In this document: positions 1 through 64,000 of the stretch, piece by piece
Numbering within the stretch: the first letter of the stretch is position 1
How the letters are laid out: each line of letters starts with the position of its first letter
Assembly (NCBI GenBank): GCA_963771175.1
Contig: CAVYSY010000052.1
Coordinates: 225,834 to 289,833 of the forward strand
Origin: an uncultured delta proteobacterium
Lineage (GTDB): Bacteria; Myxococcota; Myxococcia; Myxococcales; Myxococcaceae
Reading direction: 5' to 3'
DNA: 64,000 nucleotides
Program-made: the position numbers and the translations under genes
The notes under the pieces: model-generated
What the model was told of the DNA's origin: nothing
Database searches by the model: none
The model's input: only the letters and a program-made list of their open reading frames with translations

Positions 1-99
1 ACCTCGGGAGCGGGTGCCGCGAAGGCCGCATCCTGGGGCGGCAAGCTGGGGAGCCTTTCCGTTCCCCTCCTGTCACTCACAGGCGACGGCCTCCTGGCG

Positions 100-633
100 G
101 TGCGCCTGGTGGCCGTGCCCGTCGGAGGGGCCGTTGCCGTCGCGGGCAACGCGCTTGGCGCCACCTACGTGCTGCACATGGCCAACACCGGCGCCCAGGG
201 CGCGGGGGGCGGGAGTGGGTGGCCTCCGGTAGGCGGGCCCGGTCACTGGGTGGAGGACACCTCCAGCATGTCCGAGCAGGCCCGTGACTACCAGGCCCAG
301 GTGACGGGCGCACCCAGGCGGTGGGCCTACAAGGTTTGCCGAGGTGCCGACTGCGTGGATTACGACGGATTCGACCCAAAGACGGGCACCCTGCTCGAAG
401 CAAAGGCTCTGGAATACGAGAAGTGGTGGGACGACGCTCTCAAGGTGAAATGGAAGTACAAGGGTGCACAGCGCCTCATCGATCAAGCGAAGCGGCAGAG
501 TCGGCTTGCGGGAGGGCTCAGGGTGCGCTGGCATGTGGCGGAGCCCCGGATGGTTCCCATCCTCAAGAAGATGTTCCTAGAGAACAACATCGAGGGGATC
601 GAGGTCGTGCATACACCGCCGCCACTGCCATGA
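100..633 (+). CDS. C-terminal part of a polymorphic toxin with Tox-REase-5 (PD-(D/E)xK) nuclease domain; true start probably upstream of the window
   Basis: Motifs ARDYQAQVTG, DYDGFD..LLEAK, QAKRQ and VRWHVAEP; Ala/Val/Gly-rich linker before the domain; followed by an Imm52-like gene. Confidence 0.8.
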   Translation: MRLVAVPVGGAVAVAGNALGATYVLHMANTGAQGAGGGSGWPPVGGPGHWVEDTSSMSEQARDYQAQVTGAPRRWAYKVCRGADCVDYDGFDPKTGTLLEAKALEYEKWWDDALKVKWKYKGAQRLIDQAKRQSRLAGGLRVRWHVAEPRMVPILKKMFLENNIEGIEVVHTPPPLP

Positions 634-645
634 GGCGTACGAGAG

Positions 646-1380
646 ATGACGGAGAGCTACTACGCAGGCGTCTATTGGGGCCGCAGGCAGGAGTCCGCCG
701 AGGAGTGCGCTCGTCGCGCGGAATTGTTCTTCCGCCTCCTGGAGCAGTGTCACCCGAGCTATGCGCGCTGGTACGAGCAGCAGGACTCGGAGGAGACGGA
801 GGCCCAGTTCCAGTTCGAGCCCACGCGCGAGACCTTCGTGCGTTTCTTTGGAAAGGAGGAGTACCGCGGCGACGGGGGCGGCTTCCGTTTCGGCGCCTGG
901 ACGGGTCACGCGGAGCAGGACCAGGGGGGCATGGTCCTACTCTTCTGTGGGGCGCACGCTGAAGGCTCCTCGAATCACCTGGTTCTCTACTTCCCCGAGG
1001 AGGAGCCTGGCGGAGAGCGAATGCTCACACCCTCAGTGCTCTCCGGAGTGATGCGGGCCATGGCGCTAGCGTGGGAGCCGGACTGGGGTGTCATCGTCTC
1101 GGGGGACTTCCGGGACAGTATTTCGGAACGAGGATCCGCCGGCACCTTCGTGGGCTGGGTGACGTACTTCTCGCATCAGCGTGGCGAGCTGCCAGGTCTG
1201 CCGGAGCCAGTGCGAGTGGAGCCGGTGGACGACAAGGGCAGCCTCCTCATTCTGACTCCCGACCGTCTGACCTCGAGCAATCCCGAGCACCTCGCCCTCG
1301 GCCGCCGCGTTCAGGGGTTGCTCGAGGAGCGGGGTCTGCTCAGGAGAGTCGTCGAGCCGCGGCCCATGCACCACGAATGA
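646..1380 (+). CDS. Imm52-family immunity protein
   Basis: YYAGVYWGRRQESAEECARR, AWEPDWG, FVGWVTY, LPEPVRVEPV..G.L..LTP; starts 13 nt after the toxin stop. Confidence 0.8.
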   Translation: MTESYYAGVYWGRRQESAEECARRAELFFRLLEQCHPSYARWYEQQDSEETEAQFQFEPTRETFVRFFGKEEYRGDGGGFRFGAWTGHAEQDQGGMVLLFCGAHAEGSSNHLVLYFPEEEPGGERMLTPSVLSGVMRAMALAWEPDWGVIVSGDFRDSISERGSAGTFVGWVTYFSHQRGELPGLPEPVRVEPVDDKGSLLILTPDRLTSSNPEHLALGRRVQGLLEERGLLRRVVEPRPMHHE

Positions 1381-1440
1381 GAAGGGCGCGGCCCCGTTGC
1401 GCCCGTCAACGTCCCATCCACGCACTCCACGAGGAGTGAC

Positions 1441-1595
1441 TCACGGCTGGAGCGACTGGGGCTCGCGCTTCTTGTCTCGGGAGCGGGCCGAGACCGGCAG
1501 GTAGCACTTGCCCCCGTACTCCGCCTGGTTCTCGTAGCAGGGCGGGCGCTTGGCCAATTCCACCCAGCAGCCGCCATGGATTTCCACCTCGTAGT
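1441..1595 (-). pseudogene. Remnant of the Cys-containing C-terminal tail of a myxobacterial Ser/Thr kinase
   Basis: EVEIHGGCWVELAKRPPC..EYGGKCYLPV..REPQSLQP* with no kinase domain upstream. Confidence 0.55.
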
Positions 1596-1934
1596 TGGCC
1601 AGCCGCTCGATGGCGATGCTGAGCACCTCGAACATCGCGCACAGTTGGGACAGCCGGCCGGAACCCGGGGCCTTCTCCACCTCCACCACCACATAGGGAG
1701 GCACCGCCTGGGAGCGCAACCTCACCTGCCATTTCTCCTTGGGCTCCAGGAGCTCGTGCTCGCCCGGTATCACCACCAGCGCCGGGTTGCCCGGCCCTGA
1801 CAGCGCCCCGTGGGTTTTGTCTGCTTCTGGCGCATGAGGAGCGACCCGGGAACGGGATGCTGGCCGCGGGACTCCTCCGTAGGTTCGCGGCCGCTCACCC
1901 TGCAAGTGTGGGCGGACATCCACGGAAGGTGGCC

Positions 1935-4900
1935 ATGCGAGCGAGGCGCGCAGCTTCAGCTGTCATCATCGCAGTGATACTGCTCGCCACCGGGCTCGGA
2001 GGCAGCGAAGCCCAGGCCCTCTCGCTGACGGTGGTGGACTCCAGCGGCCGGCCGGTGGAGGGGTTCCGCTGGCAGCTCGAGGAGGACACGACGCTGCCCG
2101 TGGTGCCTGGGGTCCGAAGCAACGACATCCCCTCCCTCACCATCCACGGCAGCTACTCCCCGGTGGTGGCCAAGGGAAGCTCCACCACGTCCGTTGCCAC
2201 CATCGATGTGCCGGCGAACAAGCGCTACCTGGTGTCCGTCCTCCCGTTGAAGGGACACACCCTGAGCGGCACCCAGGTGGCGGTGGGACAGGCGCTGGTG
2301 ACGGTGGTGGTGAACACCGAGCCCATCCCCACCGCTCAAATCTCCGTCCTCGTCTTCCATGACCGCCAGCCCATCAACAACGCCCCGGACATCCCCGCCG
2401 AACCGGGCCTCGCTGGCTTCTCCGTCGTGCTCTCCGACGCGCTGGGGCAGGTGTCGCAGGACGCCTTCGGCAACCCGCTGGGCACCACCTATCAACAGAA
2501 CGCGGATGGCTCCTTCGTGTTGGATTCGGAGGGACTGCCGGTGGTCGCACAGCCCGGCTCCGGCGTCATCCTCACCGATGCCGCGGGTGAGGCGCTCATC
2601 CGCTTCCTGCCTCCCGGAAAGTACGGGGTCCGCGCCGTCCCGCCCATTGGCACCGACTGGGTGCAGACCGCGACCATCGAGGGCACTCCGACCGTCGATG
2701 CCTGGGTCAAGGCGGGCGAGCCGCCCTACTTCTCCGAGTGGGGCACCCTCGACCACCACGCCTTCATCGGCTTTGTCCGGCCGATGCGCTTCCCCGCGCC
2801 ACCCACCGGCCCGGTGGGGACCCTCACCGGGCGCGTCGTCTACGTCCACGAGAACCGCCCGCCGCTGCAGCCGGGCCTGAATCCAGGGGTTCCGGTGGAG
2901 GAGTGCTGGGTCGGGCTGAACGCACTGGGGGGCGCCGACGAGCAGGTCTACTCGCAGCCCTGCGGCCCTGGCGGCGGCTTCACCATCGAGAACGTCCCTC
3001 CGGGCGTCTACCAGCTCGTGATGTGGGACTTGCCCCTCGACGCCATCATCGACTTCCGCACCCTCACGGTGCCTCCGGGAGGCGGAGTGCTGGCGCTCGG
3101 GGATGTGTCCGTCTATGCGTGGTTCGGCTTCCTCGAGGGCAGCGTCTTCTACGATGCCAACGCCAATGGCTATCGGGAGCTCGGCGAGGCAGGCATCCCC
3201 AACCAGGCGCTCAACCTGCGCTTCCCGGACGGCTCGCTCTACAAGGCGACCATCACCGATCCGACCGGACGCTACCGCTTCAAGGAGGTCTTCCCCTTCT
3301 TCCACTGGCTGGTGGCCGAGGTGGACTACACCCGCTACAAGCCCACGGGGATGACCGCCGTCATCGATGAGGGCGGCCCACTGCCGCCGGGCGCGAGGAG
3401 CACTCCGCAGCCCCAGCCCGTCATCAACCCCAACACCGGCGACAACCTCTCGCGCACCGAGAGCGGCGAGGTGCTCACCCAGGCGATGCTGCTCTACGCC
3501 GGGCAGACCCACCGGATGGACTGGGGCAAGGTGGCCTACGGCCGGACGGAGAATGGTGGCATCTCCGGAATCGTGCACTACGCCACCACCCGCGCGGAGA
3601 ATGATCCGCGCTACGCCGTGGGGGATGACTGGGAGCCCAAGGTGCCCCGCGTCCAGGTGAACCTCTACTCGGACACCAATGGCGACACCGTCATCGACGA
3701 TCTCAATGGCGACGGCCGGGTGACGCCGGCGGACGTGGACAACGCGCCCTTCGACGACTTCCCCGGCCCGGGGGACGTGGATCGCAACGGCGACGGCACC
3801 TTCACCCCGGGCGACGCCCTCAACGTCATCCACACCGACAGTTGGGACGACAGCCGCCCCACCGGCTGCGTGGGCCCGCCGCAGCTCGTCCACGGGCAGC
3901 CGGTGCGGGACTGCGCGGAGACGCTGCGGACGTGGAGCCAGCTACGCCCCGGCGTGTTCGACGGAGGCTACCTCTTCTCCTCGTACTTCCCGGGGGGCAT
4001 GGGCTCGGGCAGCTCGGAGGTCCAGGGGCTCCCGCCTGGCCTCTACGTGGTGGAGGCCAATCGCTCCGCCCGGGTACGAGACCGTGAAGGAGGAGGACAA
4101 GAACGTCGACTTCGGTGAGCAGACCACCCCGAACGAGCTCGTGCCTCCCGTCTGCGTGGGCGAGCCGCACCGGGTCCCCGCCGAGCTCTCGCTCTTTCCG
4201 GGCGTGCCCGCGCCCTTCGCCGGCACCACGCGCCCGCTGTGCGACCGCAAGCAGGTCCGCATGGGGCGCGGGCAGAACAGCGCGGCCGATTTCTTCGTCT
4301 TCACCGAGGTGCCCAAGGCGGGCCGCATCTGGGGAATGGTCCTCAACGACGTGCTGCTCGAGTTCAACCCCGACAGCCCCAAGAAGGGCACCAACTTCGG
4401 GGTGCCGTGGCTGCCCATCTCCATCAAGGACTTCCGGGGCAACGAGCTCGTCCGCACCTACAGCGACGAGTGGGGCAAGTACAACGCGCTGGTGCCCTCC
4501 ACCTACACTGTGAACCGGCCCACGCCGACCGGCGTGTCCCCCGGAATGCTCACCGTCTGCCTCAACGATCCGGGCCCCATCCCGGATCCGAGCACCCCCG
4601 GCCGGCTCATCACGGACCCCTGGTACAACCCGGCCTACGGGCACGTCTGCACGAACTGGGAGTTCTACCCGGGAAAGACGACCCCGCTGGACACGCCCAT
4701 CCTGCCCATCGCCGCCTTCACGGCGAACCGGCGTCCGCTGGACTGCGAGTTCCCGGAGGGCACGCCGCTCATCGAGTCGGTGAGCGGGCCCGCGGGAGGG
4801 CCGCACGTCCCCGCGCCCGGCGGGCTCATCACCCTCACCTCGGTGGGAGCGATGACCGTGCCCAACCCGGCGTATGACCCGGACACGCCCGGCAGCCCGC

Positions 4901-6846
4901 CCACCGTCGTCCGAGACTACGGCTTCGGCGGCACCCCCGGGACGGTGACGGTGGATGGCACCCCCTGCCCATCGTGAGCTGGGCGGCCGACGGCTCGCGC
5001 ATCGTGGCGCGGGTGCCCGCGAGCGTCCGCACCGGACAGCTCCTGGTGCGGCGTGGCAACGGGAGGACCTCCGAGATGGGCCTCACGCTGCACGTGGGCC
5101 CGCGCGCCATCCGCCGCGTCTCACCGGGCGGCTCCATCCAGCAGGCCATCGACGCCGCCCCGCTGGGGGCCCTCATCCTGGTGGCGCCCGGGACGTACAA
5201 GGAGAACCCCATCCTGTGGAAGCCCGTCCAGCTCCAGGGCTGGGGCGCCTTCTCCACCGTCATCGAGGCCGGTCCCCTCTCGCCCGCGGAGCAGGCCGCC
5301 TGGGATGCGAAGCTGGCCGCCCTCATCGACTCCGGGGATATCCAGCTCCTCCCCGGGGAGCGGCCCGACTTCTTCCTCGAGCAAGGGGCTGGCATCACCG
5401 TGGGGTCCCGGCCAGGCCGCTTCACCGCCGGGGCGCAGGGGCGGCATCGATGGCTTCACCATCACCGGAGCCCTCAAGGGCGGCGGCATCTTCGTCAACG
5501 CCTACGCGCCGTTCCTCACGCTCAGCAACAACCGGCTCATCAGCAACCAGGGCAGCTTCGGGGGCGGCATCCGCGTGGGCACCCCCTCGCTGGTGAATAC
5601 CGCGGGCAACGGCTACCTGAGCTCGAGCAACGAGAACCTCCGCATCCACCACAACCACATCACCCAGAACGGCGCCATCGACGGCGGGGGCGGCGTGGCC
5701 CTGTTCAACGGCGCGGACGGCTACCAGGTCACGGACAACTTCGTCTGCGGCAACTTCACGCTGCTGTACGGCGGCGGCATCGCCCACTTCGGCCTGAGCG
5801 ACGAGGGGCTGATCTCCCGAAACCGCATCGTCTCCAACCAGTCCTTCGACGAAGGCGGGGGGCTCATCATCGCCGGGGAGCTCGTCCCGGCCGGGGCGCC
5901 ACCCGGAACGCTGACACCTGGCGCCGGCAGCGTGCGGGTGGTCTCCAACCTCATCCAGGGCAACCAGGCCGGGGACGACGGTGGCGGCGTGCGCACGCTG
6001 ATGGTCAACGGCCAGGACGTCCAGCGCCGGCCCACCTCGCCCTCGCGCTGGTACCAGGTGGCCCTCCTCAACAACCTCATCGTCAACAACTCGAGCGCCG
6101 ACGTGGGCGGCGGCATTTCCCTGGATGACACCGCCCGGGCCATCGATCCTCAGCAACACCATCGCCCACAACGACAGCACCGCCACCGGGGTGGACGCCT
6201 TCGGCGGCCCGTGCATCCCCGATGCGCCGTCGGGCCAGTTCTGTCCCGAGGAGGGAGGCACCATGGGCGGCATCACCACCTCGGTGCCGCAGGTAGCGGG
6301 CCTCGCCGCCAGGGCCCACAGCACGGGCCTCCAGGCCGCGTTCGGCCCGGGCTTCGGGCAGGAGTTACTCCGACCCCGCTCCTCCACGACAACATCCTCT
6401 GGCACAACCGGGCCTTCTACTGGGATGCGGCGTACCGCGACGGCCTGGGCGGCCTGCGCCCGGATCTCACCGCCGGCGAGGCCCCCCACTACTGGGACCT
6501 CGCCGTGTACGGCACGCTCACGGCGCAGTTCCTCGAGCCGCACTTCTCCATCCTCTCCGAGCCCACGCCGGGAGATCCCACCAACGTGGCGGTCGATCCG
6601 CGGTTCGTCGCGGGCTACTTCAACCAGTACCAGGCGACGTCCAAGGGCTCGGCCTTCGGCAACTTCGTGACCACCACCTTCCTGCCCACCGGGCGCGTCG
6701 GTGACTACCACCTGGGCCCCGGCTCGCCCGCGAATGGCGTGGGCGCCGGCCTCTTCCGGCTCCTCTTCCCCGAGCTCCTCTTCGACATCGATGGCGAGCC
6801 GCGGCTCGGCTTCACCGTGGACGTCGGTGCGGACGAGTCACGCTGA
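1935..6846 (+). CDS. Giant secreted protein (about 1630 aa when joined): SdrD-B/prealbumin-like Ig repeats, Ca-binding Dx[DN]xDG loops, IPT/TIG-like domain, right-handed beta-helix; about 5 frameshifts
   Basis: Signal peptide MRARRAASAVIIAVILLA..; GSVFYDANANG..GEAGI; DLNGDG, DRNGDG; SIQQAIDAA..ILVAPGTYKEN; repeated GGGI/N..GN motifs; continuous sense across ORFs 1857-4118, 4084-4977, 4974-, 5053-6846 and 6125-. Confidence 0.75.
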
Positions 6847-6870
6847 GCACCCCCCGCGAGGAGTCACACC

Positions 6871-8075
6871 ATGAAGGCGCTCCAGAGACTTCCCCTCCTG
6901 CTCGTGCCGCTGTGGCTGGCATTGGCCTCCGGGCCGGCCCACGCGGCCGTCTCCACCCAGTGTCCGCCGGATACCGATGGCGTGGACACCGACGGGGATG
7001 GCAACCCCGCCAACGACATCGTCTGCATCCACCTGGCCGCCGGCGACGGCTTCGTCAACATGGCCGACGGCCGCCTCCATGTACATCTTCGGCTTCTCCA
7101 ACGTCACCGGCGTCCCCGACGAGCAGGTGATGCAGGAGGCGATGCTGGGCGCCCAGCTCCCCGGCCCCCACGCTCGAGGTGAAGGGAGGGCCAGCAGCTC
7201 TACCTGACGCTCACCAACGTCGGCATGATGATGCGGCCGGACCTGTTCGACCCCCACTCGCGTCCACTGCCACGGCTTCCCCAACGCCGCGCCGATCTTC
7301 GACGGCGTGCCCGAGGCCGCCGTCGCCATCAACATGGGCGCCAGCCTCACCTACTTCTACGACGTGCGAGCGACCCGGGCACGTACATGTACCACTGCCA
7401 CGTCGAGGCGACCGAGCACATGCAGATGGGGATGCTCGGCAACCTCTACGTGCTGCCCGCGCCAGGACGGGACGCGAGCGCGAGCACCCGCCGGGCTCGG
7501 GCCGCCCCTACCGGCAAGTTCGCCTACAACGACGGCGACGGCTCCACGGGGTACGACGTGGCCGATTCCCGCTCCAGATCGCGTCCTTCGACCCGAAGTT
7601 CCACGACGCGAGCCTCGCCATCCAGCCGCTGCCGTTCGCCGCCATGAAGGACACCTACCCGCTGCTCAACGGCCGCGGCTACCCGGAGACCATCGACCCT
7701 CTCCCGCGGAGCAACAGCTTCAACGGGCGCGCGTCCCAGCCGCTCGGCTCGCTGATCCGCGCCACGAGGGGGCAGCGGATCCTCCTGCGCCTCTCCAACC
7801 TCTCCACCACCGAGTACTTCACGCTCACCCTGCCGGGCCTCCCCATGCAGGTGGTGGGGCGGGACGCCAGGCTGCTGCGCAGCGCCTCGGGGGAGAACCT
7901 GTACCAGACCACCACCACCGTCACCCTGGGAGGCGGCGAGTCCGCGGACGTCATCCTCGACACGGCCGCCGTCCCGCCGGGGACGTACTTCCTCCACACC
8001 ACCAATCTGCACCAACTGAGCAACGACACCGAGGATCTCGGCGGGATGATGACGGAGATCGTCATCACCCCCTGA
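6871..8075 (+). CDS. Two-domain cupredoxin/multicopper oxidase protein A (T1 site plus HxH/HCH in domain 1); several frameshifts
   Basis: Signal peptide; reconstructed PHSVHCHGFPN at about 7252-7285; GTYMYHCHVEATEHMQMGM at 7378-7434; LLNGR and RILLRLSN in domain 2. Confidence 0.8.
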
Positions 8076-8099
8076 GCAGGCCCCGGCAGGAGACGGACC

Positions 8100-9347
8100 A
8101 TGAGGCACGCATCACACGAAGGAAGGGCGCTGGCGCTGCTGCTGCTGCTGCTGCTGCCGGTGCGGCCCACGCGACCATCGACGGGGTCACCGGGCCCCAA
8201 TTCGAGCTCATCGCGCGGGAGGGCTTCATCCTGACTCCGGATGGCAACAGCATCTACACCTGGGGCTACGGCGTGGCGGGAGGAGACATGCAGTACCCCG
8301 GCCCCACCCTCATCGTGAACCAGGGGGAGCTCGTCACCCTTCAGCTGACCAACGAGCTGCCCGTCCCGGTGTCGATTGTCTTTCCCGGCCAGGAAGGCGT
8401 GGCGGCCACGGGCGGTGTGCCGGGGCTGCTGACCCGCGAGGCCGGGCCGGGCGAGTCCGTGAGCTATACGTTCCGGGCGAGCGAGCCGGGCACGTACCTC
8501 TACCACAGCGGCACCCGGCCCGAGCTCCAGGTGGAGATGGGGCTGGTGGGCGCGCTCATCGTCCGTCCGGCCACCCCCGGGCAGGCCTACTCGCACCCCG
8601 CCACGGCCTTCGATCATGAGTACCTCTTCCTGCTCACGGAGATGGATCCGCGCATCCACGAGCAGGTGGAGCAGGGGAGGATGGAGCAGGTGGACACGAC
8701 CGACTACCGCCCGGTCTACTGGTTCATCAACGGGCGTGCCTCGCCGGACACCATGGCCCCGGCCGGCGCGCCCTGGCTGCCGAACCAGCCCTACGACTGC
8801 ATGCCGATGATGCACCCGGGGGAGACGATCCTGCTGCGGATGATCGGCGCCGGGAGGGATCCGCATCCGTTCCACACGCACGGCAACCACGCGACCGTCA
8901 TCGCCCGGGACGGCACGGCTGCTGGAGAGCGCTCCCGGCTTGGGACCGGACCTGGCGCGTGAGCACTTCACCGTGACGGTGGCGCCCGGGCAGACGACGG
9001 ACGCGCTGTTCCGGTGGACCGGTGAGAAGCTCGGCTGGGACATCTACGGCCACGCCGCGGGCGACGCGCCGCAGCCGGGCGAGTACGCGCCGGACCATGG
9101 CAAGCCCTTCCCCGTGGCGCTGCCCCACAGCAACGAGCTCACCTTCGGCGACTTCTACAGCGGCACGCCCTTCCTCGGGGTGCTCGGGCCGCTCCCTCCC
9201 GGACAGGGGACGCTCAACCTGGAGGGCAGGGCTACTTCTTCATGTGGCACTCCCATGCCGAGCGGGAGATGGTGAACAACGACGTCTTCCCCGGGGGGAT
9301 GATGACCATGCTCATGATCGTCCCCCCGGGCGTCGACGATTCCGTGA
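8100..9347 (+). CDS. Two-domain cupredoxin/multicopper oxidase protein B (His motifs only in domain 2); frameshifted
   Basis: Leu-rich signal peptide; YPGPTLIVNQG; GTYLYHSG; WFINGR; HPFHTHG at 8864-8884; WHSH at 9245-9256; stop inferred at TGA 9345-9347. Confidence 0.75.
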
Positions 9348-9364
9348 AGGAAGAGGGTGGAGAC

Positions 9365-10378
9365 ATGAGGACGTGTCACGGTCGATCGCTGCTCTTCCTC
9401 GGCCTGGTGGTGGCCTCCCTCGAGGCCTCCGCCGCCGAGTACTTCCTCCAGGTCCAGCCCCTGTCCCGCACCATGCCCGATGGGCAGGTCGTCACGATGT
9501 GGGGGTACGCACTGGACGAGGATCACGACTTCACGACCCTGGACTCGCCAGTCACCGTGCCAGGGCCGCGGCTCGAGGTGCCCGCTGGGGACACGACGCT
9601 GACCGTCCACCTCTACAACGGGCTGACGGTCCCCACCTCGCTGCTCCTCCCGGGCCAGGTGACGGCCCTGTCACCGACCTGGGTGGATGGCGGCGCCGTC
9701 TACGTGGGCCAGCGGCCCGCGGGCAACGTCACCGCCCGGGTCCGCTCCCTCACGCAGGAGACGGCTCCCGGGACGGCCGGGGTGTACTCGTGGACGGGCT
9801 TGAAGCCAGGGACGTGGCTGTACCAGAGCGGCACCCACTCGGCGGTCCAGGTCCAGATGGGGCTGTATGGCGCGATGGTGAAGGCGGCTGGCGCCGGCGA
9901 GGCCTACCCTGGCATTGCGTACGAGCGGGAGGTCACCCTCCTCTTCAGCGAGGTAGACCCGGTCCTCCACGAGGCGGTGGCCAGTGGCACCTATGGGCCG
10001 GGCGGCACCGTCACCAGCACCATCGGCTACCAGCCGCGGTACTTCCTCATCAATGGTGAGCCGTACTCGGCCGCGGTGAGCCCGTTGCCCGCGGGGCGCG
10101 TGGGGGAGCGGATCCTCCTGCGCTTCCTCAGCGCCGGACAGCAGACGCGAGTCCCGGTGCTGCAGGGCGCATACCTGTCGCTGGTGGCGGAGGGAGGGAG
10201 CCCACTGCGCTACCCCCAGCGCCAGTACTCGGTGCTGCTGCCAGCGGGCGGCACGGTGGATGCGTTGCTGACCCCGGGGGCCCCGGGAGTCCTGCCGCTG
10301 TACGACCGGCGGCTGGGGCTCTCCAACGGCACGGCCACCGGTGGAGGAATGCTGCGCCTGCTCCAGGTCTCCCCTTGA
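9365..10378 (+). CDS. Two-domain cupredoxin-fold protein C lacking copper-ligand motifs
   Basis: RBS-like GGAGA and signal peptide MRTCHGRSLLFLGLVVASLEASA; VPGPRLEV; GTWLYQSG..QMGLYG; YFLINGEP; ERILLRFL. Confidence 0.75.
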   Translation: MRTCHGRSLLFLGLVVASLEASAAEYFLQVQPLSRTMPDGQVVTMWGYALDEDHDFTTLDSPVTVPGPRLEVPAGDTTLTVHLYNGLTVPTSLLLPGQVTALSPTWVDGGAVYVGQRPAGNVTARVRSLTQETAPGTAGVYSWTGLKPGTWLYQSGTHSAVQVQMGLYGAMVKAAGAGEAYPGIAYEREVTLLFSEVDPVLHEAVASGTYGPGGTVTSTIGYQPRYFLINGEPYSAAVSPLPAGRVGERILLRFLSAGQQTRVPVLQGAYLSLVAEGGSPLRYPQRQYSVLLPAGGTVDALLTPGAPGVLPLYDRRLGLSNGTATGGGMLRLLQVSP

Positions 10379-10410
10379 GGGCCCGGCGGCCCGCGAGGCA
10401 GGGAGGAAAC

Positions 10411-10872
10411 ATGCACGGAAGAACCGCGAGCTGCTCGGTACTGGGCGTGACGGCCCTGGCGATGCACCTCCTGCTGGGGGCGGCGGGCTGCGCCTCCAGC
10501 CGCTCCGTGAGGGCTCCAGCGGCGACACCGCGGGAGGAGCTCGCGGAGCGATGGGGGGTGGAGGTGCAAGGGATTCGGCGGGTGGCCGCTGGCTACGTCC
10601 TGGACTTCCGCTACCGGGTGGTGGATCCGGAGAAGGCGGCGCCACTGTTCGAGCGGCGCGTGAAACCCTACCTCGAGGACCCCTCGACGGGCGCGAGGTT
10701 CCAGGTCCCCAGGCCACCCAAGGTCGGCTCGCTCCGTCAGACCCCAGCCGCGCCCGTGGACAACCGGACCTACTTCATCCTGTTCGCCAACCCGGGCCGT
10801 GCCCTCGAGCCGGGAAGCCGGGTGACGGTAGTGATTGGAGACTTCCAGGCGACAGACGTGACGGTGGAGTAG
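10411..10872 (+). CDS. Hypothetical lipoprotein, last gene of the cupredoxin operon
   Basis: RBS GGAGG; lipobox AAGC; beta-rich AAGYVLDFRYRVVDPEKA..YFILFANPG. Confidence 0.7.
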   Translation: MHGRTASCSVLGVTALAMHLLLGAAGCASSRSVRAPAATPREELAERWGVEVQGIRRVAAGYVLDFRYRVVDPEKAAPLFERRVKPYLEDPSTGARFQVPRPPKVGSLRQTPAAPVDNRTYFILFANPGRALEPGSRVTVVIGDFQATDVTVE

Positions 10873-10903
10873 GCCCCCATGGACACGAGCGCGTCGAGCC
10901 GGT

Positions 10904-11716
10904 CTACGGAGTGGAGGCCGGCATGCAACCCCACTGCTTCAGGTCCTCGGAGACCGTGGTGCATCGCCATCCCTTGCCACAGGAATCCAGGTCGAGTGGA
11001 TCGCACCGGCTGAAGCACGTGCTCACGGTGGCGCTCCCCATTCCGCAAATCTGACCGCCGGGGCAGCTGTCCGCCAGCAGCGGATTGCAGATGCGCGCGC
11101 ACCAGAAGACTCCGTGAGCCCGAATCACCTCCGCGTTACAGCGTTCGCCCGGGCCACACGGCGTTTCGGGACAGTCCCCCTGGATGCGCGCGAGGCATCG
11201 GTATTCGGAGTCGCCGAGGCGTTTGCACCGTTCTCCCCGAGGACAGCCGAGCTTCCGGCAGTCCGCATGGCACGCCGGGCCATCGAGGGAATCCTCACAC
11301 GAATGTCCATCGGGACAGCTCAACGGCTCATCCAGCCGACAACGCACGCCACATGTCCCGGAGAGGCACACCAGCCCCTCCCGACAAGCCCCCCCCGGAG
11401 AGACGTACCCGAAATCGCATGGCTCTCCTTCTCCGCGTTCACCCTCGGGCGTGCAGCGGCGGACGACCACGCCCGTGGCCCCGGTGGTCACCGCACGGCA
11501 GACGGAGCCAGGGAAGCAATGCACGTCCTCCTCGCATTCCGAGGCCATGCACTCGAAGCGGCGGGTCTCTCGATTTCCCACACACCCCTGCCCCGGCGGA
11601 CAGTCGCCATCGATACGGCAACTCCCACAATTGAAGAACGTCCCCGCCTCATTCCACGTGCAGCGAAAGGCGGAGGCGGGAAGACCATCTGGCGTGTGGT
11701 TTCCTTTTTCCCGGGC
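10904..11716 (-). CDS. Cysteine-rich repeat protein; 5' end truncated or frameshifted
   Basis: Repeated C..CPxGxxC motifs; the reading frame stays open upstream of the GTG at 11581 (CGSCRIDGDCPPGQGC) until a stop near 11717-11719. Confidence 0.6.
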   Translation of the reverse strand, partial: AREKGNHTPDGLPASAFRCTWNEAGTFFNCGSCRIDGDCPPGQGCVGNRETRRFECMASECEEDVHCFPGSVCRAVTTGATGVVVRRCTPEGERGEGEPCDFGYVSPGGACREGLVCLSGTCGVRCRLDEPLSCPDGHSCEDSLDGPACHADCRKLGCPRGERCKRLGDSEYRCLARIQGDCPETPCGPGERCNAEVIRAHGVFWCARICNPLLADSCPGGQICGMGSATVSTCFSRCDPLDLDSCGKGWRCTTVSEDLKQWGCMPASTP

Positions 11717-11997
11717 TCACCACTACAAGGGCAGAACCGGTGCGGTGCCGTTCGTCCCAGTTCCGCATGGCGGACAAGCTGCGTCGTTGCGTGCCGTACC
11801 GGGCCGGCTGACACGCACGTTCTCGCCTTCCGCACCGGCGGGAACGAAGGCTCCACGGCTCCATTGAGTCGCCCAGATGGCTTGAATGGTCGGAATCACC
11901 CGTCCGAGGAATCTGGTCGCATTCGCCAGCTTTTTCTCGACTGTCCGCATTTGTCGAAGGTGACCGCTAGAGTGGGAATCCCCCATCGGAGGCGCTG

Positions 11998-13326
11998 ATG
12001 ACGTCCACGCTGCTGCTGCTGCTGCTGCTCTCCCAGGAGGAAGGGCCTGACAACCCACCCGCTGGGGCCACGGAGCCACCGCTGTCGGCCTCCCCGGCAG
12101 GAAAGTGGCGATACCTGGCGCGAATGGAGGCCTCCGGACTGGCGCTGCTGCCGCGGGCGGGCGCGGGCGCGGAGGAAGCCTTCGCGCAGGTGGAGCCCAC
12201 GCTCATTCTCGACGGTGGGGCGGAGCTCGGCCTCAACCTCGGTGCCCCCGTGCGGCTGCGCCTAGGGCGCGGCGGTGAGGGCGCGGGCCTCGTCCGCCGG
12301 GAGGACTGGGACAGCCTCTCGGACTGGGGGCAACTCGTCCGCGGCCTCAAGCTGGGCTCGGACAACGCGCCCGTGGCCCTCTGGGTGGGCGGGCTGGAGG
12401 GCTACAGCCTCCTCTCCGCGCACCTGGTGCGCCGCTACTCCAACCGGGCCAACCCGGACTACCACCCGGCGGGCGCCTTCCTCACCGGCACGCTGGGGCC
12501 CCTCTACGCCGAGGCCTTCGCCTCGGACGTGCTGGGCGCGCGGCTGCTGGGCGCGGAGGTGGCGCTGGACGTGCAGCACCTCCTCCTTGGCCAACCCAGG
12601 CAGCGCGGGCGCTACACGCTGGCACTGTCCGCCGTGCATGACTGGGGCAGGGCCGGAGGGCAGGCACCCCCGGTGACGCTGGCGCATGTGGACGGGACGG
12701 CGGTGGTGGTGGTGCGCCCGGGCTTCGAGGCGCACGTGCTCGCCGGCTGGGGCGGACGGCCGGGCCAGGGCGGCGCGTGGGGCGCCGTGGTGGGGGCTGG
12801 CGCGGATACGGTGACGCCCACCCTGGACATGACGCTGCGGCTGGAGGTGCGCAGGCAGCACGGGGGCTTTCGCCAGGGGTACTTCGGCCCGAACTACGAG
12901 TTGGCGCGCTTCCGGGCGGTGGGCCCCGAGGGCGTGCCTGTGGCCGAGGCGCCCTTCCCCGACGGCTTCTCCCTCTACGCTGAGGCGGTGGTGGGGTGGG
13001 ACTCCGTGCGCTACGGCGGGCTGCAGAAGCACTTGCAGCTTTCGCTCGCCGCCGAGGCCTTCACCTGGGGCCGCTTCGACGTGGACGGGCGCGTGGCGGT
13101 GCAGCTCTTCGGCCGCGGCCTCGAGGTGGCCGTGAAGGGCCTCGCGGTGGGCATGGGGCAGCCTGGGGCGCGCTACCTGGGCGCGGCGGAGGTGCGCTGG
13201 CGCTTCCTCGGGGGGCGCCTGTACGCGCTGGGCACGGCCGGCACGCTGCTGTTTCCGGAAGGCGGGGGCGCGCTGCGCCCGGGCGCCTTCGTTTCCATGG
13301 GCCTGGGGGTGGACAATGCGCGCTGA
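11998..13326 (+). CDS. Outer-membrane beta-barrel-like accessory protein (SitB-like) preceding a lipoprotein toxin
   Basis: Poly-Leu signal peptide; alternating amphipathic strands; 3' end overlaps the toxin start by 11 nt. Confidence 0.6.
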   Translation: MTSTLLLLLLLSQEEGPDNPPAGATEPPLSASPAGKWRYLARMEASGLALLPRAGAGAEEAFAQVEPTLILDGGAELGLNLGAPVRLRLGRGGEGAGLVRREDWDSLSDWGQLVRGLKLGSDNAPVALWVGGLEGYSLLSAHLVRRYSNRANPDYHPAGAFLTGTLGPLYAEAFASDVLGARLLGAEVALDVQHLLLGQPRQRGRYTLALSAVHDWGRAGGQAPPVTLAHVDGTAVVVVRPGFEAHVLAGWGGRPGQGGAWGAVVGAGADTVTPTLDMTLRLEVRRQHGGFRQGYFGPNYELARFRAVGPEGVPVAEAPFPDGFSLYAEAVVGWDSVRYGGLQKHLQLSLAAEAFTWGRFDVDGRVAVQLFGRGLEVAVKGLAVGMGQPGARYLGAAEVRWRFLGGRLYALGTAGTLLFPEGGGALRPGAFVSMGLGVDNAR

Positions 13327-14862
13327 CTCGTCAGGGGCGAAGGGGACGGGGCTGTTGCTCGCCCTGGCCCTCCTGTCCAACGCCTGTGTGTCGCTGACGC
13401 CACCGCCTGGCCCGGGGCGGAGCCTGCGCTACACCCCGCACGACGCCACCGGGCCCGCCGTGGCCGGAGGGGCGGGCGAGGTGTCGCCGCTCGTCCTCGA
13501 CTCCCAGCCGCCCTCCCCGCCTGCGCCCGAGGCACCGGAGCGGCTGCACCGTCGCCGCGGCTCCCGGGAGGCGGTGACGGGGGCCGGCCCTGGCAGCGCC
13601 GACGCCACAGTGTGGCAGGGCGCTCTCGCTGCCCACCTGTCCTTTCGCAAGGGCGTGGGCGAGGTGTCCGGCACCACCCGCCGCCTCTCCCGCGAGCTCT
13701 CCAGGCTCAGGGCCAGCCACTTCGGCATCGCTGGCGGGGCCAACGGCCTCTTCGTCCCCTACGTCGACTACGGCGAAGCTCAGTTGCGGTGGATTGACGC
13801 CGAGCTCGCCGCCGCCACGGAGCTGGCCGCCGAGGCCTCGGAGGTGGAGGACCCGGACATGCAGCTCGCCCTGCTGCGCCTCGCCGGCCCACGGCTGGAG
13901 GCCGCCATGCTGGGCTCCATGCTGCTGGCCGTGTGGTTCGACTTCCTCAACCTCACCGACGCCTCGCTCTCCCGGAACCTCTACAGCGTGGAGACGCTCT
14001 ACGTGAAGATGGACGACTGGCAGAAGATGCTGGAGCCCTCCATGGCCGCACTCTCGTCCGTGGAGCCGGAGCAGGTGGAGTCAGCGGTGGAGGACATGCC
14101 CGCCCTGGTAGGCCACCTCACGGACGAGTTCTCCGCGGTCCTCGAGGCCATTCACAAGGGGCAGAAAGTCCTCGCGACGGTGCTGGTGCTGAAGGAGTCC
14201 ATGGAGGCGCTCACCACAATGTCGGTGCTGAAGTTCACGTTGCCCGCGCTGCGCGCGGCTACTCCCGCCATGCTCGGCGCGAGCCTCATGGCGGGCACCG
14301 AGGGGTTGATGATGGGGACGCGGATTGTGGTGTCCGCCGAGTGGGTGGAGATGATGCGCCAGTTGGTGCGCGCGGGCGTCCTCTCCGTGCCCGCCGTCAG
14401 CGCCATTGTGCGGATTCAGGCCGGCCAGGTGATGATGGCGCAGGGGCACGGCGACCTCCCGCGGGGCGTGCGCGACGCGCTGGGCGATGCGCCCGAGGTG
14501 CGGGCCATGCGCGTGACGGGCAAAACGGGCGCCGGCATGGCCGAGCGCCCTCGTCACCACGTCATGCCGAAGGAGTTCCGCGAGTGGTTCGAGAAGCGCG
14601 GCTTCACCGGCAAGATGAGCATCGACTGGTTCTGCGTCACGCTGCAGCAGGCACACCACCAGGCGATTCACGGCGGTGGACGACTGGAAGCTGGGACGCA
14701 CATGGCCCGGCGAATGGAACCGGATGTTCATGGAGGCGCTGTACGAGGCCGAGGCCAAGGCTGGCCGGATGTTGACGCGGAACGAGGTCTTGAAGATCGT
14801 AGCGGAGCTATATGAAGTTCTACGACATCCCGATGAACTTCGTCCGCTGTCGTGGGAAATGA
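13316..14862 (+). CDS. DUF2380-type lipoprotein polymorphic toxin (SitA-like), copy 1; frameshifts near 14678 and 14810
   Basis: Lipobox LSNAC; C-terminal HHVMPKEFREWFEKRG..AHHQAIHGGG His-rich putative nuclease; colinear with the paralog at 20967. Confidence 0.75.
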
Positions 14863-14865
14863 GCG

Positions 14866-15338
14866 ATGACCGACGGACGTTCCTGGGAGGGTAACTGGAG
14901 GGTGCGCCTGTACGAGCGGGTCCGCGAGCGAGGTTACGACTCGCTCACCGCCTTCGCCGAGGCGCGCCCCACTGCTTCGCTGATGGCTGCTGGCCGAGGA
15001 GCTTGGGTCCGGACGACATCGCCGGAGTGCAGGTGTTCAGCGGGTTGCTCGCCGAGGCGGAGCGACGCCACCAGGTCACACGCTTCGTGCGCGATCTGCT
15101 CGTGCGCGATGTGGCGAGAGTCTTCCCGACGGCTGGCCGGCCGTGCTCGACGACGCGAACCGCTTCAAGGTCGCCAAGGCGCTCGGCACGTGGACCGCCG
15201 ACACCCCAGAAACCCACAAGGAGCGCGTCAGGCAGGCCCGGGCGAGCGCTCCGCGCCACGCCACCGCCGCCCGGCTGGCGCCCGCTCGGGCCCGACGACG
15301 AGCTGCTGCTGACGCTCCTGCCCGACGAAGCAGCCTAG
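14866..15338 (+). CDS. Putative cognate immunity protein; frameshifted
   Basis: WEGNWRVRLYERVRERG..PPPGWRPLGPDDELLLTLLPDE; directly downstream of the toxin; paralog of 22499 and 22991. Confidence 0.7.
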
Positions 15339-15382
15339 CTTCAAGCCTCGGGCGAGCCGGGCCGTGCGGCTGACAGCGCCCG

Positions 15383-16324
15383 CTACTGGGGAAACGTCAC
15401 GTTGCCAAGAGTGACGGCGCGCTGCCGCTCCGCGTCCCAGAGGATGAGGGTGTACGTACCCGGGGCTCCTTCTCCGTGGCCAGTACCTCCACCACGACGC
15501 GGCCCCGCTTGCCCTCGGCGCCTGGGGTGGGAGGGAGGATCGGCTCGGACGGCCAGAGCGGGAGCGGCTTCAACACCTCGTCCTTGGCGCTACGCAAGAC
15601 CGCACCCGCCGCCGTCCAGGGCGTCGTGCCCGGATTAAGAGAAGTATACCTCCACCGCCACCCGCCTGGCGCGGTAGCTGGCGACGCGGTCTTTGGCGAG
15701 GGCGTTGCCTTCCTTTTCTGTGACGTCGTTCGACAAGTCCTTGACGGCAACCCCCCTGCCGCCAGCTACCAAGCCGGAGGCGATGGCGCCCCTCAGTCCG
15801 TCCGGCACGCCGCGTTCGGCGCGGAGCTGCTGAACCTCAACCCGCAGGCTCCGAGCCTCATCCTGGGCCTCCTTCGCGACTTGCTGGTAGTAGGCCACCG
15901 GGCGCGGTTGGCGGAACACCGCTGCACCTGATGCATCCCGAGCCCGGGATGCACCACGAGCACGAAGGAGGCGCACGCCGGGGCGGCACCGTCCGCGAAG
16001 CAGACTTCCAGTTCGGAGCGCTTGCCCGCGACCAGGTTGTCGCGAGGGACCAGCGCGAAGGTCTGCTGCCCCGCGGACCAATCCTCGAACCAACCCCGGT
16101 CCTCGATTTTCAGGGACTGCTGCTGGAGCGCGGAGTCGAAGCGAAAGGTAATGGGCAGGCCGGGGCTGAGACACACCACGGGCGGCCTTCCCCCAGGCGT
16201 GGCGGACAGCTCGATGCGCGGGCTCGCCGACTGCGCACTCGTCCGCGGAGGGAGCCGCGGAAACTTCGGCGGGAGTGGACAGGAGCGCCAGCGCCAGGAG
16301 GCCGGAGGGGGATGCGAGGAGCAC
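15383..16324 (-). CDS. DUF2381-family protein; frameshifted
   Basis: Signal peptide; VCLSPGLPITFRFDS, VCFADGAAP, VPDGLRGAIASGL, GTYTLILWD..TLGNVTFPQ*. Confidence 0.7.
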
Positions 16325-16437
16325 GGGAAATCAACCTCGAAAGAGGCGCGGGGAGTCGCCCCGGAAGCATGGGCCTCTACCACACCTCCGCGATCCCTGT
16401 GCCCGGCCTCCGCCGCCAGCCGAACCCAGGCACCGCC

Positions 16438-18666
16438 CTATTCGAAGCGCTCCACCGCCCGGACGTCCGCTGCGAGAGAAGACGACAGCGGAATCAGGAC
16501 CGCCGTCCCGCTGGATCTTGACGCCACGATCGCGTCCGGTACCGAAGCTCCAAGCAGACCGAGTACGTCTGCCCGCCCCGCGATCTGGCTTGCCTGGCCT
16601 GAGTGAAGCGACCGTAGACGCGGTCCTGCCCAAAGATGAGCCGGCCGGAGAGGACGGTGCCCGCCTTCAGCGTCCCCAGGTCGTCCAGCAGCGTGAACGT
16701 GGTGAACTCGTTCACGGGGACGGGCTTGGAGCCGCCGACGACGGGGAATGTGGCCGGCGGCCTCGTCGTCAATGTCGATGTCCAGCTCCTTCATGGTGGC
16801 CAGGGCCTTGGCGGAGCAGTCCTCGGGCTTGGGCATGGGGCGCACCGGGGGCGTACCCGCGCAGGCGCCGAGGACGGCGCAGCAGGCGGCGCCGACGCAC
16901 TTCTCCACGAAACGGGCGCGCATGCCCTTGCGCTGTAGCTGAGGAGCGGGCGTCTCTTCGGGCCTCGAGGGGGAGTCTTCCTTGCGAAGCATGGTGGCGA
17001 ATCCGGGCGCGGGGGTGGGGGCCAGGTAGAAGGCCGCGCCCACCCCAGCTTCACGCCTCTCCTGGGAACTCGCCACTTCACGGACGGCACAGAACGGCGC
17101 AGCAGGGCCCGCTCGCAGCGACTCGACAGGTGGTGAAGGCGAAACCACCGACCGCGCCGTGGAAGACGAGCCGGGCGCCGGGCGCGTATGCACCACCCAC
17201 GCGCCAGCGCTCGCCAGGGCCAGCGCCCCCACCGCCACCACGAAGAGCGCGGCGGGCCGGAGGGACGCCACCGCTACGGCGCGCACTGGAAACATCCCGA
17301 AGCTCGTGGGGAAGACGCGCGCGAGGGCCCGACGGAGGGGGGCGCGCGCCTTCCGCGAAGGCCCAGGCCGTGCGAGGCCCGGCGCCCGCCGTGGAGCGGG
17401 TTCCGCCCTGGCGGCAGCGGGGACTCCAGGCGGCGCAGACGGCGGGGCGGACTCGGGCACCGGAGGCGGCAGGCCCTCCCAGGCGTGTTGCGGCGCCACC
17501 TCCGCCAACACCGCCACGAGGGCCTCGGCTGGCGAGGCCGCGGCCCGCGCCACCTTCGCGGGGGCAGGAGGCTCGGCCAGCTTCGCTGGCAGGGGGGCGG
17601 GGACGGCCGGAGTGCCGTCGCTCTCCCGCACCGGCTGCGGCTTCTGGGCGGCCTTGCGTCCACGCCGGGGACGGTCCGCCTTCCACGCGAGGCCCGCCTG
17701 CGCCTCCCCTGCCGGGGGCCCCATGCCGGGAACCTTCACCGTGGGCGTCGCGTCCGGCGCATCCGGGTCCATCAGCGGCACGTCCCAGCGCGCGTCCCCG
17801 TCCGCCGCGGCGAGGGCCGCGTCCAGGGCGCCACACAGCTCCACGTAGTCGGAAAAGCGCGCCTCCCTCCCCTTCTCCAACATGCGCATGCACACGGCGC
17901 TCAAAGCCGGGGGCACGCGCGGGTTGCGCTCGTGAGGCGCGGGCGGTGTCTGGGTGTGAATCCTGTCGTAGAGGCCCCCTTCAGCGCGGTGGCCGAAGGG
18001 CAGCACATCGGTGAGGAGCCAGTAGAGGGTGACGCCGAGGGCCCACAGCTCGTCGCCCACGTCGGGCCGATAGCCCGCCTTGCCCTGGGAGGTGTCCTGC
18101 GCATGGCGGACGAATTCGGGCGCGCGGTACTCGTCCGTCCCGGGCAGGTAGCGCTCGCCGGTGATGGTGGGCTCGCCCGCCAGGTAGCCAATGCCGAAAT
18201 CCACGAGGACAGGCCGCCCATCCGAGTCGCGAATGAGGATGTTCTCCCGCTTCAAGTCCCGGTGCAGCACCCCCTGCTTGAGAATCTCGGCGAGCGCGAG
18301 CGCCACCTCGAGCAGGACGCGCACCACCTGGCGCGCGGTGGGGTTCTCCTCCAGCGCCCACTGCTCGAGCGTCCGGCCCACGACGAGGTCCATGATGAAG
18401 CACAGGTAGCCGTGGTCCGGGTCCGGCCACCTGTCGCACGCCCGGAAGCGGACGACGTTCTCGTGCACCACGTGCCGGAGGATGGTGATTTCCCGCTGGC
18501 CCCAGCTCTCCAGCTCGCGGGCGCGGATGACCTTCATGGCGAAGGAGCGGCCCGCGCGCTCCACCTTGTAGACGAAGCCGAAACCACCGTCGCCCAGCTT
18601 CTCCTCCACACGGTAGTCCCCCACCATGTCACCGTACTCAGGGGGCTTGAAGGGCGGGGCATGCAT
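16438..18666 (-). CDS. Hanks-type Ser/Thr protein kinase with Pro/Ala linker, TM segment and C-terminal domain; frameshifts near the 3' end
   Basis: LGDGGFGFVY, FAMK, HRDLKRENI, DFG and YRAPE all intact. Confidence 0.9.
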   Translation of the reverse strand: MHAPPFKPPEYGDMVGDYRVEEKLGDGGFGFVYKVERAGRSFAMKVIRARELESWGQREITILRHVVHENVVRFRACDRWPDPDHGYLCFIMDLVVGRTLEQWALEENPTARQVVRVLLEVALALAEILKQGVLHRDLKRENILIRDSDGRPVLVDFGIGYLAGEPTITGERYLPGTDEYRAPEFVRHAQDTSQGKAGYRPDVGDELWALGVTLYWLLTDVLPFGHRAEGGLYDRIHTQTPPAPHERNPRVPPALSAVCMRMLEKGREARFSDYVELCGALDAALAAADGDARWDVPLMDPDAPDATPTVKVPGMGPPAGEAQAGLAWKADRPRRGRKAAQKPQPVRESDGTPAVPAPLPAKLAEPPAPAKVARAAASPAEALVAVLAEVAPQHAWEGLPPPVPESAPPSAPPGVPAAARAEPAPRRAPGLARPGPSRKARAPLRRALARVFPTSFGMFPVRAVAVASLRPAALFVVAVGALALASAGAWVVHTRPAPGSSSTARSVVSPSPPVESLRAGPAAPFCAVREVASSQERREAGVGAAFYLAPTPAPGFATMLRKEDSPSRPEETPAPQLQRKGMRARFVEKCVGAACCAVLGACAGTPPVRPMPKPEDCSAKALATMKELDIDIDDEAAGHIPRRRRLQARPRERVHHVHAAGRPGDAEGGHRPLRPAHLWAGPRLRSLHSGQASQIAGRADVLGLLGASVPDAIVASRSSGTAVLIPLSSSLAADVRAVERFE

Positions 18667-18859
18667 GGGAGTGAGGCGTCCTCCTGGCTCGAAAAACCAG
18701 CATGGCATGGGAGGAGGCACCGTGCCGCCGCGGGAGGCCGCGCGCGTGCCACGGCTCCCCTCTTGGGCTGTCGCCGGAGCCAGGGGTAGCGCACACCGGA
18801 ACCCCTCCGGAACGGGTGCGGCTCGGCCCCTGGCCCCGGCTCCAACTCGTGAGGCGCGG

Positions 18860-19234
18860 TTACTCGTCGGCCGGGCCCTCCAACACCTTCGCCACGCGCA
18901 TCAGCCGTTTCACTTCCCCGGGGCGCCACCCGCGCAACATGCGCACGAGCTGCCGCAGCTCCGGGGAGAGGCTGCCCTCCGGGGTTGGTGCCTCCAGGGA
19001 GAGAGCCACGTCCGCCCTGCTCAACTCCAGCAGCACGTCGGCGGAGATGCCGAGGGCGAGGGCCATCTTCCGCAGCGTGGGGACGGACGGCATCATGCCG
19101 CCGCGTTCAATGCGTCCGTAGACGTTGGGAGCAAGGCAGGCCTGCTTCGCCACCTGGGCCTGGGTGAGCCCCAGCCGCTCACGTGCCATGCGGCAAACGT
19201 TACCGAGGGACTTCTGGAGGTGTGGGGGTTCCAT
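18860..19234 (-). CDS. XRE-family HTH transcriptional regulator
   Basis: RERLGLTQAQVA..YGRIERG..PSVPTLRKMALALGISADVLL. Confidence 0.9.
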   Translation of the reverse strand: MEPPHLQKSLGNVCRMARERLGLTQAQVAKQACLAPNVYGRIERGGMMPSVPTLRKMALALGISADVLLELSRADVALSLEAPTPEGSLSPELRQLVRMLRGWRPGEVKRLMRVAKVLEGPADE

Positions 19235-19254
19235 GGAGGGCGTGGCGAGCGGGC

Positions 19255-20433
19255 TCAGTGGACACCGCCGGGCTCGTCGGACTTCAGGTCCGGGGGCACG
19301 GGAAGGACGCCCTGCTCCACGTCCACATGAGCCGCCAGCTTCCGCAGGTCGGAGGCTTCCTTGAGGATTTCACTCATCTCCGCCTCGGCCTCCTTCGCAC
19401 CGTAGGTCCGGCCTGGACGGGCGTGGAGGAAGTCGCGCAGGTCGTAGCGCATGTCGTCGGCCGACGGGTAGCGCTCGGCGGGGTTGGGCCGCAGCGCCCT
19501 CGTCACCACCTTGCGCAGGGGCCCGGGCAGCTCCCTGGCCGCGCGCTCCACCTCGTCCGGGCCGAAGTGCAGCACGCGGTTGGCGAGCGTCTCCAACGGC
19601 AGCAGCGTGGAGCGCTCGGCGCGTACCTCGGGAGGGAAGCGCTCCTCGAGGTCCTCCCACAACTGGTCGGGAGGGTCCAAGGGGTAGCGGGAGAGCAACA
19701 TCTCCAGCAGCACCAGGCCGAGGGAGAAGATGTCGGCCCGGCCGTCCAGTTTTCGGGGCGTGAGCAGGTCCCTCTGCCGAGCCTCCGGCTTGAGGAAGCC
19801 GAGGAGGATTTCCGGGGCGATGTAGGCCGGGTCTCCCCGAAGCAGCCCGTGCCGCGTGGGAATCCGTCCGAGCAGCTCCGCGTAGGCGGCGCCGAAGTTG
19901 GTGAGCTTGACGCGACCACTCGCCCCCAGGCGGATGCGCATGGGGCCCACGGCGCGGTGGACGAGCTTGAGGGGGTTGCCGTCCTCGTCCTCACAGCGGT
20001 GCGCGTAGTCGAGGGCGGCGGCCACCTCGGCGGCGACGTACGCCGAGAAGTCGGGACTCAGCTTGCGCCCCACCAACCAGGCCGCGTCCATGAGGGTGAG
20101 CAGGAAGCAGCCGCGCAGGTGCTCCATGACGATGGAGGGCTGCTCATCCCACACCACGTACCCGTACACGGTGGCGATGTTGGGGTGACGCAGGACCTTG
20201 GAGAGACTCACCTCCTCCAAGGCCCGGTGCCTCGCCTCACGCCCGTGCTCCATGACGATGGGCTTGAGGACGACGAGCTTCGCTCCTCCCCCCTGGAGGG
20301 GCTCTCGCGTGGCGAGCAGGAGGGTGTCGTAGTCGGGGTGGACGACGAGGGGACGCACCACCTCGTAGCGGAAGTCGCCCACCTGGAAGGGCTGGTGGGG
20401 CTTGAGTCCGCCGGGATTCTTCGGCTCGGACAT
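19255..20433 (-). CDS. Ser/Thr kinase-fold pseudokinase
   Basis: VVLK, LRHPNI and YIAPE present; HRD is HRA, DFG is NFG, no Gly-rich loop. Confidence 0.85.
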   Translation of the reverse strand: MSEPKNPGGLKPHQPFQVGDFRYEVVRPLVVHPDYDTLLLATREPLQGGGAKLVVLKPIVMEHGREARHRALEEVSLSKVLRHPNIATVYGYVVWDEQPSIVMEHLRGCFLLTLMDAAWLVGRKLSPDFSAYVAAEVAAALDYAHRCEDEDGNPLKLVHRAVGPMRIRLGASGRVKLTNFGAAYAELLGRIPTRHGLLRGDPAYIAPEILLGFLKPEARQRDLLTPRKLDGRADIFSLGLVLLEMLLSRYPLDPPDQLWEDLEERFPPEVRAERSTLLPLETLANRVLHFGPDEVERAARELPGPLRKVVTRALRPNPAERYPSADDMRYDLRDFLHARPGRTYGAKEAEAEMSEILKEASDLRKLAAHVDVEQGVLPVPPDLKSDEPGGVH

Positions 20434-20966
20434 GGGAGGCTCCTGGGAGTCAGTACTCGTCCAACTCCGCGAGCGCACCGCGCGTGGATGCATACGCCGG
20501 GGGCGGCGTGTTGCTGGCGCACGCCAGGGGATACAGCCACGCGAGGAAGACGGCGACAAACAGGCCCGGCGAGAGACGGGCGGAACCCATGGACAGACGA
20601 CTCCCCTTCCGGCGCGAAAGAGCTTCGCTCGGCACGATGGCACCTCCAGAGCACCAATGACTTGGATTTGGCTGACGACCAGACAGGTAGCACAGCCCAA
20701 CGAAGGAGGGAAGCCCTGTCCAACCACGGAGGTCATCCAAACGGGCCAACCCGTCAGAGCGGCAGATGCCTGTTTTCACGCGAGGAGCGCCAGCCTCGGC
20801 GACTTGGAATCGATAAGTCAGGCCAGCCAGCCTGACTTCGTACGTTGGTCGCCACGCAAGCTTGAAAGCATGAAGCTCCCGGTGCATTCCGCATCGGGCG
20901 CGGCGCGCACCCCTTGATGGTAGGAAGGCGCCACCATGGCTCGCCTGACCCTGCCCCCACCATCCA

Positions 20967-22502
20967 ATGCGCGCTGACCCGGCCTGGACTCCGCGGGCGG
21001 GCTTGCTGCTCGCCATGGCCCTGCTCTCCGCCGGCTGTGCGTCGCTGACACCACCGCCCGGCCGGGGAATGAACCTGCGCTACATGCCGCACGAGGCCAC
21101 GGGGCCCTCGCTGGCCGGAGCGCCGGGCGAGGAGTCTCCGCTCACCCGCCCCTCCCCTCCTGAGCCCGAGGCACCGGAGCGGCTGCACCGTCGCCGGGAC
21201 TCGCGGGAGACCGTGACGGCGGCGGGCCCTGGCAGGGCCGAGGGGAATGCGTGGCTGAGCGCCCTCTCGGCCCAGGTGGCGTTTCTCGGGGCCGCGGACG
21301 AGGTGTCCTCCTCCTCGCGCCGCATCTCCCGCGAACTCACCAGACTCAAGGCCAGCTACCAGGGCATCGCCGGCGCGGGCAACGGCATCTTCGTCGGCTA
21401 CCTCGAGTATGGCGAACGTCAACGGCGGTGGATTGACGCCGAGCTCGCCGCCGCCACCCGGCTGGCCACCGCCGCCTCGGAGGTGGAGGACCCGGACATG
21501 CGGCTCGCCCTGCTGCGCCTGGCCGGCCCACGGTTGGAGGCCTCCATGCTTGGCTCCCTTCTGCTGGCCGTCTGGTTCGACTTCCTCGACCTCACCGACA
21601 CCGCGCTCTCCCGGCACCTCCATGGCGTGGAGACGCTGTACGTGGACATGGAGCGCTTCCAGCAAATGCTCGAGCCCTCCATGACGGCGCTCTCCTCCCT
21701 GGAGCCAGCGCAGGTGGAGGCTGCGGCGGAGGACATGCCCGCCCTGGTAGGCCACCTCACCAGCGAGTTCGCCGCACTCCGTGAGGCCATGCGCAAGGGG
21801 GCGGAAGTCCTCCAGACGGCGCTGGTGCTGAAAGAGGCCATAGAGGCCCTCACCACGCTCTCGGCGCTGAGGTTCTCATTGCCCAGGCTGCTGCCGCGAG
21901 CTGGCCCCGCCACGCTCGGCGTGGGCCTCATGGTGGGCTCCAACGGCGTGATGATGGGCACACGGATTGTCGTCTCCGCCGAGTGGGTGGAGATGATGCA
22001 GCGGCTGGTGCGGGCGGGCGTCCTCTCACTTCCCGCCGTCAGCGCCGCCGTGCGGATTCAGGCCGGCCAGGTGATGATGGCCGAGGCGCACGGCGAGCTG
22101 CCCAGGGGCGTGCGCGAGGCGCTCGGCGATGGGCCCGAGGTGCGGGGCATGCGCGTGACGGGCAAGGCGGGGGCCGGCATGGCCGAGCCCCCGGAGCACC
22201 ACGTCCTGCCCAAGGAGTTCCGCGAGTGGTTCGAGAAGCGCGGCTTCACCGGCGAGATGGACATCGACCAGTTCTGCGTCAGGCTGGAGCAGGCAAACCA
22301 TCAGGCGCTCCATGGTGGTGGCAGCTGGCAGCTCGGGCGCAAATGGCCCGGCGAATGGAACCGGATGATCATGAAGGCTCTGCGCGATGCCGAGGTTGAT
22401 GCTGGCCGGATGTTGACGCGGAACGAGATCCTGAGTCTCGTCGCGAAGCGAATGAAGGACTACAATATCCCGATGAACTTCATTCGCTGGAGAGGGAGAT
22501 GA
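20967..22502 (+). CDS. DUF2380-type lipoprotein polymorphic toxin (SitA-like), copy 2
   Basis: Lipobox LSAGC; HHVLPKEFREWFEKRG..HQALHGGG; intact 511-aa ORF. Confidence 0.8.
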   Translation: MRADPAWTPRAGLLLAMALLSAGCASLTPPPGRGMNLRYMPHEATGPSLAGAPGEESPLTRPSPPEPEAPERLHRRRDSRETVTAAGPGRAEGNAWLSALSAQVAFLGAADEVSSSSRRISRELTRLKASYQGIAGAGNGIFVGYLEYGERQRRWIDAELAAATRLATAASEVEDPDMRLALLRLAGPRLEASMLGSLLLAVWFDFLDLTDTALSRHLHGVETLYVDMERFQQMLEPSMTALSSLEPAQVEAAAEDMPALVGHLTSEFAALREAMRKGAEVLQTALVLKEAIEALTTLSALRFSLPRLLPRAGPATLGVGLMVGSNGVMMGTRIVVSAEWVEMMQRLVRAGVLSLPAVSAAVRIQAGQVMMAEAHGELPRGVREALGDGPEVRGMRVTGKAGAGMAEPPEHHVLPKEFREWFEKRGFTGEMDIDQFCVRLEQANHQALHGGGSWQLGRKWPGEWNRMIMKALRDAEVDAGRMLTRNEILSLVAKRMKDYNIPMNFIRWRGR

Positions 22503-22968
22503 GCGGCGGAGGTGCATGGGAGGGCAACTGGAAGGCGCGCCTGTATGAGCGGGTCCGCGAGCGCGGTTACGCTTCGCTCACCGCTTTCGCTGAAGCTCGC
22601 CCCGCCGTCCCGCTGTACTTGCTGGCCGAAGAACTAGGCAAAGACGACGTTGCCGGAGTGCAAGTGTTGAGCGGGTTGCTCGCCGAGGCCGAGCAGCGCA
22701 AACAGGTCACGCGCTTTGTGCGCGATGTACTCGTGCGCATGTTGTCCAAAGCGTCCCCGACGGTTGGCCGGCAATCATGGATGATGCCAATCGTTTCAAG
22801 GTTGCCGAGGCGCTCGGCTCCTGGTCTGCCTACACCCCTGAAACTCATGAGAAGCGCGTCGAACGGGCCAGGGCAGCGCTCCGTGCCACGCCGCCACCAC
22901 CCGGTTGGCGTCCACTCGGCCCCGATGACGAGCTACTCCTCACGCTCCTGCCTGATGAGGAAGCCTGA
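22499..22968 (+). CDS. Putative cognate immunity protein; frameshifted near 22750-22775
   Basis: ATGA overlap with the toxin stop; same WEGNW..PDDELLLTLLPDEEA family. Confidence 0.7.
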
Positions 22969-22990
22969 ACTTCGTCCCGTGGAGAGGGCG

Positions 22991-23461
22991 ATGAGAGACG
23001 GACGCACCTGGGATGGCAATTGGCGGGCCCGCCTGTATGAGCGGGTTCGCGAACGTGGTTACGCTTCGCTCACCGCCTTCGCCGAGGCGCGTCCTGCCGT
23101 CCCGCTGTATGTGCTGGCCGAGGAACTGGGCAGGGACGACGTTGCCGCCGTGCAGGTGTTGAGCGGGTTGCTCGCCGAGGCCGAGCAGCGCAAGCAGGTC
23201 ACGCGCTTCGTGCGCGATGTGCTTGTGCGACAGTTATCCCAGAGTCTCCCCGAGGGTTGGCCAGCCGCGCTGGACGACGGCAACCGTTTCAAGGTCGCCA
23301 AGGCACTCGGTTTATGGTCTGCCTTCACCCCAGAAGAATATGAGGAGCGCGTCGATCAGGTCGGCGATGCGCTCCTCGCCACGCCACCGCCGCCCGGGTG
23401 GCGCCCACTCGGCCCCGACGACGAGCTGCTGCTCACGCTCCTGCCCGACGAGGAAGCCTAA
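22991..23461 (+). CDS. Second tandem immunity paralog
   Basis: RBS GGAGAG; MRDGRTWDGNWRARLYERVRERG..PDDELLLTLLPDEEA*. Confidence 0.75.
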   Translation: MRDGRTWDGNWRARLYERVRERGYASLTAFAEARPAVPLYVLAEELGRDDVAAVQVLSGLLAEAEQRKQVTRFVRDVLVRQLSQSLPEGWPAALDDGNRFKVAKALGLWSAFTPEEYEERVDQVGDALLATPPPPGWRPLGPDDELLLTLLPDEEA

Positions 23462-23764
23462 TCATCTTCAGGGAGTTCGGTTGACGAGCGGGTTGTTGCA
23501 CAAGAGCCATCTCCCGTGGAGGCCGAACGAATCTGGAGTGAGCTGGCTGGGGTATGGAGAGAACGTGTGAGAAGTTCAAGACGAGCGCGGCGACCCTGGA
23601 ACTGTATGGAGCGACTTCATGGCGGGTATTCTTTCAGAGGCTCTGGGTGAACAAGGCCGCATCGAGTTCCAGGAACTGCCCCACGAGCAGCTCGCTCATT
23701 CACCGAGTACCCAGCTCCCCCGCCCTCCCACCGTCCCCCGGCCCCCAGCCCGGGAGGAGAGCGC

Positions 23765-26498
23765 TCAATCGAGCACCTTCACGGCCTTCACCACGCTGTC
23801 CCCGAAGCCCTCTCCCTGGTGGATGGTGAAGCCCAATTGGCGGCAGACGTGCTGCATCGCTCCGTTGCCCCTCAGGATGTCCGCCACGATGTGCCGCAGC
23901 TCCCAGTCCCGTCCCACCTCCACCAGCCGCTTCAGCACCTCCGTCCCCAGGCCCTGACGTTGGATCGCGTCGCTGATGAGCAGCGCGAACTCGGCGTCCT
24001 CCGTCCCAGGCAGCCTCGTCAGGCGCCCCACTCCCAGAATCTCTCCCCCGTTCACCCGCTCCACCACCAGCGCCATCTCGCGCCCGTAGTCGTTGAAGCA
24101 GATGCGCGCCAGCCGCTCGTGCGCCACCCGCTGGTCCAGCTTCATCATCCCCGCGTACCGCAAGAACACCGACTGCTCCGAGAGTGTCTTGTGGAACTCC
24201 ACCATCCTCGGCTCGTCCTCGGGACGGATGGGCCGGATGACCACCGGCTCCCCATCCTTCAGCACGCACCGCTCCACGTACTTCGTCGGGTACGGGAGGA
24301 TGGCCAGCCTCGGCAGCTCCGCCTCCGTCACCTCCGGGCCGTGCAGCACCACCCGCGCGTCCAGCGCCACCAGCCGCTCCGCCGACGCCAGCAGCGGGTT
24401 GATGTCCAACTCCTTGATGAAGCGCTGCTCCACCACCAGCTGGCTGAAGCGCACCAGCAGCTTCTCCAGCTCCCCCAGGTCCACCGGCTCGCGCCCTCGC
24501 ACTCCGCGCAGCGCCTCGTGGATGCGCGTCTGCTCCATCATCCGCCGCGCCAGCGTCGTGTTCAGCGGCGGCAGGCCCAGTGCTCTGTCCTTGAACACCT
24601 CCACCAGCGTGCCGCCCGCGCCGAACAGCAACACCGGCCCGAACTGCGCGTCCAGGCTGCTGCCCACGATGAGCTCGTAGCCGTCCAGCTTCACCATGGG
24701 CTGCACCGTCACTCCCTCGAACGCGTCCGCCTGCCCGAGCTCCTCCAGCTTCTCGCGGATGTCCGTGAAGGCCTCGCGCACCTCCTCCGCCGTCCCCAGG
24801 TTCAGCTTCACCCCGCCCACGTCCGTCTTGTGGGTGATCCGTCCCGAGTGCAGCTTCAGCACCACCGGGTAGCCCAGCGACTCCGCCTCGCGCACCGCCT
24901 CGTCCGCGCTCGTGGCCAGCCGCGTCTCCACCACGGGAATCCCATACGCCGCCAGCAGCCGCTTGGACTCGTGCTCCGTCAGCAGCAGGCGGCCCGCCTC
25001 GCGTGCCTCGCGGATGAGCGCCTCGGCCTCCTCGCGCCGCGCCGGCTCCTCCGTCAGGGACGGCGTCTCGTACAGGCCCGCCAGGTTGTACGAGTAGCGC
25101 CACATGTAATTGAAGATGCGCGCCGCCGTGTCCGGATAGCCGAACGTCGGAATCCCCACGTCGTTCAGGATGCGCTCGCCCGCCGCCACCTCCGAGCCTC
25201 CCATCCAGCTCGCGAGGACGGGCTTGCCCATCTTCACGTAGGGCTTCAGGCGATCCGCCGTCTGCGTGGGCTCGGTCATGTCCTGCGGCGTGAGGATGAC
25301 GAGCAGGCCGTCGTTGTTCTCGTCCGCGCCCGCCACCTCGAGTGCCTTCGCGTAGCGCTCGGGGTCCGCGTCGCCCAGGATGTCCACCGGGTTGCCGTGG
25401 CTCCACGCCGACGGCAGGAAGCCGTCCAGCTCCGCCAGCGTCTTGTCCGACAGCTTCGCCAGCTCGCCGCCGCCCATCACCAGCGCGTCCGTGGCCAGCA
25501 CCCCCGGGCCTCCCGCGTTGGTGAGGATGGTGAGGCGCCGGCCATCGGGGCGCGGCTGCTTGGCCAGCACCTCGGCCATGTAGAAGAGGTCCGCGATGGA
25601 GTCCACGCGCAGCACGCCCGTGCGCCGGAAGGCCGCGCTCAGCACCTCGTCGCTGCCCGTCAGCGAGCCCGTGTGCGAGGCCGCCGCCGCCGCCGCCTGC
25701 GCCGTGCGTCCCGCCTTGATGACGATGATGGGCTTGTGCAGCGCCACCTCGCGCGCCGCCGACAGGAAGCGCCCGCGCGTCGCCGATCGACTCCATGTAG
25801 ATGAGGATGCTGCGCGTGCGCGGGTCGTCCCCCAGGTAGTCGATGACGTCGCCCCAGCCCACGTCCAGCATCGAGCCCATCGACACGAAGGCGCTGAAGC
25901 CCACCGCCTCGCGCATGCTCCAGTCGAGGATGGCGGTGAGCAGCGCTCCGCTCTGGCTGATGAAGGCCACGTTGCCCGACCTCGCCATCTCTCCCGCGAA
26001 GGTGGCGTTGAGCCCCGTGGGCGGTCGCATCACCCCCAGGCAGTTGGGGCCGATGATGCGAATGCCCGCCTGCCGGGCGATTTGAAGCACCTCCTGCTCC
26101 AGCTTCGCGCCCTCGGGGCCCACCTCCTTGAAGCCCGCCGAGATGATGATGACGCCCTTCACGCCCAGCTCCGCGCACTCGCGCATGACGTCGGGCACCG
26201 TGGTGGACGGCGTCACGATGACGGCGAGGTCCACCGGCTCGGGTAGCGCGCGCAGGGACGGCCAGGCCTTGATGCCCAGCACGTTCGGCCGCTTGGGGTT
26301 GATGGGGTAGACGGTGCCCCCGAAGGGGTTGCTGATGAGGTTCCAGAGGATGGTGCGACCCACGCTCCCCTGCCGCTCGCTCGCGCCCACCACCGCCACG
26401 CTGCGCGGGTTGAAGATGGCATCGAGCGGGTGACGGCCTCGTTGGTGCAGCAGGTCGTACGAGGGGTCGTTGGGCGGCGGGCGAGTCATCTGGGCCAT
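23765..26498 (-). CDS. Acetate--CoA ligase (ADP-forming) family / GNAT acetyltransferase fusion (Pat-like); frameshift near 25780
   Basis: [65 protein letters not shown]. Confidence 0.9.
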
Positions 26499-26642
26499 AG
26501 GGACTGCCTTCTCAGCCCGAACCCGCCTCCGGTTCAACCCTCAACGGAGTGACGAGTGCGTGTTGCGTTACCTGTGAGGCAGTGGAGCCCGGGGCCGTGG
26601 CGGGTGTGGAACAGGCCCGCTCGGAGGTAGGCTCTCCGGACC

Positions 26643-27164
26643 ATGGCTCGCCGCAAACAGGCCGATGAGACCACCGCCCGCGTCCGCAATCTGATTGCCC
26701 TCGATGCCGCCCACATCATGCGGCGGCTCGAGGCGCGCCGGAGCGAGATGTTCGTCCTCTTCTCCCGCCTGCGCAGCCGCGAGCCCATGCTCAGCACCCT
26801 CGCCACCCGCTACTCCTCGGCCACCTTCCACGACCTCGTCCACCTCCCCGCGCGCGAGCAGTCCGTCGTGGACCACTTCTACGAGAGCCTCGACGCCCTG
26901 CGCTGGTACTTCACCTACACCGAGGACATGCCCAGCACCGCCCAGCAGACCTTCAACACCCTCCACCGTCGGCTGGAGGAGGCCCACCGGTTGCTCGTCA
27001 CCACCCTGGGCCACCCCGTCACTCCCGACGGCGTCACCATCGTCGAGGGCGAGGTTCTCCGCCGCGCCGAGCCCGCCCCCGAGGCCGCGCTCGTCCGCGC
27101 CTCGTCTCCTCGCAAGCGCCGCGTGGCTCCTCCCGCGAACGGCACGAGCGCCTCGGACGAGTAG
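26643..27164 (+). CDS. Hypothetical helical protein
   Basis: 173-aa ORF with GC3-rich codons and upstream GGAGG. Confidence 0.7.
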   Translation: MARRKQADETTARVRNLIALDAAHIMRRLEARRSEMFVLFSRLRSREPMLSTLATRYSSATFHDLVHLPAREQSVVDHFYESLDALRWYFTYTEDMPSTAQQTFNTLHRRLEEAHRLLVTTLGHPVTPDGVTIVEGEVLRRAEPAPEAALVRASSPRKRRVAPPANGTSASDE

Positions 27165-27308
27165 TCACGGCACCTCCTCCCTCGGCGAGCGGGGACTCGG
27201 GCGTGAGCCCGCTCCCCGAGGAGCACCCGGGCGGCAGAGCCCTCGGTCCGGGCCACCTCCCCTCCCCGGGCTTCGGGGCCCACCCTGTGAAACGGGGAGG
27301 TCTCCGTC

Positions 27309-28745
27309 ATGTTCTTCCAGGCCATCCAGACGCCCGGCATCGCCCATGTCTCCTACGTGCTCGGCAGCAACGGGGAGGCCCTCGTGGTCGACCCGCGGCG
27401 CGACGTCGACGTCTATCTCGACGTGCTCCAGTCCCAGGGCCTGAACCTGCGCTACGTCCTCCAGACGCACCGCCAGGAGGACTTCGTCCTGGGCACCACC
27501 CTGCTCGCCCGCCTCACGGGCGCCCGGATCGTCGCTGGCAAGCACCCCATCACCGGCTATGCCGACCTCCTGATGGGCGAGCGCGAACGGCTCCAGCTCG
27601 GCGGCCTCTCCCTGCTCGCCCTCCACACCCCGGGCCACACCCCGGAGAGCATGAGCTGGGCCGTCTACCTCGACACCCACCCCACCCTCGCCTGGGGCGT
27701 CTTCACCGGAGATGCGCTCTTCGCCGGGGAGACCGGCCGCACCGACCTGCAGGACCCCGAGCGCACCTTCGACAACGCCGCGCTCCTCTACGACTCGCTC
27801 CACCAGAAGGTGCTCCCCCTTGGGGACCAGGCGCTCGTCCTCCCGGCGCACGGCGCGGGCTCGGTGTGCGGCAGCCACATCGCCGACCGGGATTGGACCA
27901 CGCTCGGCCTCGAGCGCCACCGCAACCCCGTCTTCACCCTCGAGCGCGACGCGTTCATCGAGCACAAGCTGCGCGAGCGCCTCCCCCGGCCGCCCCACTT
28001 CTGGCACATGGAGGAGCTGAACCTGCAGGGTGGCCTCGCGCTCGCCCGCAGGCCGAACGTCATCCCCCTGCTGTCACCTCGGGAGTTCCAGCAGTCCTCC
28101 CAGGACTGGCCCATCCTCGACGCGCGCGAGCCCGAGGCCTTCGCCGGCGGCCACCTCCCCGGCTCGTTGAACATCTGGATGGGCGGCCTGCCCATCTTCG
28201 CCGGCTGGGTGGCCCGCCACGACTCGCCGGTGTTCCTCGTGCTGCCCGAGCACGCGGAGGTCCAACAGGCGGTGCTCTCGCTGGCCCGCATCGGCATCGA
28301 CCAGGTGGAGGGCATCCTCTCCGGCGGCTTCCGGGCCTGGAGCAGGGAGGGGCTGCCCGTCGAGCACCACGCCACCCTCTCGCCCCTCGCGCTGCACGAG
28401 AACGCCCGGCGCTTCCAGACGCTGGACGTGCGGGAGATCTCCGAGTTCGAGGAGGGCCACATCCCGGGCGCCCGCCACGCCTACGTGGGCGAGCTGGAGG
28501 AGCGCCTGGCCGACCTGGGGCTGCGCGAGGACATGCCGGTGGCGGTGACATGCGGCTCGGGCCATCGGTCCGGATTGGCCACCAGCCTCCTGCTGCGCCA
28601 GGGCTTCCGGCGCGTGGCCAACCTGCTCGGCGGGATGAACGCGTGGAAGAAGCTGGACCTGCCGGTGGAGACAGGGGCGGCGCGTCCGGGCGAGGCCCCG
28701 CGCCCCTCGGAGGCGCAGGTCGGCGACGAGCTGTACTACGAGTAG
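27309..28745 (+). CDS. MBL-fold hydrolase fused to two rhodanese domains
   Basis: THRQEDF, HTPGHTPES, FTGDALF, PAHGAGS; rhodanese GHLPG, GHIPGA and CGSGHRS. Confidence 0.9.
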   Translation: MFFQAIQTPGIAHVSYVLGSNGEALVVDPRRDVDVYLDVLQSQGLNLRYVLQTHRQEDFVLGTTLLARLTGARIVAGKHPITGYADLLMGERERLQLGGLSLLALHTPGHTPESMSWAVYLDTHPTLAWGVFTGDALFAGETGRTDLQDPERTFDNAALLYDSLHQKVLPLGDQALVLPAHGAGSVCGSHIADRDWTTLGLERHRNPVFTLERDAFIEHKLRERLPRPPHFWHMEELNLQGGLALARRPNVIPLLSPREFQQSSQDWPILDAREPEAFAGGHLPGSLNIWMGGLPIFAGWVARHDSPVFLVLPEHAEVQQAVLSLARIGIDQVEGILSGGFRAWSREGLPVEHHATLSPLALHENARRFQTLDVREISEFEEGHIPGARHAYVGELEERLADLGLREDMPVAVTCGSGHRSGLATSLLLRQGFRRVANLLGGMNAWKKLDLPVETGAARPGEAPRPSEAQVGDELYYE

Positions 28746-28832
28746 GCGAGCGAGCGACGAGTCATTCCTCCGACAGGCCCTCCGGCCGGTTCCTGTCGGG
28801 CTCCGGGGCTTTCGTTTAGAGTCCCGGGCCGC

Positions 28833-30338
28833 ATGATCGAAGCGTCTCGTGGCCGGCGGTGGGCGGTCCTCGTCCTCGTCCCATTCCTCCTTGGAGCACT
28901 CGCCTGGGTGCTCTGGAAGCCCGGCTCGGAGTCCAAGGCTCCCCGGCATACACGTACTCCCCGCGCCCAGCGGCCCGACGCGGGGCTCCCCGCCAGGCCC
29001 CTCCGGCTCGCCCAGGCCGCCTCGCCCGCTCCAGCCGCCCAGCCCGCCGCGGCCCCGGAGCCCTCCGTCCAGCGAGCGATGCCCGCCCCCTCGCCTCGCG
29101 CCCGGAAGCTCCACCTGCTCGGCAAGAAGCTCGGCGCCCACGAGCCCCGGCTGGAGAACCCCTGCCTGTCGCAGTCGGGCCCGGCCTGCACCCGCTCCGC
29201 CCTCACCCCCTTCTTCGAGTCCCTCGACGCGCTCTCCTCCGGCAAGGCCAGCTCGCCCGCCGTCATCGAGGCGTTCGGCAACTCGCTGATCGCCGGGGAC
29301 CGCATCGTGGACGTCGTCCGCGAGGAGCTGAGTGCCACCTTCGGGGATGGCGGCCGCGGGGTGCTCTCCGTGGACCGGCTCGCCGCGTACGGGCCGCGCG
29401 CCCGCGCCGGGTTCGCTCGCGGCGGCTGGGAGGCGCGCACCCTGGGCGAGCTGAAGCCCGCCGAGCTGCCCTTCGGCATCACCGGCACGTACCACGTGTC
29501 CACCGCCTCGAGGGCCAGCAGCCGCTTCGCCCTCACCGGCGAGCCGCGCGGCACCCTGTGGTGGTTGGACGTGCCTCGCGCCGGTCGCCTCTCCCTCCAC
29601 GTCGATGGCAAGCCGGTCGCCCGCGCCGAGCCCCAGGGCAGCGGTCAGGCCCAGGCGCTCACCGTCGACCTCCCCGAGGGCGCGCGCACGCTGGACGTCG
29701 TCGCCGAGGGCAAGGGCGCCGTGGTGCTCGGCGTGGTGCTGCAGCACGAGCGCCCGGGCATCGTGCTCGACACCCTGGGCGTGCCCTCCGCGGATGCCAA
29801 CCTCTTCCTGCGCGCCCGCGAGGACATCTTCCGCGCGCAGCTCGTCGAGCGCTCGCCCCGCCTGCTCCTGTTCATCCTCGGCGGCAACGAGGCCAAGCGG
29901 CTCGAGTGGGGTCGCTCCAAGCTCCAGGAGGTGGAGGAGGGACTGCGCACCTTCGTCCGCCGCGCGCGCACCGCCGCGCCCGACAGCGCCTGCCTCGTCG
30001 TGGGCCCCATCGATGCCGTCCGCGGGGGCGACGGGCCCCGCAAGCTCACCCAGCGGCCCTACCTCGACGAGGTCATCTCCCTCGAGCGGCAGATCGCCCT
30101 CGCCGAGGGCTGCGCCTTCTTCGACATCTTCTCGGCCATGGGAGGCTCCGGCTCGCTGGCCCGCTTCCACGCGGCCGGGATGGTGCACGAGGACCTCGTC
30201 CACCCGAAGGGCCAGGGGTTGGACCTGCTCGGCCAGCTCCTCACCGACGCGCTGCTGCGCGCCTGGGTGGAGTCCGACAGGCCCCACAAGCAGGCCGCCC
30301 TCTCGCCGCGGCTCCAGGCCTCGGAGGAGGCGCGGTGA
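28833..30338 (+). CDS. Membrane-anchored SGNH/GDSL-family protein
   Basis: N-terminal TM; FGNS, LGGNE and DLVHP blocks. Confidence 0.75.
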   Translation: MIEASRGRRWAVLVLVPFLLGALAWVLWKPGSESKAPRHTRTPRAQRPDAGLPARPLRLAQAASPAPAAQPAAAPEPSVQRAMPAPSPRARKLHLLGKKLGAHEPRLENPCLSQSGPACTRSALTPFFESLDALSSGKASSPAVIEAFGNSLIAGDRIVDVVREELSATFGDGGRGVLSVDRLAAYGPRARAGFARGGWEARTLGELKPAELPFGITGTYHVSTASRASSRFALTGEPRGTLWWLDVPRAGRLSLHVDGKPVARAEPQGSGQAQALTVDLPEGARTLDVVAEGKGAVVLGVVLQHERPGIVLDTLGVPSADANLFLRAREDIFRAQLVERSPRLLLFILGGNEAKRLEWGRSKLQEVEEGLRTFVRRARTAAPDSACLVVGPIDAVRGGDGPRKLTQRPYLDEVISLERQIALAEGCAFFDIFSAMGGSGSLARFHAAGMVHEDLVHPKGQGLDLLGQLLTDALLRAWVESDRPHKQAALSPRLQASEEAR

Positions 30339-32489
30339 GGGCGCTCCTCGTCGCCCTCGTCCTCTTCTGTTCCACCGCGCTGGCGGCCTCTCGCCCGGCC
30401 CAGGCCCGCGCGCCGGCTCCGGCCGCGTCCACCGCCGCCCGGAAGAAGGACCCGGCCTTCCCCCCGGAGACCCAGCGCGCGCTGGAGTCCCTCGTGCGCG
30501 CCGAGCTCGCCAAGGGGCCCCACGCGGGGCTCTCGGTGGGCGTGCTCCACGGCGGCATGCGCTGGGTGCGCGGCTACGGCTCGCGAGACCTTGCCCACAA
30601 GTTGGCCGCCACGCCCCGGACGACGTACCGGATGGCGTCCATCACCAAGTCCTTCACCGCCGTGGCCGTGCTGCAACTGGTGGAGGAGGGCAAGCTGGAG
30701 CTCGACGCGGACATCCGCACCCAGGTGCCCTCCTTCCCCGAGAAGCCCTGGCCCGTCACCGTGCGCCAGCTCCTCGGGCACCTCGGCGGCGTGTCCCACT
30801 ACGACGGCCCCGAGGCCGCGGAGAACACCCAGCACCTCGACACCGCGGGCGCCCTCGCCCTCTTCGCCGACAAGCCGCTCGTCGTCGAGCCCGGCACGAA
30901 GTTCGTCTACACCACCTGGGGCTACAACCTGCTCGGCGCCGCCGTCGAGACGGCCTCGGGCCAGTCCTACGGCGACTACCTGAAGGCCCATGTCTTCGGC
31001 CCCGCCGGCATGCGCCACGCCGCGCTGGATGACACCCGCACGCGCGACAAGCACCACGCCGTGGGCTACCGCCCGCACAAGGGACAGCTCGTCCCTTCGC
31101 ACTACCTCGATGTCTCCAGCCGCTTCGCCGGCGGCGGCACCCGCGCCTCGGTGGAGGACCTGCTCGCCTTCGGCCAGGCCGTGCTCCAGCACCGGCTCGT
31201 GCCGCCCGCCACCGCGCGGATGATGCAGACGCCCATGAGCACCCGCGAGGGCCAACTCACCGACTACGGCATGGGCTTCGCCACCTACCCGCTGCGCGGC
31301 CACTACATGGTGGCCCACGCTGGCGGCCAGCCCGAGACGACCTCGCTGCTGGTGATGCTGCCCGCCGAGGACGTCGTCATCGCGATCGCCTCCAACCTGG
31401 AGGGCGAGGCCAAACGGCAGCGGCGCATCTCCACCCGCATCCTGGAGGCTGCTGCTGGAGGACGGGCTCGTGCGCCGCGACGCGCACGCGGTGGACCCGG
31501 TGGACGCCGTGGTGCACGAGGGCCTCGCGCGCCTCTTCACCTACGGGCTCGCCTACCACCAGTGGGCCACGCGCGGGCCGGGCGCGCTCCCCGAGCTGGG
31601 GGATGCCGCCGAGGCCTTCAACCGGGTGTCCGCGCTGCTCGACCGCGCCACCATCGCCCAGGAGCCGCAGGTCGCCCTGGAGCGAGTGCGGGTGGCGCAC
31701 CAGCCCCGGGAGGGCTCGCTCCTCATCCGCGTGGGCGCGCACATGGCCGAGACGTTGGAGAAGACGCTCGGGCCCGAGAAGCTCCGCGAGTACCCCGCGC
31801 GTGGCCCGCTCGCCTTCTTCACGGATTACCTCGCCGCGTGCGAGCAGGTGCCCTGCCCCGCCGCGCTGCGCTTCAGCGAGGCCCTGCGCAACGACGTGAG
31901 GCACTTCGATGAGGTGTGGCAGCGCTCGCAGGTGGCCGAGCTGCGGCGCGCCCGGCTGGACGAGGCGGCCAACCCCGAGGCGCTCTGGCCCGCGCTGGAG
32001 GCGGCCACCACGGGCGCGGCGCTGCACCCGGACTACGTGGAGGAGATGCTGCGAGTCGCCGGCCTGCTCGGAAAGCGTGGGCGGCGCGAGGAGCAGCTCC
32101 GCTGGCTGGAGCGCGCCGTGGCCCTGCACCCCCAGTCGGCCTCGGCGCGCGAGGCGCTCGCCAAGGCCCAGGGCCCCGAGGGGAAACAGGAGCCGGAGAC
32201 CCCCGCGCCTTCCGCGCTCCGCCGAGCCCCGGAGGGGAGCCCCGTGCCCGACGACGCCGGGCTCCTCCCGGGCGCCCGCCCTCCTGCGCAGCGGCAGAGC
32301 CGCCGAGAAAAGGATTCTCCTCCATGCACCGAGAGGACGGATCCCAATGCCGAGGTGCTGCCCTCTTCATCGTGCACTCGGCCCATGACGAGAATTGAAA
32401 GAGATTCTCTTCTGCTGGCCCAGGACAAGCGGCTGAAGGAACGTTGCGCTCATGCCGCTGTACGCATGGAGTTGGAAGCACGGGGCTGA
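30335..32489 (+). CDS. Serine hydrolase (beta-lactamase/PBP-like) with C-terminal TPR-like region; frameshift near 31450; 3' end uncertain
   Basis: GTGA overlap with the SGNH gene; signal peptide; SITK (SxxK), YTT, HAGG. Confidence 0.8.
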
Positions 32490-33004
32490 ATCTCCGGCCG
32501 GCCGACAGGGCCGAGAAGAGACGTGCTGCGGGGACTTGCCACGCAGCAGGGACATGCTCTCCAGCAGCATGAGCGATGGGGCGGTATGGACTGTCCGCGC
32601 TACGAGACACTGCCGCCGAGTACCAGCAGGCCCTCGACGAGGGAGGGCGGAGGAGCAGCACTTCTCGCGGGCAACGTGGCGCTGGGCAGTTCGACCTACT
32701 TCTCCCCAGCCGGAGCCCGCCGCCGCACAGGGGGAGTGAGCCTTCAGTCCTTTGTGACGTAGCGGTCGCGCTCCTGGCGACTCACCGGAACGAGTCCACG
32801 ACGAAGACAGAGGCGCCGGAGTAATCGAGGTAGGCGTTCAGCATCCCATCGTGGCGGAAGAGTTCCAGAGCGAGGTTGGCCGGACCTCTCTCCGAATTGA
32901 ACGCCCTCCCGTCCACGACGACGGCGATGGAGCACCCGGCTCTACCGCGTGGCCGAGCGCCATCGTTCCTGAAAGCCTCGAAGAACGAGCCATGGCGCGC
33001 GTGC

Positions 33005-33895
33005 TCACCCGAGCACCACGGTGACGGAGGTCGTCTCCCCTGGCTGGATGGTGACGATGTCCTCGGCGGAGACCGGAGTGCCCTTGCGCGTCGCGCTGAC
33101 GCGGAGCAGGTGCTGACCGGGCGTCAGGCCAGCGAAGGCCTTGGTGGCCCCGGTGTGCTCGAGGACGGGCCCGGTCTCCCCGAGCTGGAGCTTGCACTGG
33201 CGGCCGTCCAGGGAGTCGGGCTCGGAGATGACCACCTTGAGGGCACCGTGGGTGGGCGCGACCAGGGCGGGGGTGGAGGGACCCGCGGCGCGCTGGGCGG
33301 CGACGGACTTCTCGAAGTCCTGGAGGGCACCGGCGAAGTGGGTAATCCACTCCAGCGTCTCGGTCTTGAGGGCCTGGTTGACCGAGGCGAGGGCCGTCTG
33401 GAGCAGGTTGAGGCTGGCGGTGAGGTTGTCGCCCCTGGCGCCCCCGGCGAGCCGGGACTCGAGCGCGCGGCGGGCCCAGCCGAACTGGAGCGACTCGAGC
33501 TGGGTCTGCAGGTCCAGCAGCGCGGTGAGGTAGCGCATCCAGTTGGAGGAGAAGCCGTAGAGCCGGTCGAAGGCGATGCACCCGGCGCTGAGCGCGGCGA
33601 GAATGGAGGCGACGGGCACCCAGCGCTGGGGCTCCCACTCGGGAGGGAACATGGAAACGGCGATGGGGAGGATGGAGGCGAGCCCCGCGAGCACGACGGC
33701 CGAGCCCCGGAAGAGGACGGCGCGGCGCTTGTGCGTGCTCTTGTGCCGGTCGTACCAGCGGATGGCCTCCTCGGTCTTGGCCACCAGCGCGGCATAGAGC
33801 TGTTGCAGTTCCTGGTCCTGCTCGGGCTGCCCGATGTCGGGCAGCTTCATGGGCTGCAGGTTGTCGGAGGGCTTGTGGGACGTGGGGCTCGCCAT
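33005..33895 (-). CDS. SLATT-domain 2TM protein with C-terminal PEGA/Ig-like domain
   Basis: AIRWY..two TM helices..FDRLYGFSSNWMRY; tail GLTPGQHLLRVSA..VTIQPGETTSVTVVL. Confidence 0.7.
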   Translation of the reverse strand: MASPTSHKPSDNLQPMKLPDIGQPEQDQELQQLYAALVAKTEEAIRWYDRHKSTHKRRAVLFRGSAVVLAGLASILPIAVSMFPPEWEPQRWVPVASILAALSAGCIAFDRLYGFSSNWMRYLTALLDLQTQLESLQFGWARRALESRLAGGARGDNLTASLNLLQTALASVNQALKTETLEWITHFAGALQDFEKSVAAQRAAGPSTPALVAPTHGALKVVISEPDSLDGRQCKLQLGETGPVLEHTGATKAFAGLTPGQHLLRVSATRKGTPVSAEDIVTIQPGETTSVTVVLG

Positions 33896-33993
33896 GTCCC
33901 CGGACTCTAGCGGTGGGGTGCCCTGTCAGCGAAGCCCACCGAGCTCCGCTCCAGGTCGGCTATCTTGCCCGGCAACCGGAGGCTCCCACGAGC

Positions 33994-34404
33994 ATGCTCG
34001 AACTGCGCGCCTGCATCGATGTCGACGACCTGGACAAGGCCATCACGTTCTACACGCAGGTGCTCGGGTTGAAGCTCGGGCGTCGGCTGGGCCCTGACTG
34101 GGCCGAGCTGCTCGGGGCCTCGTCCCCCATCGACCTGCTCCGCACTCCCGCTGGGAGCCCGGCATCCCCGGGCTCGACCGCCACGCGGGACTTTCGCCGG
34201 CATTGGACGCCCGTGCACCTGGACTTCACCGTCACCGACATCGAGGCCGTGGTCCGGCGGGCCCAGGCCGCGGGCGCGACGCTCGACCGGGACATCCAGC
34301 AGCGCCCGTATGGCCGCATGGCCAACCTCGCGGACCCCTTCGGCAATGGCTTCTGCCTGCTCGAGTTCCAAGGCCGCGGCTACGACGCGCTCACGGGAGG
34401 CTGA
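33994..34404 (+). CDS. VOC/glyoxalase-family protein
   Basis: IDVDDLDKAITFYTQVLG..HLDFTVTD..DPFGNGFCL. Confidence 0.9.
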   Translation: MLELRACIDVDDLDKAITFYTQVLGLKLGRRLGPDWAELLGASSPIDLLRTPAGSPASPGSTATRDFRRHWTPVHLDFTVTDIEAVVRRAQAAGATLDRDIQQRPYGRMANLADPFGNGFCLLEFQGRGYDALTGG

Positions 34405-34510
34405 GCCCCGGCGGGCGCTGTCCGCCAGTCCACCCGCCAGCCGGGCGAGCCATCGCGTCCCCCAATCAGTTCGCATCCACGGGGCGCCTCCGTGGAACAC
34501 TGCGCCCCTC

Positions 34511-35614
34511 ATGCGAGGCGTCTTCCGTACATCGCTCCTGGTCCTGTCGCTCGTGCTCTCCGGTTCCGCCATGGCGGCCCCACCGAGGACACCGAGAGAC
34601 CTCGCCGCCCGCGCACCCGATGAGGCCCGTGTAGAGCGCGTCCTGAAGTCCCTGTCCCCGCGCGAGAAGGTGGGCCAGTTGCTCCTCGCCTATCCGCAGG
34701 TGGGCAAGGACAACCCCGTGGAGGTGGGCGGGGTGCTGTTCGTGGGCGGGACGCTCAAGAAGCTGGAGGCAGCGAAGGAGCGCATCCGCTCGTCCCGCGA
34801 GCGCGCCCGCATCCCTCCCTTCTTCGCGGTGGACATCGAGGGAGGCAGCTTCAACCGCCTCAACCGGCACCACGCCCTCAAGGAGCTCCCGCTCGCGCGC
34901 GACATGGCCACGCTGGAGGACGCCGAGGTGGAGGCGTGGGGCGTGCGCGTCGGCAAGGCGATGCGGGAGGTGGGGCTCAACATGAACCTCGCGCCCGTGT
35001 TCGACGTGTCCCCCAAGGGCCACATGTTCCGCAACGGGCGCGCGTTCTCGGGGGACCCCGAGGTGGTGAAGCGCAAGGCCACGGCCTTCGCGCGCGGGCT
35101 GGCGAAGGCGGGAGTGGTCTCCATCGGCAAGCACTTCCCGGGCTATGGAGACCTCGACACCGACTCGGACCACGAGCACGCCGTCGCCGACTGGGACGAG
35201 GAGCGCGTGCGCCTGGAGGCGGCGGCCTTCCGAGCCGCGGACCGCTACCTGGGCGGCGTGATGATGTCGAACATCGTCTACGCGAAGCTCGGCCCGGGGC
35301 CCGCCATCCTCGAGCCCGCGCTCGTCGCCATGGCGCACGAGAGCGGGTGGATTTCGGTGACGGACGACGTGGCCATCCGCGCGCTGGCCGAGCAGATTGG
35401 AGCCGAGCGCGAGGAGGTGGTGCGACGGGCCTTCCTCGCGGGCAACGACCTCATCCTCACCACCGAGCCGCCGGACTGGTCGGGGGGTCTGGACTACTTC
35501 GGCATCCTGACGAAGCTGGCCGAGTCGGACCCGAAGATGGCCGAGCACCTGGACGCGGCGGTGCGGCGGGTGCTGCGCCTGAAGGACCGGATGGGCCTGC
35601 TGGACGGGCTGTAG
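34511..35614 (+). CDS. Glycoside hydrolase family 3 N-terminal domain protein (NagZ-like), secreted
   Basis: EKVGQL, AVDIEGG, NMNLAPVFD, KHFPG, VTDD. Confidence 0.85.
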   Translation: MRGVFRTSLLVLSLVLSGSAMAAPPRTPRDLAARAPDEARVERVLKSLSPREKVGQLLLAYPQVGKDNPVEVGGVLFVGGTLKKLEAAKERIRSSRERARIPPFFAVDIEGGSFNRLNRHHALKELPLARDMATLEDAEVEAWGVRVGKAMREVGLNMNLAPVFDVSPKGHMFRNGRAFSGDPEVVKRKATAFARGLAKAGVVSIGKHFPGYGDLDTDSDHEHAVADWDEERVRLEAAAFRAADRYLGGVMMSNIVYAKLGPGPAILEPALVAMAHESGWISVTDDVAIRALAEQIGAEREEVVRRAFLAGNDLILTTEPPDWSGGLDYFGILTKLAESDPKMAEHLDAAVRRVLRLKDRMGLLDGL

Positions 35615-35714
35615 CCGGCCCCGAAGCCTGAACCCCCCCCGATATGCCCGCGCGCTCCGTTCGTTGTGACTTCCAGCGAGCGCAGTCACGGACCACTGGG
35701 GAGGGAGATTCGCG

Positions 35715-36224
35715 ATGGCGGAGCTGGCGTCAGAAGTGCGAGTGGTGGTCGCGCGGTTGAGGAACCTCTTCGTGGACCTGGCCCGGCAGGGGGCCTTCGC
35801 CAGCCCATTGGACGAGATTCCCCACGCGGAGCTGGAGCCGCGGCAGCTCCAGGCGCTCTGGTGGATTCGCGCCGAGGGGCTACTCACCATCAACGCCCTG
35901 GCCAACCGCATGGGCATGGGCATGCCGCCCATGACACGCCTGGTCGACCGGCTGGAGGAACTGGAGCTCGTCACGAGGCACCGCGGCACGCGCGCGGACA
36001 AGCGGCAGGTGCTGGTGCGCCTCACCCAGAAGGGCTGTGCCGCGGCGGAAGAGGCGGACACCGTGGTGCAGGAGCGACTGGCGCACCTGCTGCTGCCCAT
36101 CGCGGGGGAGGAGCGCAGCGCGCTGTTGGACCTGCTGGAGCGCTGGGTGGAGGCCCTCGCGCGCAAGCCCGAGCCGGTGGTGCCCCCGGAGGCCCGGGTG
36201 GCACCGGCCGACTCCCACTGCTGA
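35715..36224 (+). CDS. MarR-family transcriptional regulator
   Basis: TRLVDRLEELELVTR..DKRQVLVRLTQKG. Confidence 0.9.
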   Translation: MAELASEVRVVVARLRNLFVDLARQGAFASPLDEIPHAELEPRQLQALWWIRAEGLLTINALANRMGMGMPPMTRLVDRLEELELVTRHRGTRADKRQVLVRLTQKGCAAAEEADTVVQERLAHLLLPIAGEERSALLDLLERWVEALARKPEPVVPPEARVAPADSHC

Positions 36225-36226
36225 GG

Positions 36227-36733
36227 CTAGGGCTTCTGCTCCAACTCCTCGGGGTGGAACACGCGCGAGGCCACGCGGTCCAGCACCTCGTCGCCCCACA
36301 CGAGGCTCGCCTTGGCCAGGCGAGTCATGTCCTTCTCGAAGGCCCTGCCCTCGGGAATCTGCGAGTAGGTGCGGCTGAGGAAGAGACCGCGGTTCTCCCG
36401 CTCGTAGTCCACGGTGCCGCCACCGGTGTCGGTGCCCTCACGGGCCTCGGCCTCGAAGCCGGCCAGCACGCCCGGCTTGGGCGGCTCGTGGAAGCGATAG
36501 ACGAGCGCGCTGCACTCCAGCGACTTCGTGTCCTCGTGGTACTCGAAGTACACCTGGGCGCCGCCCACGGCGATGCCGCCGAAGCCCTGCTCGTTGAGCC
36601 CCGGGCTGAGCACCGCCCCCTGCGAGCGCGAGTACCAGCGCAACAACTCCTGCGCCGACTCGCGGGACATCGGCGTCCCGCTCGGAGGAGGCGGCGGCGC
36701 GAGGCCCACCGCGGTCAGAATCCACTGCAGCAT
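36227..36733 (-). CDS. Hypothetical protein, possible CesT/YbjN chaperone-like fold
   Basis: Helix, short beta strands, then amphipathic C-terminal helix ending KASLVW; adjacent to the upstream hydrolase gene. Confidence 0.55.
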   Translation of the reverse strand: MLQWILTAVGLAPPPPPSGTPMSRESAQELLRWYSRSQGAVLSPGLNEQGFGGIAVGGAQVYFEYHEDTKSLECSALVYRFHEPPKPGVLAGFEAEAREGTDTGGGTVDYERENRGLFLSRTYSQIPEGRAFEKDMTRLAKASLVWGDEVLDRVASRVFHPEELEQKP

Positions 36734-36744
36734 GGGGGTTCCCG

Positions 36745-37695
36745 TCACTTGCCGGCGCGGGCCTGCTCGAAGGGCACGCGCTGGGGCAGGTAGGACCCTT
36801 CGAGCCCGTGGGCGTCGAGGCCCGAGCTGTGCTCGAAGCGGCGCACCACCGCGCCCTTGCCACCGTCACGCAGCGCCCAGTCATCCAGGCCCTTGCCGTT
36901 GCCCTGGCCGAACCAGGTGGGGACGATGTCCTTGTTGTTGACGTAGTGCACGTAGTTGGGGCCGTCCGGGTAGTGGGCCGCGGCGCCGCCGAAGGTCTCC
37001 ACATCCACCTTCTTCATCAGCTGCTCGACCTGCGCCTTGGACATCCCGTCCTCGATGCGCAGCCGGTTGACCACGTCGTTGAGGGCTCGGCTGGTGACGA
37101 GACCGCCCTGGCTGTGCGCCATCAGGTGCACGGAGCGCCCCGCCTTGAGCTCGGAGTAGACGAGGTCCGCCATCGAGTCCACCGCCGGGTTGACGCCCTT
37201 GTCGAGCTTGTCCTTCACGCACTGGGCGAGGTCGGCGATCATCCCCTCGGTGGCGTTGTGCACGCCCACCACCTTGGCGCCAGTGCGATCAGCAATCTGC
37301 TGCATGCTGTTGAACTGGACGTCCTTGTTGTTGTTGATGCCGTTGACGTAGATGACGGTCTGGGTGGGGTTGGGGTTGTTGCGCGGGGTGACACCCGGGA
37401 CCTGGCTCAGCGGAGTGCCGGGCGGGAAGGTCTTGCCACCGGCGCCCACGAGGTGCCCGTCGAACACGCGGTCCGGCTTCGAGCCGCCGAACAGCCCGCC
37501 CAGCGCCTTGGCCTTGTCAGCGGCCTTGTTCTCGAAGCCGTCGACGAACTGGCCCACCTTCTGGCCGCCCTCGGCCACGGTGTTCTTCACCGTGCCCACG
37601 GCGTTTCCGACCGTCTTCTGCGTCTTCTCGACGGCGTTCTGCGCGCCCGTGCGGACGTTGTTGAGGAGGTTGCGGCCGCTCTTGATGGGGTTCAT
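36745..37695 (-). CDS. Alpha/beta-hydrolase (lipase-like) protein with amphipathic N-terminal repeats
   Basis: YVNGI, AHSQGG nucleophile elbow, TFGGA, DIVP, late His (DAH). Confidence 0.7.
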   Translation of the reverse strand: MNPIKSGRNLLNNVRTGAQNAVEKTQKTVGNAVGTVKNTVAEGGQKVGQFVDGFENKAADKAKALGGLFGGSKPDRVFDGHLVGAGGKTFPPGTPLSQVPGVTPRNNPNPTQTVIYVNGINNNKDVQFNSMQQIADRTGAKVVGVHNATEGMIADLAQCVKDKLDKGVNPAVDSMADLVYSELKAGRSVHLMAHSQGGLVTSRALNDVVNRLRIEDGMSKAQVEQLMKKVDVETFGGAAAHYPDGPNYVHYVNNKDIVPTWFGQGNGKGLDDWALRDGGKGAVVRRFEHSSGLDAHGLEGSYLPQRVPFEQARAGK

Positions 37696-37839
37696 GGGGG
37701 GCTCCGGCGAAATTTGGTGTGAAAATCGTTACGGGATTATCGGGGAAAGGGGAGCGCGAGTTGCGTCCCCATTCTCACCTTTTCTCCCCGTATGACTCAA
37801 TGGACGGCTGGTATGGGCCCCCGTCCCGGGCTCACCCCG

Positions 37840-39210
37840 TCAACTGGGCTGGGGCGGGTGTTTCGGGTCCAGGCCGAACCGCTGGAGGAGCTGTCCCCGG
37901 GCCACGTTCAGCCCGCCCCGGGCCACGGCCTTGAGCCACGCCCCGCCGGTGCTCTCGGCGATGAAGTTTCGCGTCCGGCGAGAATCCTGGACCACGGGGG
38001 TGAGCGAGGCCGGGTCGTTGAAGTTCTCGGTGAAGGCGTCGGCCAGCCGCTGCATGGCGCTCCGGTTGTCCGGGCGGCCGTCACTGCCGTACTGGGCCAT
38101 GAGCAGCTCGCGAGCGGCGGGGGTGATGGGCTCCAGCAGGAAGTTGTTGAAGGTGTAGGTGGGGTGCCCGTGCCGGGCGTAGAAGCGCTCGAAGGTGGCC
38201 GTCATCCACGCCGCGTCGAAGGGACGGTCCCCGTGCTCGGCCACGGCCTCGAGCAGCGTGCGCACCTGCTTGTACCCGTTGTTGGCCCCCTGCCCGGCGA
38301 TGGGGTCCAGGGACATCGCCGTGTCGCCGAGCGCCATCACCTCGCGCCCCGAGGGCAGCCGCCCCACCGGCCGGCGCACCGTGGGCGTCACCGCGCCCAC
38401 CAGCCAGCCCTGGGGGTCCGACAGCTCGGCGCTCTGGAACCAGTCGGCGTCCCACGGGAGGTGCTCGCGGAACACGCCCTTCATGCGCTCCAGCACCTCC
38501 TCGCCGCTCCTGGCGTCCCGGAAGCGGTCGAGCGGACCGCCCGGCTTCGCCTCCACGAGGCAGCTCCAGCTCGGGCCCACGTCCTTGTGGAAGAAGGGCA
38601 TGTAGAAGATTTCACCCGCGTAGGGGAACGCGTTGAACTTCACCGGCACCAGCGGCAGGCCGTCGAAGCGCATCTTCACGCCCTTGAGGAACACCATCGC
38701 GAGCTGGCGCTGGGGCTCGTTGTAGACGCTCCGGGCCGGATCGCGCTCGAAGAGCCGGCACAGGTCCGCGCGACCCGCGGCCACCAACGTCAGGTCGTGC
38801 GCGGCGGAGATTTGCTCCAGCCGCTCCACCGTCACGGACTCGATCTCGACGCGCCCGCCGCGAGCCACGAGGTCGTTCATCCACCGATGACTCTGCAGCC
38901 GCACGTCGACCCCCTGGAAGGGACGGCGCAGGCGTCCCGTCAGGGTGAGCAGCCGGTTGCGCGGCGTGGGACAGACGGTGAGGTGCGCGCCTTCGCCCCA
39001 GGGAACCTGGTCATCCCAGTGGTTGAGACCGAACTCGCGCTCCAGTTGCAGCGACAAATCGAAACGGGCCGCCGAGCCCGTGGGCTTGGACTGGAGCCAC
39101 TGCTCGGGCGTCCGGTCCGAGTAGAGCGTGACCTGATGGCCCGCCTTCCGCAGACCGTGGGCAGCCAGAAGGCCAACGACTCCCGAGCCAATGATGGCGA
39201 TGTTGCGCAT
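37840..39210 (-). CDS. Styrene/indole monooxygenase-family FAD oxygenase subunit
   Basis: IAIIGSGVVG, GVDVRL, DLTLVAAGR, ALGD..LDPIAGQGAN. Confidence 0.85.
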   Translation of the reverse strand: MRNIAIIGSGVVGLLAAHGLRKAGHQVTLYSDRTPEQWLQSKPTGSAARFDLSLQLEREFGLNHWDDQVPWGEGAHLTVCPTPRNRLLTLTGRLRRPFQGVDVRLQSHRWMNDLVARGGRVEIESVTVERLEQISAAHDLTLVAAGRADLCRLFERDPARSVYNEPQRQLAMVFLKGVKMRFDGLPLVPVKFNAFPYAGEIFYMPFFHKDVGPSWSCLVEAKPGGPLDRFRDARSGEEVLERMKGVFREHLPWDADWFQSAELSDPQGWLVGAVTPTVRRPVGRLPSGREVMALGDTAMSLDPIAGQGANNGYKQVRTLLEAVAEHGDRPFDAAWMTATFERFYARHGHPTYTFNNFLLEPITPAARELLMAQYGSDGRPDNRSAMQRLADAFTENFNDPASLTPVVQDSRRTRNFIAESTGGAWLKAVARGGLNVARGQLLQRFGLDPKHPPQPS

Positions 39211-39561
39211 GTCTTCCCCCCATGAGGTTGTTGGGCCGAACAGTAGGAGAAGTGACGGATGCTCGCCAACCTCTACCCTCTCCTCCGGCGCTCAAGGGGG
39301 AGGAGTCCATCCGCGGAGTGTTGTGACGCGGGCCCACCCACCCGCCCGTGTCGCCGCAGGGTGGAGTGCCTTCCCATAATGGACTCCTGTCGCGCGACCG
39401 CACTCGGGACGTGCCTCTTTCAGCACATCCGGAGGGTCCACGGAATCGATTGGAGTGGATGTGGGCGGTCGGTCAGGTAGCGTGCCAGCGCAGAGCAGCC
39501 CTCTTCATTTCTTGCGGTATGCCCGGGCGCGGGAGCGCTAGAAGAGCGGCTGGAGGATCGC

Positions 39562-41004
39562 ATGTACATCACCCGGCTGCACGTGAAGAACATGAAGCTC
39601 ATGCGGGACCTCGCTCTCGACTTCACGCACGAAGGCAAGCCCCGCATGTGGACCGTGCTCGTCGCGGAAAACGGCGCGTGCAAGACGACGTTGCTCCAGG
39701 CCATCGCCCTGGCGGCGAGCGGTTCCGCCCGCGCGAACCAGTTGGCGGATGTGCCGTCACTGCCGGACCTGAGACAATCAGGCGGATCCACACAGATAAG
39801 CGCCGATTTCGAATTCGGGACCAACCTGGAGAAATGGCGCCTCCTTCCCAAACTAAATCCGCCCATTGAAGGGCAACACAAGCTAGGGCTGTGGAGTGCA
39901 CTAAGTGTAGAGCCCAATCAGTCGACTTTCGCGGGAGCCTCCAGCCTCGGCGAGACTGAGGTGCTGGCGCCCATTACCAACAAGCAGGTCCAATTCGATG
40001 CCGATACAATCGACGCGCTCCTTGAGCAAATCCGAAATTCAATAGGCAAAGTTGCGACGCCGACTTGGTCGGCGCTCATCCGTCGTGCCATGGCTGTGCT
40101 CCGGGACCCACTCTCCGAAGCCCGTTCGAAATCCTTCCCCGGTTGGTTCGTCGCTGGCTATGGCACGCAGCGACAATTGCCGGTACCGCTCAGCGCATCC
40201 GAACTGAAGGACCGCGTTCTCAATCGGCTCGAGCCACTCTTCGGGAAGGCACCGCTCGTCGGCACGGGCTTCGCCAACCAGTTCGTCGAAACGCCTCGCT
40301 TCGAACCGTTTATCCAAGCGCTCAAGAAGGTGTTCGTCGACAACCACCTCCTGCCCCATGTGGACGCAGTGGAGTTGCGCGGCCGGGGAGGAGTGATGCA
40401 GCCCGGGGATCTAGTCCGTTCGCACAGCTTCGAGTTCGAGTTCTCCGGCCAGAAGACGAAAGTTCCCGCCACCTGGCTCTCGCAAGGCTACCAGTCGACC
40501 ATCGCGTGGATCGCCGACCTCATCGGGCAGATGTACCTCGATATCGGTGAGGCCATTCCCCTCGAAGACATGGAGGGAATGGTGCTCATCGACGAGCTCG
40601 ACCTCCATCTTCATCCGACCTGGCAGGTGCGGCTCATTCCGGTGCTCAAGCGCGTGTTTCCGCGCATGCAGTTCATCGTGACGACCCACTCGCCCATGCT
40701 CCTGCCTGCGCTCGAACGGCACGAAATCGTGATGCTTCGCCTGGATCAGAACGGAGACGTCGTAGCCGATGCACCGCCCGCCTCGCCCAAGCTGATGACG
40801 GGCAGCGAGATCTACTCGAGCTTCTTCAACATCCAGAAGCTCTACCCGAGCGAGCTCGGCGACGAGCTGCGTCGCTACACCTATCTCTCAAGCGATCCGA
40901 CGCGCACCGACGAGGAAGACGCCGAGATGCTTCGCTTGCAGAAGAAGCTCACCGACGCCGGCCTCGACCTGGGGTTGCCGCCGGTGCCGAGGGATGTGGC
41001 GTGA
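39562..41004 (+). CDS. ABC/AAA_21 ATPase, PtuA (Septu)-like
   Basis: Walker A ENGACKTT; signature LSQG; Walker B VLIDELDLHLHP; TTHSP. Confidence 0.8.
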   Translation: MYITRLHVKNMKLMRDLALDFTHEGKPRMWTVLVAENGACKTTLLQAIALAASGSARANQLADVPSLPDLRQSGGSTQISADFEFGTNLEKWRLLPKLNPPIEGQHKLGLWSALSVEPNQSTFAGASSLGETEVLAPITNKQVQFDADTIDALLEQIRNSIGKVATPTWSALIRRAMAVLRDPLSEARSKSFPGWFVAGYGTQRQLPVPLSASELKDRVLNRLEPLFGKAPLVGTGFANQFVETPRFEPFIQALKKVFVDNHLLPHVDAVELRGRGGVMQPGDLVRSHSFEFEFSGQKTKVPATWLSQGYQSTIAWIADLIGQMYLDIGEAIPLEDMEGMVLIDELDLHLHPTWQVRLIPVLKRVFPRMQFIVTTHSPMLLPALERHEIVMLRLDQNGDVVADAPPASPKLMTGSEIYSSFFNIQKLYPSELGDELRRYTYLSSDPTRTDEEDAEMLRLQKKLTDAGLDLGLPPVPRDVA

Positions 41005-41801
41005 TCCGCATCCAGCGCGGTCCCGAACCCGCCGCCCTTGCTCCTGTTCGTTCCGCGGAATTGCCGCGCGTGAGAACGATCGCGGCCTCGGGCAGGCCCG
41101 ACTCGGAAGCGATTGGGCAAGAGTACTCGGTGGTAAAGCGCGAACTCTGGATGCAGCACTCGATGAGGTGCTGCTACTGCGAGAGTCAGGTTCAGTGCGA
41201 CTACAGCGATGTCGAGCACTTCAGGCCGAAGGCGAGAGCCGATCGCCAGAATGGGACAACCGACATCGGTTACTGGTGGCTCGCCTGGACGTGGGAGAAC
41301 CTCCTCTTCAGTTGTGCGATCTGCAACCGTTCCGCCAAGAAAGACTTGTTTCCACTCGAAGCCGGCAGTGTGCCGCTCCGCCCCGAGGAGCAGCCGCCCG
41401 GCAGGGAACTGCCGACGCTCATCGACCCGTGTAGCGAAGATCCGGTCGAGTCGATTCAGTTCGTCTTCGATGGCACTCACTGGCAGCCGGTTGGACGAAC
41501 CGGGAGCGAGCGGGGTCAACGAACGATCGAGATTCTGAAGCTCGGTCGAGCGGATCTCCTGACGTTCTACGACGCCCATGTGAGTGACCACGTCAAGCCA
41601 CGCACCGACGCGGTCCACGAGGCACTCATACGCCAGGACAAGGACGCCATCCGTGATGCGTGGCGCCGCGTTCGCGGGCTCATCTCCCCCCGAATGCCCT
41701 TCGTTGCGCTGTCGTTCGACGCCATCAACCACTTCGTCCCAGAAAACGTTCGAGCGCGGTGGGGCCTCGAATTGCCGAGGCCGCCTGTTCGCGGTCCCTG
41801 A
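41001..41801 (+). CDS. HNH endonuclease, PtuB-like
   Basis: GTGA overlap; [40 protein letters not shown]. Confidence 0.8.
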
Positions 41802-42432
41802 TGGAAGAGAACCGCTACCGAGTGCCGGCGCGCCTCCACCGGGTGGAGCAGGAGCTCCAGCGCAGCCGCTTCGTCACGACGGTCGCCCCGGCGCCGACGG
41901 TGGAGGAGGCCAAGGCGTTCATCGCCCGCATCCGCGAGGAGTTCCCCGATGCCAATCACAACTGCTGGGCCTACGTGGTGGGCCCTCCCGGCTCGACCGG
42001 ACAGGCGGGGATGAGCGACGACGGAGAGCCCCACGGGACCGCGGGCCGACCCATGCTGACGGCGCTGCTTCACGGCGGCGTGGGGATGTGGCGGTCGTCG
42101 TCACCCGCTACTTCGGTGGGACACTCCTGGGTAAGGGCGGGCTGGTGCGGGCCTACACCGGCTGCGTCCAGCAGGGGCTCGAACACCTCCCCACCACCGA
42201 GCGCATGCGGAAGGTCCGCCTCGCCATCGAGCTCGAATACGCCAGCGTGGACGGCGTCCGCCGGATGCTCCCGGCCCATGAGGCCGAGCTCGTCGCCGAG
42301 CAATACGCCACCACCGTGGGCTATCAACTCCTGCTCCCCGTCTCCCGGCTGGAGTCCTTCCAGACCGCGCTGCTCGACCTCACCAACGGGCAGGTCCTGC
42401 TCGAGGTGCTCGACCCCGCCCCCGCCGCGTGA
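41801..42432 (+). CDS. yigZ: YigZ/IMPACT-family protein; frameshift near 42085
   Basis: [44 protein letters not shown]. Confidence 0.85.
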
Positions 42433-42477
42433 CGGGGCTCGCGGGGAAACACCCCGAGGGGCCGCCCGTGCCTCCCC

Positions 42478-42942
42478 TCACGCCTGGGAGGACCCGGACT
42501 GCTCCGCTTGCTCGGACGCCCCGACCATGGGCCCGAGCGGCTGCACCACTCCGAGCTGCCTCAAGTAGCCGAAGGTGTCCCACTGGCTCATGTCCTCGAC
42601 GAGCTTGCCGTCCTCGAACTGGTAGACGGTAAGGCCCTCCAGGGTGACGCGCTGGCCATGGGGCTTCACGCCCAGCAGCTCGCGCTCGAGGTTCCCCGTC
42701 ATCCGCCACCAGGCGATGACCGTGTCCCCTTCCGCGTAGAGGGCGACAATGCTCGCCTCCAGGTTGGGGAAGCAGGCGCGCAGCAGCCGCACGGAGGCCT
42801 TCACGCCCGCTACATCCGCGTCCCCCGACAGCGGATCGTGGCTCACGTAGTCGGGATGGCAGAGCTCATCGAGCACCTCCAACCGGCCCTCACCGTAGAC
42901 CTCCTCCATGATGCGCCGGGCCACATGCTTGAGGTTGGCCAT
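42478..42942 (-). CDS. SnoaL-like ester cyclase
   Basis: [28 protein letters not shown]. Confidence 0.85.
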
Positions 42943-43053
42943 GACACTCCCTCCTTGGAGCGGGACGCTCCTCGCGCCCACCCGACAAAGTTAGGAACGA
43001 GGCCCGGAGTGTCGTGCCGCCACGCCCTCTGGGCGCCCGAGCACACGAGCGCT

Positions 43054-43824
43054 TCAGAGAACCGTGTCGACGGCCCGGCGCACGCGGCTCCAGTCGAAGT
43101 TGTCCGCTGGGTCCACCTTGCGGCCCGGGGCCACATCCCGGTGGCCGACGATGTTCTCCTTGGGCACCCGGTACGTCCGCGCCAGGTACGGCACGAGCTG
43201 CTCCAGCGCGAGGTACTGCGCCTCGGTGAAGGGAGTCTGGCCGGAGCCGTCGTTGGTGATTTCGATGCCGATGGAGCGCGCGTTGACGCTGGGCACCTTC
43301 ACGCCGCGCAACGAGGAGACGCCGGCGTGCCACGCCACCTTGTCGTCCAACACGAGCTGGTAGAGGGTGCCGCTGGGCGCGATGAGGTAGTGCGCGCTCA
43401 CCCGATTGCCGCCAGTCGCTCGCCGCAGCGTGGCCAGGTCCACCGTCACGCTGTTGGAGCCGGTGTGGTGCAGGACGATGACGTCGATGTCCACGCCCCT
43501 GCGCGACTCGAAGTTGGGCGAGGACCGGGACACCACGGGCGGCTTGTGCACCGGCAGCAGGGCCTTCAGGAGCGCGGCGCGGGTGAGGGGGCCGTACTTC
43601 CCATCCGCCTCCTCGAGCCGCCAGCCCTTCTGGAAGCGCAGGAGGGCGGCCTTCGTCTTCGGCCCGAAGTCGCCATCCGCCAGGCCCCCCAGGTACTTGA
43701 GTTGGATGAGCACGGCCTGGAGCTGCTGCACCTCGCGACCCTTGCTGCCCTCGGACAGGGGGCCCACGGGCAGGTCTGGCGCGGTCGGGGTCGCGGCACG
43801 GGCGGTGGCTCTGGGCATGGGCAT
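43054..43824 (-). CDS. N-acetylmuramoyl-L-alanine amidase (Amidase_2) with peptidoglycan-binding domain
   Basis: DGDFGPKTKAALLRFQ; IVLHHT, SAHYLI, AWHAG, SIGIE, GHRD..RKVDP. Confidence 0.9.
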   Translation of the reverse strand: MPMPRATARAATPTAPDLPVGPLSEGSKGREVQQLQAVLIQLKYLGGLADGDFGPKTKAALLRFQKGWRLEEADGKYGPLTRAALLKALLPVHKPPVVSRSSPNFESRRGVDIDVIVLHHTGSNSVTVDLATLRRATGGNRVSAHYLIAPSGTLYQLVLDDKVAWHAGVSSLRGVKVPSVNARSIGIEITNDGSGQTPFTEAQYLALEQLVPYLARTYRVPKENIVGHRDVAPGRKVDPADNFDWSRVRRAVDTVL

Positions 43825-44002
43825 GGTCCTCCCGGGTGGTGTGAGGCACGAGCGGGCTCTGGGATGCATTATCGCGCCAGTGCCGACGCCCGCGCTCCTC
43901 CGGGCCGGGGAGAAGCTCCGATAGAAAACATCCGGGAATATCGCGCGGACGCGTCGTTGAGAGAGCGAACGCTGGGTTCTTCCAGCTTCCTACCGGAGAA
44001 CG

Positions 44003-45124
44003 ATGATGCGGACCCGAATCCTCCTGGGCGCCCTGACCGCCCTGTCCCTGCTCGCCGCGTGCGGTGGCACCGAGTCCGAACCGCTGCCCTCGGAGCAGAT
44101 TGAACAAGGTGCCGTCGCGCAGTTCGAGGACGCGCTGTGCGCGCAGACCAACTACCTGCAGAACCCCGAGTTCGACACCGTGGGGCCCAACGGCAGCAGC
44201 ACCACCATCACCACCAACGTCGGGGGCGGCGCGGGCTACTCGGCCGCGGCGAGCTGGACGCTCTTCACCAACACGCCGGGTACGCTCAACACCCAAATCC
44301 TTCCCTCCACGCGCGTGGCCGGCGGTCGGATGATCCGCGTCACCACCCAGGGTAACGGCAACGGCCTGGTGCAGGTGTTCCAGCCGTTCAACTCGGGACC
44401 CACCAAGGTCATCTCGGGCGCGTGGATCTACGTCCTCCAGGGCAAGGTGGGCATCGGCACGGGCAACGGCGGCAACACCGGCATCGACGCCGTCACCCAG
44501 ACGGTGGGCCAGTGGGAGTACGTCCAGGCCGCCAACGGCGTCATCCCCGCCAATGAGTTCATCATCTACTCGGTCGGCCTGAACGGCGCCGACTTCTACG
44601 TCGACTCGGCCAGCGTGAAGTTCTCGCCCAACCTGCTGTCCAACCCGACGTTCGCCACGGTGGGGCCCAACGGCAGCTCCGTCAGCGTCACCACCGCGGT
44701 GCCCGGCAGCGCCGGCTGGTCGGCCGCGCAGAACTGGGCGATGTTCACCAACAACGCCGGCCCCATCTCCAGTGAGCTCGTTCCCTCGACGCTGCCCGGC
44801 GGCGTCCGGATGATCCACGTCGTCACCCAGGCGGACCGCAACGGCATCTCGCAGGTCTTCGGTGGTGCCAGCTCGTGCACGGTCAACGGTCCCGCCCACG
44901 CCGAGGCGGGCGCGTGGATCTACGTGCTCCGGGGTCGGGTCGGCATCGGCACGGGCAACGGCGGCAACACGGGCTTCGACGCGTACACGCACACCACCGG
45001 CCAGTGGGAATGGGTGCAGGCGAAAAACGGCGTCTCGCCCGCCAACACCTTCATCATCTACGCGGCCACCACCTACGGCGCGGACTTCTACGTCGGCTTC
45101 GCCCGGGTGAACGAGGTTCCCTGA
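44003..45124 (+). CDS. Lipoprotein with two tandem carbohydrate-binding-like beta-sandwich repeats
   Basis: Lipobox LAAC; duplicated NxLxNPxF..TVGPNGS..GAWIYVL..GTGNGGNTG..GQWE..ADFYV. Confidence 0.75.
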   Translation: MMRTRILLGALTALSLLAACGGTESEPLPSEQIEQGAVAQFEDALCAQTNYLQNPEFDTVGPNGSSTTITTNVGGGAGYSAAASWTLFTNTPGTLNTQILPSTRVAGGRMIRVTTQGNGNGLVQVFQPFNSGPTKVISGAWIYVLQGKVGIGTGNGGNTGIDAVTQTVGQWEYVQAANGVIPANEFIIYSVGLNGADFYVDSASVKFSPNLLSNPTFATVGPNGSSVSVTTAVPGSAGWSAAQNWAMFTNNAGPISSELVPSTLPGGVRMIHVVTQADRNGISQVFGGASSCTVNGPAHAEAGAWIYVLRGRVGIGTGNGGNTGFDAYTHTTGQWEWVQAKNGVSPANTFIIYAATTYGADFYVGFARVNEVP

Positions 45125-45155
45125 GCCGCACCCAAGCCCGGCGCCCCCACGAGAA

Positions 45156-45185
45156 AGGCCGCCCCTCCTTCCGGAAGAGCGGCCT
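45156..45185. terminator. Hairpin between convergent genes
   Basis: AGGCCGC..GCGGCCT inverted repeat with a short T run on the minus strand. Confidence 0.5.
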
Positions 45186-45217
45186 GTCCCGTTACGGCGT
45201 CACCTGCTCCGGACGGC

Positions 45218-46948
45218 TCAGAAAGCGGAGCCGCTGGCGCGGGTGCCCGGCGACGTGCTCAGCGTCGAGACGGTCGTGTGCAGCGCGAAGCTCCCGGTGC
45301 TGGCATCGGGGCTGCGGTTCATGGACACACCATCGGTACCGGCCAGCGCGCTCGTATAGGTGAACGAGTCCACGTTGGTGCTGCCCGCGTTCTTCACGGT
45401 GACGGTGTCGCCGCCGTTGGCCAGGGACAGCGTGCCAGCGGTGGAGCCCACGGCGTTGGTCAGCCCCGCGGGAATGGCCGAAGCGGAGGCGAACACCACG
45501 ATGGCCTTGCCCGCGCCGAGCACCGTGCCCGTGGCGAAGGTGTGCTTCTTGGCCCCCGCGTCCCAGACGCTCCAGCCACCGATGTCGATGGAGGTGCCGC
45601 CCACGTTCACCAGCTCGACGAACTCCTTGGTGGTGTCGGAGCCGGGCTCGTTGGCCAGAATCTCATTGATGATGACCTTGGCCGGGCTGCCGGCAGCCGC
45701 GGTGGTGGCCGAGGCGGTGTTGCTGACGGCGGACTCGTTGTTGGCCGCGTCATCGGCCGACACGCGGTAGTAGTAGGTGCTGCTCGCCGCGAGGCCCGTG
45801 TCCGAGTGGCTGGTACCGCTGACACTCGCCACGGCCGAGAAGGTGGCGTTGTCGGGGCTGCGGTAGACGTTGTAGCTGGTCACGCCCACGTTGTCGGTGG
45901 AGGCCGTCCAGCTCAGGTTCACCTGGCTGGAGGAGGCGGCCGAGGCGCTCAGGCTGCTCGGAGCGGTGGGCGCGGTGGTGTCGGAGCCGCCGCCGCCACC
46001 GCCACCCGCGCCCGCCAGCCAGGCGATGGCGTTGAGGTGGATGAGCGCGTTGTCATACGTGGCGACGTCCCAGCCATCGTAGGTGGTGTGGCCACAGCCG
46101 TTGGTGGCGTCCTCGGAAGGCGAGGAGTCACCGATGGCCGCGATGCGCCCCGTACCGTCCGTGGAGGTGGCGAACGTCACCTGCGAGTTGGAGCCCACGG
46201 TGCCGGTGGTCATCCACACGTGCCCCTTCGCGTTGGGGTTGGCCGTGGGGTTGAGCGTCATCGAGGTGGAGCCGAAGAGGCCCAGGCCCTTGCCCACCGT
46301 GGCACTGCCGTAGGCCCCCGCGTGCACGATGGGGGACGAGGTGTCCGTGGTGAACTTGGAGTTGGGGTTGTCGTTGAACCAGTTGTTCGCCTCGGGGCTC
46401 ACATTGAAGTGGAGGCCCCAGGACACGCCCGTCATCAGATCATTCATGATCTCCGGAGAGTCCCAGCCGTCGCTGTTGCGGTCGGAGTTCCAGTGGTCGG
46501 AGATCATGAACAGGCCGCCACCGTTCTTCACGAAGGCCTGGATGGCCGTGCGCTCCGCGGTGGTGTAGCGGGTGTTGGGCTCGGGAAGGATGAAGACCTT
46601 GTAGTTCGCGAGGTCCTGCGCGTTGGAGGCGTCGCCGTAGGTGATGCGGCTGCCATTGGGGAGGCTCTCCACCGAGAAGCCCTTCTTCACCAGGGCCACG
46701 CCGAAAGAGGAGTAGGCGCCGCCCCAGTACGTCCCGGGAGTGCTGGCGGTGATACCGCTCTGCGCGGGGGTGGGATAGCGCTGGGCGGTGCCGCAGGAGT
46801 CCTCGTCCAAGACCCAGTCAGAGTTGCCCGCCGTCTGCGCGTGCATCGCGTCGAACAGCACCTTGTTGGTCTGGGCCCACGCGCTGGCGGGACCCATCAG
46901 CCCAATCACGGGCGCGGCGAACAACATCGAACGGAACAGCTTCCTCAT
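45218..46948 (-). CDS. Secreted protein: GATase-like N-terminal domain, FN3 domain, lamin-tail domain
   Basis: VLFDAMH..GGGLFMISDH; DTTAPTAP..LSWTASTDNVGV..Y; IINEILAN..EFVELVN..LANGGD. Confidence 0.8.
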   Translation of the reverse strand: MRKLFRSMLFAAPVIGLMGPASAWAQTNKVLFDAMHAQTAGNSDWVLDEDSCGTAQRYPTPAQSGITASTPGTYWGGAYSSFGVALVKKGFSVESLPNGSRITYGDASNAQDLANYKVFILPEPNTRYTTAERTAIQAFVKNGGGLFMISDHWNSDRNSDGWDSPEIMNDLMTGVSWGLHFNVSPEANNWFNDNPNSKFTTDTSSPIVHAGAYGSATVGKGLGLFGSTSMTLNPTANPNAKGHVWMTTGTVGSNSQVTFATSTDGTGRIAAIGDSSPSEDATNGCGHTTYDGWDVATYDNALIHLNAIAWLAGAGGGGGGGSDTTAPTAPSSLSASAASSSQVNLSWTASTDNVGVTSYNVYRSPDNATFSAVASVSGTSHSDTGLAASSTYYYRVSADDAANNESAVSNTASATTAAAGSPAKVIINEILANEPGSDTTKEFVELVNVGGTSIDIGGWSVWDAGAKKHTFATGTVLGAGKAIVVFASASAIPAGLTNAVGSTAGTLSLANGGDTVTVKNAGSTNVDSFTYTSALAGTDGVSMNRSPDASTGSFALHTTVSTLSTSPGTRASGSAF

Positions 46949-47248
46949 GGAGCCTCCTCGGCTGGGGGGGGAGGCGACACGGAATCATCTGTTTCCTCGT
47001 AATTCAATATGGGTCGAAAACGCACCACCACACTGCACGAAATCCGTGCTCGATTCGTGAATCAGTAGGTCTTGTAGTGGGTTGCCACATCCACCTGAGC
47101 GTGGGTGACGAGCACGTCACGGGCGCGTGGCGGGCGCGAGGCATTCTGCCCCAACGAAGGACCGCCGCCGCGGGCCGCCGGGAAATTTGCCCCGGGGAGT
47201 CTCGGACGCAGGATGGCGGGCCCACCACGCCAGCACGACGAGACATCC

Positions 47249-48661
47249 GTGAACCAGCAACGAACCGAACGGTGGAGACAACTCCTCTCGGCCCACCGCG
47301 TGGGAGACAAGCGCGACCGGGCCCCCCTGGACACCCCGGACGAGCGGACCGAGTTCGACAAGGACTACGACCGCATCGTCTTCTCGAGCGCCTTCCGGAG
47401 CCTGCACGACAAGACGCAGGTGTTCCCGCTGTCGACGAGCGACTACACGCGCACGCGGCTGACGCACAGCATCGAGGCCTCGTGCGTGGGGCGCTCGCTG
47501 GGGCAGTTGGCGGGGCGGAGCCTGCAGGCGCAGGACGTGGAGGTGGACCCGCCGCGCCTGGGGACCATCGTGGCGGCGGCGTGCCTGGCGCACGACATCG
47601 GCAACCCGCCCTTCGGGCACTCGGGGGAGGCGGCCATCCAGCACTGGGTGGAGCGCGAGTTCCCTCGCTTCGAGCCGGTGGAGAAGACGGACGCGAAGCA
47701 CCCGTTCGCCACGGAGGCCGAGTGGAAGGACCTGGCGAGCTTCGAGGGCAACGCGCAGGGCTTCCGCATCCTCAACCGGCTGCAGTCTCGCAACCGGGAC
47801 GGCGGGCTGCGTTACACCGTGGCGACGGTGGGGGCGATGAGCAAGTACCCGACGCCCTCGGTGCTGCCGGGCCGGAAGCGGGAGAAGAAGGGGCCCATCT
47901 CGGAGAAGAAGTTCGGGTTCTTCCAGGACGACGCGCAGCTGGCTCGCGAGGTGTACGGCAGGCTGGGGCTGGTGGAGCGCGAGCCGTACGTCTTCGACCG
48001 CCACCCGCTGGCCTTCCTCGTCGAGGCCGCGGATGACATCTGCTACGCCATCATCGACCTGGAGGACTCGGGGAAGCTGGGTCTCATCCCGATGGAGACC
48101 GTCTGCTCGCTGATGGAGGAGGTGGCGGCGATGCAGCCGAACTTCAAGCCCCTGAAGGACAAGGTGGACTGGGAGTCGCGGCTGGGTCGGGCCCGAGCGG
48201 GGGCCGTGTTCGCGCTCATCCAGGAGTGCGTGACGGCGTTCGCCGAGCACGTGGAGGCGATGGAGGCGGGGCGCTTCGAGCAGTCGCTGGTGTCCGCGCG
48301 GCCGGAGGCGAGCGGGAAGCTGGAGGCCATCACGGGCATCACCCGCGAGAAGGGGTACTGGAGCGAGCGGGTGCTGCAGATCGAAGCGGCGGGCTTCCGG
48401 ACGCTGGGAGGCCTGTTGGACCTGTTCGCACCGGCGGTGCTGGCGGACACGCCGAACCGGGAGGAGAAGAAGCTGCGGCAGTTGCTGCCGCTGGAGTTCT
48501 TCCAGCGCCCGGGGCCGTACGAGGAGAACCGGGACGAGGCCATCCGCCGGCTCAATCCCTATCAGCGGCTGCTGTGCGTGACGGACTACGTGTCGGGGAT
48601 GACGGACGGGTTCGCGGTGGAGCTGTACCAGCGGCTCTCGGGCATCAAATTGCCGGAATAA
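47249..48661 (+). CDS. dgt: dNTP triphosphohydrolase (dGTPase)
   Basis: DYDRIVFSSAFR..KTQVF, RTRLTHS, HDIGNPPFGHSGE, FEGNAQ, ADDICY..D.ED, DYVSGMTD. Confidence 0.92.
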   Translation: MNQQRTERWRQLLSAHRVGDKRDRAPLDTPDERTEFDKDYDRIVFSSAFRSLHDKTQVFPLSTSDYTRTRLTHSIEASCVGRSLGQLAGRSLQAQDVEVDPPRLGTIVAAACLAHDIGNPPFGHSGEAAIQHWVEREFPRFEPVEKTDAKHPFATEAEWKDLASFEGNAQGFRILNRLQSRNRDGGLRYTVATVGAMSKYPTPSVLPGRKREKKGPISEKKFGFFQDDAQLAREVYGRLGLVEREPYVFDRHPLAFLVEAADDICYAIIDLEDSGKLGLIPMETVCSLMEEVAAMQPNFKPLKDKVDWESRLGRARAGAVFALIQECVTAFAEHVEAMEAGRFEQSLVSARPEASGKLEAITGITREKGYWSERVLQIEAAGFRTLGGLLDLFAPAVLADTPNREEKKLRQLLPLEFFQRPGPYEENRDEAIRRLNPYQRLLCVTDYVSGMTDGFAVELYQRLSGIKLPE

Positions 48662-48786
48662 ACGGCGAGTGGCCGACAAAAAGGCCGTGGGGTCTCTCCT
48701 TCGGGTCCGGTGAAGGCAGTCATGCGCTGCCGTGCCGAGCGTGGCCGGCGCTCGGGTTCCGCCGGATTTCAGCCAGGAGAGTCGCC

Positions 48787-49551
48787 ATGAAGTGGCTTCA
48801 GGCAGCGGTGATCGCAGTGCTGGTATCGGGTTGCAGTGGCAACGCCCCCGTGAGCATCAGTGTCCGCGCGGGTGCACCGCGCTCCGCGCTCGCGGGTGTC
48901 GCATCGCAGCAACTCCAGGTGGGCAACGGCATTGCCCTCACCCGTGCGCGGCTGCTCGTGCGCGAGCTGGAGCTGAAGACCGCGGAGGCCGCCTCCCAGG
49001 AGTCCACCCAGCAGTCCGAGGTCGAGGAGAAGGACGGGGAGCAGGACGGCAGGGAGGAGCTCGAGTCGGGTCCGCTCGTGCTCGACCTGTCCGGCGCGGC
49101 GCTCGAGGGCGGCGTGCAGAAGGTGCTCGACGTGGCGATTCCCGCCGGCGCCTACAAGGAAATCGAGTTCAAGATCGCCAAGGCCTCGAGCTCGGAGTTG
49201 GGCACCTCGAGCGACTCGAACCTGAAGGAGCTGATCGAGCGCCAGGCGTCGGTCATCCTCACGGGCACCATCGACGGCCAGGCGTTCGAGTTCGTCTCCG
49301 GGCTGGAGGTGGAGCAGGAGTTCGAGGGCAACTTCGAGCTGGCGGATGGGGCCAACAACCTCACGCTCAACGTGGACCCCTCGAGCTGGTTCACCGACGC
49401 GAGCGGCGCGCGGCTCGACCCGCGCACCTCCGAGGCGCGCTCGACCATCGAGAACAACATCAAGCGCTCGATGAAGGTCCTCGAGGATGATGACGGCGAC
49501 GCGCGCGACGACGAGCACGAGGACGACCACGGCGAGGAGCACGACGACTAG
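48787..49551 (+). CDS. Hypothetical lipoprotein with acidic/His-rich tail
   Basis: Lipobox VSGC; IPAGAYKEIEFKI; tail DDEHEDDHGEEHDD. Confidence 0.75.
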   Translation: MKWLQAAVIAVLVSGCSGNAPVSISVRAGAPRSALAGVASQQLQVGNGIALTRARLLVRELELKTAEAASQESTQQSEVEEKDGEQDGREELESGPLVLDLSGAALEGGVQKVLDVAIPAGAYKEIEFKIAKASSSELGTSSDSNLKELIERQASVILTGTIDGQAFEFVSGLEVEQEFEGNFELADGANNLTLNVDPSSWFTDASGARLDPRTSEARSTIENNIKRSMKVLEDDDGDARDDEHEDDHGEEHDD

Positions 49552-49560
49552 CCACGCCCC

Positions 49561-50508
49561 TCACTCCCGCCCCGAGGGCAGCACCTGGATTTCGGTGACG
49601 GGATTGCCGCGAGCGTAGAGGTCCGCGGAGGCGCGCACGAAGGCGCCTTCGCGGAGGCTCTGCAGCGGCAACGGCTCCCTGCCGCGGAAGACGCGGACCT
49701 TGTCGGAGAGCAGCAACGTGTTGGAGCCGCCGCCCTCGAGCTCGAGGACGAGCTCCTGCTTGGACACCGAGCGAACGCGGCCGGTGTAGATGACGTTGGC
49801 CACGGCGACACCCTGGTTCGCGGTGTCCGGCTGGGCCGCCTGAGCACCCTCCGCCGCGGTCGAATCCCCAAGCCCCGTCGCGCCCGGAGGAGCCTCGGCA
49901 TTCGGGTCCCCGATGGCCGCGCGCCCACTGCCCCCGATGCCCACGTTCCCACCGCCCCCGGTGCCCACGCCTCCCGTGCCCTGCTCGGCGGCCCCCGCAC
50001 GTGCGAGCTGGGCCCGCGCCCGGGCGAGTTCCTGCTGAAGCCGGGCCACCTCCACGCGAAGCCGGGCAATCTCCAGCCGCTGCTGGGCATCGGTGTCCGC
50101 CGTCTGCCCCGTGTCCGCCGTCTGCCCCGTGTCCGCCGTCTGCCCCGTGTCCGCCGTCTGCCCCGTGTCCGCCGTCTGCCCTGTATCCGCCGTCTGCCCC
50201 GTGCCGGAGACCTGACCCGTCCCCTGCCCCACGCCCATCGAGCCCTGGTCGGTGGTATCGCCCGAGCCCCCCGTCCCGTACGTCCCCTGCCCCGCGGCCA
50301 TCGAGCCCTGGTCGGTGTCGAAGTCAGTGGAGCCCGAGCCCGTCCCGTACGGCCCCAGCCCCGGATCCGTCCAGCCCGGGTCGGTGGCATCGCCCGTGCC
50401 CCCCGTCCCGTACGTCCCCTGCGTCCGCGCCACCACCTGGGCGGAACTGCACACGAGGAAAAGGGCGAGCATCGCGATGCTCAAGTCCACCCAGGTCCGC
50501 TTCCGCAT
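49561..50508 (-). CDS. Secreted low-complexity protein with coiled coil and C-terminal OB-fold-like domain
   Basis: Signal peptide; G/T/Q/D repeats; RLRVEVARLQQEL; GRVRSV..LREGAFVRA. Confidence 0.7.
   Translation of the reverse strand: MRKRTWVDLSIAMLALFLVCSSAQVVARTQGTYGTGGTGDATDPGWTDPGLGPYGTGSGSTDFDTDQGSMAAGQGTYGTGGSGDTTDQGSMGVGQGTGQVSGTGQTADTGQTADTGQTADTGQTADTGQTADTGQTADTDAQQRLEIARLRVEVARLQQELARARAQLARAGAAEQGTGGVGTGGGGNVGIGGSGRAAIGDPNAEAPPGATGLGDSTAAEGAQAAQPDTANQGVAVANVIYTGRVRSVSKQELVLELEGGGSNTLLLSDKVRVFRGREPLPLQSLREGAFVRASADLYARGNPVTEIQVLPSGRE
50093..50200. repeat. 18-bp in-frame tandem repeat x6 (TGQTAD)
   Basis: GTGTCCGCCGTCTGCCCC x4 exact plus two single-mismatch copies. Confidence 0.95.
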
Positions 50509-50708
50509 TACGCCGCGCTCCCTTCTTCCGGTAGAACGTTGGGCGGCGGACGCCCCCGAGCAACCAGCGCCAGTGCTGGTCGGCCGAGGGGCGAGAGGGG
50601 CGGCCTCGCCGGCTGCTCTCCGGGCCTCCGAGGAGGCTCCGGGACGCGCGGATGCCACCGCCGTGCTCCCGGCCCGACATCGGTGGCCCGCCCAGGGGGG
50701 AGAAGCGC

Positions 50709-52022
50709 GTGACAGACCCACGACCGCCGTCCAGCAATGCCCGCACCACCGCTCCATTGGAGCCCGCCCCGGATGTCGGCACGCCCCGGCCCCAGGCCAC
50801 CGCGAACACGCTCCGGGCCCCCGCGCCCGAGCTGGTGGCCGACACGGCCCACTCGCTGGAGACCAACCACCGCATCACCCAGGGCTACATCCACCTCGCC
50901 GACGAGGTGCAGGCGCTGCTCGACCCGGACTTCCGCCCCGGTGGCTCCAGCCGCGTCCTCTGCAACTGGTTCGCCTTCGCGCCCCACGCTTCCCTGGAGG
51001 CGGGCAAGGGAATGCTCGGTGCGAGCCTCGCCCACGCCATCATCGACGCGGCCCAGGGCGAGCCCGCGGCGTCCGTCCAGCACGCGCTCGACCGCGGTGG
51101 CCTCTCCGGCTCGGAGCGGCTCGTCGCGGAGAAGGTGGCGGACACGCTGCGGTGGTTCGGCCTGTCACACGACGTGGCCGCCTCCCTGGGCACGCTGCTG
51201 AGCGCGGCCAACCTCGATGCGCTCGCGGATCCTCGCACGCTGTGGATCTCCACCTACCGCTTCGCGCGCCTGCTCCACAAAGCCCCGGGCGTCACGCCGC
51301 TCGACAAGGCCGAGTCCGTCGTCTGCACGCTGGAGCAACTGCTGCTCGACGGGAACGTGGCCATCTACGGGGACATCGCCGGGGCGGCGCGCGAGTACCT
51401 CGACTGGCGCCAGCGCGTGGGCGCGGAGACGGTGACGTCGGCCCGGGTGGTGGAGGGCTTCGCGCTGGAGGGAGCCCGCTCCGACGAGGCCCGGCGCGCC
51501 TGGGTGTACGCGCTCGAGCACGTGAAGGACTCGCCCCAGCCCACGGACTTCGCGAGCGCGCTGCCCAACGTGAGCGGACAGAGTCTGGTGGTGGCCGCCT
51601 TCGCCCTCTTCGAGGACGCTCGCCGGGTCTCGAGCCCCACGGACCGGGATGCGCTCATCGCCTTCGCCAACAACTACCTGGCCTGGCGCGAGCAGCACGA
51701 CGCGGTGCAGCCGGCCTTCACCCCCTCCGAGCCCCGCGCGGGTGAGGTGCCCCGCCTCGCCCTCATGTTGGCGATGACGCCGACGCTGCGCCTGCAGCTC
51801 GGCCCCAATGTGGCCTGGGAGCTCAGCGACTACACCGCCACGCAGAAGGACCGGGACCACAACTTCCTCACCTCGAAGCCCACCGAGTACAACTGGGCCC
51901 TCTTCGCGGATCGCTGGCCCGCCATCATGAACTCCTTCGAGGTCGGCTACCGTCACCGCGAGGAGCTGTGGAAGATGCCACAGCCCCTCATCCAGTCGCT
52001 GAACCTGCTCGAGGTGGGCTGA
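50709..52022 (+). CDS. Hypothetical protein (possible DUF2515-like)
   Basis: N..ITQGY, NWFAFA..AS..AG, GNVAIYGDI, NWA.F.DR motifs; clean long ORF. Confidence 0.6.
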   Translation: MTDPRPPSSNARTTAPLEPAPDVGTPRPQATANTLRAPAPELVADTAHSLETNHRITQGYIHLADEVQALLDPDFRPGGSSRVLCNWFAFAPHASLEAGKGMLGASLAHAIIDAAQGEPAASVQHALDRGGLSGSERLVAEKVADTLRWFGLSHDVAASLGTLLSAANLDALADPRTLWISTYRFARLLHKAPGVTPLDKAESVVCTLEQLLLDGNVAIYGDIAGAAREYLDWRQRVGAETVTSARVVEGFALEGARSDEARRAWVYALEHVKDSPQPTDFASALPNVSGQSLVVAAFALFEDARRVSSPTDRDALIAFANNYLAWREQHDAVQPAFTPSEPRAGEVPRLALMLAMTPTLRLQLGPNVAWELSDYTATQKDRDHNFLTSKPTEYNWALFADRWPAIMNSFEVGYRHREELWKMPQPLIQSLNLLEVG

Positions 52023-52025
52023 GCC

Positions 52026-53021
52026 TCACTGGGACGGAGTCTGCCCCTGGGGTGTTTCCTGCGGCTGCCCCTGGGGCGTGCCCTGCTGGCCCGACTGCCG
52101 CTGCACGGGCTGCGTGACGATGTTGCGCGCGTGCTCGACCCCGGAGGAGCTGAGCGCGAACGAGGTCCGCACCTGCGTGCCCTCGGAGATCCGCCCCACG
52201 GGGATGCGGTTCAGCTCCGGGCCATCGAACGCCCGCGTCTGGCGGTCGATGGTGAGTCGGTAGAAGGTGCCATCCGAGGTGTCGACGATGTCGATGTGCT
52301 TGGGCTGGACATCGACCACCCGGCCATCGAACACCGCCGTGGCCACCGTGACGGGTCCCTGCGCGCGAACGTTCGCCGTGCCCGCGCCGCCCGCTCCACC
52401 CGTACCGCCCGCGCCACCGCCGCCCGTGCCCCGACCCAGGTCAGTCACCTGCCGCTCCAGGCGGGCCACACGCTCGCGCAGGGTGGCCAACTCGCGCACC
52501 ATCGCATCGCTACTCATGAGCGCCTGCTGCCCCGCCGCCTGACCGCCACCCGCTCCACCGCCCTGCCCTGTGGTTGCACCCGCGCCCGCTCCAGCGCCCC
52601 CAGTGGACGGAGTCTCCTGGGTGGTGCCGCGATAGGTCGGCCCCGTCGTTCCGCCGAGCCCGCCCGTCCCGGTCGTGCTTCCCGTCAGCTCCTGGCCCGG
52701 GCCGCTGCAGGGGAACTCCATTCAAGCTCTGGCCCGTCTGCCCCCCGTGCCTCCATCGCCCCCGGTGCCTCCGTCGCCCTGCATCCCCGCGCCTCCGGTG
52801 GCGGGCTCTCCCGTGGTCGTCCCGATGGACCCGGCCGACTGCTGTCCAGCCGCTCCGGGGGTCTCCACCCCGGTGATGTCCTGGCCCCGCTCGATGCTGC
52901 TCGCGCCGGTGGGACTCGCGGCCGGCTGCTGTGTGGCCTGCCCTCCCCCGCTCTGCTGCGCCAGGGCCACCAGAGGGGCAGTCCCCATGAAGGCCAGCGC
53001 CATCCAGATGGCTCTCCGCAT
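52026..53021 (-). CDS. Secreted low-complexity protein, architectural paralog of 49561-50508; probable frameshift near 52722
   Basis: Signal peptide MRRAIWMALAF; Gly/Thr-rich; LRERVARLERQV; GRVVDV..ISEGTQVR. Confidence 0.65.
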
Positions 53022-53234
53022 GCCGTTCTCCTCGTCGTCCCCTCCCTGCCGCGCAAAGGTGGGAATTGTTCTCGGAGGGACACACCCGGGCCTCGGCCTC
53101 CCCTTGCCTCCTCGGAGGCTCCCAGGGCGAGGAGGCGGGTTTGACGCGCCGGGCTGGCATGAAAGAGAACGACCGGTGAAACTCCCGGACGCTTCATGTC
53201 ACCAAGGCGCGTGGCCCACCTTTTCGCGGTGCGA

Positions 53235-53831
53235 ATGACCGTGGCGGACGATGCGTCCTCGACCGGGGACGGCGAGCGGCGGCTGCTGGCGCGCGCGCGA
53301 CGGGGAGACCCGCTCGCCTTCCGCGGCCTCTTCGAGCAGCACGCCCCGGCCGTCTGGCGCTTCCTGCGCGACCTCTTCCGGGACGAGGCCGCCGCGGACG
53401 AGGCCACCCAGGAGACCTTCGTGCGCGCGCACGGGCGGCTCGGGGCGCTGCGCGACGAGGCGCGACTGGCCTCGTGGCTGCTGGGCATCGCCCGCCACGT
53501 GTACCTCGAGTCGCGCCGGGGCCGGGGCCAGCACCTGGACATCGCCTCCGAGGAGAGCGAGCCCCTGCTGGAGTCGATGCTGCCCTCGCCCACGCCGGAG
53601 GACCTGCTGCTGGACCGCGAGCTGGAGGGGCTGCTGGCGGAGGCGCTCGGGGAGCTGCGCGAGGAGCGTCGAGCGGCGCTGCTGCTGCGCATCGACCACG
53701 GGCTGCCGTACGAGGAGATCGCCCAGGTGATGGGCTGGTCCCTCCCCAAGGTGAAGAACGAAATCCACCGGGCCCGGCTGCAGCTGCGCGAGCGGCTCGC
53801 CGCCCATGTGGGAAACGGAGGTCGTCCATGA
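53235..53831 (+). CDS. ECF RNA polymerase sigma factor
   Basis: AFRGLFEQH, ADEATQETFVRA, SWLLGIAR, GLPYEEIAQVMG..VKNEIHRAR. Confidence 0.92.
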   Translation: MTVADDASSTGDGERRLLARARRGDPLAFRGLFEQHAPAVWRFLRDLFRDEAAADEATQETFVRAHGRLGALRDEARLASWLLGIARHVYLESRRGRGQHLDIASEESEPLLESMLPSPTPEDLLLDRELEGLLAEALGELREERRAALLLRIDHGLPYEEIAQVMGWSLPKVKNEIHRARLQLRERLAAHVGNGGRP

Positions 53832-54304
53832 GCCACCCGTGCCGCGAATCGGACCTGGACGCGCTGCTCGCCGGAGAGCTGTCGGCGGAAGACACGGAGC
53901 GAGTGCGCGCGCATGCCGCCACGTGTGCGTCGTGTACGCGGACGCTGGCGTGGCTGCGGCTGGAGCGCGGGTGGATGGCGCAGCGGGCGCGGCGTCAGCC
54001 CTCCCGTGCGGCGCTCGACTTCGGCGCGCTGGAGGCCCGGCTGCGTCCGGTGGTGCCGCGCCGGGGGCAGTGGTCGCACCGGGGGATGATGGCGTTGGGC
54101 GCGGTGGCGGCGGTGATGCTCGTGGCGCTCAGCCTGGTGCCGCAGTCGCGCACCGCGTCCTTCTCCGAGGAGCAGTGGGGCGACGGGCTCGTCTCGGTGG
54201 CCACGGTGCAGGCGTGCATGGACCCGAGCGTCGAGGCGGTGGCCCAGGTCGAGGCGAGCTTCGGCGCGTGCCTGCTGGCGTCTCCGGCGCACCCGCTGCG
54301 CTGA
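53828..54304 (+). CDS. Zinc-finger (zf-HC2) anti-sigma factor with TM helix
   Basis: ATGA overlap; HAATCASC (HxxxCxxC); hydrophobic segment. Confidence 0.85.
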   Translation: MSHPCRESDLDALLAGELSAEDTERVRAHAATCASCTRTLAWLRLERGWMAQRARRQPSRAALDFGALEARLRPVVPRRGQWSHRGMMALGAVAAVMLVALSLVPQSRTASFSEEQWGDGLVSVATVQACMDPSVEAVAQVEASFGACLLASPAHPLR

Positions 54305-54314
54305 GGCCGACGCG

Positions 54315-54343
54315 CGGCGCCTCCGTGGGGAACGGAGGCGCCG
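54315..54343. terminator. Perfect 12-bp hairpin between convergent genes
   Basis: CGGCGCCTCCGT-ggGGA-ACGGAGGCGCCG. Confidence 0.6.
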
Positions 54344-54355
54344 GGAGCGGGACGA

Positions 54356-56179
54356 CTACGGGTTGCCCATCGTGGCCTTGTCCACCGCCGCCTTGGCCTG
54401 CACCAGGCCAAAGCCGTAGACGATGTCCCTCTCCGGGTCACCGAGGTCCTTCGCGGTGCTCTCGAGCATGCTGCGCACCTGGGCGTTGGTGAAGTCGGGG
54501 CGAGCGCTCCACACCAGCGCGGCCACGCCGGCCACATGGGGCGTGGCCATGGAGGTCCCGGTGCTGAGGGCGTAATCGCTGCCCTTGATGCTCAGGCTCG
54601 CGGTGGAGCCAAGCTGCGCGCGGATGTCGGGCACGGTGGTGGTGGCCACGGCGGCCACGGGCGGCCATGCCGCGGGCCCGCCGAGCGTGAAGCCAAGCGT
54701 CTCGTCATCCTCGGGGTCGTTGTTGCCGACGACGACGGCGTACGCGCCCTGGGAGCGCACGTTGCGCACCTTCTCGGCGAAGGTGATGTCGCCGCGGTCC
54801 ACGTAGGCGACGAAGCCCCCGCAGGTGGCGCCGGGGCAGGAGCGCAGGCCGAGGCCCAGGCCGCAGTCGACGAGCTTGCCCTCGTAGGACTCGAGCGGGA
54901 CGTAATCCAAGACGCTCGACTTGAAGAAAGCGCCGCCGACCTGCAGCTCCGCGAAGGGCGACTGGCCCCGGGGGTAGGTGGAGAACACGGCCACGCCGGG
55001 GGCCACCAGGGACAGGTGGTCGCCGCCCTGGGAGAAGTTGGGGTGCGTCGCCTCGGCGTTCACCGCGCCCACGGCGATGACGTTGTCATAGGCGGCCGGG
55101 TAGGTCTTCGACTCCGGGGTGGCGAGCTCGCCGCCGTTGCCGCTGGCGGCGATGGTGAGCATGCCGGAAGTCCAGGCGAGGGCGAAGGCATCGCGCTCCT
55201 CGTCGGCCGGAGTGGACGAGCCGAGCGAGAGCGAGGCGATCTTCGCGCCCCGCTCGTAGCACCACTTGAGCGCATCGATGACATCCGAGGTGTTGCCGTC
55301 GCCCTTCTTGTCGAGCACGCGGGCGATGAGCAGGGTGGCGCCAGGGGCCACGCCCACCATGCCATCGCGGCTCTGCGTGGGGTCGTTGGGGTTCACCTGG
55401 GCGCCGGAGGCGAGCTGGGCGGCGATGGTGCCCGCCACGTGGGTGCCATGGCCCCCGCCCCAGCCCTCGGCGTCCTTGTCCTCCGGGTTGTCGTCGCCGT
55501 CGACGTAGTCCTTGCCCTCGCCGTACGCGGCGCGCAGCTCGGGGTGCGCCCAGTCGATGCCGCTGTCGATGACGCACACCTTGACGCCCGCGCCGGTGAA
55601 GGCACCCGGGTCGATGACGCCATCGCCGTTGACGTCCCACACCTTGTCGGCCTGCACCTGACGGACGGCCCAGGTGTACTCACTGGCGCTGCCGGTGGTG
55701 TTGAGGGGTTGGCGCTCGCCGGGGAGCAGCGCGGCCACGGGCGCGAGCGCCGAGGTGCCGATGGCGTGCACCTTGCGGTCCTCGGAGATGGAGAGGACCT
55801 CGGGGTCCTTGGCGAGCCGGGCGCGCTCCTCGGGGGTGAGGGAGAGGGCCATGGCGTTGAGGTGGGGCCAGTTGAACTTCACGCGGGCGCCCATCTGGCG
55901 CACCTTGTCCTCGCGCTGGCGAGGCAGGGCGGCGGCGGCGACGGCGGAGAGGGCGCTCGGCTGGCGGAAGCGCACCAGCACGCGCTGGCGGCCGTCGGCG
56001 TCCGGGGTGGAGGTGGAGCGGAGGGCCGAGGCGGTGGTGGTACGGAGGACCTCGGGGGACGAGTGGCCCAGCTCCTGGATGACCAGCTCCGGACACAGCG
56101 GCGCCTCTTGCTGTTCAACGGGCTCCTTGCAAGCACTCGCACCCAGGCACAGCAGGCCCAACAACGCCAATCGCCTCAT
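54356..56179 (-). CDS. S8 subtilisin-like peptidase lipoprotein with prodomain and PA domain
   Basis: Lipobox ASAC; VIDSG, HGTHVAG, GTSMATPHVAG; VDRGDITFAEKV. Confidence 0.93.
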   Translation of the reverse strand: MRRLALLGLLCLGASACKEPVEQQEAPLCPELVIQELGHSSPEVLRTTTASALRSTSTPDADGRQRVLVRFRQPSALSAVAAAALPRQREDKVRQMGARVKFNWPHLNAMALSLTPEERARLAKDPEVLSISEDRKVHAIGTSALAPVAALLPGERQPLNTTGSASEYTWAVRQVQADKVWDVNGDGVIDPGAFTGAGVKVCVIDSGIDWAHPELRAAYGEGKDYVDGDDNPEDKDAEGWGGGHGTHVAGTIAAQLASGAQVNPNDPTQSRDGMVGVAPGATLLIARVLDKKGDGNTSDVIDALKWCYERGAKIASLSLGSSTPADEERDAFALAWTSGMLTIAASGNGGELATPESKTYPAAYDNVIAVGAVNAEATHPNFSQGGDHLSLVAPGVAVFSTYPRGQSPFAELQVGGAFFKSSVLDYVPLESYEGKLVDCGLGLGLRSCPGATCGGFVAYVDRGDITFAEKVRNVRSQGAYAVVVGNNDPEDDETLGFTLGGPAAWPPVAAVATTTVPDIRAQLGSTASLSIKGSDYALSTGTSMATPHVAGVAALVWSARPDFTNAQVRSMLESTAKDLGDPERDIVYGFGLVQAKAAVDKATMGNP

Positions 56180-56374
56180 GTGACACATCTCCTTCACCCC
56201 GCCGTGGGATAGCACCGCCGGTGGCGGTACCGGGCGGAGGAATGGGCGTGGCCAACGGTTGGCCGGGGGACCCATTCCTTGATTGAAGCACGGTAGGGCG
56301 TCTGCTTGCTGGGCGGTAGGGAGGAGGCTCGCCGAAGCGCCCGGCGGAGGCGGCCGGGTGCGGGCTGGTGGACG

Positions 56375-58109
56375 TCAGCGCTCGGCGGAATCGATGGAGA
56401 AGAGACGCTCCACGTCGCGCGAGTAGTCGGCCAGTTGGCGCTCGACGGCGTCGGGGCTCCACCCGAGCAGGGGGGCCATGTCGGCGGCGGCCACGCGGGC
56501 GGCGGAGCGCCCCAGGTCGCGCGTCTCGAAGGCCACCTTGAGGCGGCGCACGAGCAGGTCGGACAGGGTGAGGACGAGCTCGTGGGTGACGCCGTGGACG
56601 GCCTCGGCGCGGAGGTAGGGAAGGCCGGGGACGAGGGGCTCGGCGAGGTGGGGCTGCTCGCGAGTGAGGGCCCACACCAGGCGCCAGCGGCTGCCGTAGG
56701 CGCGCACGAGGTGGAGGGCGGTGGCCTCCTGGCCCACCTCGGCGCGAGCGGCGGCGAGCTCGGCGTCGAAGGAGGCCATGTCGCCGCCGGGCAGCGGCAG
56801 GGCGTCGGTGGTGGGCTTGCGGTGGGGCACCCCGAGCACCTTCTCGACGGCGTTGACCATGTCGCGGGCCATGACGCGGAAGGTGGTGAGCTTGCCGCCG
56901 GAGATGGTGAGGACGCCGGTGGGGCTGGTGTGGATGGCGTGCTCGCGGCTGGCGCTGTTGGCGTCCCCGGCGCCGGAGTAGCCGCTGGCCACGAGGGGGC
57001 GGATGCCGGCCCAGGCGCTGACGACGTCCTCGCGCGAGAGGTGGGCCTCGGGGAAGAAGCCGTTGGCGGAGGCCAGGAGGTAGTCCACGTCGGAGATGGC
57101 TGGCGCGCACCTGGGAGGGGTGGGCGGTGGTGGGCGTCTCGGTGGTGCCGATGATGGTGTGGCTCTCGGCGGGGATGACGAACATCACCCGGCCATCCAC
57201 GGGGGACAGGAGGGTGAGGGCGGAGTCGGTGTGCAGGCGCTCGCGGGGGACGGAGATGTGGACGCCCTTGGAGCCGCGCACGGCGGGAGCGGTGCCATTG
57301 GCGGCGTCGAGCCGGCGGATCTCATCGCTCCAGGGCCCGGTGGCGTTGACGATGACGCGGGCGCGGACGGAGAGCTCCTGGCCGGTGAGGTCATCCACCA
57401 CGGTGGCACCGCGGGCGCGGCCCTCCTCGACGATGAGGCCGCGGACGGAGGCGTGGTTGAGGACGACGGCACCGGCCTCGGAGGCGCCGATGGCGTTGGC
57501 GAGGGTGAGGCGGGCGTCATCGGTGGCGGCGTCGTAGTAGCGGGAGCCGCCGGTGAGGTTGTCGGAGCGCAGACCGGGGACGGACTCGACGACCTGGCGG
57601 GTGGAGAGGGTGCGAGCGCCCCTCACGTTCCGGAAGAGGGCGAGGGCGTCATAGAGCATGAGCCCGGCGGCGAGCTTCCAGCGGGGGATGCGAGCGCCCT
57701 TGTAGACGGGCCAGACGAAGGCGAGGGGCCGGACGAGGTGGGGAGCGAGCCGCAGGAGGCGATAGCGCTCGATGCTGGACTCGAAGACGAGGCCGAGGTG
57801 GCCGTGCTCGAGGTAGCGGACGCCGCCGTGGATGAGGCGGGAGGAGCGGCTGGAGGTGCCGGAGGCGAAGTCCTCGCGCTCGACGAGGGCGACGCGCAGG
57901 CCCCGGAGGGCGGCATCGCGAGCGGTGCCCGAGCCGGTGATGCCGCCGCCGATGACGAGGACATCGAACTCCTGGGAGGCGAGGGCGCGCAGGCGCTCGG
58001 AGCGAGGAGGGGGCGGCTGGGGAGGAGACGAAGGAAGGGCCGCGAGGGCGCCGGTGCCACGACTGCGAGCGGGAGCGGGAGCCATCTGGGCGACGGGTTG
58101 AGGACGCAC
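56375..58109 (-). CDS. glpD: FAD-dependent glycerol-3-phosphate dehydrogenase; frameshift near 57100; start approximate
   Basis: VIGGGITG, FASGTSSRSSRLIHGGVRYL, NATGPW, AWAGIRPL, ISGGKLTT. Confidence 0.9.
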
Positions 58110-58306
58110 GGCAGGAGTGTAATGGCGGGAGGGCTGAGGGGCAGCAGGAAGCGAACGCAGCGCGTCAAGAGGAGCACGGAGCGGAGCGTCCGCGCTCCCA
58201 GGGCCGAACACTTGGAGTGACAACCAGATGGACGCGGGAGGAGCGCCCCACCGGCCTGGGCGCGCTCACTCCCGAAACCACTCACGTCGACACGGCGGGA
58301 AGCCGC

Positions 58307-58519
58307 TCAGCGCTTGGTCTGACCGGGCGAGGAGCCGGGGGTGGAGTCATCGGACGAGGTGGTGCCGTCGCCGGACGAGGAGTTGCCGCCGCCGTGCCGG
58401 GACGGGCGGGAGTCCTTGTTGGGGTTCGCCTGGTTGGACCTGTTGTCGCGGTCCTGCTTGAAGGAGGGGTTGTTGGGGTTCTTGACGTTGGAGCGCTGGT
58501 CGTTGGGATTGTTGGACAT
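58307..58519 (-). CDS. Small Asn/Ser-rich protein (70 aa)
   Basis: RBS GGAG; NDQRSNVKNPNN and RDNRSNQANPNK internal repeat. Confidence 0.65.
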   Translation of the reverse strand: MSNNPNDQRSNVKNPNNPSFKQDRDNRSNQANPNKDSRPSRHGGGNSSSGDGTTSSDDSTPGSSPGQTKR

Positions 58520-58691
58520 GTGCTTTCTCCGAAGCCGGGCGGAAGTGCCCGGGGAGACGGAAGGTAGGAGCGGGCGCTCGGTGGACCAGCCGGCCCCTGG
58601 TGCCAGGGACTGTCCGGAAGAAGCCCGAGAGGTGCGAGAGGGAGCGACCGTGCATACCTCCCAGGGTGCCCGAGCCGAGCGGAGGTGGCGC

Positions 58692-59117
58692 GTGAAGACG
58701 GTGACGTATGAGCGCAATGGGAGGACGAACACGGGGGCGCAGGCGGTGCGAGTGGAGGGGATGCGCCACCTGCGGGTGCTGGAGCAGGGCGAGACGGTGG
58801 TGGAGAGGGAACTGACGGAGGAGGAGGTGGAGCGGCTGCGACCGTTGTTGGAGGAGGCGGAGCGGCAGCCGGCACCTGCGGCGGTGGCCCCGACGGCGGG
58901 GGGCCCGAGGGGAATGGCGGTGAGCCTGGCCTTCGAGGACGAGGAGACACCGCGAGTGCGCCTGGAAGCCCACCCGGGGCAGACGGCGAGGGGCGCGGGG
59001 GAAGGCTACGACGCGCTGCTGGCGGAGCTGGACGAACTGCTGACGGAGGAGCTGCACCTGAGGGCGCCGAGGCACGCGCACGCGGTGTTGCCGCACGAGC
59101 TGCGTCAGGAGGAGTAG
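58692..59117 (+). CDS. Hypothetical protein
   Basis: RBS GGAGG before GTG; typical codon usage. Confidence 0.65.
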   Translation: MKTVTYERNGRTNTGAQAVRVEGMRHLRVLEQGETVVERELTEEEVERLRPLLEEAERQPAPAAVAPTAGGPRGMAVSLAFEDEETPRVRLEAHPGQTARGAGEGYDALLAELDELLTEELHLRAPRHAHAVLPHELRQEE

Positions 59118-61165
59118 CCCGAGGGGCGGCCGTCAGAGGCCTTGCCACCGTCGATGGGCAGGGTGACGGTGAAGGTGGAGCCCTGGCCGAGCTCGCTCTC
59201 GATGCGGATGTCACCACCGAGCGACTCGACGATCTGCCTGACGATCCACAGGCCGAGACCGAAGCCGCCGTAGTGGCGCTCGGAGACGGCGCGCTCGAAG
59301 CGCTGGAAGATGCGGGCCTGGCTCTCGGGGGCGACGCCGATGCCGTAGTCGCGCACGGTGAGGCGGGCGGTGGAACCCTCCTGGACGACGGAGAGCTCGA
59401 CGGGGTGGGAGGCGCCGTACTTGAGGGCGTTGGAGAGCAGGTTGGTGACGACCTGCTCGAGCCGGAGCCGATCCCACCGCCCGACGACGGGCGAATCGGC
59501 CTGGAGGATGAGCGTGGACCCGGCGCCGGCGGCATCGGCCTCGGAGCGGTTGACGACGTCCTGGAGGAGCGCGGCGAAGTCGACGGTCTCCCGCTCCAGG
59601 GCGAGCCGCCCGGCGCGGATGCGAGACACATCCAGGAGGTTGTTGACGAGCTGATGGAGCCGCTCGGCGGGGCGGCGGGTGGCCTCGATGCGCTTGAGAG
59701 CGGGATGGGGATTTCCCTCGGCATCGGTCTCGGGGAGGGAGCGCCAGAGGAGCTGGAGCTGGAGCTGGAGCGAGGTGAGGGGCGTCTTCAGCTCATGGGA
59801 GGCGACGGAGAGGAAGTCATCGCGGATCTGCAGGGCCTTCTGGAGGTCCTGGGCGAGCGCCTCGACCTCGCGGCGGGCGAGCACCTGCTCGGTGACCTCG
59901 GCGCACAGGCCCATGGTGCCGAGAATCTCGCCTTCGAGACCGCGCCAGGGCTGCCAGGTGAGGTCGAAGTACTTCACCTCGTCCTGACCGGAGCCGGAGA
60001 AGTCGGCGCGGATGGGGACCTCGTGGCCGACGATGGGAGCGCCCTTGCGGTAGACCTCGTCGAGGAGCTGGAGGAGGTTGGGGTTGAGGCCGGCGATGGT
60101 GTCGCGGATGGAGCGGCCGGTGGGGATGCGCCCGCCGACGAGGGTCTGACCGAGCGGGTTGACGAGCTCGATGACGTGCTCGGGCCCGCGGGTGAGACAG
60201 ATGGCGACGGGGGCCTGCATGAAGAGGGTCTCGAGCCGCTCGCGCTGGGACTCGGCCTCGAGGTGGGCGTGGTGCTCGCGGGCGAGGAGCTGAGCGCGCT
60301 CGCGGTCCTCGCGGAACCGGGAGGAGATGTCGCGGAAGACGATGACGGTGCCGAGCCGGTGGCCCTCGGAGTCGGTGATGGGAGCGCCGGTGTGCTCGAT
60401 GGGGAGCTCGGCGCCGCTCTTGGAGAGGAGGAGGGCCTGCTGACCGAGCTGAACGGGCCGGGGCTCCTCGGGGGAGAGGGCGAGAGGAGGGAGGGGCTCC
60501 CGGGACTCGGGATGGACGAGGCGCAGGACGCGCTCGAGGGGCTGACCGATGGCATCGATCTCACGCCAGCCGGAGAAGTAGGAGGCGACGGGGTTGATGA
60601 AGCGGACGAGGCCGTTGGAGTCGGTGGTGACGACGGCATCGCCGAGGCTGCGCAGGGTGACGGAGAGGACGTGGCCGTTGGCCTGGGCGGCGGCGCGAGC
60701 GGACTGGGCCTCGTGGAGGGTGGAGCGGACGCGGGCGCACACCCGGGTCATCAACGCGGCGACGCCGGTGAAGAGGGCGGTGGTGATGGAGTGGTGGCCC
60801 GCGGCGGAAGACAGGGCGACGGGCTCGAGGAAGAAGAACTGGGTGACGAGGACGGAGAGGGCGGTGGCGAAGGCACCCGGGCCGTTGCCGCCCACCCAGG
60901 CGGAGAGGATGACGGCGGAGAGGAAGAGGAAGTAGGGGGCGGGGGCGAGCCAGAGCCAGAGGACCCACTGGAGGCCGAAGGCGGCGGCGACGATGAGCAG
61001 GGCCAGCCCGTAGCGGGCCCAGGGGGGAATGCGGAACGGATCAGCGTCGCGGACGGGGAGGAAGGCCAAGTCGCACCCGGGGGAAGCCGACGAATAGACA
61101 GACAACCGCGGCGATGGAACTGACGAGTCGTGCTCGCCATCCGGTGAGAGTTCGAAACCGAGCAC
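59105..61165 (-). CDS. Membrane sensor histidine kinase (DUF4118-like TM region, two PAS domains); start uncertain
   Basis: ASHELKTPL, NLLSNALKY, DYGIG, GFGLGL, GQGSTF. Confidence 0.92.
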   Translation of the reverse strand: MLGFELSPDGEHDSSVPSPRLSVYSSASPGCDLAFLPVRDADPFRIPPWARYGLALLIVAAAFGLQWVLWLWLAPAPYFLFLSAVILSAWVGGNGPGAFATALSVLVTQFFFLEPVALSSAAGHHSITTALFTGVAALMTRVCARVRSTLHEAQSARAAAQANGHVLSVTLRSLGDAVVTTDSNGLVRFINPVASYFSGWREIDAIGQPLERVLRLVHPESREPLPPLALSPEEPRPVQLGQQALLLSKSGAELPIEHTGAPITDSEGHRLGTVIVFRDISSRFREDRERAQLLAREHHAHLEAESQRERLETLFMQAPVAICLTRGPEHVIELVNPLGQTLVGGRIPTGRSIRDTIAGLNPNLLQLLDEVYRKGAPIVGHEVPIRADFSGSGQDEVKYFDLTWQPWRGLEGEILGTMGLCAEVTEQVLARREVEALAQDLQKALQIRDDFLSVASHELKTPLTSLQLQLQLLWRSLPETDAEGNPHPALKRIEATRRPAERLHQLVNNLLDVSRIRAGRLALERETVDFAALLQDVVNRSEADAAGAGSTLILQADSPVVGRWDRLRLEQVVTNLLSNALKYGASHPVELSVVQEGSTARLTVRDYGIGVAPESQARIFQRFERAVSERHYGGFGLGLWIVRQIVESLGGDIRIESELGQGSTFTVTLPIDGGKASDGRPSGYSS

Positions 61166-61265
61166 ATGCGCCCCCCTGAGCCGGGGACTCTACCCGCTTG
61201 GCCGGGAGCTCGGCCAGGAAGGGAGCCGGGTTGCGGGAGAGGGGGAGCACGACTAGAGAGGTCGC

Positions 61266-61616
61266 ATGAAGCGAGTGCGGTTCTCGGTCCACCCGAAGGT
61301 GGGCGAGGCGAGGCTCCTGGCGGAGCTGCTAACGGGTTCGGGCCTGTCGGTGGAGGTGAGAGGGGAGACCCTGGCGCCGCTGGGCGGGGAGATACCGAGC
61401 ACGGAGACGTGGGTGGAGCTGTGGCTGCCGGAGGAGGAGGTCGCGCGAGCGAGGGAGCTGCTGGCGGAGCTGGAGGAGGACGGGGAAGCGGCGGAGAGGA
61501 CGGTGAGCTGTCCGCGATGCCAGGAGGACAACCCCGGAAACTTCGAGCTGTGCTGGAGCTGCGGGGTGGATCTGCCGTCGTGGAAGAGTAGGAAGCCGAG
61601 GCTGAAGGCGGTGTAG
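61266..61616 (+). CDS. DUF2007-like protein with C-terminal zinc ribbon
   Basis: EARLLAELL..G..V.VRGE; CPRC..NPGNFELCWSC. Confidence 0.8.
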   Translation: MKRVRFSVHPKVGEARLLAELLTGSGLSVEVRGETLAPLGGEIPSTETWVELWLPEEEVARARELLAELEEDGEAAERTVSCPRCQEDNPGNFELCWSCGVDLPSWKSRKPRLKAV

Positions 61617-61730
61617 GGAGGAGGGAGTAAGCCCGGCTGATTGCTCCCGGCACGCGGTGTCGCGAACTGACCAGGAGAGGGGGCGGCGAGTCGTGCGGAG
61701 GAGGCGGCGAATCTCTAGAGTCAAAGAGTC

Positions 61731-62743
61731 GTGTTGAACGAGCCCCCCGCCAGAACCATCTCCCAGGGACCGCGAGGCCCTGAAGCAGGCCCCAACGCAC
61801 GGAGCAGCCGAGGCCGGTGGAGGGACCGGAGCCTGAGGAGTGCGCTGGTCGTCTGCCTGGTGGCGTTTCTGATCCACCTGATTCCGCTGTTCCTGCCGAG
61901 GGACATGCCGGAGCAGGACCTGGCGATCGCCCGAGCGATTCCCGATTCGGCGCAGCGGGTGGAGGTGCTGAAGCCGCTGAAGGACAACCCGAAGGCGACG
62001 GGGGCGAACCTGAGGGAGGCGGCGGAGCTCTTGCGAGAGGGCGCGCCGCTGGACGCGCACGAACTGGCGAAGGAAGCGGAGCGGAGGGAGCCGGACGCGC
62101 TGGAGACGCAGCTCCTGTTGGCGCGCGTGTGCAATGGGGCGCGGATGAGCCGGTGCGAGGAGGAGGCCTTCGAGAAGGCGGGGAAGCTGGCGCCAGCGGA
62201 CCCGAGGGCGGATCTGCTGCGAGCGGACATCCGGGAGAAGGAAGGGGACGTGAAGGGGGCGCTGGAGTCCGTGAAGAGGGCGTACGAGAAGGCGCCGGAG
62301 CACGCGGGAGTGGGAGTCCGGTACGGGAGGCTGCTGAGCGAGGCGGGCCGGGGGGACGAGGCGGTAGAGGTGCTGAGGAGCCTGGAGCCGAAGCTGGGCC
62401 GCCCGCGGATGCTGGTGGAGGAGGGGTTGGTGCGGGAGGCGCAGGGGAGGACGAAGGAGGCCCGGGAGCTGTTCGCGTTGGCGGTGGAGGAGGAGCCGAA
62501 GCTGGTGATGGGGTACTACCACCTGGGGATGGCGGCGTTCCGGGAGGGGGACGTGGAGAGGGCGACGGAGGCGCTGAGGGAAGCGGATCGCCTGGACATG
62601 TCGGACATGAGGCCGCTGTCGGCGCTGTGTGCGATCCAACGCAGACGGGGCGCACGGACGACCTGCTGGTGACGAGGCAGGACCTGGAGCGCCGGTTTCC
62701 GGAGCGGATGGACGCGGTCAGGAGCGCCTGTCGTTCGGAGTGA
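61731..62743 (+). CDS. Membrane-anchored TPR protein; frameshift near 62650
   Basis: TM segment followed by repeated TPR-like helices. Confidence 0.75.
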
Positions 62744-62749
62744 CCCGAG

Positions 62750-63046
62750 TCACTCGGGAATGCCGCGAATGCGCCGGAGCAACCGGGCTGCGGCCTTCAC
62801 TTCGCCATCCACGGAACCATCGGCGATCTCGGTCCGGACGACGGCCTGGAGGAAGGGCAGGGCCTCATCTTCCCTGCCCTGCTCGGCCAACAGCTCACCG
62901 AGGGCGCTGCGAGCCCGGGTGAGCATCACGAGGTCCTCGGCCTGCACGGAGGCATCGATCGCATCACTCAGGGCGGACTCAGCGAGTTCGGGCCGACCAC
63001 GGTCGATGAGCTCGCGGGCGCGCTGAAGGTGGCGGGAAGCATCCAT
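62750..63046 (-). CDS. Small TPR-like protein
   Basis: LQRARELID.G..ELAE; ALGELLAEQGREDEA. Confidence 0.65.
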   Translation of the reverse strand: MDASRHLQRARELIDRGRPELAESALSDAIDASVQAEDLVMLTRARSALGELLAEQGREDEALPFLQAVVRTEIADGSVDGEVKAAARLLRRIRGIPE

Positions 63047-63108
63047 GAGGCACTCCGGGGAGAAGCCCGCGAGGGACAACCAGGAGGAACCGGGTTATCC
63101 CATGGGGC

Positions 63109-63312
63109 ATGGACGACGAGTCGCGGATCGTGGAGCTGGAGCTGCGCTTCATGCAGCAGCAGGAACTGCTGCAGCAGCTCAACGAGGTGATGTACGCGCA
63201 GCAGCGCGAGCTGGACGCGCTGAGGGCGGAGGTGGAGTCCCTGAAGAAGAAGCTGGAGGGAGAACCGGGCCTGGTGGATGCGAGGCAGCAGGAGAGGCCG
63301 CCGCACTACTGA
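63109..63312 (+). CDS. slyX: SlyX-family protein
   Basis: RIVELELRFMQQ..LNEV..QQ and terminal ERPPHY. Confidence 0.9.
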   Translation: MDDESRIVELELRFMQQQELLQQLNEVMYAQQRELDALRAEVESLKKKLEGEPGLVDARQQERPPHY

Positions 63313-63334
63313 GAGCGACCAGGCCCCTTCCCGA

Positions 63335-63416
63335 AATCCCCTTCAGGGAAGTCCACGAAGGCACTGCCGTAGGCGTAGTTCTGCATCACCCTTCGGCGAC
63401 TTTGCTGAAGGGGATT
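63335..63416. repeat. 82-nt imperfect palindrome between convergent genes
   Basis: AATCCCCTTCAG / CTGAAGGGGATT arms plus inner GAAGTC/GACTTT and CGAAGG/CCTTCG. Confidence 0.7.
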
Positions 63417-63861
63417 AGAACCGCCACCCGAGGCGCAGACCGATATGGGGCTTGGGCTCGAGGTAGCCGATCTCAAGGCCGAAGCTGACGGAGCGTCCCT
63501 GGTAGCCGAAGCCGAAGGCGCCGTGAGCGCGGAAGACATCGCCCTCGAAGTAGATCCACGGACCGACGAGGAGCTCCACGTAGAGGGGAACCCGCCTGGG
63601 CCGGATGCGCAGGTCGAGGTCGAGAGGGATGCCCAGGGTATTGGGCTGGGTAGCGAGGAGCGCGCCGAAGCGGGTTCCAACGGAGAGGGGGCCGAAGAAG
63701 ACGAAGTCGACGGCGCCGGTGACGCTGAAGAAGGCGCCGTTGTCGATGTGGTAGTCGCCGCCGAGGGTGAGGCGGAAGTCAGCCGCCTCGGAGCGCTCCG
63801 GGGCGAGGAAGACTGCGAGCGCGAGGAGACCACCGAGGAAGGGACGCAGCAGTTGCTTCAT
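63415..63861 (-). CDS. Small outer-membrane beta-barrel protein
   Basis: Signal peptide; alternating strands; C-terminal LGWRF. Confidence 0.75.
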   Translation of the reverse strand: MKQLLRPFLGGLLALAVFLAPERSEAADFRLTLGGDYHIDNGAFFSVTGAVDFVFFGPLSVGTRFGALLATQPNTLGIPLDLDLRIRPRRVPLYVELLVGPWIYFEGDVFRAHGAFGFGYQGRSVSFGLEIGYLEPKPHIGLRLGWRF

Positions 63862-64000
63862 GAGCGAGGCGCTCCTGTGCTTGAACGGGTGGAACACCAA
63901 TCAAGCAAGCTTGGAGAGGCATCGCCAGAACGAAGATGCCAGGCGCATCACGCAAACGACCGCGCCGCGGAGACAGACACGCGGAGCGCAGAAATCCAGT

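Follow-up and report, generated by a model that had tools for sequence, protein, structure and literature searches.

The window, by which we mean the whole stretch of 64,000 nucleotides that was analysed, carries three adjacent genes (A, B and C) for secreted two-domain cupredoxin proteins at positions 6871-10378. These genes had been described in an earlier sequence-only reading and proved to be real, with all of the copper-ligand motifs located where that reading had placed them. The unit A-B-C stood as described, but the conserved unit was found to be larger and includes at least two further genes, one upstream (UP) and one downstream (LIPO). Each of A, B and C has its own signal peptide and stop codon, and the six cupredoxin domains are spread over three genes, not joined in a single polypeptide as in the ceruloplasmin type. 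The features are as follows, where L001 is the intact locus of Myxococcus sp. RHSTA-1-4.

1857..6846, + strand: UP, giant secreted protein of approximately 1660 aa (Pfam/NCBIfam and alignment to L001)
6871..8075, + strand: gene A, signal peptide and two cupredoxin domains (intact ortholog at L001:4525-5715, 396 aa)
7255..7273, + strand: HxxHxH motif of A, H127, H130 and H132 in L001 numbering, with one extra base within
7393..7434, + strand: HCH-x5-H-x4-M motif of A, H172, C173, H174, H180 and M185 in L001 numbering
8100..9347, + strand: gene B, signal peptide and two cupredoxin domains (intact ortholog at L001:5740-6984)
8864..8881, + strand: HPFHTH motif in domain 2 of B, H256, H259 and H261 in the 414-aa L001 numbering
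9245..9256, + strand: WHSH motif in domain 2 of B, H383, S384 and H385
9365..10378, + strand: gene C, intact, 337 aa, signal peptide and two ligand-free cupredoxin domains
10411..10872, + strand: LIPO, 153-aa lipoprotein with the lipobox LLGAAGC and homologs in related loci

Comparison of the window with L001, which was used as the reference for frame correction (89.8% nucleotide identity over 8047 columns), showed that A and B are interrupted by approximately 16 single-base indels. The one apparent extra base noticed earlier is present inside the HxxHxH motif of A, but the damage is far greater, with 11 single-base insertions relative to L001 in A alone (7079, 7163, 7186, 7259, 7367, 7374, 7461, 7475, 7517, 7567 and 7572). 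In B there was a net -1 shift near 8150, within the signal peptide, and +1 insertions were located at 8912, 9228, 9234 and 9337, while UP was frameshifted at about 4063, 4965, 5427, 6145, 6367 and 6379. The true stop of B is TGA at 9345-9347; an apparent B-C fusion, read through in the frame of the ORF at 9242..10378, was rejected as an artefact of the 1-base insertion at 9337 that hides this stop. When the whole window was segmented with a GC3-phase hidden Markov model, the known shifts were recovered; outside 2343-10379, where there is no reference, gene boundaries were indistinguishable from frameshifts.

The motifs survived frame correction with every ligand residue retained, and no internal stops were found in A, B and UP once the window-specific insertions were dropped. 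Identity to L001 was 85.4% for A, 87.2% for B and 88.7% for UP, compared with 84.6% for the intact C, and the synonymous/nonsynonymous codon differences were 42/57, 62/50, 171/165 and 57/50 for A, B, UP and C, respectively. Since A and B, once corrected, match intact C in conservation and have no internal stops, the frameshifts appear more likely to be sequencing errors than decay. Were the frameshifts in UP, A and B real, the operon would be a decaying pseudogene cluster in this genome, though perhaps functional elsewhere. Approximately 22 frame-disrupting indels do lie within 4063-9352 and the frame switches were recovered by the GC3-phase model. However, 20 of the 22 indels are one-base insertions (the two deletions being at 4965 and the net -1 near 8150), and in many insertions a neighbouring base is duplicated, which resembles read error and not mutation. 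In addition, corrected A, B and UP are open, similar to C in conservation and in synonymous/nonsynonymous differences, and all ligands are kept, so that decay is considered unlikely.

The copper ligands are divided between two of the three proteins. In domain 1 of A (A-D1), the window encodes H-S-V-H-C-H at 7255-7273 and HCH-x5-H-x4-M at 7393-7434, and in its domain 2 (A-D2) YFTLTLPG and LHTTN occur where ligands are expected. By sequence, HxxHxH is the predicted source of one T1 His and one HxH pair, and HCH-x5-H-x4-M that of the T1 Cys, His and Met and of the second HxH pair. Domain 1 of B (B-D1) is ligand-free in the window, with VSIVFPG and YLYHSGT, while HPFHTH and WHSH in its domain 2 (B-D2) provide four His without Cys. 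The residue at the T1 Cys position of B-D2 is Ser, compared with Cys in type B enzymes and Asp in the type C structure 3g5w. No HxH or Cys ligand motif was found in C. The full ligand set, namely four HxH pairs and the T1 His-Cys-His(-Met), was present only in A and B combined, with H127/H130/H132 and H172/C173/H174/H180/M185 contributed by A-D1 and H259/H261 and H383/H385 by B-D2. The earlier assignment of a T1 site and four cluster His to A, the other four His to B-D2 and no motif to C was thereby confirmed in the sequence. Since each gene encodes part of an oxidase, only a mixed three-protein ring would be able to build the oxygen-reducing copper centre.

A and B scored above the Pfam gathering scores for Cu-oxidase_3, Cu-oxidase_2 and Cu-oxidase, while C reached 20.9 and 17.8 bits with Cu-oxidase_3, below the gathering cut-off of 21. 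The AlphaFold2 model of C (pLDDT 88.6) had its best structural match with 3g5w_A (E 1.2e-20, TM 0.68/0.72), and all three proteins are placed in the multicopper oxidase superfamily, A and B by their Pfam domains and C by this match. The best PDB matches were the type C two-domain oxidases 3g5w and 2zwn. The HxxHxH of A aligned to HTIHWHG of 3g5w and its HCH-x5-H-x4-M to YHCHVNVNEHVTMRGM, while HPFHTH and WHSH of B aligned to HAIHTHG in domain 2 and to IHDH, respectively. An alignment to two-domain oxidases had been proposed with the original reading, and it set the motifs of A on the domain 1 ligands and those of B on the domain 2 ligands. A has two domains with T1 in the N-terminal domain as in type C enzymes, and B and C have two domains without T1; none of the three carries both cluster ligand sets, which every type C protomer does. 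Pairwise identity of A, B and C was 26-32%, indicating paralogs, and in the tree they formed three old clades of 72 sequences each with support of 1.0, 0.966 and 1.0.

A profile search with C in 185,579 species genomes confirmed relatives of C in 519 places. The hosts belong to many phyla and include many iron and sulfur oxidisers, Nitrospirota and Planctomycetota. A total of 80 loci was examined, being the best 80 of the 519 by similarity to C, and the other 439 may include single-gene or differently organised relatives. Among these best 80 of 519, all 80 loci had C, 79 had B and 74 had A; the order was A-B-C throughout, and A or B was missing only at contig ends. The gene order is therefore kept in these homologous clusters wherever the contig is long enough, and homologs occurring singly, which had been named beforehand as contrary evidence, were not seen among the best 80 of 519 loci.

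The ligand split was also conserved: 72-73 of the 74 A homologs and 77-79 of the 79 B homologs show it, which is not a matter of chance. HxxHxH was found in 72/74 A homologs and HCH-x5-H-x4-M in 72-73/74, both invariant in alignment A2, and the two misses were N-terminally cut sequences. For B, the ligand His and Ser alone were kept in 78-79/79 homologs; HPFHTH was present in 78-79/79 and invariant in alignment A3, and H-S-H, i.e. with Ser for Cys, in 78/79. Non-ligand residues occupied the ligand positions of A-D2 (YFTLT.PG/LYTTN), B-D1 (VSIVFPG/YxYHSGT) and C across the 74-80 homologs. The core of C was approximately 50% identical across phyla with 32-46 invariant columns. A C-terminal extension of at least 50 aa, often long and adhesin-like, was present in 69 of 80 C homologs, and nine had no extension at all, including the Myxococcus copy and one (L029) cut by the contig end.

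UP matched Ig folds of the SdrD-B-like and carboxypeptidase-regulatory-like kinds as well as a right-handed beta-helix, the start of which weakly resembles NosD (Pfam/NCBIfam), and its signal peptide probably starts at the internal Met 1932. Its matches to solved structures, the SdrD and UafA adhesin domains, were weak. Most of the 80 loci have a UP homolog upstream of A, and UP-A fusions were found in L020, L035, L062 and L070, with no signal peptide at the junction, and in 36 of the 120 long A-containing proteins listed. No A-B or A-C fusion was present among the 120 long A relatives listed, and no A-B fusion was seen among the long B relatives (top 35 mapped). These long B relatives include a related family in which a B-like module is fused to a ligand-free C/B-like module. 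B-like proteins of 1156-1177 aa were also considered as B-A-C fusions and were rejected because their middle part has no HxH or HCH ligand motif.

In 68 of the 80 loci, the gene that directly follows C is a LIPO homolog. The family had no Pfam or NCBIfam match and fell only into 'hypothetical protein' clusters of the protein atlas. Its model is a beta-sandwich (pLDDT 90.2); no PDB entry matched it at E ≤0.001, and the resemblances seen were to generic Ig-like folds. SCO1/SenC copper chaperone and MofC-like cytochrome genes come next in 21 of the 46 loci that have at least 5.5 kb downstream, and Type II secretion genes adjoin the cluster in 3 loci. The Myxococcus loci (the window and L001) have no adjacent subtilase, SCO1 or cytochrome genes.

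Mature A, B and C together comprise approximately 1074 residues, and the trimmed cores of the smallest complete set 1029. The complex was modelled with A(25-396), B-D1(26-170) and C(25-337), with C as the partner; B-D2, and hence the A-D1/B-D2 interface, lies outside this model. The ipSAE was 0.90, compared with 0.51 for the highest of 3 controls, in which A was replaced; the score mark was one that 116 of 157 solved complexes attained, as did 2 of 215 mismatched pairs. Contact agreement between runs was at least 97% and the partner pLDDT at least 89. The contacts of A fell in residues 257-391 (domain 2) only, those of B-D1 in 94-101, 110-111 and 140-146, and both domains of C took part; many contact residues were at or beside vestigial ligand positions. 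The suggestion that C closes the ring thus gained support at the level of the model, which seats C between A-D2 and B-D1. This placement would leave A-D1 free for B-D2, which is the ring order needed if A-D1 pairs with B-D2; the model had equal freedom to place C-D2 on A-D1 and B-D1 on A-D2, and it did not adopt this other order. The score may also stem from what the model learned from solved structures of two-domain oxidases and nitrite reductases, which are homotrimers, and because paralogs can pass such complex tests, it does not prove that C, and not a second A or B, holds the third place.

Alternatively, A and B could form the catalytic pair with the third place of the ring taken by a second A or B or left open, and C could be a separate surface or adhesin protein that retained the fold. 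The long adhesin-like extensions usual in C homologs and the ability of complex models to pass close cousins of a true partner would suit such an arrangement. However, C is adjacent in every one of the best 80 of 519 loci, its core is strongly kept across phyla, and the extension-free homologs show that C also occurs as a bare core. Moreover, the model sets the vestigial ligand faces of C against those of A-D2 and B-D1, and the related family fuses its B-like module with a ligand-free C-like one. A place for C outside the ring is thus rated as quite improbable.

Overall, we consider it probable that A, B and C are the subunits of an obligate heterotrimeric two-domain multicopper oxidase, which would have arisen from a type C ancestor by ancient triplication and complementary ligand loss. 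This reading draws on synteny, the ligand split, paralogy, the solved relatives, the complex model, the fusions, published data and the accessory genes. Of the refuting conditions named with the original reading, those examined here each spoke for it. The assembly, copper loading, O2 reduction and substrate of the enzyme are what we infer from these. A, B and C would each be exported by their own Sec-type signal peptide and form a ring of six domains arranged as B-D1, B-D2 | A-D1, A-D2 | C-D1, C-D2, in which only one of the three interfaces would be catalytic. At this interface H130, H132, H172 and H174 of A-D1 and H259, H261, H383 and H385 of B-D2 would ligate one trinuclear copper cluster, and the single T1 copper would be held in A-D1 by H127, C173, H180 and M185 and wired to the cluster via the H172-C173-H174 triad. 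Electrons from the substrate would enter at T1 and O2 would be reduced to water at the cluster. C, which in most taxa bears adhesin-like C-terminal domains as well, would close the ring with its two copper-free domains. UP, being fused to A or C in some lineages, would be tethered to the oxidase, and its probable role is to bind the cell surface or a substrate that is solid or polymeric. The best lead for the substrate of the oxidase is Fe(II) in the solid phase, or else some other extracellular metal or mineral.

It is very unlikely that the cluster encodes no O2-reducing oxidase, in which case A might for example carry electrons as a blue-copper protein and B might be a mono- or binuclear copper protein, the proteins working apart or only loosely together. 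Some proteins with a cupredoxin fold are known to lack oxidase function (FtsP-like annotation strings were seen), and the MofC-like cytochrome gene of many clusters hints at an electron relay and not at direct O2 reduction. Against this, the HxH pairs that remain number exactly four, and A-D1 and B-D2 each have two of them, on faces that come together in solved trimers. The eight His are essentially invariant, and the Cys between two cluster His is the canonical T1-to-cluster wire.

Published data on Sideroxydans lithotrophicus ES-1 bear on the heterotrimeric oxidase. In the excerpts of He et al. (2017; PMC5566968), three tandem multicopper oxidase genes were noted in the cluster Slit_1812-1818, which includes SCO1/SenC and MofC-like cytochrome genes, and an excerpt of Keffer et al. 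(2025) reported 'three cupredoxin proteins' raised on magnetite. The portion of Table S3 of PMC12016527 that covers these proteins has peptides of Slit_1818, 1817, 1816 and 1815 in columns AM15, CM15 and FM15 and hardly any in FC, with 17-27 peptides for Slit_1816 compared with 0-3 in the FC columns; AM15, CM15 and FM15 are read as day-15 magnetite cultures and FC as Fe(II)-citrate. Judged by eye and without alignment, the tabulated peptides of these four proteins matched A, B and C plus the UP and LIPO families, and Slit_1816 would be C plus UP in one 2873-aa protein. From these partial sources the ES-1 cluster appears to have the same gene family set as the window, sharing A, B, C and the UP and LIPO families, and its SCO1/SenC and MofC-like genes are as in 21 of the 46 loci. 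It differs in that C and UP form one protein, while UP of the window is separate and upstream of A, and in its SCO1 and cytochrome genes, which have no adjacent counterpart in the window. The excerpts of He et al. (2017) and Keffer et al. (2025) termed the ES-1 proteins uncharacterised and held no mention of a split ligand set or a heterotrimer, and the A-B-C cluster was not mentioned in the excerpt of a 2026 review (PMC13741234). No genetically encoded heterotrimeric or split multicopper oxidase was found in the literature searched. The '2dMCO heterotrimer' of PMC11761707 was considered as a precedent and set aside, as the excerpt describes a proteolytic form of a single gene product.

If the proposal is true, the A-B-C heterotrimer would represent the step at which the gene is triplicated and the sites are lost in a complementary manner, yet the genes are unfused, and the evolutionary model would become testable by ordinary biochemistry. 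The three 'separate oxidases' are probably one enzyme, which would alter their expression, purification, knockout and annotation, and with relatives of C in 519 places among 185,579 species genomes the system is common. More speculatively, the heterotrimer might be a living intermediate between the homotrimeric two-domain and the six-domain enzymes and the core of an extracellular complex of approximately 300 kDa with the giant beta-helix/adhesin-like protein, oxidising solid-phase substrates such as Fe(II) minerals in many phyla.

Among known systems, the OmpB/MofA clusters of Geobacter and Leptothrix, as excerpted from PMC5566968, encode oxidases that are predicted to be extracellular, and they also contain a mofC-like cytochrome gene and a SCO1/SenC gene; these accessory genes are common to 21 of the 46 loci here and are absent beside the window. 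He et al. (2017; PMC5566968) stated in the same excerpts that the three tandem ES-1 oxidases are not homologous to the OmpB/MofA metal oxidoreductases. The type C two-domain oxidases (Nitrosomonas europaea blue copper oxidase, 3g5w, and the metagenomic mgLAC, 2zwn) have two cupredoxin domains per chain, as do A, B and C. Their N-terminal domain holds the T1 site and has the HCH-x5-H...M loop, the same as in A, and their domain 2 has HxxHxH and HxH without Cys, with H-D-H in 3g5w where B has H-S-H. In the excerpt of PMC13151041, two-domain multicopper oxidases are described as homotrimers, in type C with the trinuclear cluster across the domain 1/domain 2 subunit interface, and six-domain multicopper oxidases as single-chain and monomeric. 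In the known type C enzymes, three copies of one gene product form the trimer, which has three T1 sites and three clusters. In the A-B-C set, by contrast, the two ligand sets never occur on one chain, three paralogous genes are required, only one interface would be able to bind a cluster and one subunit is free of copper ligands. Ceruloplasmin has a single trinuclear cluster between its first and last domains and three T1 sites, and six-domain enzymes are believed to have evolved from two-domain trimers whose genes were triplicated and fused and whose redundant copper sites disappeared. The ceruloplasmin type and the proposed A-B-C enzyme would have in common a six-domain cupredoxin ring in which one interface has the only trinuclear cluster and the remaining interfaces have lost theirs. 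The A-B-C enzyme would differ in being built from three polypeptides, not one, and in having one T1 site.

An obligate heterotrimeric two-domain multicopper oxidase, derived from the type C enzymes and containing a single T1 copper and a single trinuclear cluster, is the most likely product of the locus. The cluster would be situated at the interface of domain 1 of protein A (A-D1) and domain 2 of protein B (B-D2), and protein C would be a copper-free third subunit. What is said here of the assembly, copper content, activity and substrate of the A-B-C oxidase is what we infer. A, B and C, paralogous secreted proteins of two cupredoxin domains each, were encoded at 6871-10378 by three consecutive plus-strand genes with spacers of 17-32 bases, and a small fourth gene was found next. 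The features of the locus are as follows.

1857-6846, directly 5' of A: UP, giant beta-helix and adhesin-like protein of ~1660 aa
6871-8075, plus strand: gene A, untranslatable as it stands
8100-9347, plus strand: gene B, untranslatable as it stands, real stop TGA at 9345-9347
9365-10378, plus strand: gene C, intact, 337 aa
10411-10872, 3' of C: LIPO, 153-aa lipoprotein without known family

Comparison with L001 (Myxococcus sp. RHSTA-1-4), in which the genes are intact, showed 89.8% nucleotide identity over 8047 aligned columns. Gene A had 11 single-base insertions, all within 7079-7572, while gene B had a net loss of one base near 8150 (signal peptide) and insertions at 8912, 9228, 9234 and 9337, and UP had six further frame-breaking indels spanning 4063-6379. 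An apparent run of B into C (ORF 9242..10378) was false, as the insertion at 9337 masks the B stop codon. Nearly all of the roughly 22 indels were insertions and many duplicated the adjacent base, for which reason gene decay seems a less likely source of them in UP, A and B than sequencing error. The frames of A, B and UP were repaired by a script that removed the window-specific insertions with L001 as guide, and the repaired genes contained zero internal stops. Identity to L001 was 85.4% for repaired A, 87.2% for B and 88.7% for UP, against 84.6% for the undamaged C, and synonymous and non-synonymous codon differences stood in similar proportion in the four genes. GC3-phase segmentation of the whole window retrieved the known shifts; elsewhere, frameshifts were not separable from gene boundaries. 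The same model placed further same-strand frame switches, e.g. at ~25768 and ~31448, which may be either.

Around the locus, a Cys-rich ORF of 225 aa (10904-11581, minus strand) converged on the operon end and had no family in Pfam. Two Ser/Thr protein kinase genes (Pfam Pkinase) were located at 16441-18720 and 19258-20736, both on the minus strand. Together with the G+C content of ~70% for the window and its match of 90% with a Myxococcus genome, these two genes fit a myxobacterial origin.

The sequence-only reading had proposed that A-D1 and B-D2 supply one complete copper site while C closes the ring of a split oxidase. The motifs that it described were confirmed where it had placed them and the split-oxidase interpretation is supported. 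A-D1 contained H-S-V-H-C-H (7255-7273, with one extra base inside) and H-C-H-x5-H-x4-M (7393-7434), and B-D2 contained HPFHTH (8864-8881) and WHSH (9245-9256). The ligand positions were occupied by YFTLTLPG and LHTTN in A-D2 and by VSIVFPG and YLYHSGT in B-D1, and C had none of the ligand motifs of A or B. All ligand residues were retained in A and B after frame repair. In Pfam, A and B were recognised as having multicopper oxidase domains and C matched below threshold, and no NCBIfam model exceeded its own cut-off for A, B or C.

The ligand split was likewise conserved among 74 A and 79 B homologs from 80 loci. Residues H127, H130, H132, H172, C173, H174, H180 and M183 were present in 72-73 of the 74 A homologs, two misses being N-terminally cut, and M185 was invariant in a 49-row alignment of A homologs (A2). 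For B, HP.H.H was found in 77-79 and H-S-H in 78 of the 79 homologs. The ligand pattern was never seen at the equivalent positions of A-D2, B-D1, C-D1 or C-D2 in the same homolog sets. Other invariant residues were also identified. The N-terminus of A (window 6955-7030; residues 29-51 in L001 numbering) had an invariant Q-C-P...C pair around an Asp/Gly-rich stretch, DTDGVDTDGDGNP, which looks like a disulfide-closed calcium-binding loop and was conserved across phyla. The interdomain linker of A had an invariant His (H240), and B-D2 had a long conserved insertion (window ~8990-9230; residues ~300-375) with invariant W306, D314, E328, H333 and P338.

A protein search with C produced 776 relatives among 8000 scored candidates, with ~50% identity across phyla and many invariant non-ligand residues in common. 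A profile scan with C over 185,579 species genomes showed 519 places that encode a C relative, and the best 80 of these were compared. They belonged to Myxococcota, Planctomycetota, Nitrospirota, Thermodesulfobacteriota, Bdellovibrionota-like bins, Hydrogenedentes, Lentisphaerae and many Gamma- and Betaproteobacteria, including Gallionella, Sideroxydans, Sideroxyarcus, Thiobacillus, Sulfuricella, Thioploca and Methylocaldum. In these best 80 of 519, the gene order A-B-C on one strand was conserved in 80 of 80 loci as far as the contigs reach; B was found in 79 and A in 74. The loci without B (L054) or A (L033, L046, L054, L059, L064 and L077) were every one at a contig end. Pairwise identity between A, B and C was 26-32%. 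In a tree of the 72 complete trios, loci with an incomplete core being excluded, A, B and C formed separate clades with support of 1.0, 0.966 and 1.0, which dates the triplication to before the system spread among these phyla.

Whether C joins the other two proteins was addressed with a complex model of A (25-396), B-D1 (26-170) and C (25-337), every chain being supplied with an alignment of 49 rows. The score with C as partner was 0.90 and the best of three controls scored 0.51. Of 157 solved complexes, 116 attain the mark for this score, as do 2 of 215 mismatched pairs, a calibration that is rough here (own alignments, three chains). Contact agreement between runs was at least 97% and the partner pLDDT was at least 89. 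The model favours binding of C to A and B-D1, short of demonstrating it, and the pass may reflect the similar homotrimers that are already solved. Confident contacts were confined to A 257-391 (D2), B-D1 94-101, 110-111 and 140-146, and C 94-164 and 211-330 (both domains), with many contact residues at or beside vestigial ligand positions. The part of the proposed ring in which C contacts A-D2 and B-D1, as needed for A-D1 to meet B-D2, thus held in the prediction. The opposite order (C-D2 on A-D1, B-D1 on A-D2), which has an equal number of interfaces, was chosen in none of three runs. As these runs differ by seed alone, its rejection lends modest support to the proposed ring order.

The oxidase probably belongs to a larger conserved secreted assembly with UP, a homolog of which was located 5' of A in most of the 80 loci (best of 519). 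UP contained SdrD-B-like and carboxypeptidase-regulatory-like folds, a right-handed beta-helix and a weak NosD-like start. In-frame UP-A fusions lacking a signal peptide at the junction were found in L020, L035, L062 and L070, with dockerin-like or Ig-like linkers and in several phyla; UP was also fused to A in 36 of 120 long proteins with an A module from the listing of a search for longer proteins. The corresponding search with B did not find an A-B fusion. A LIPO homolog followed C in 68 of 80 loci. In 69 of 80 homologs, C was extended at its C-terminus by 50 aa or more, with domains of Ig-, cadherin- or dockerin-like type. Downstream of these genes, a subtilase gene was present in 46 of the 60 loci in which the contig continues for 3 kb or more past C, genes for a SCO1/SenC copper chaperone and a cytochrome c/periplasmic-binding-domain protein in 21 of the 46 with 5.5 kb or more, and type II secretion genes in 3 loci. 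Myxococcus loci had UP, A, B, C and LIPO only.

A related family of 866-1177 aa (P0123, P0125, P0126 and P0128-P0133) combined a B-like module (HPFHPH, WHSH, without Cys) with a ligand-free two-cupredoxin module after a linker of 170-460 aa. In many proteins of ~800 aa (L045:1668-4097; P0238, P0241, P0244, P0245, P0249 and others), an N-terminal part of ~420 aa with precomputed Pfam matches PF22778 and PF01569, the latter presumably the PAP2 family, was found ahead of the A module; in P0121 and P0122 it was ahead of the B module instead.

By sequence, the solved proteins closest to A and B were the type C oxidases 3g5w (blue copper oxidase of Nitrosomonas europaea) and 2zwn (metagenomic two-domain laccase), then copper nitrite reductases. 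HTIHWHG and YHCHVNVNEHVTMRGM in the first domain of 3g5w aligned with HSVHWHG and YHCHVEAAEHIQMGM of A, and HAIHTHG and IHDH in its second domain with HPLHTHG and WHSH of B, whereas the insertion of B-D2 had no equivalent in 3g5w. The AlphaFold2 model of the window C (pLDDT 88.6, pTM 0.85) had 3g5w_A as its top structural match (E 1.2e-20, TM 0.68/0.72, 321 columns, 19% identity) and 2zwn as second. Two-domain enzymes are described in a 2026 paper (PMC13151041) as trimers in which residues of two protomers coordinate the trinuclear site, with the T1 copper of type C enzymes in the N-terminal domain. By this family definition, A-D1 and B-D2 together correspond to one complete type C active site shared out over two genes. 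Literature searches on multicopper oxidases found no proposal of three proteins as one enzyme or of split ligands, the cluster comparison in Figure S4 of the preprint cited below being outside that scope.

A published cluster of Sideroxydans lithotrophicus ES-1 (Slit_ genes) was also compared. He et al. (PMC5566968), who noted three tandem multicopper oxidase genes there, predicted its proteins to be extracellular and made no functional inference. According to Keffer et al. (bioRxiv 10.1101/2024.09.20.614158; PMC12016527), Slit_1812-1818 were expressed more highly with magnetite than with Fe(II)-citrate, and oxidase motifs are present in Slit_1817 and Slit_1818 but absent from the larger Slit_1816. 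Peptides in Table S3 (PMC12016527) matched by eye Slit_1818 (515 aa) with A, Slit_1817 (520 aa) with B and Slit_1815 (170 aa) with LIPO. Slit_1816 (2873 aa) had both C-like and UP-like peptides in the same table, also by eye, and looks like a C-UP fusion. If columns AM15, CM15 and FM15 are taken to be magnetite cultures at day 15 and FC to be Fe(II)-citrate, the peptide counts for Slit_1816 were 17-27 on magnetite and 0-3 on citrate. These matches by eye make Slit_1815-1818 probable, not proven, members of the A, B, C, UP and LIPO families. Unlike the UP-A fusions of L020, L035, L062 and L070, the UP-type protein of ES-1 is, judging from these peptides, apparently joined to C.
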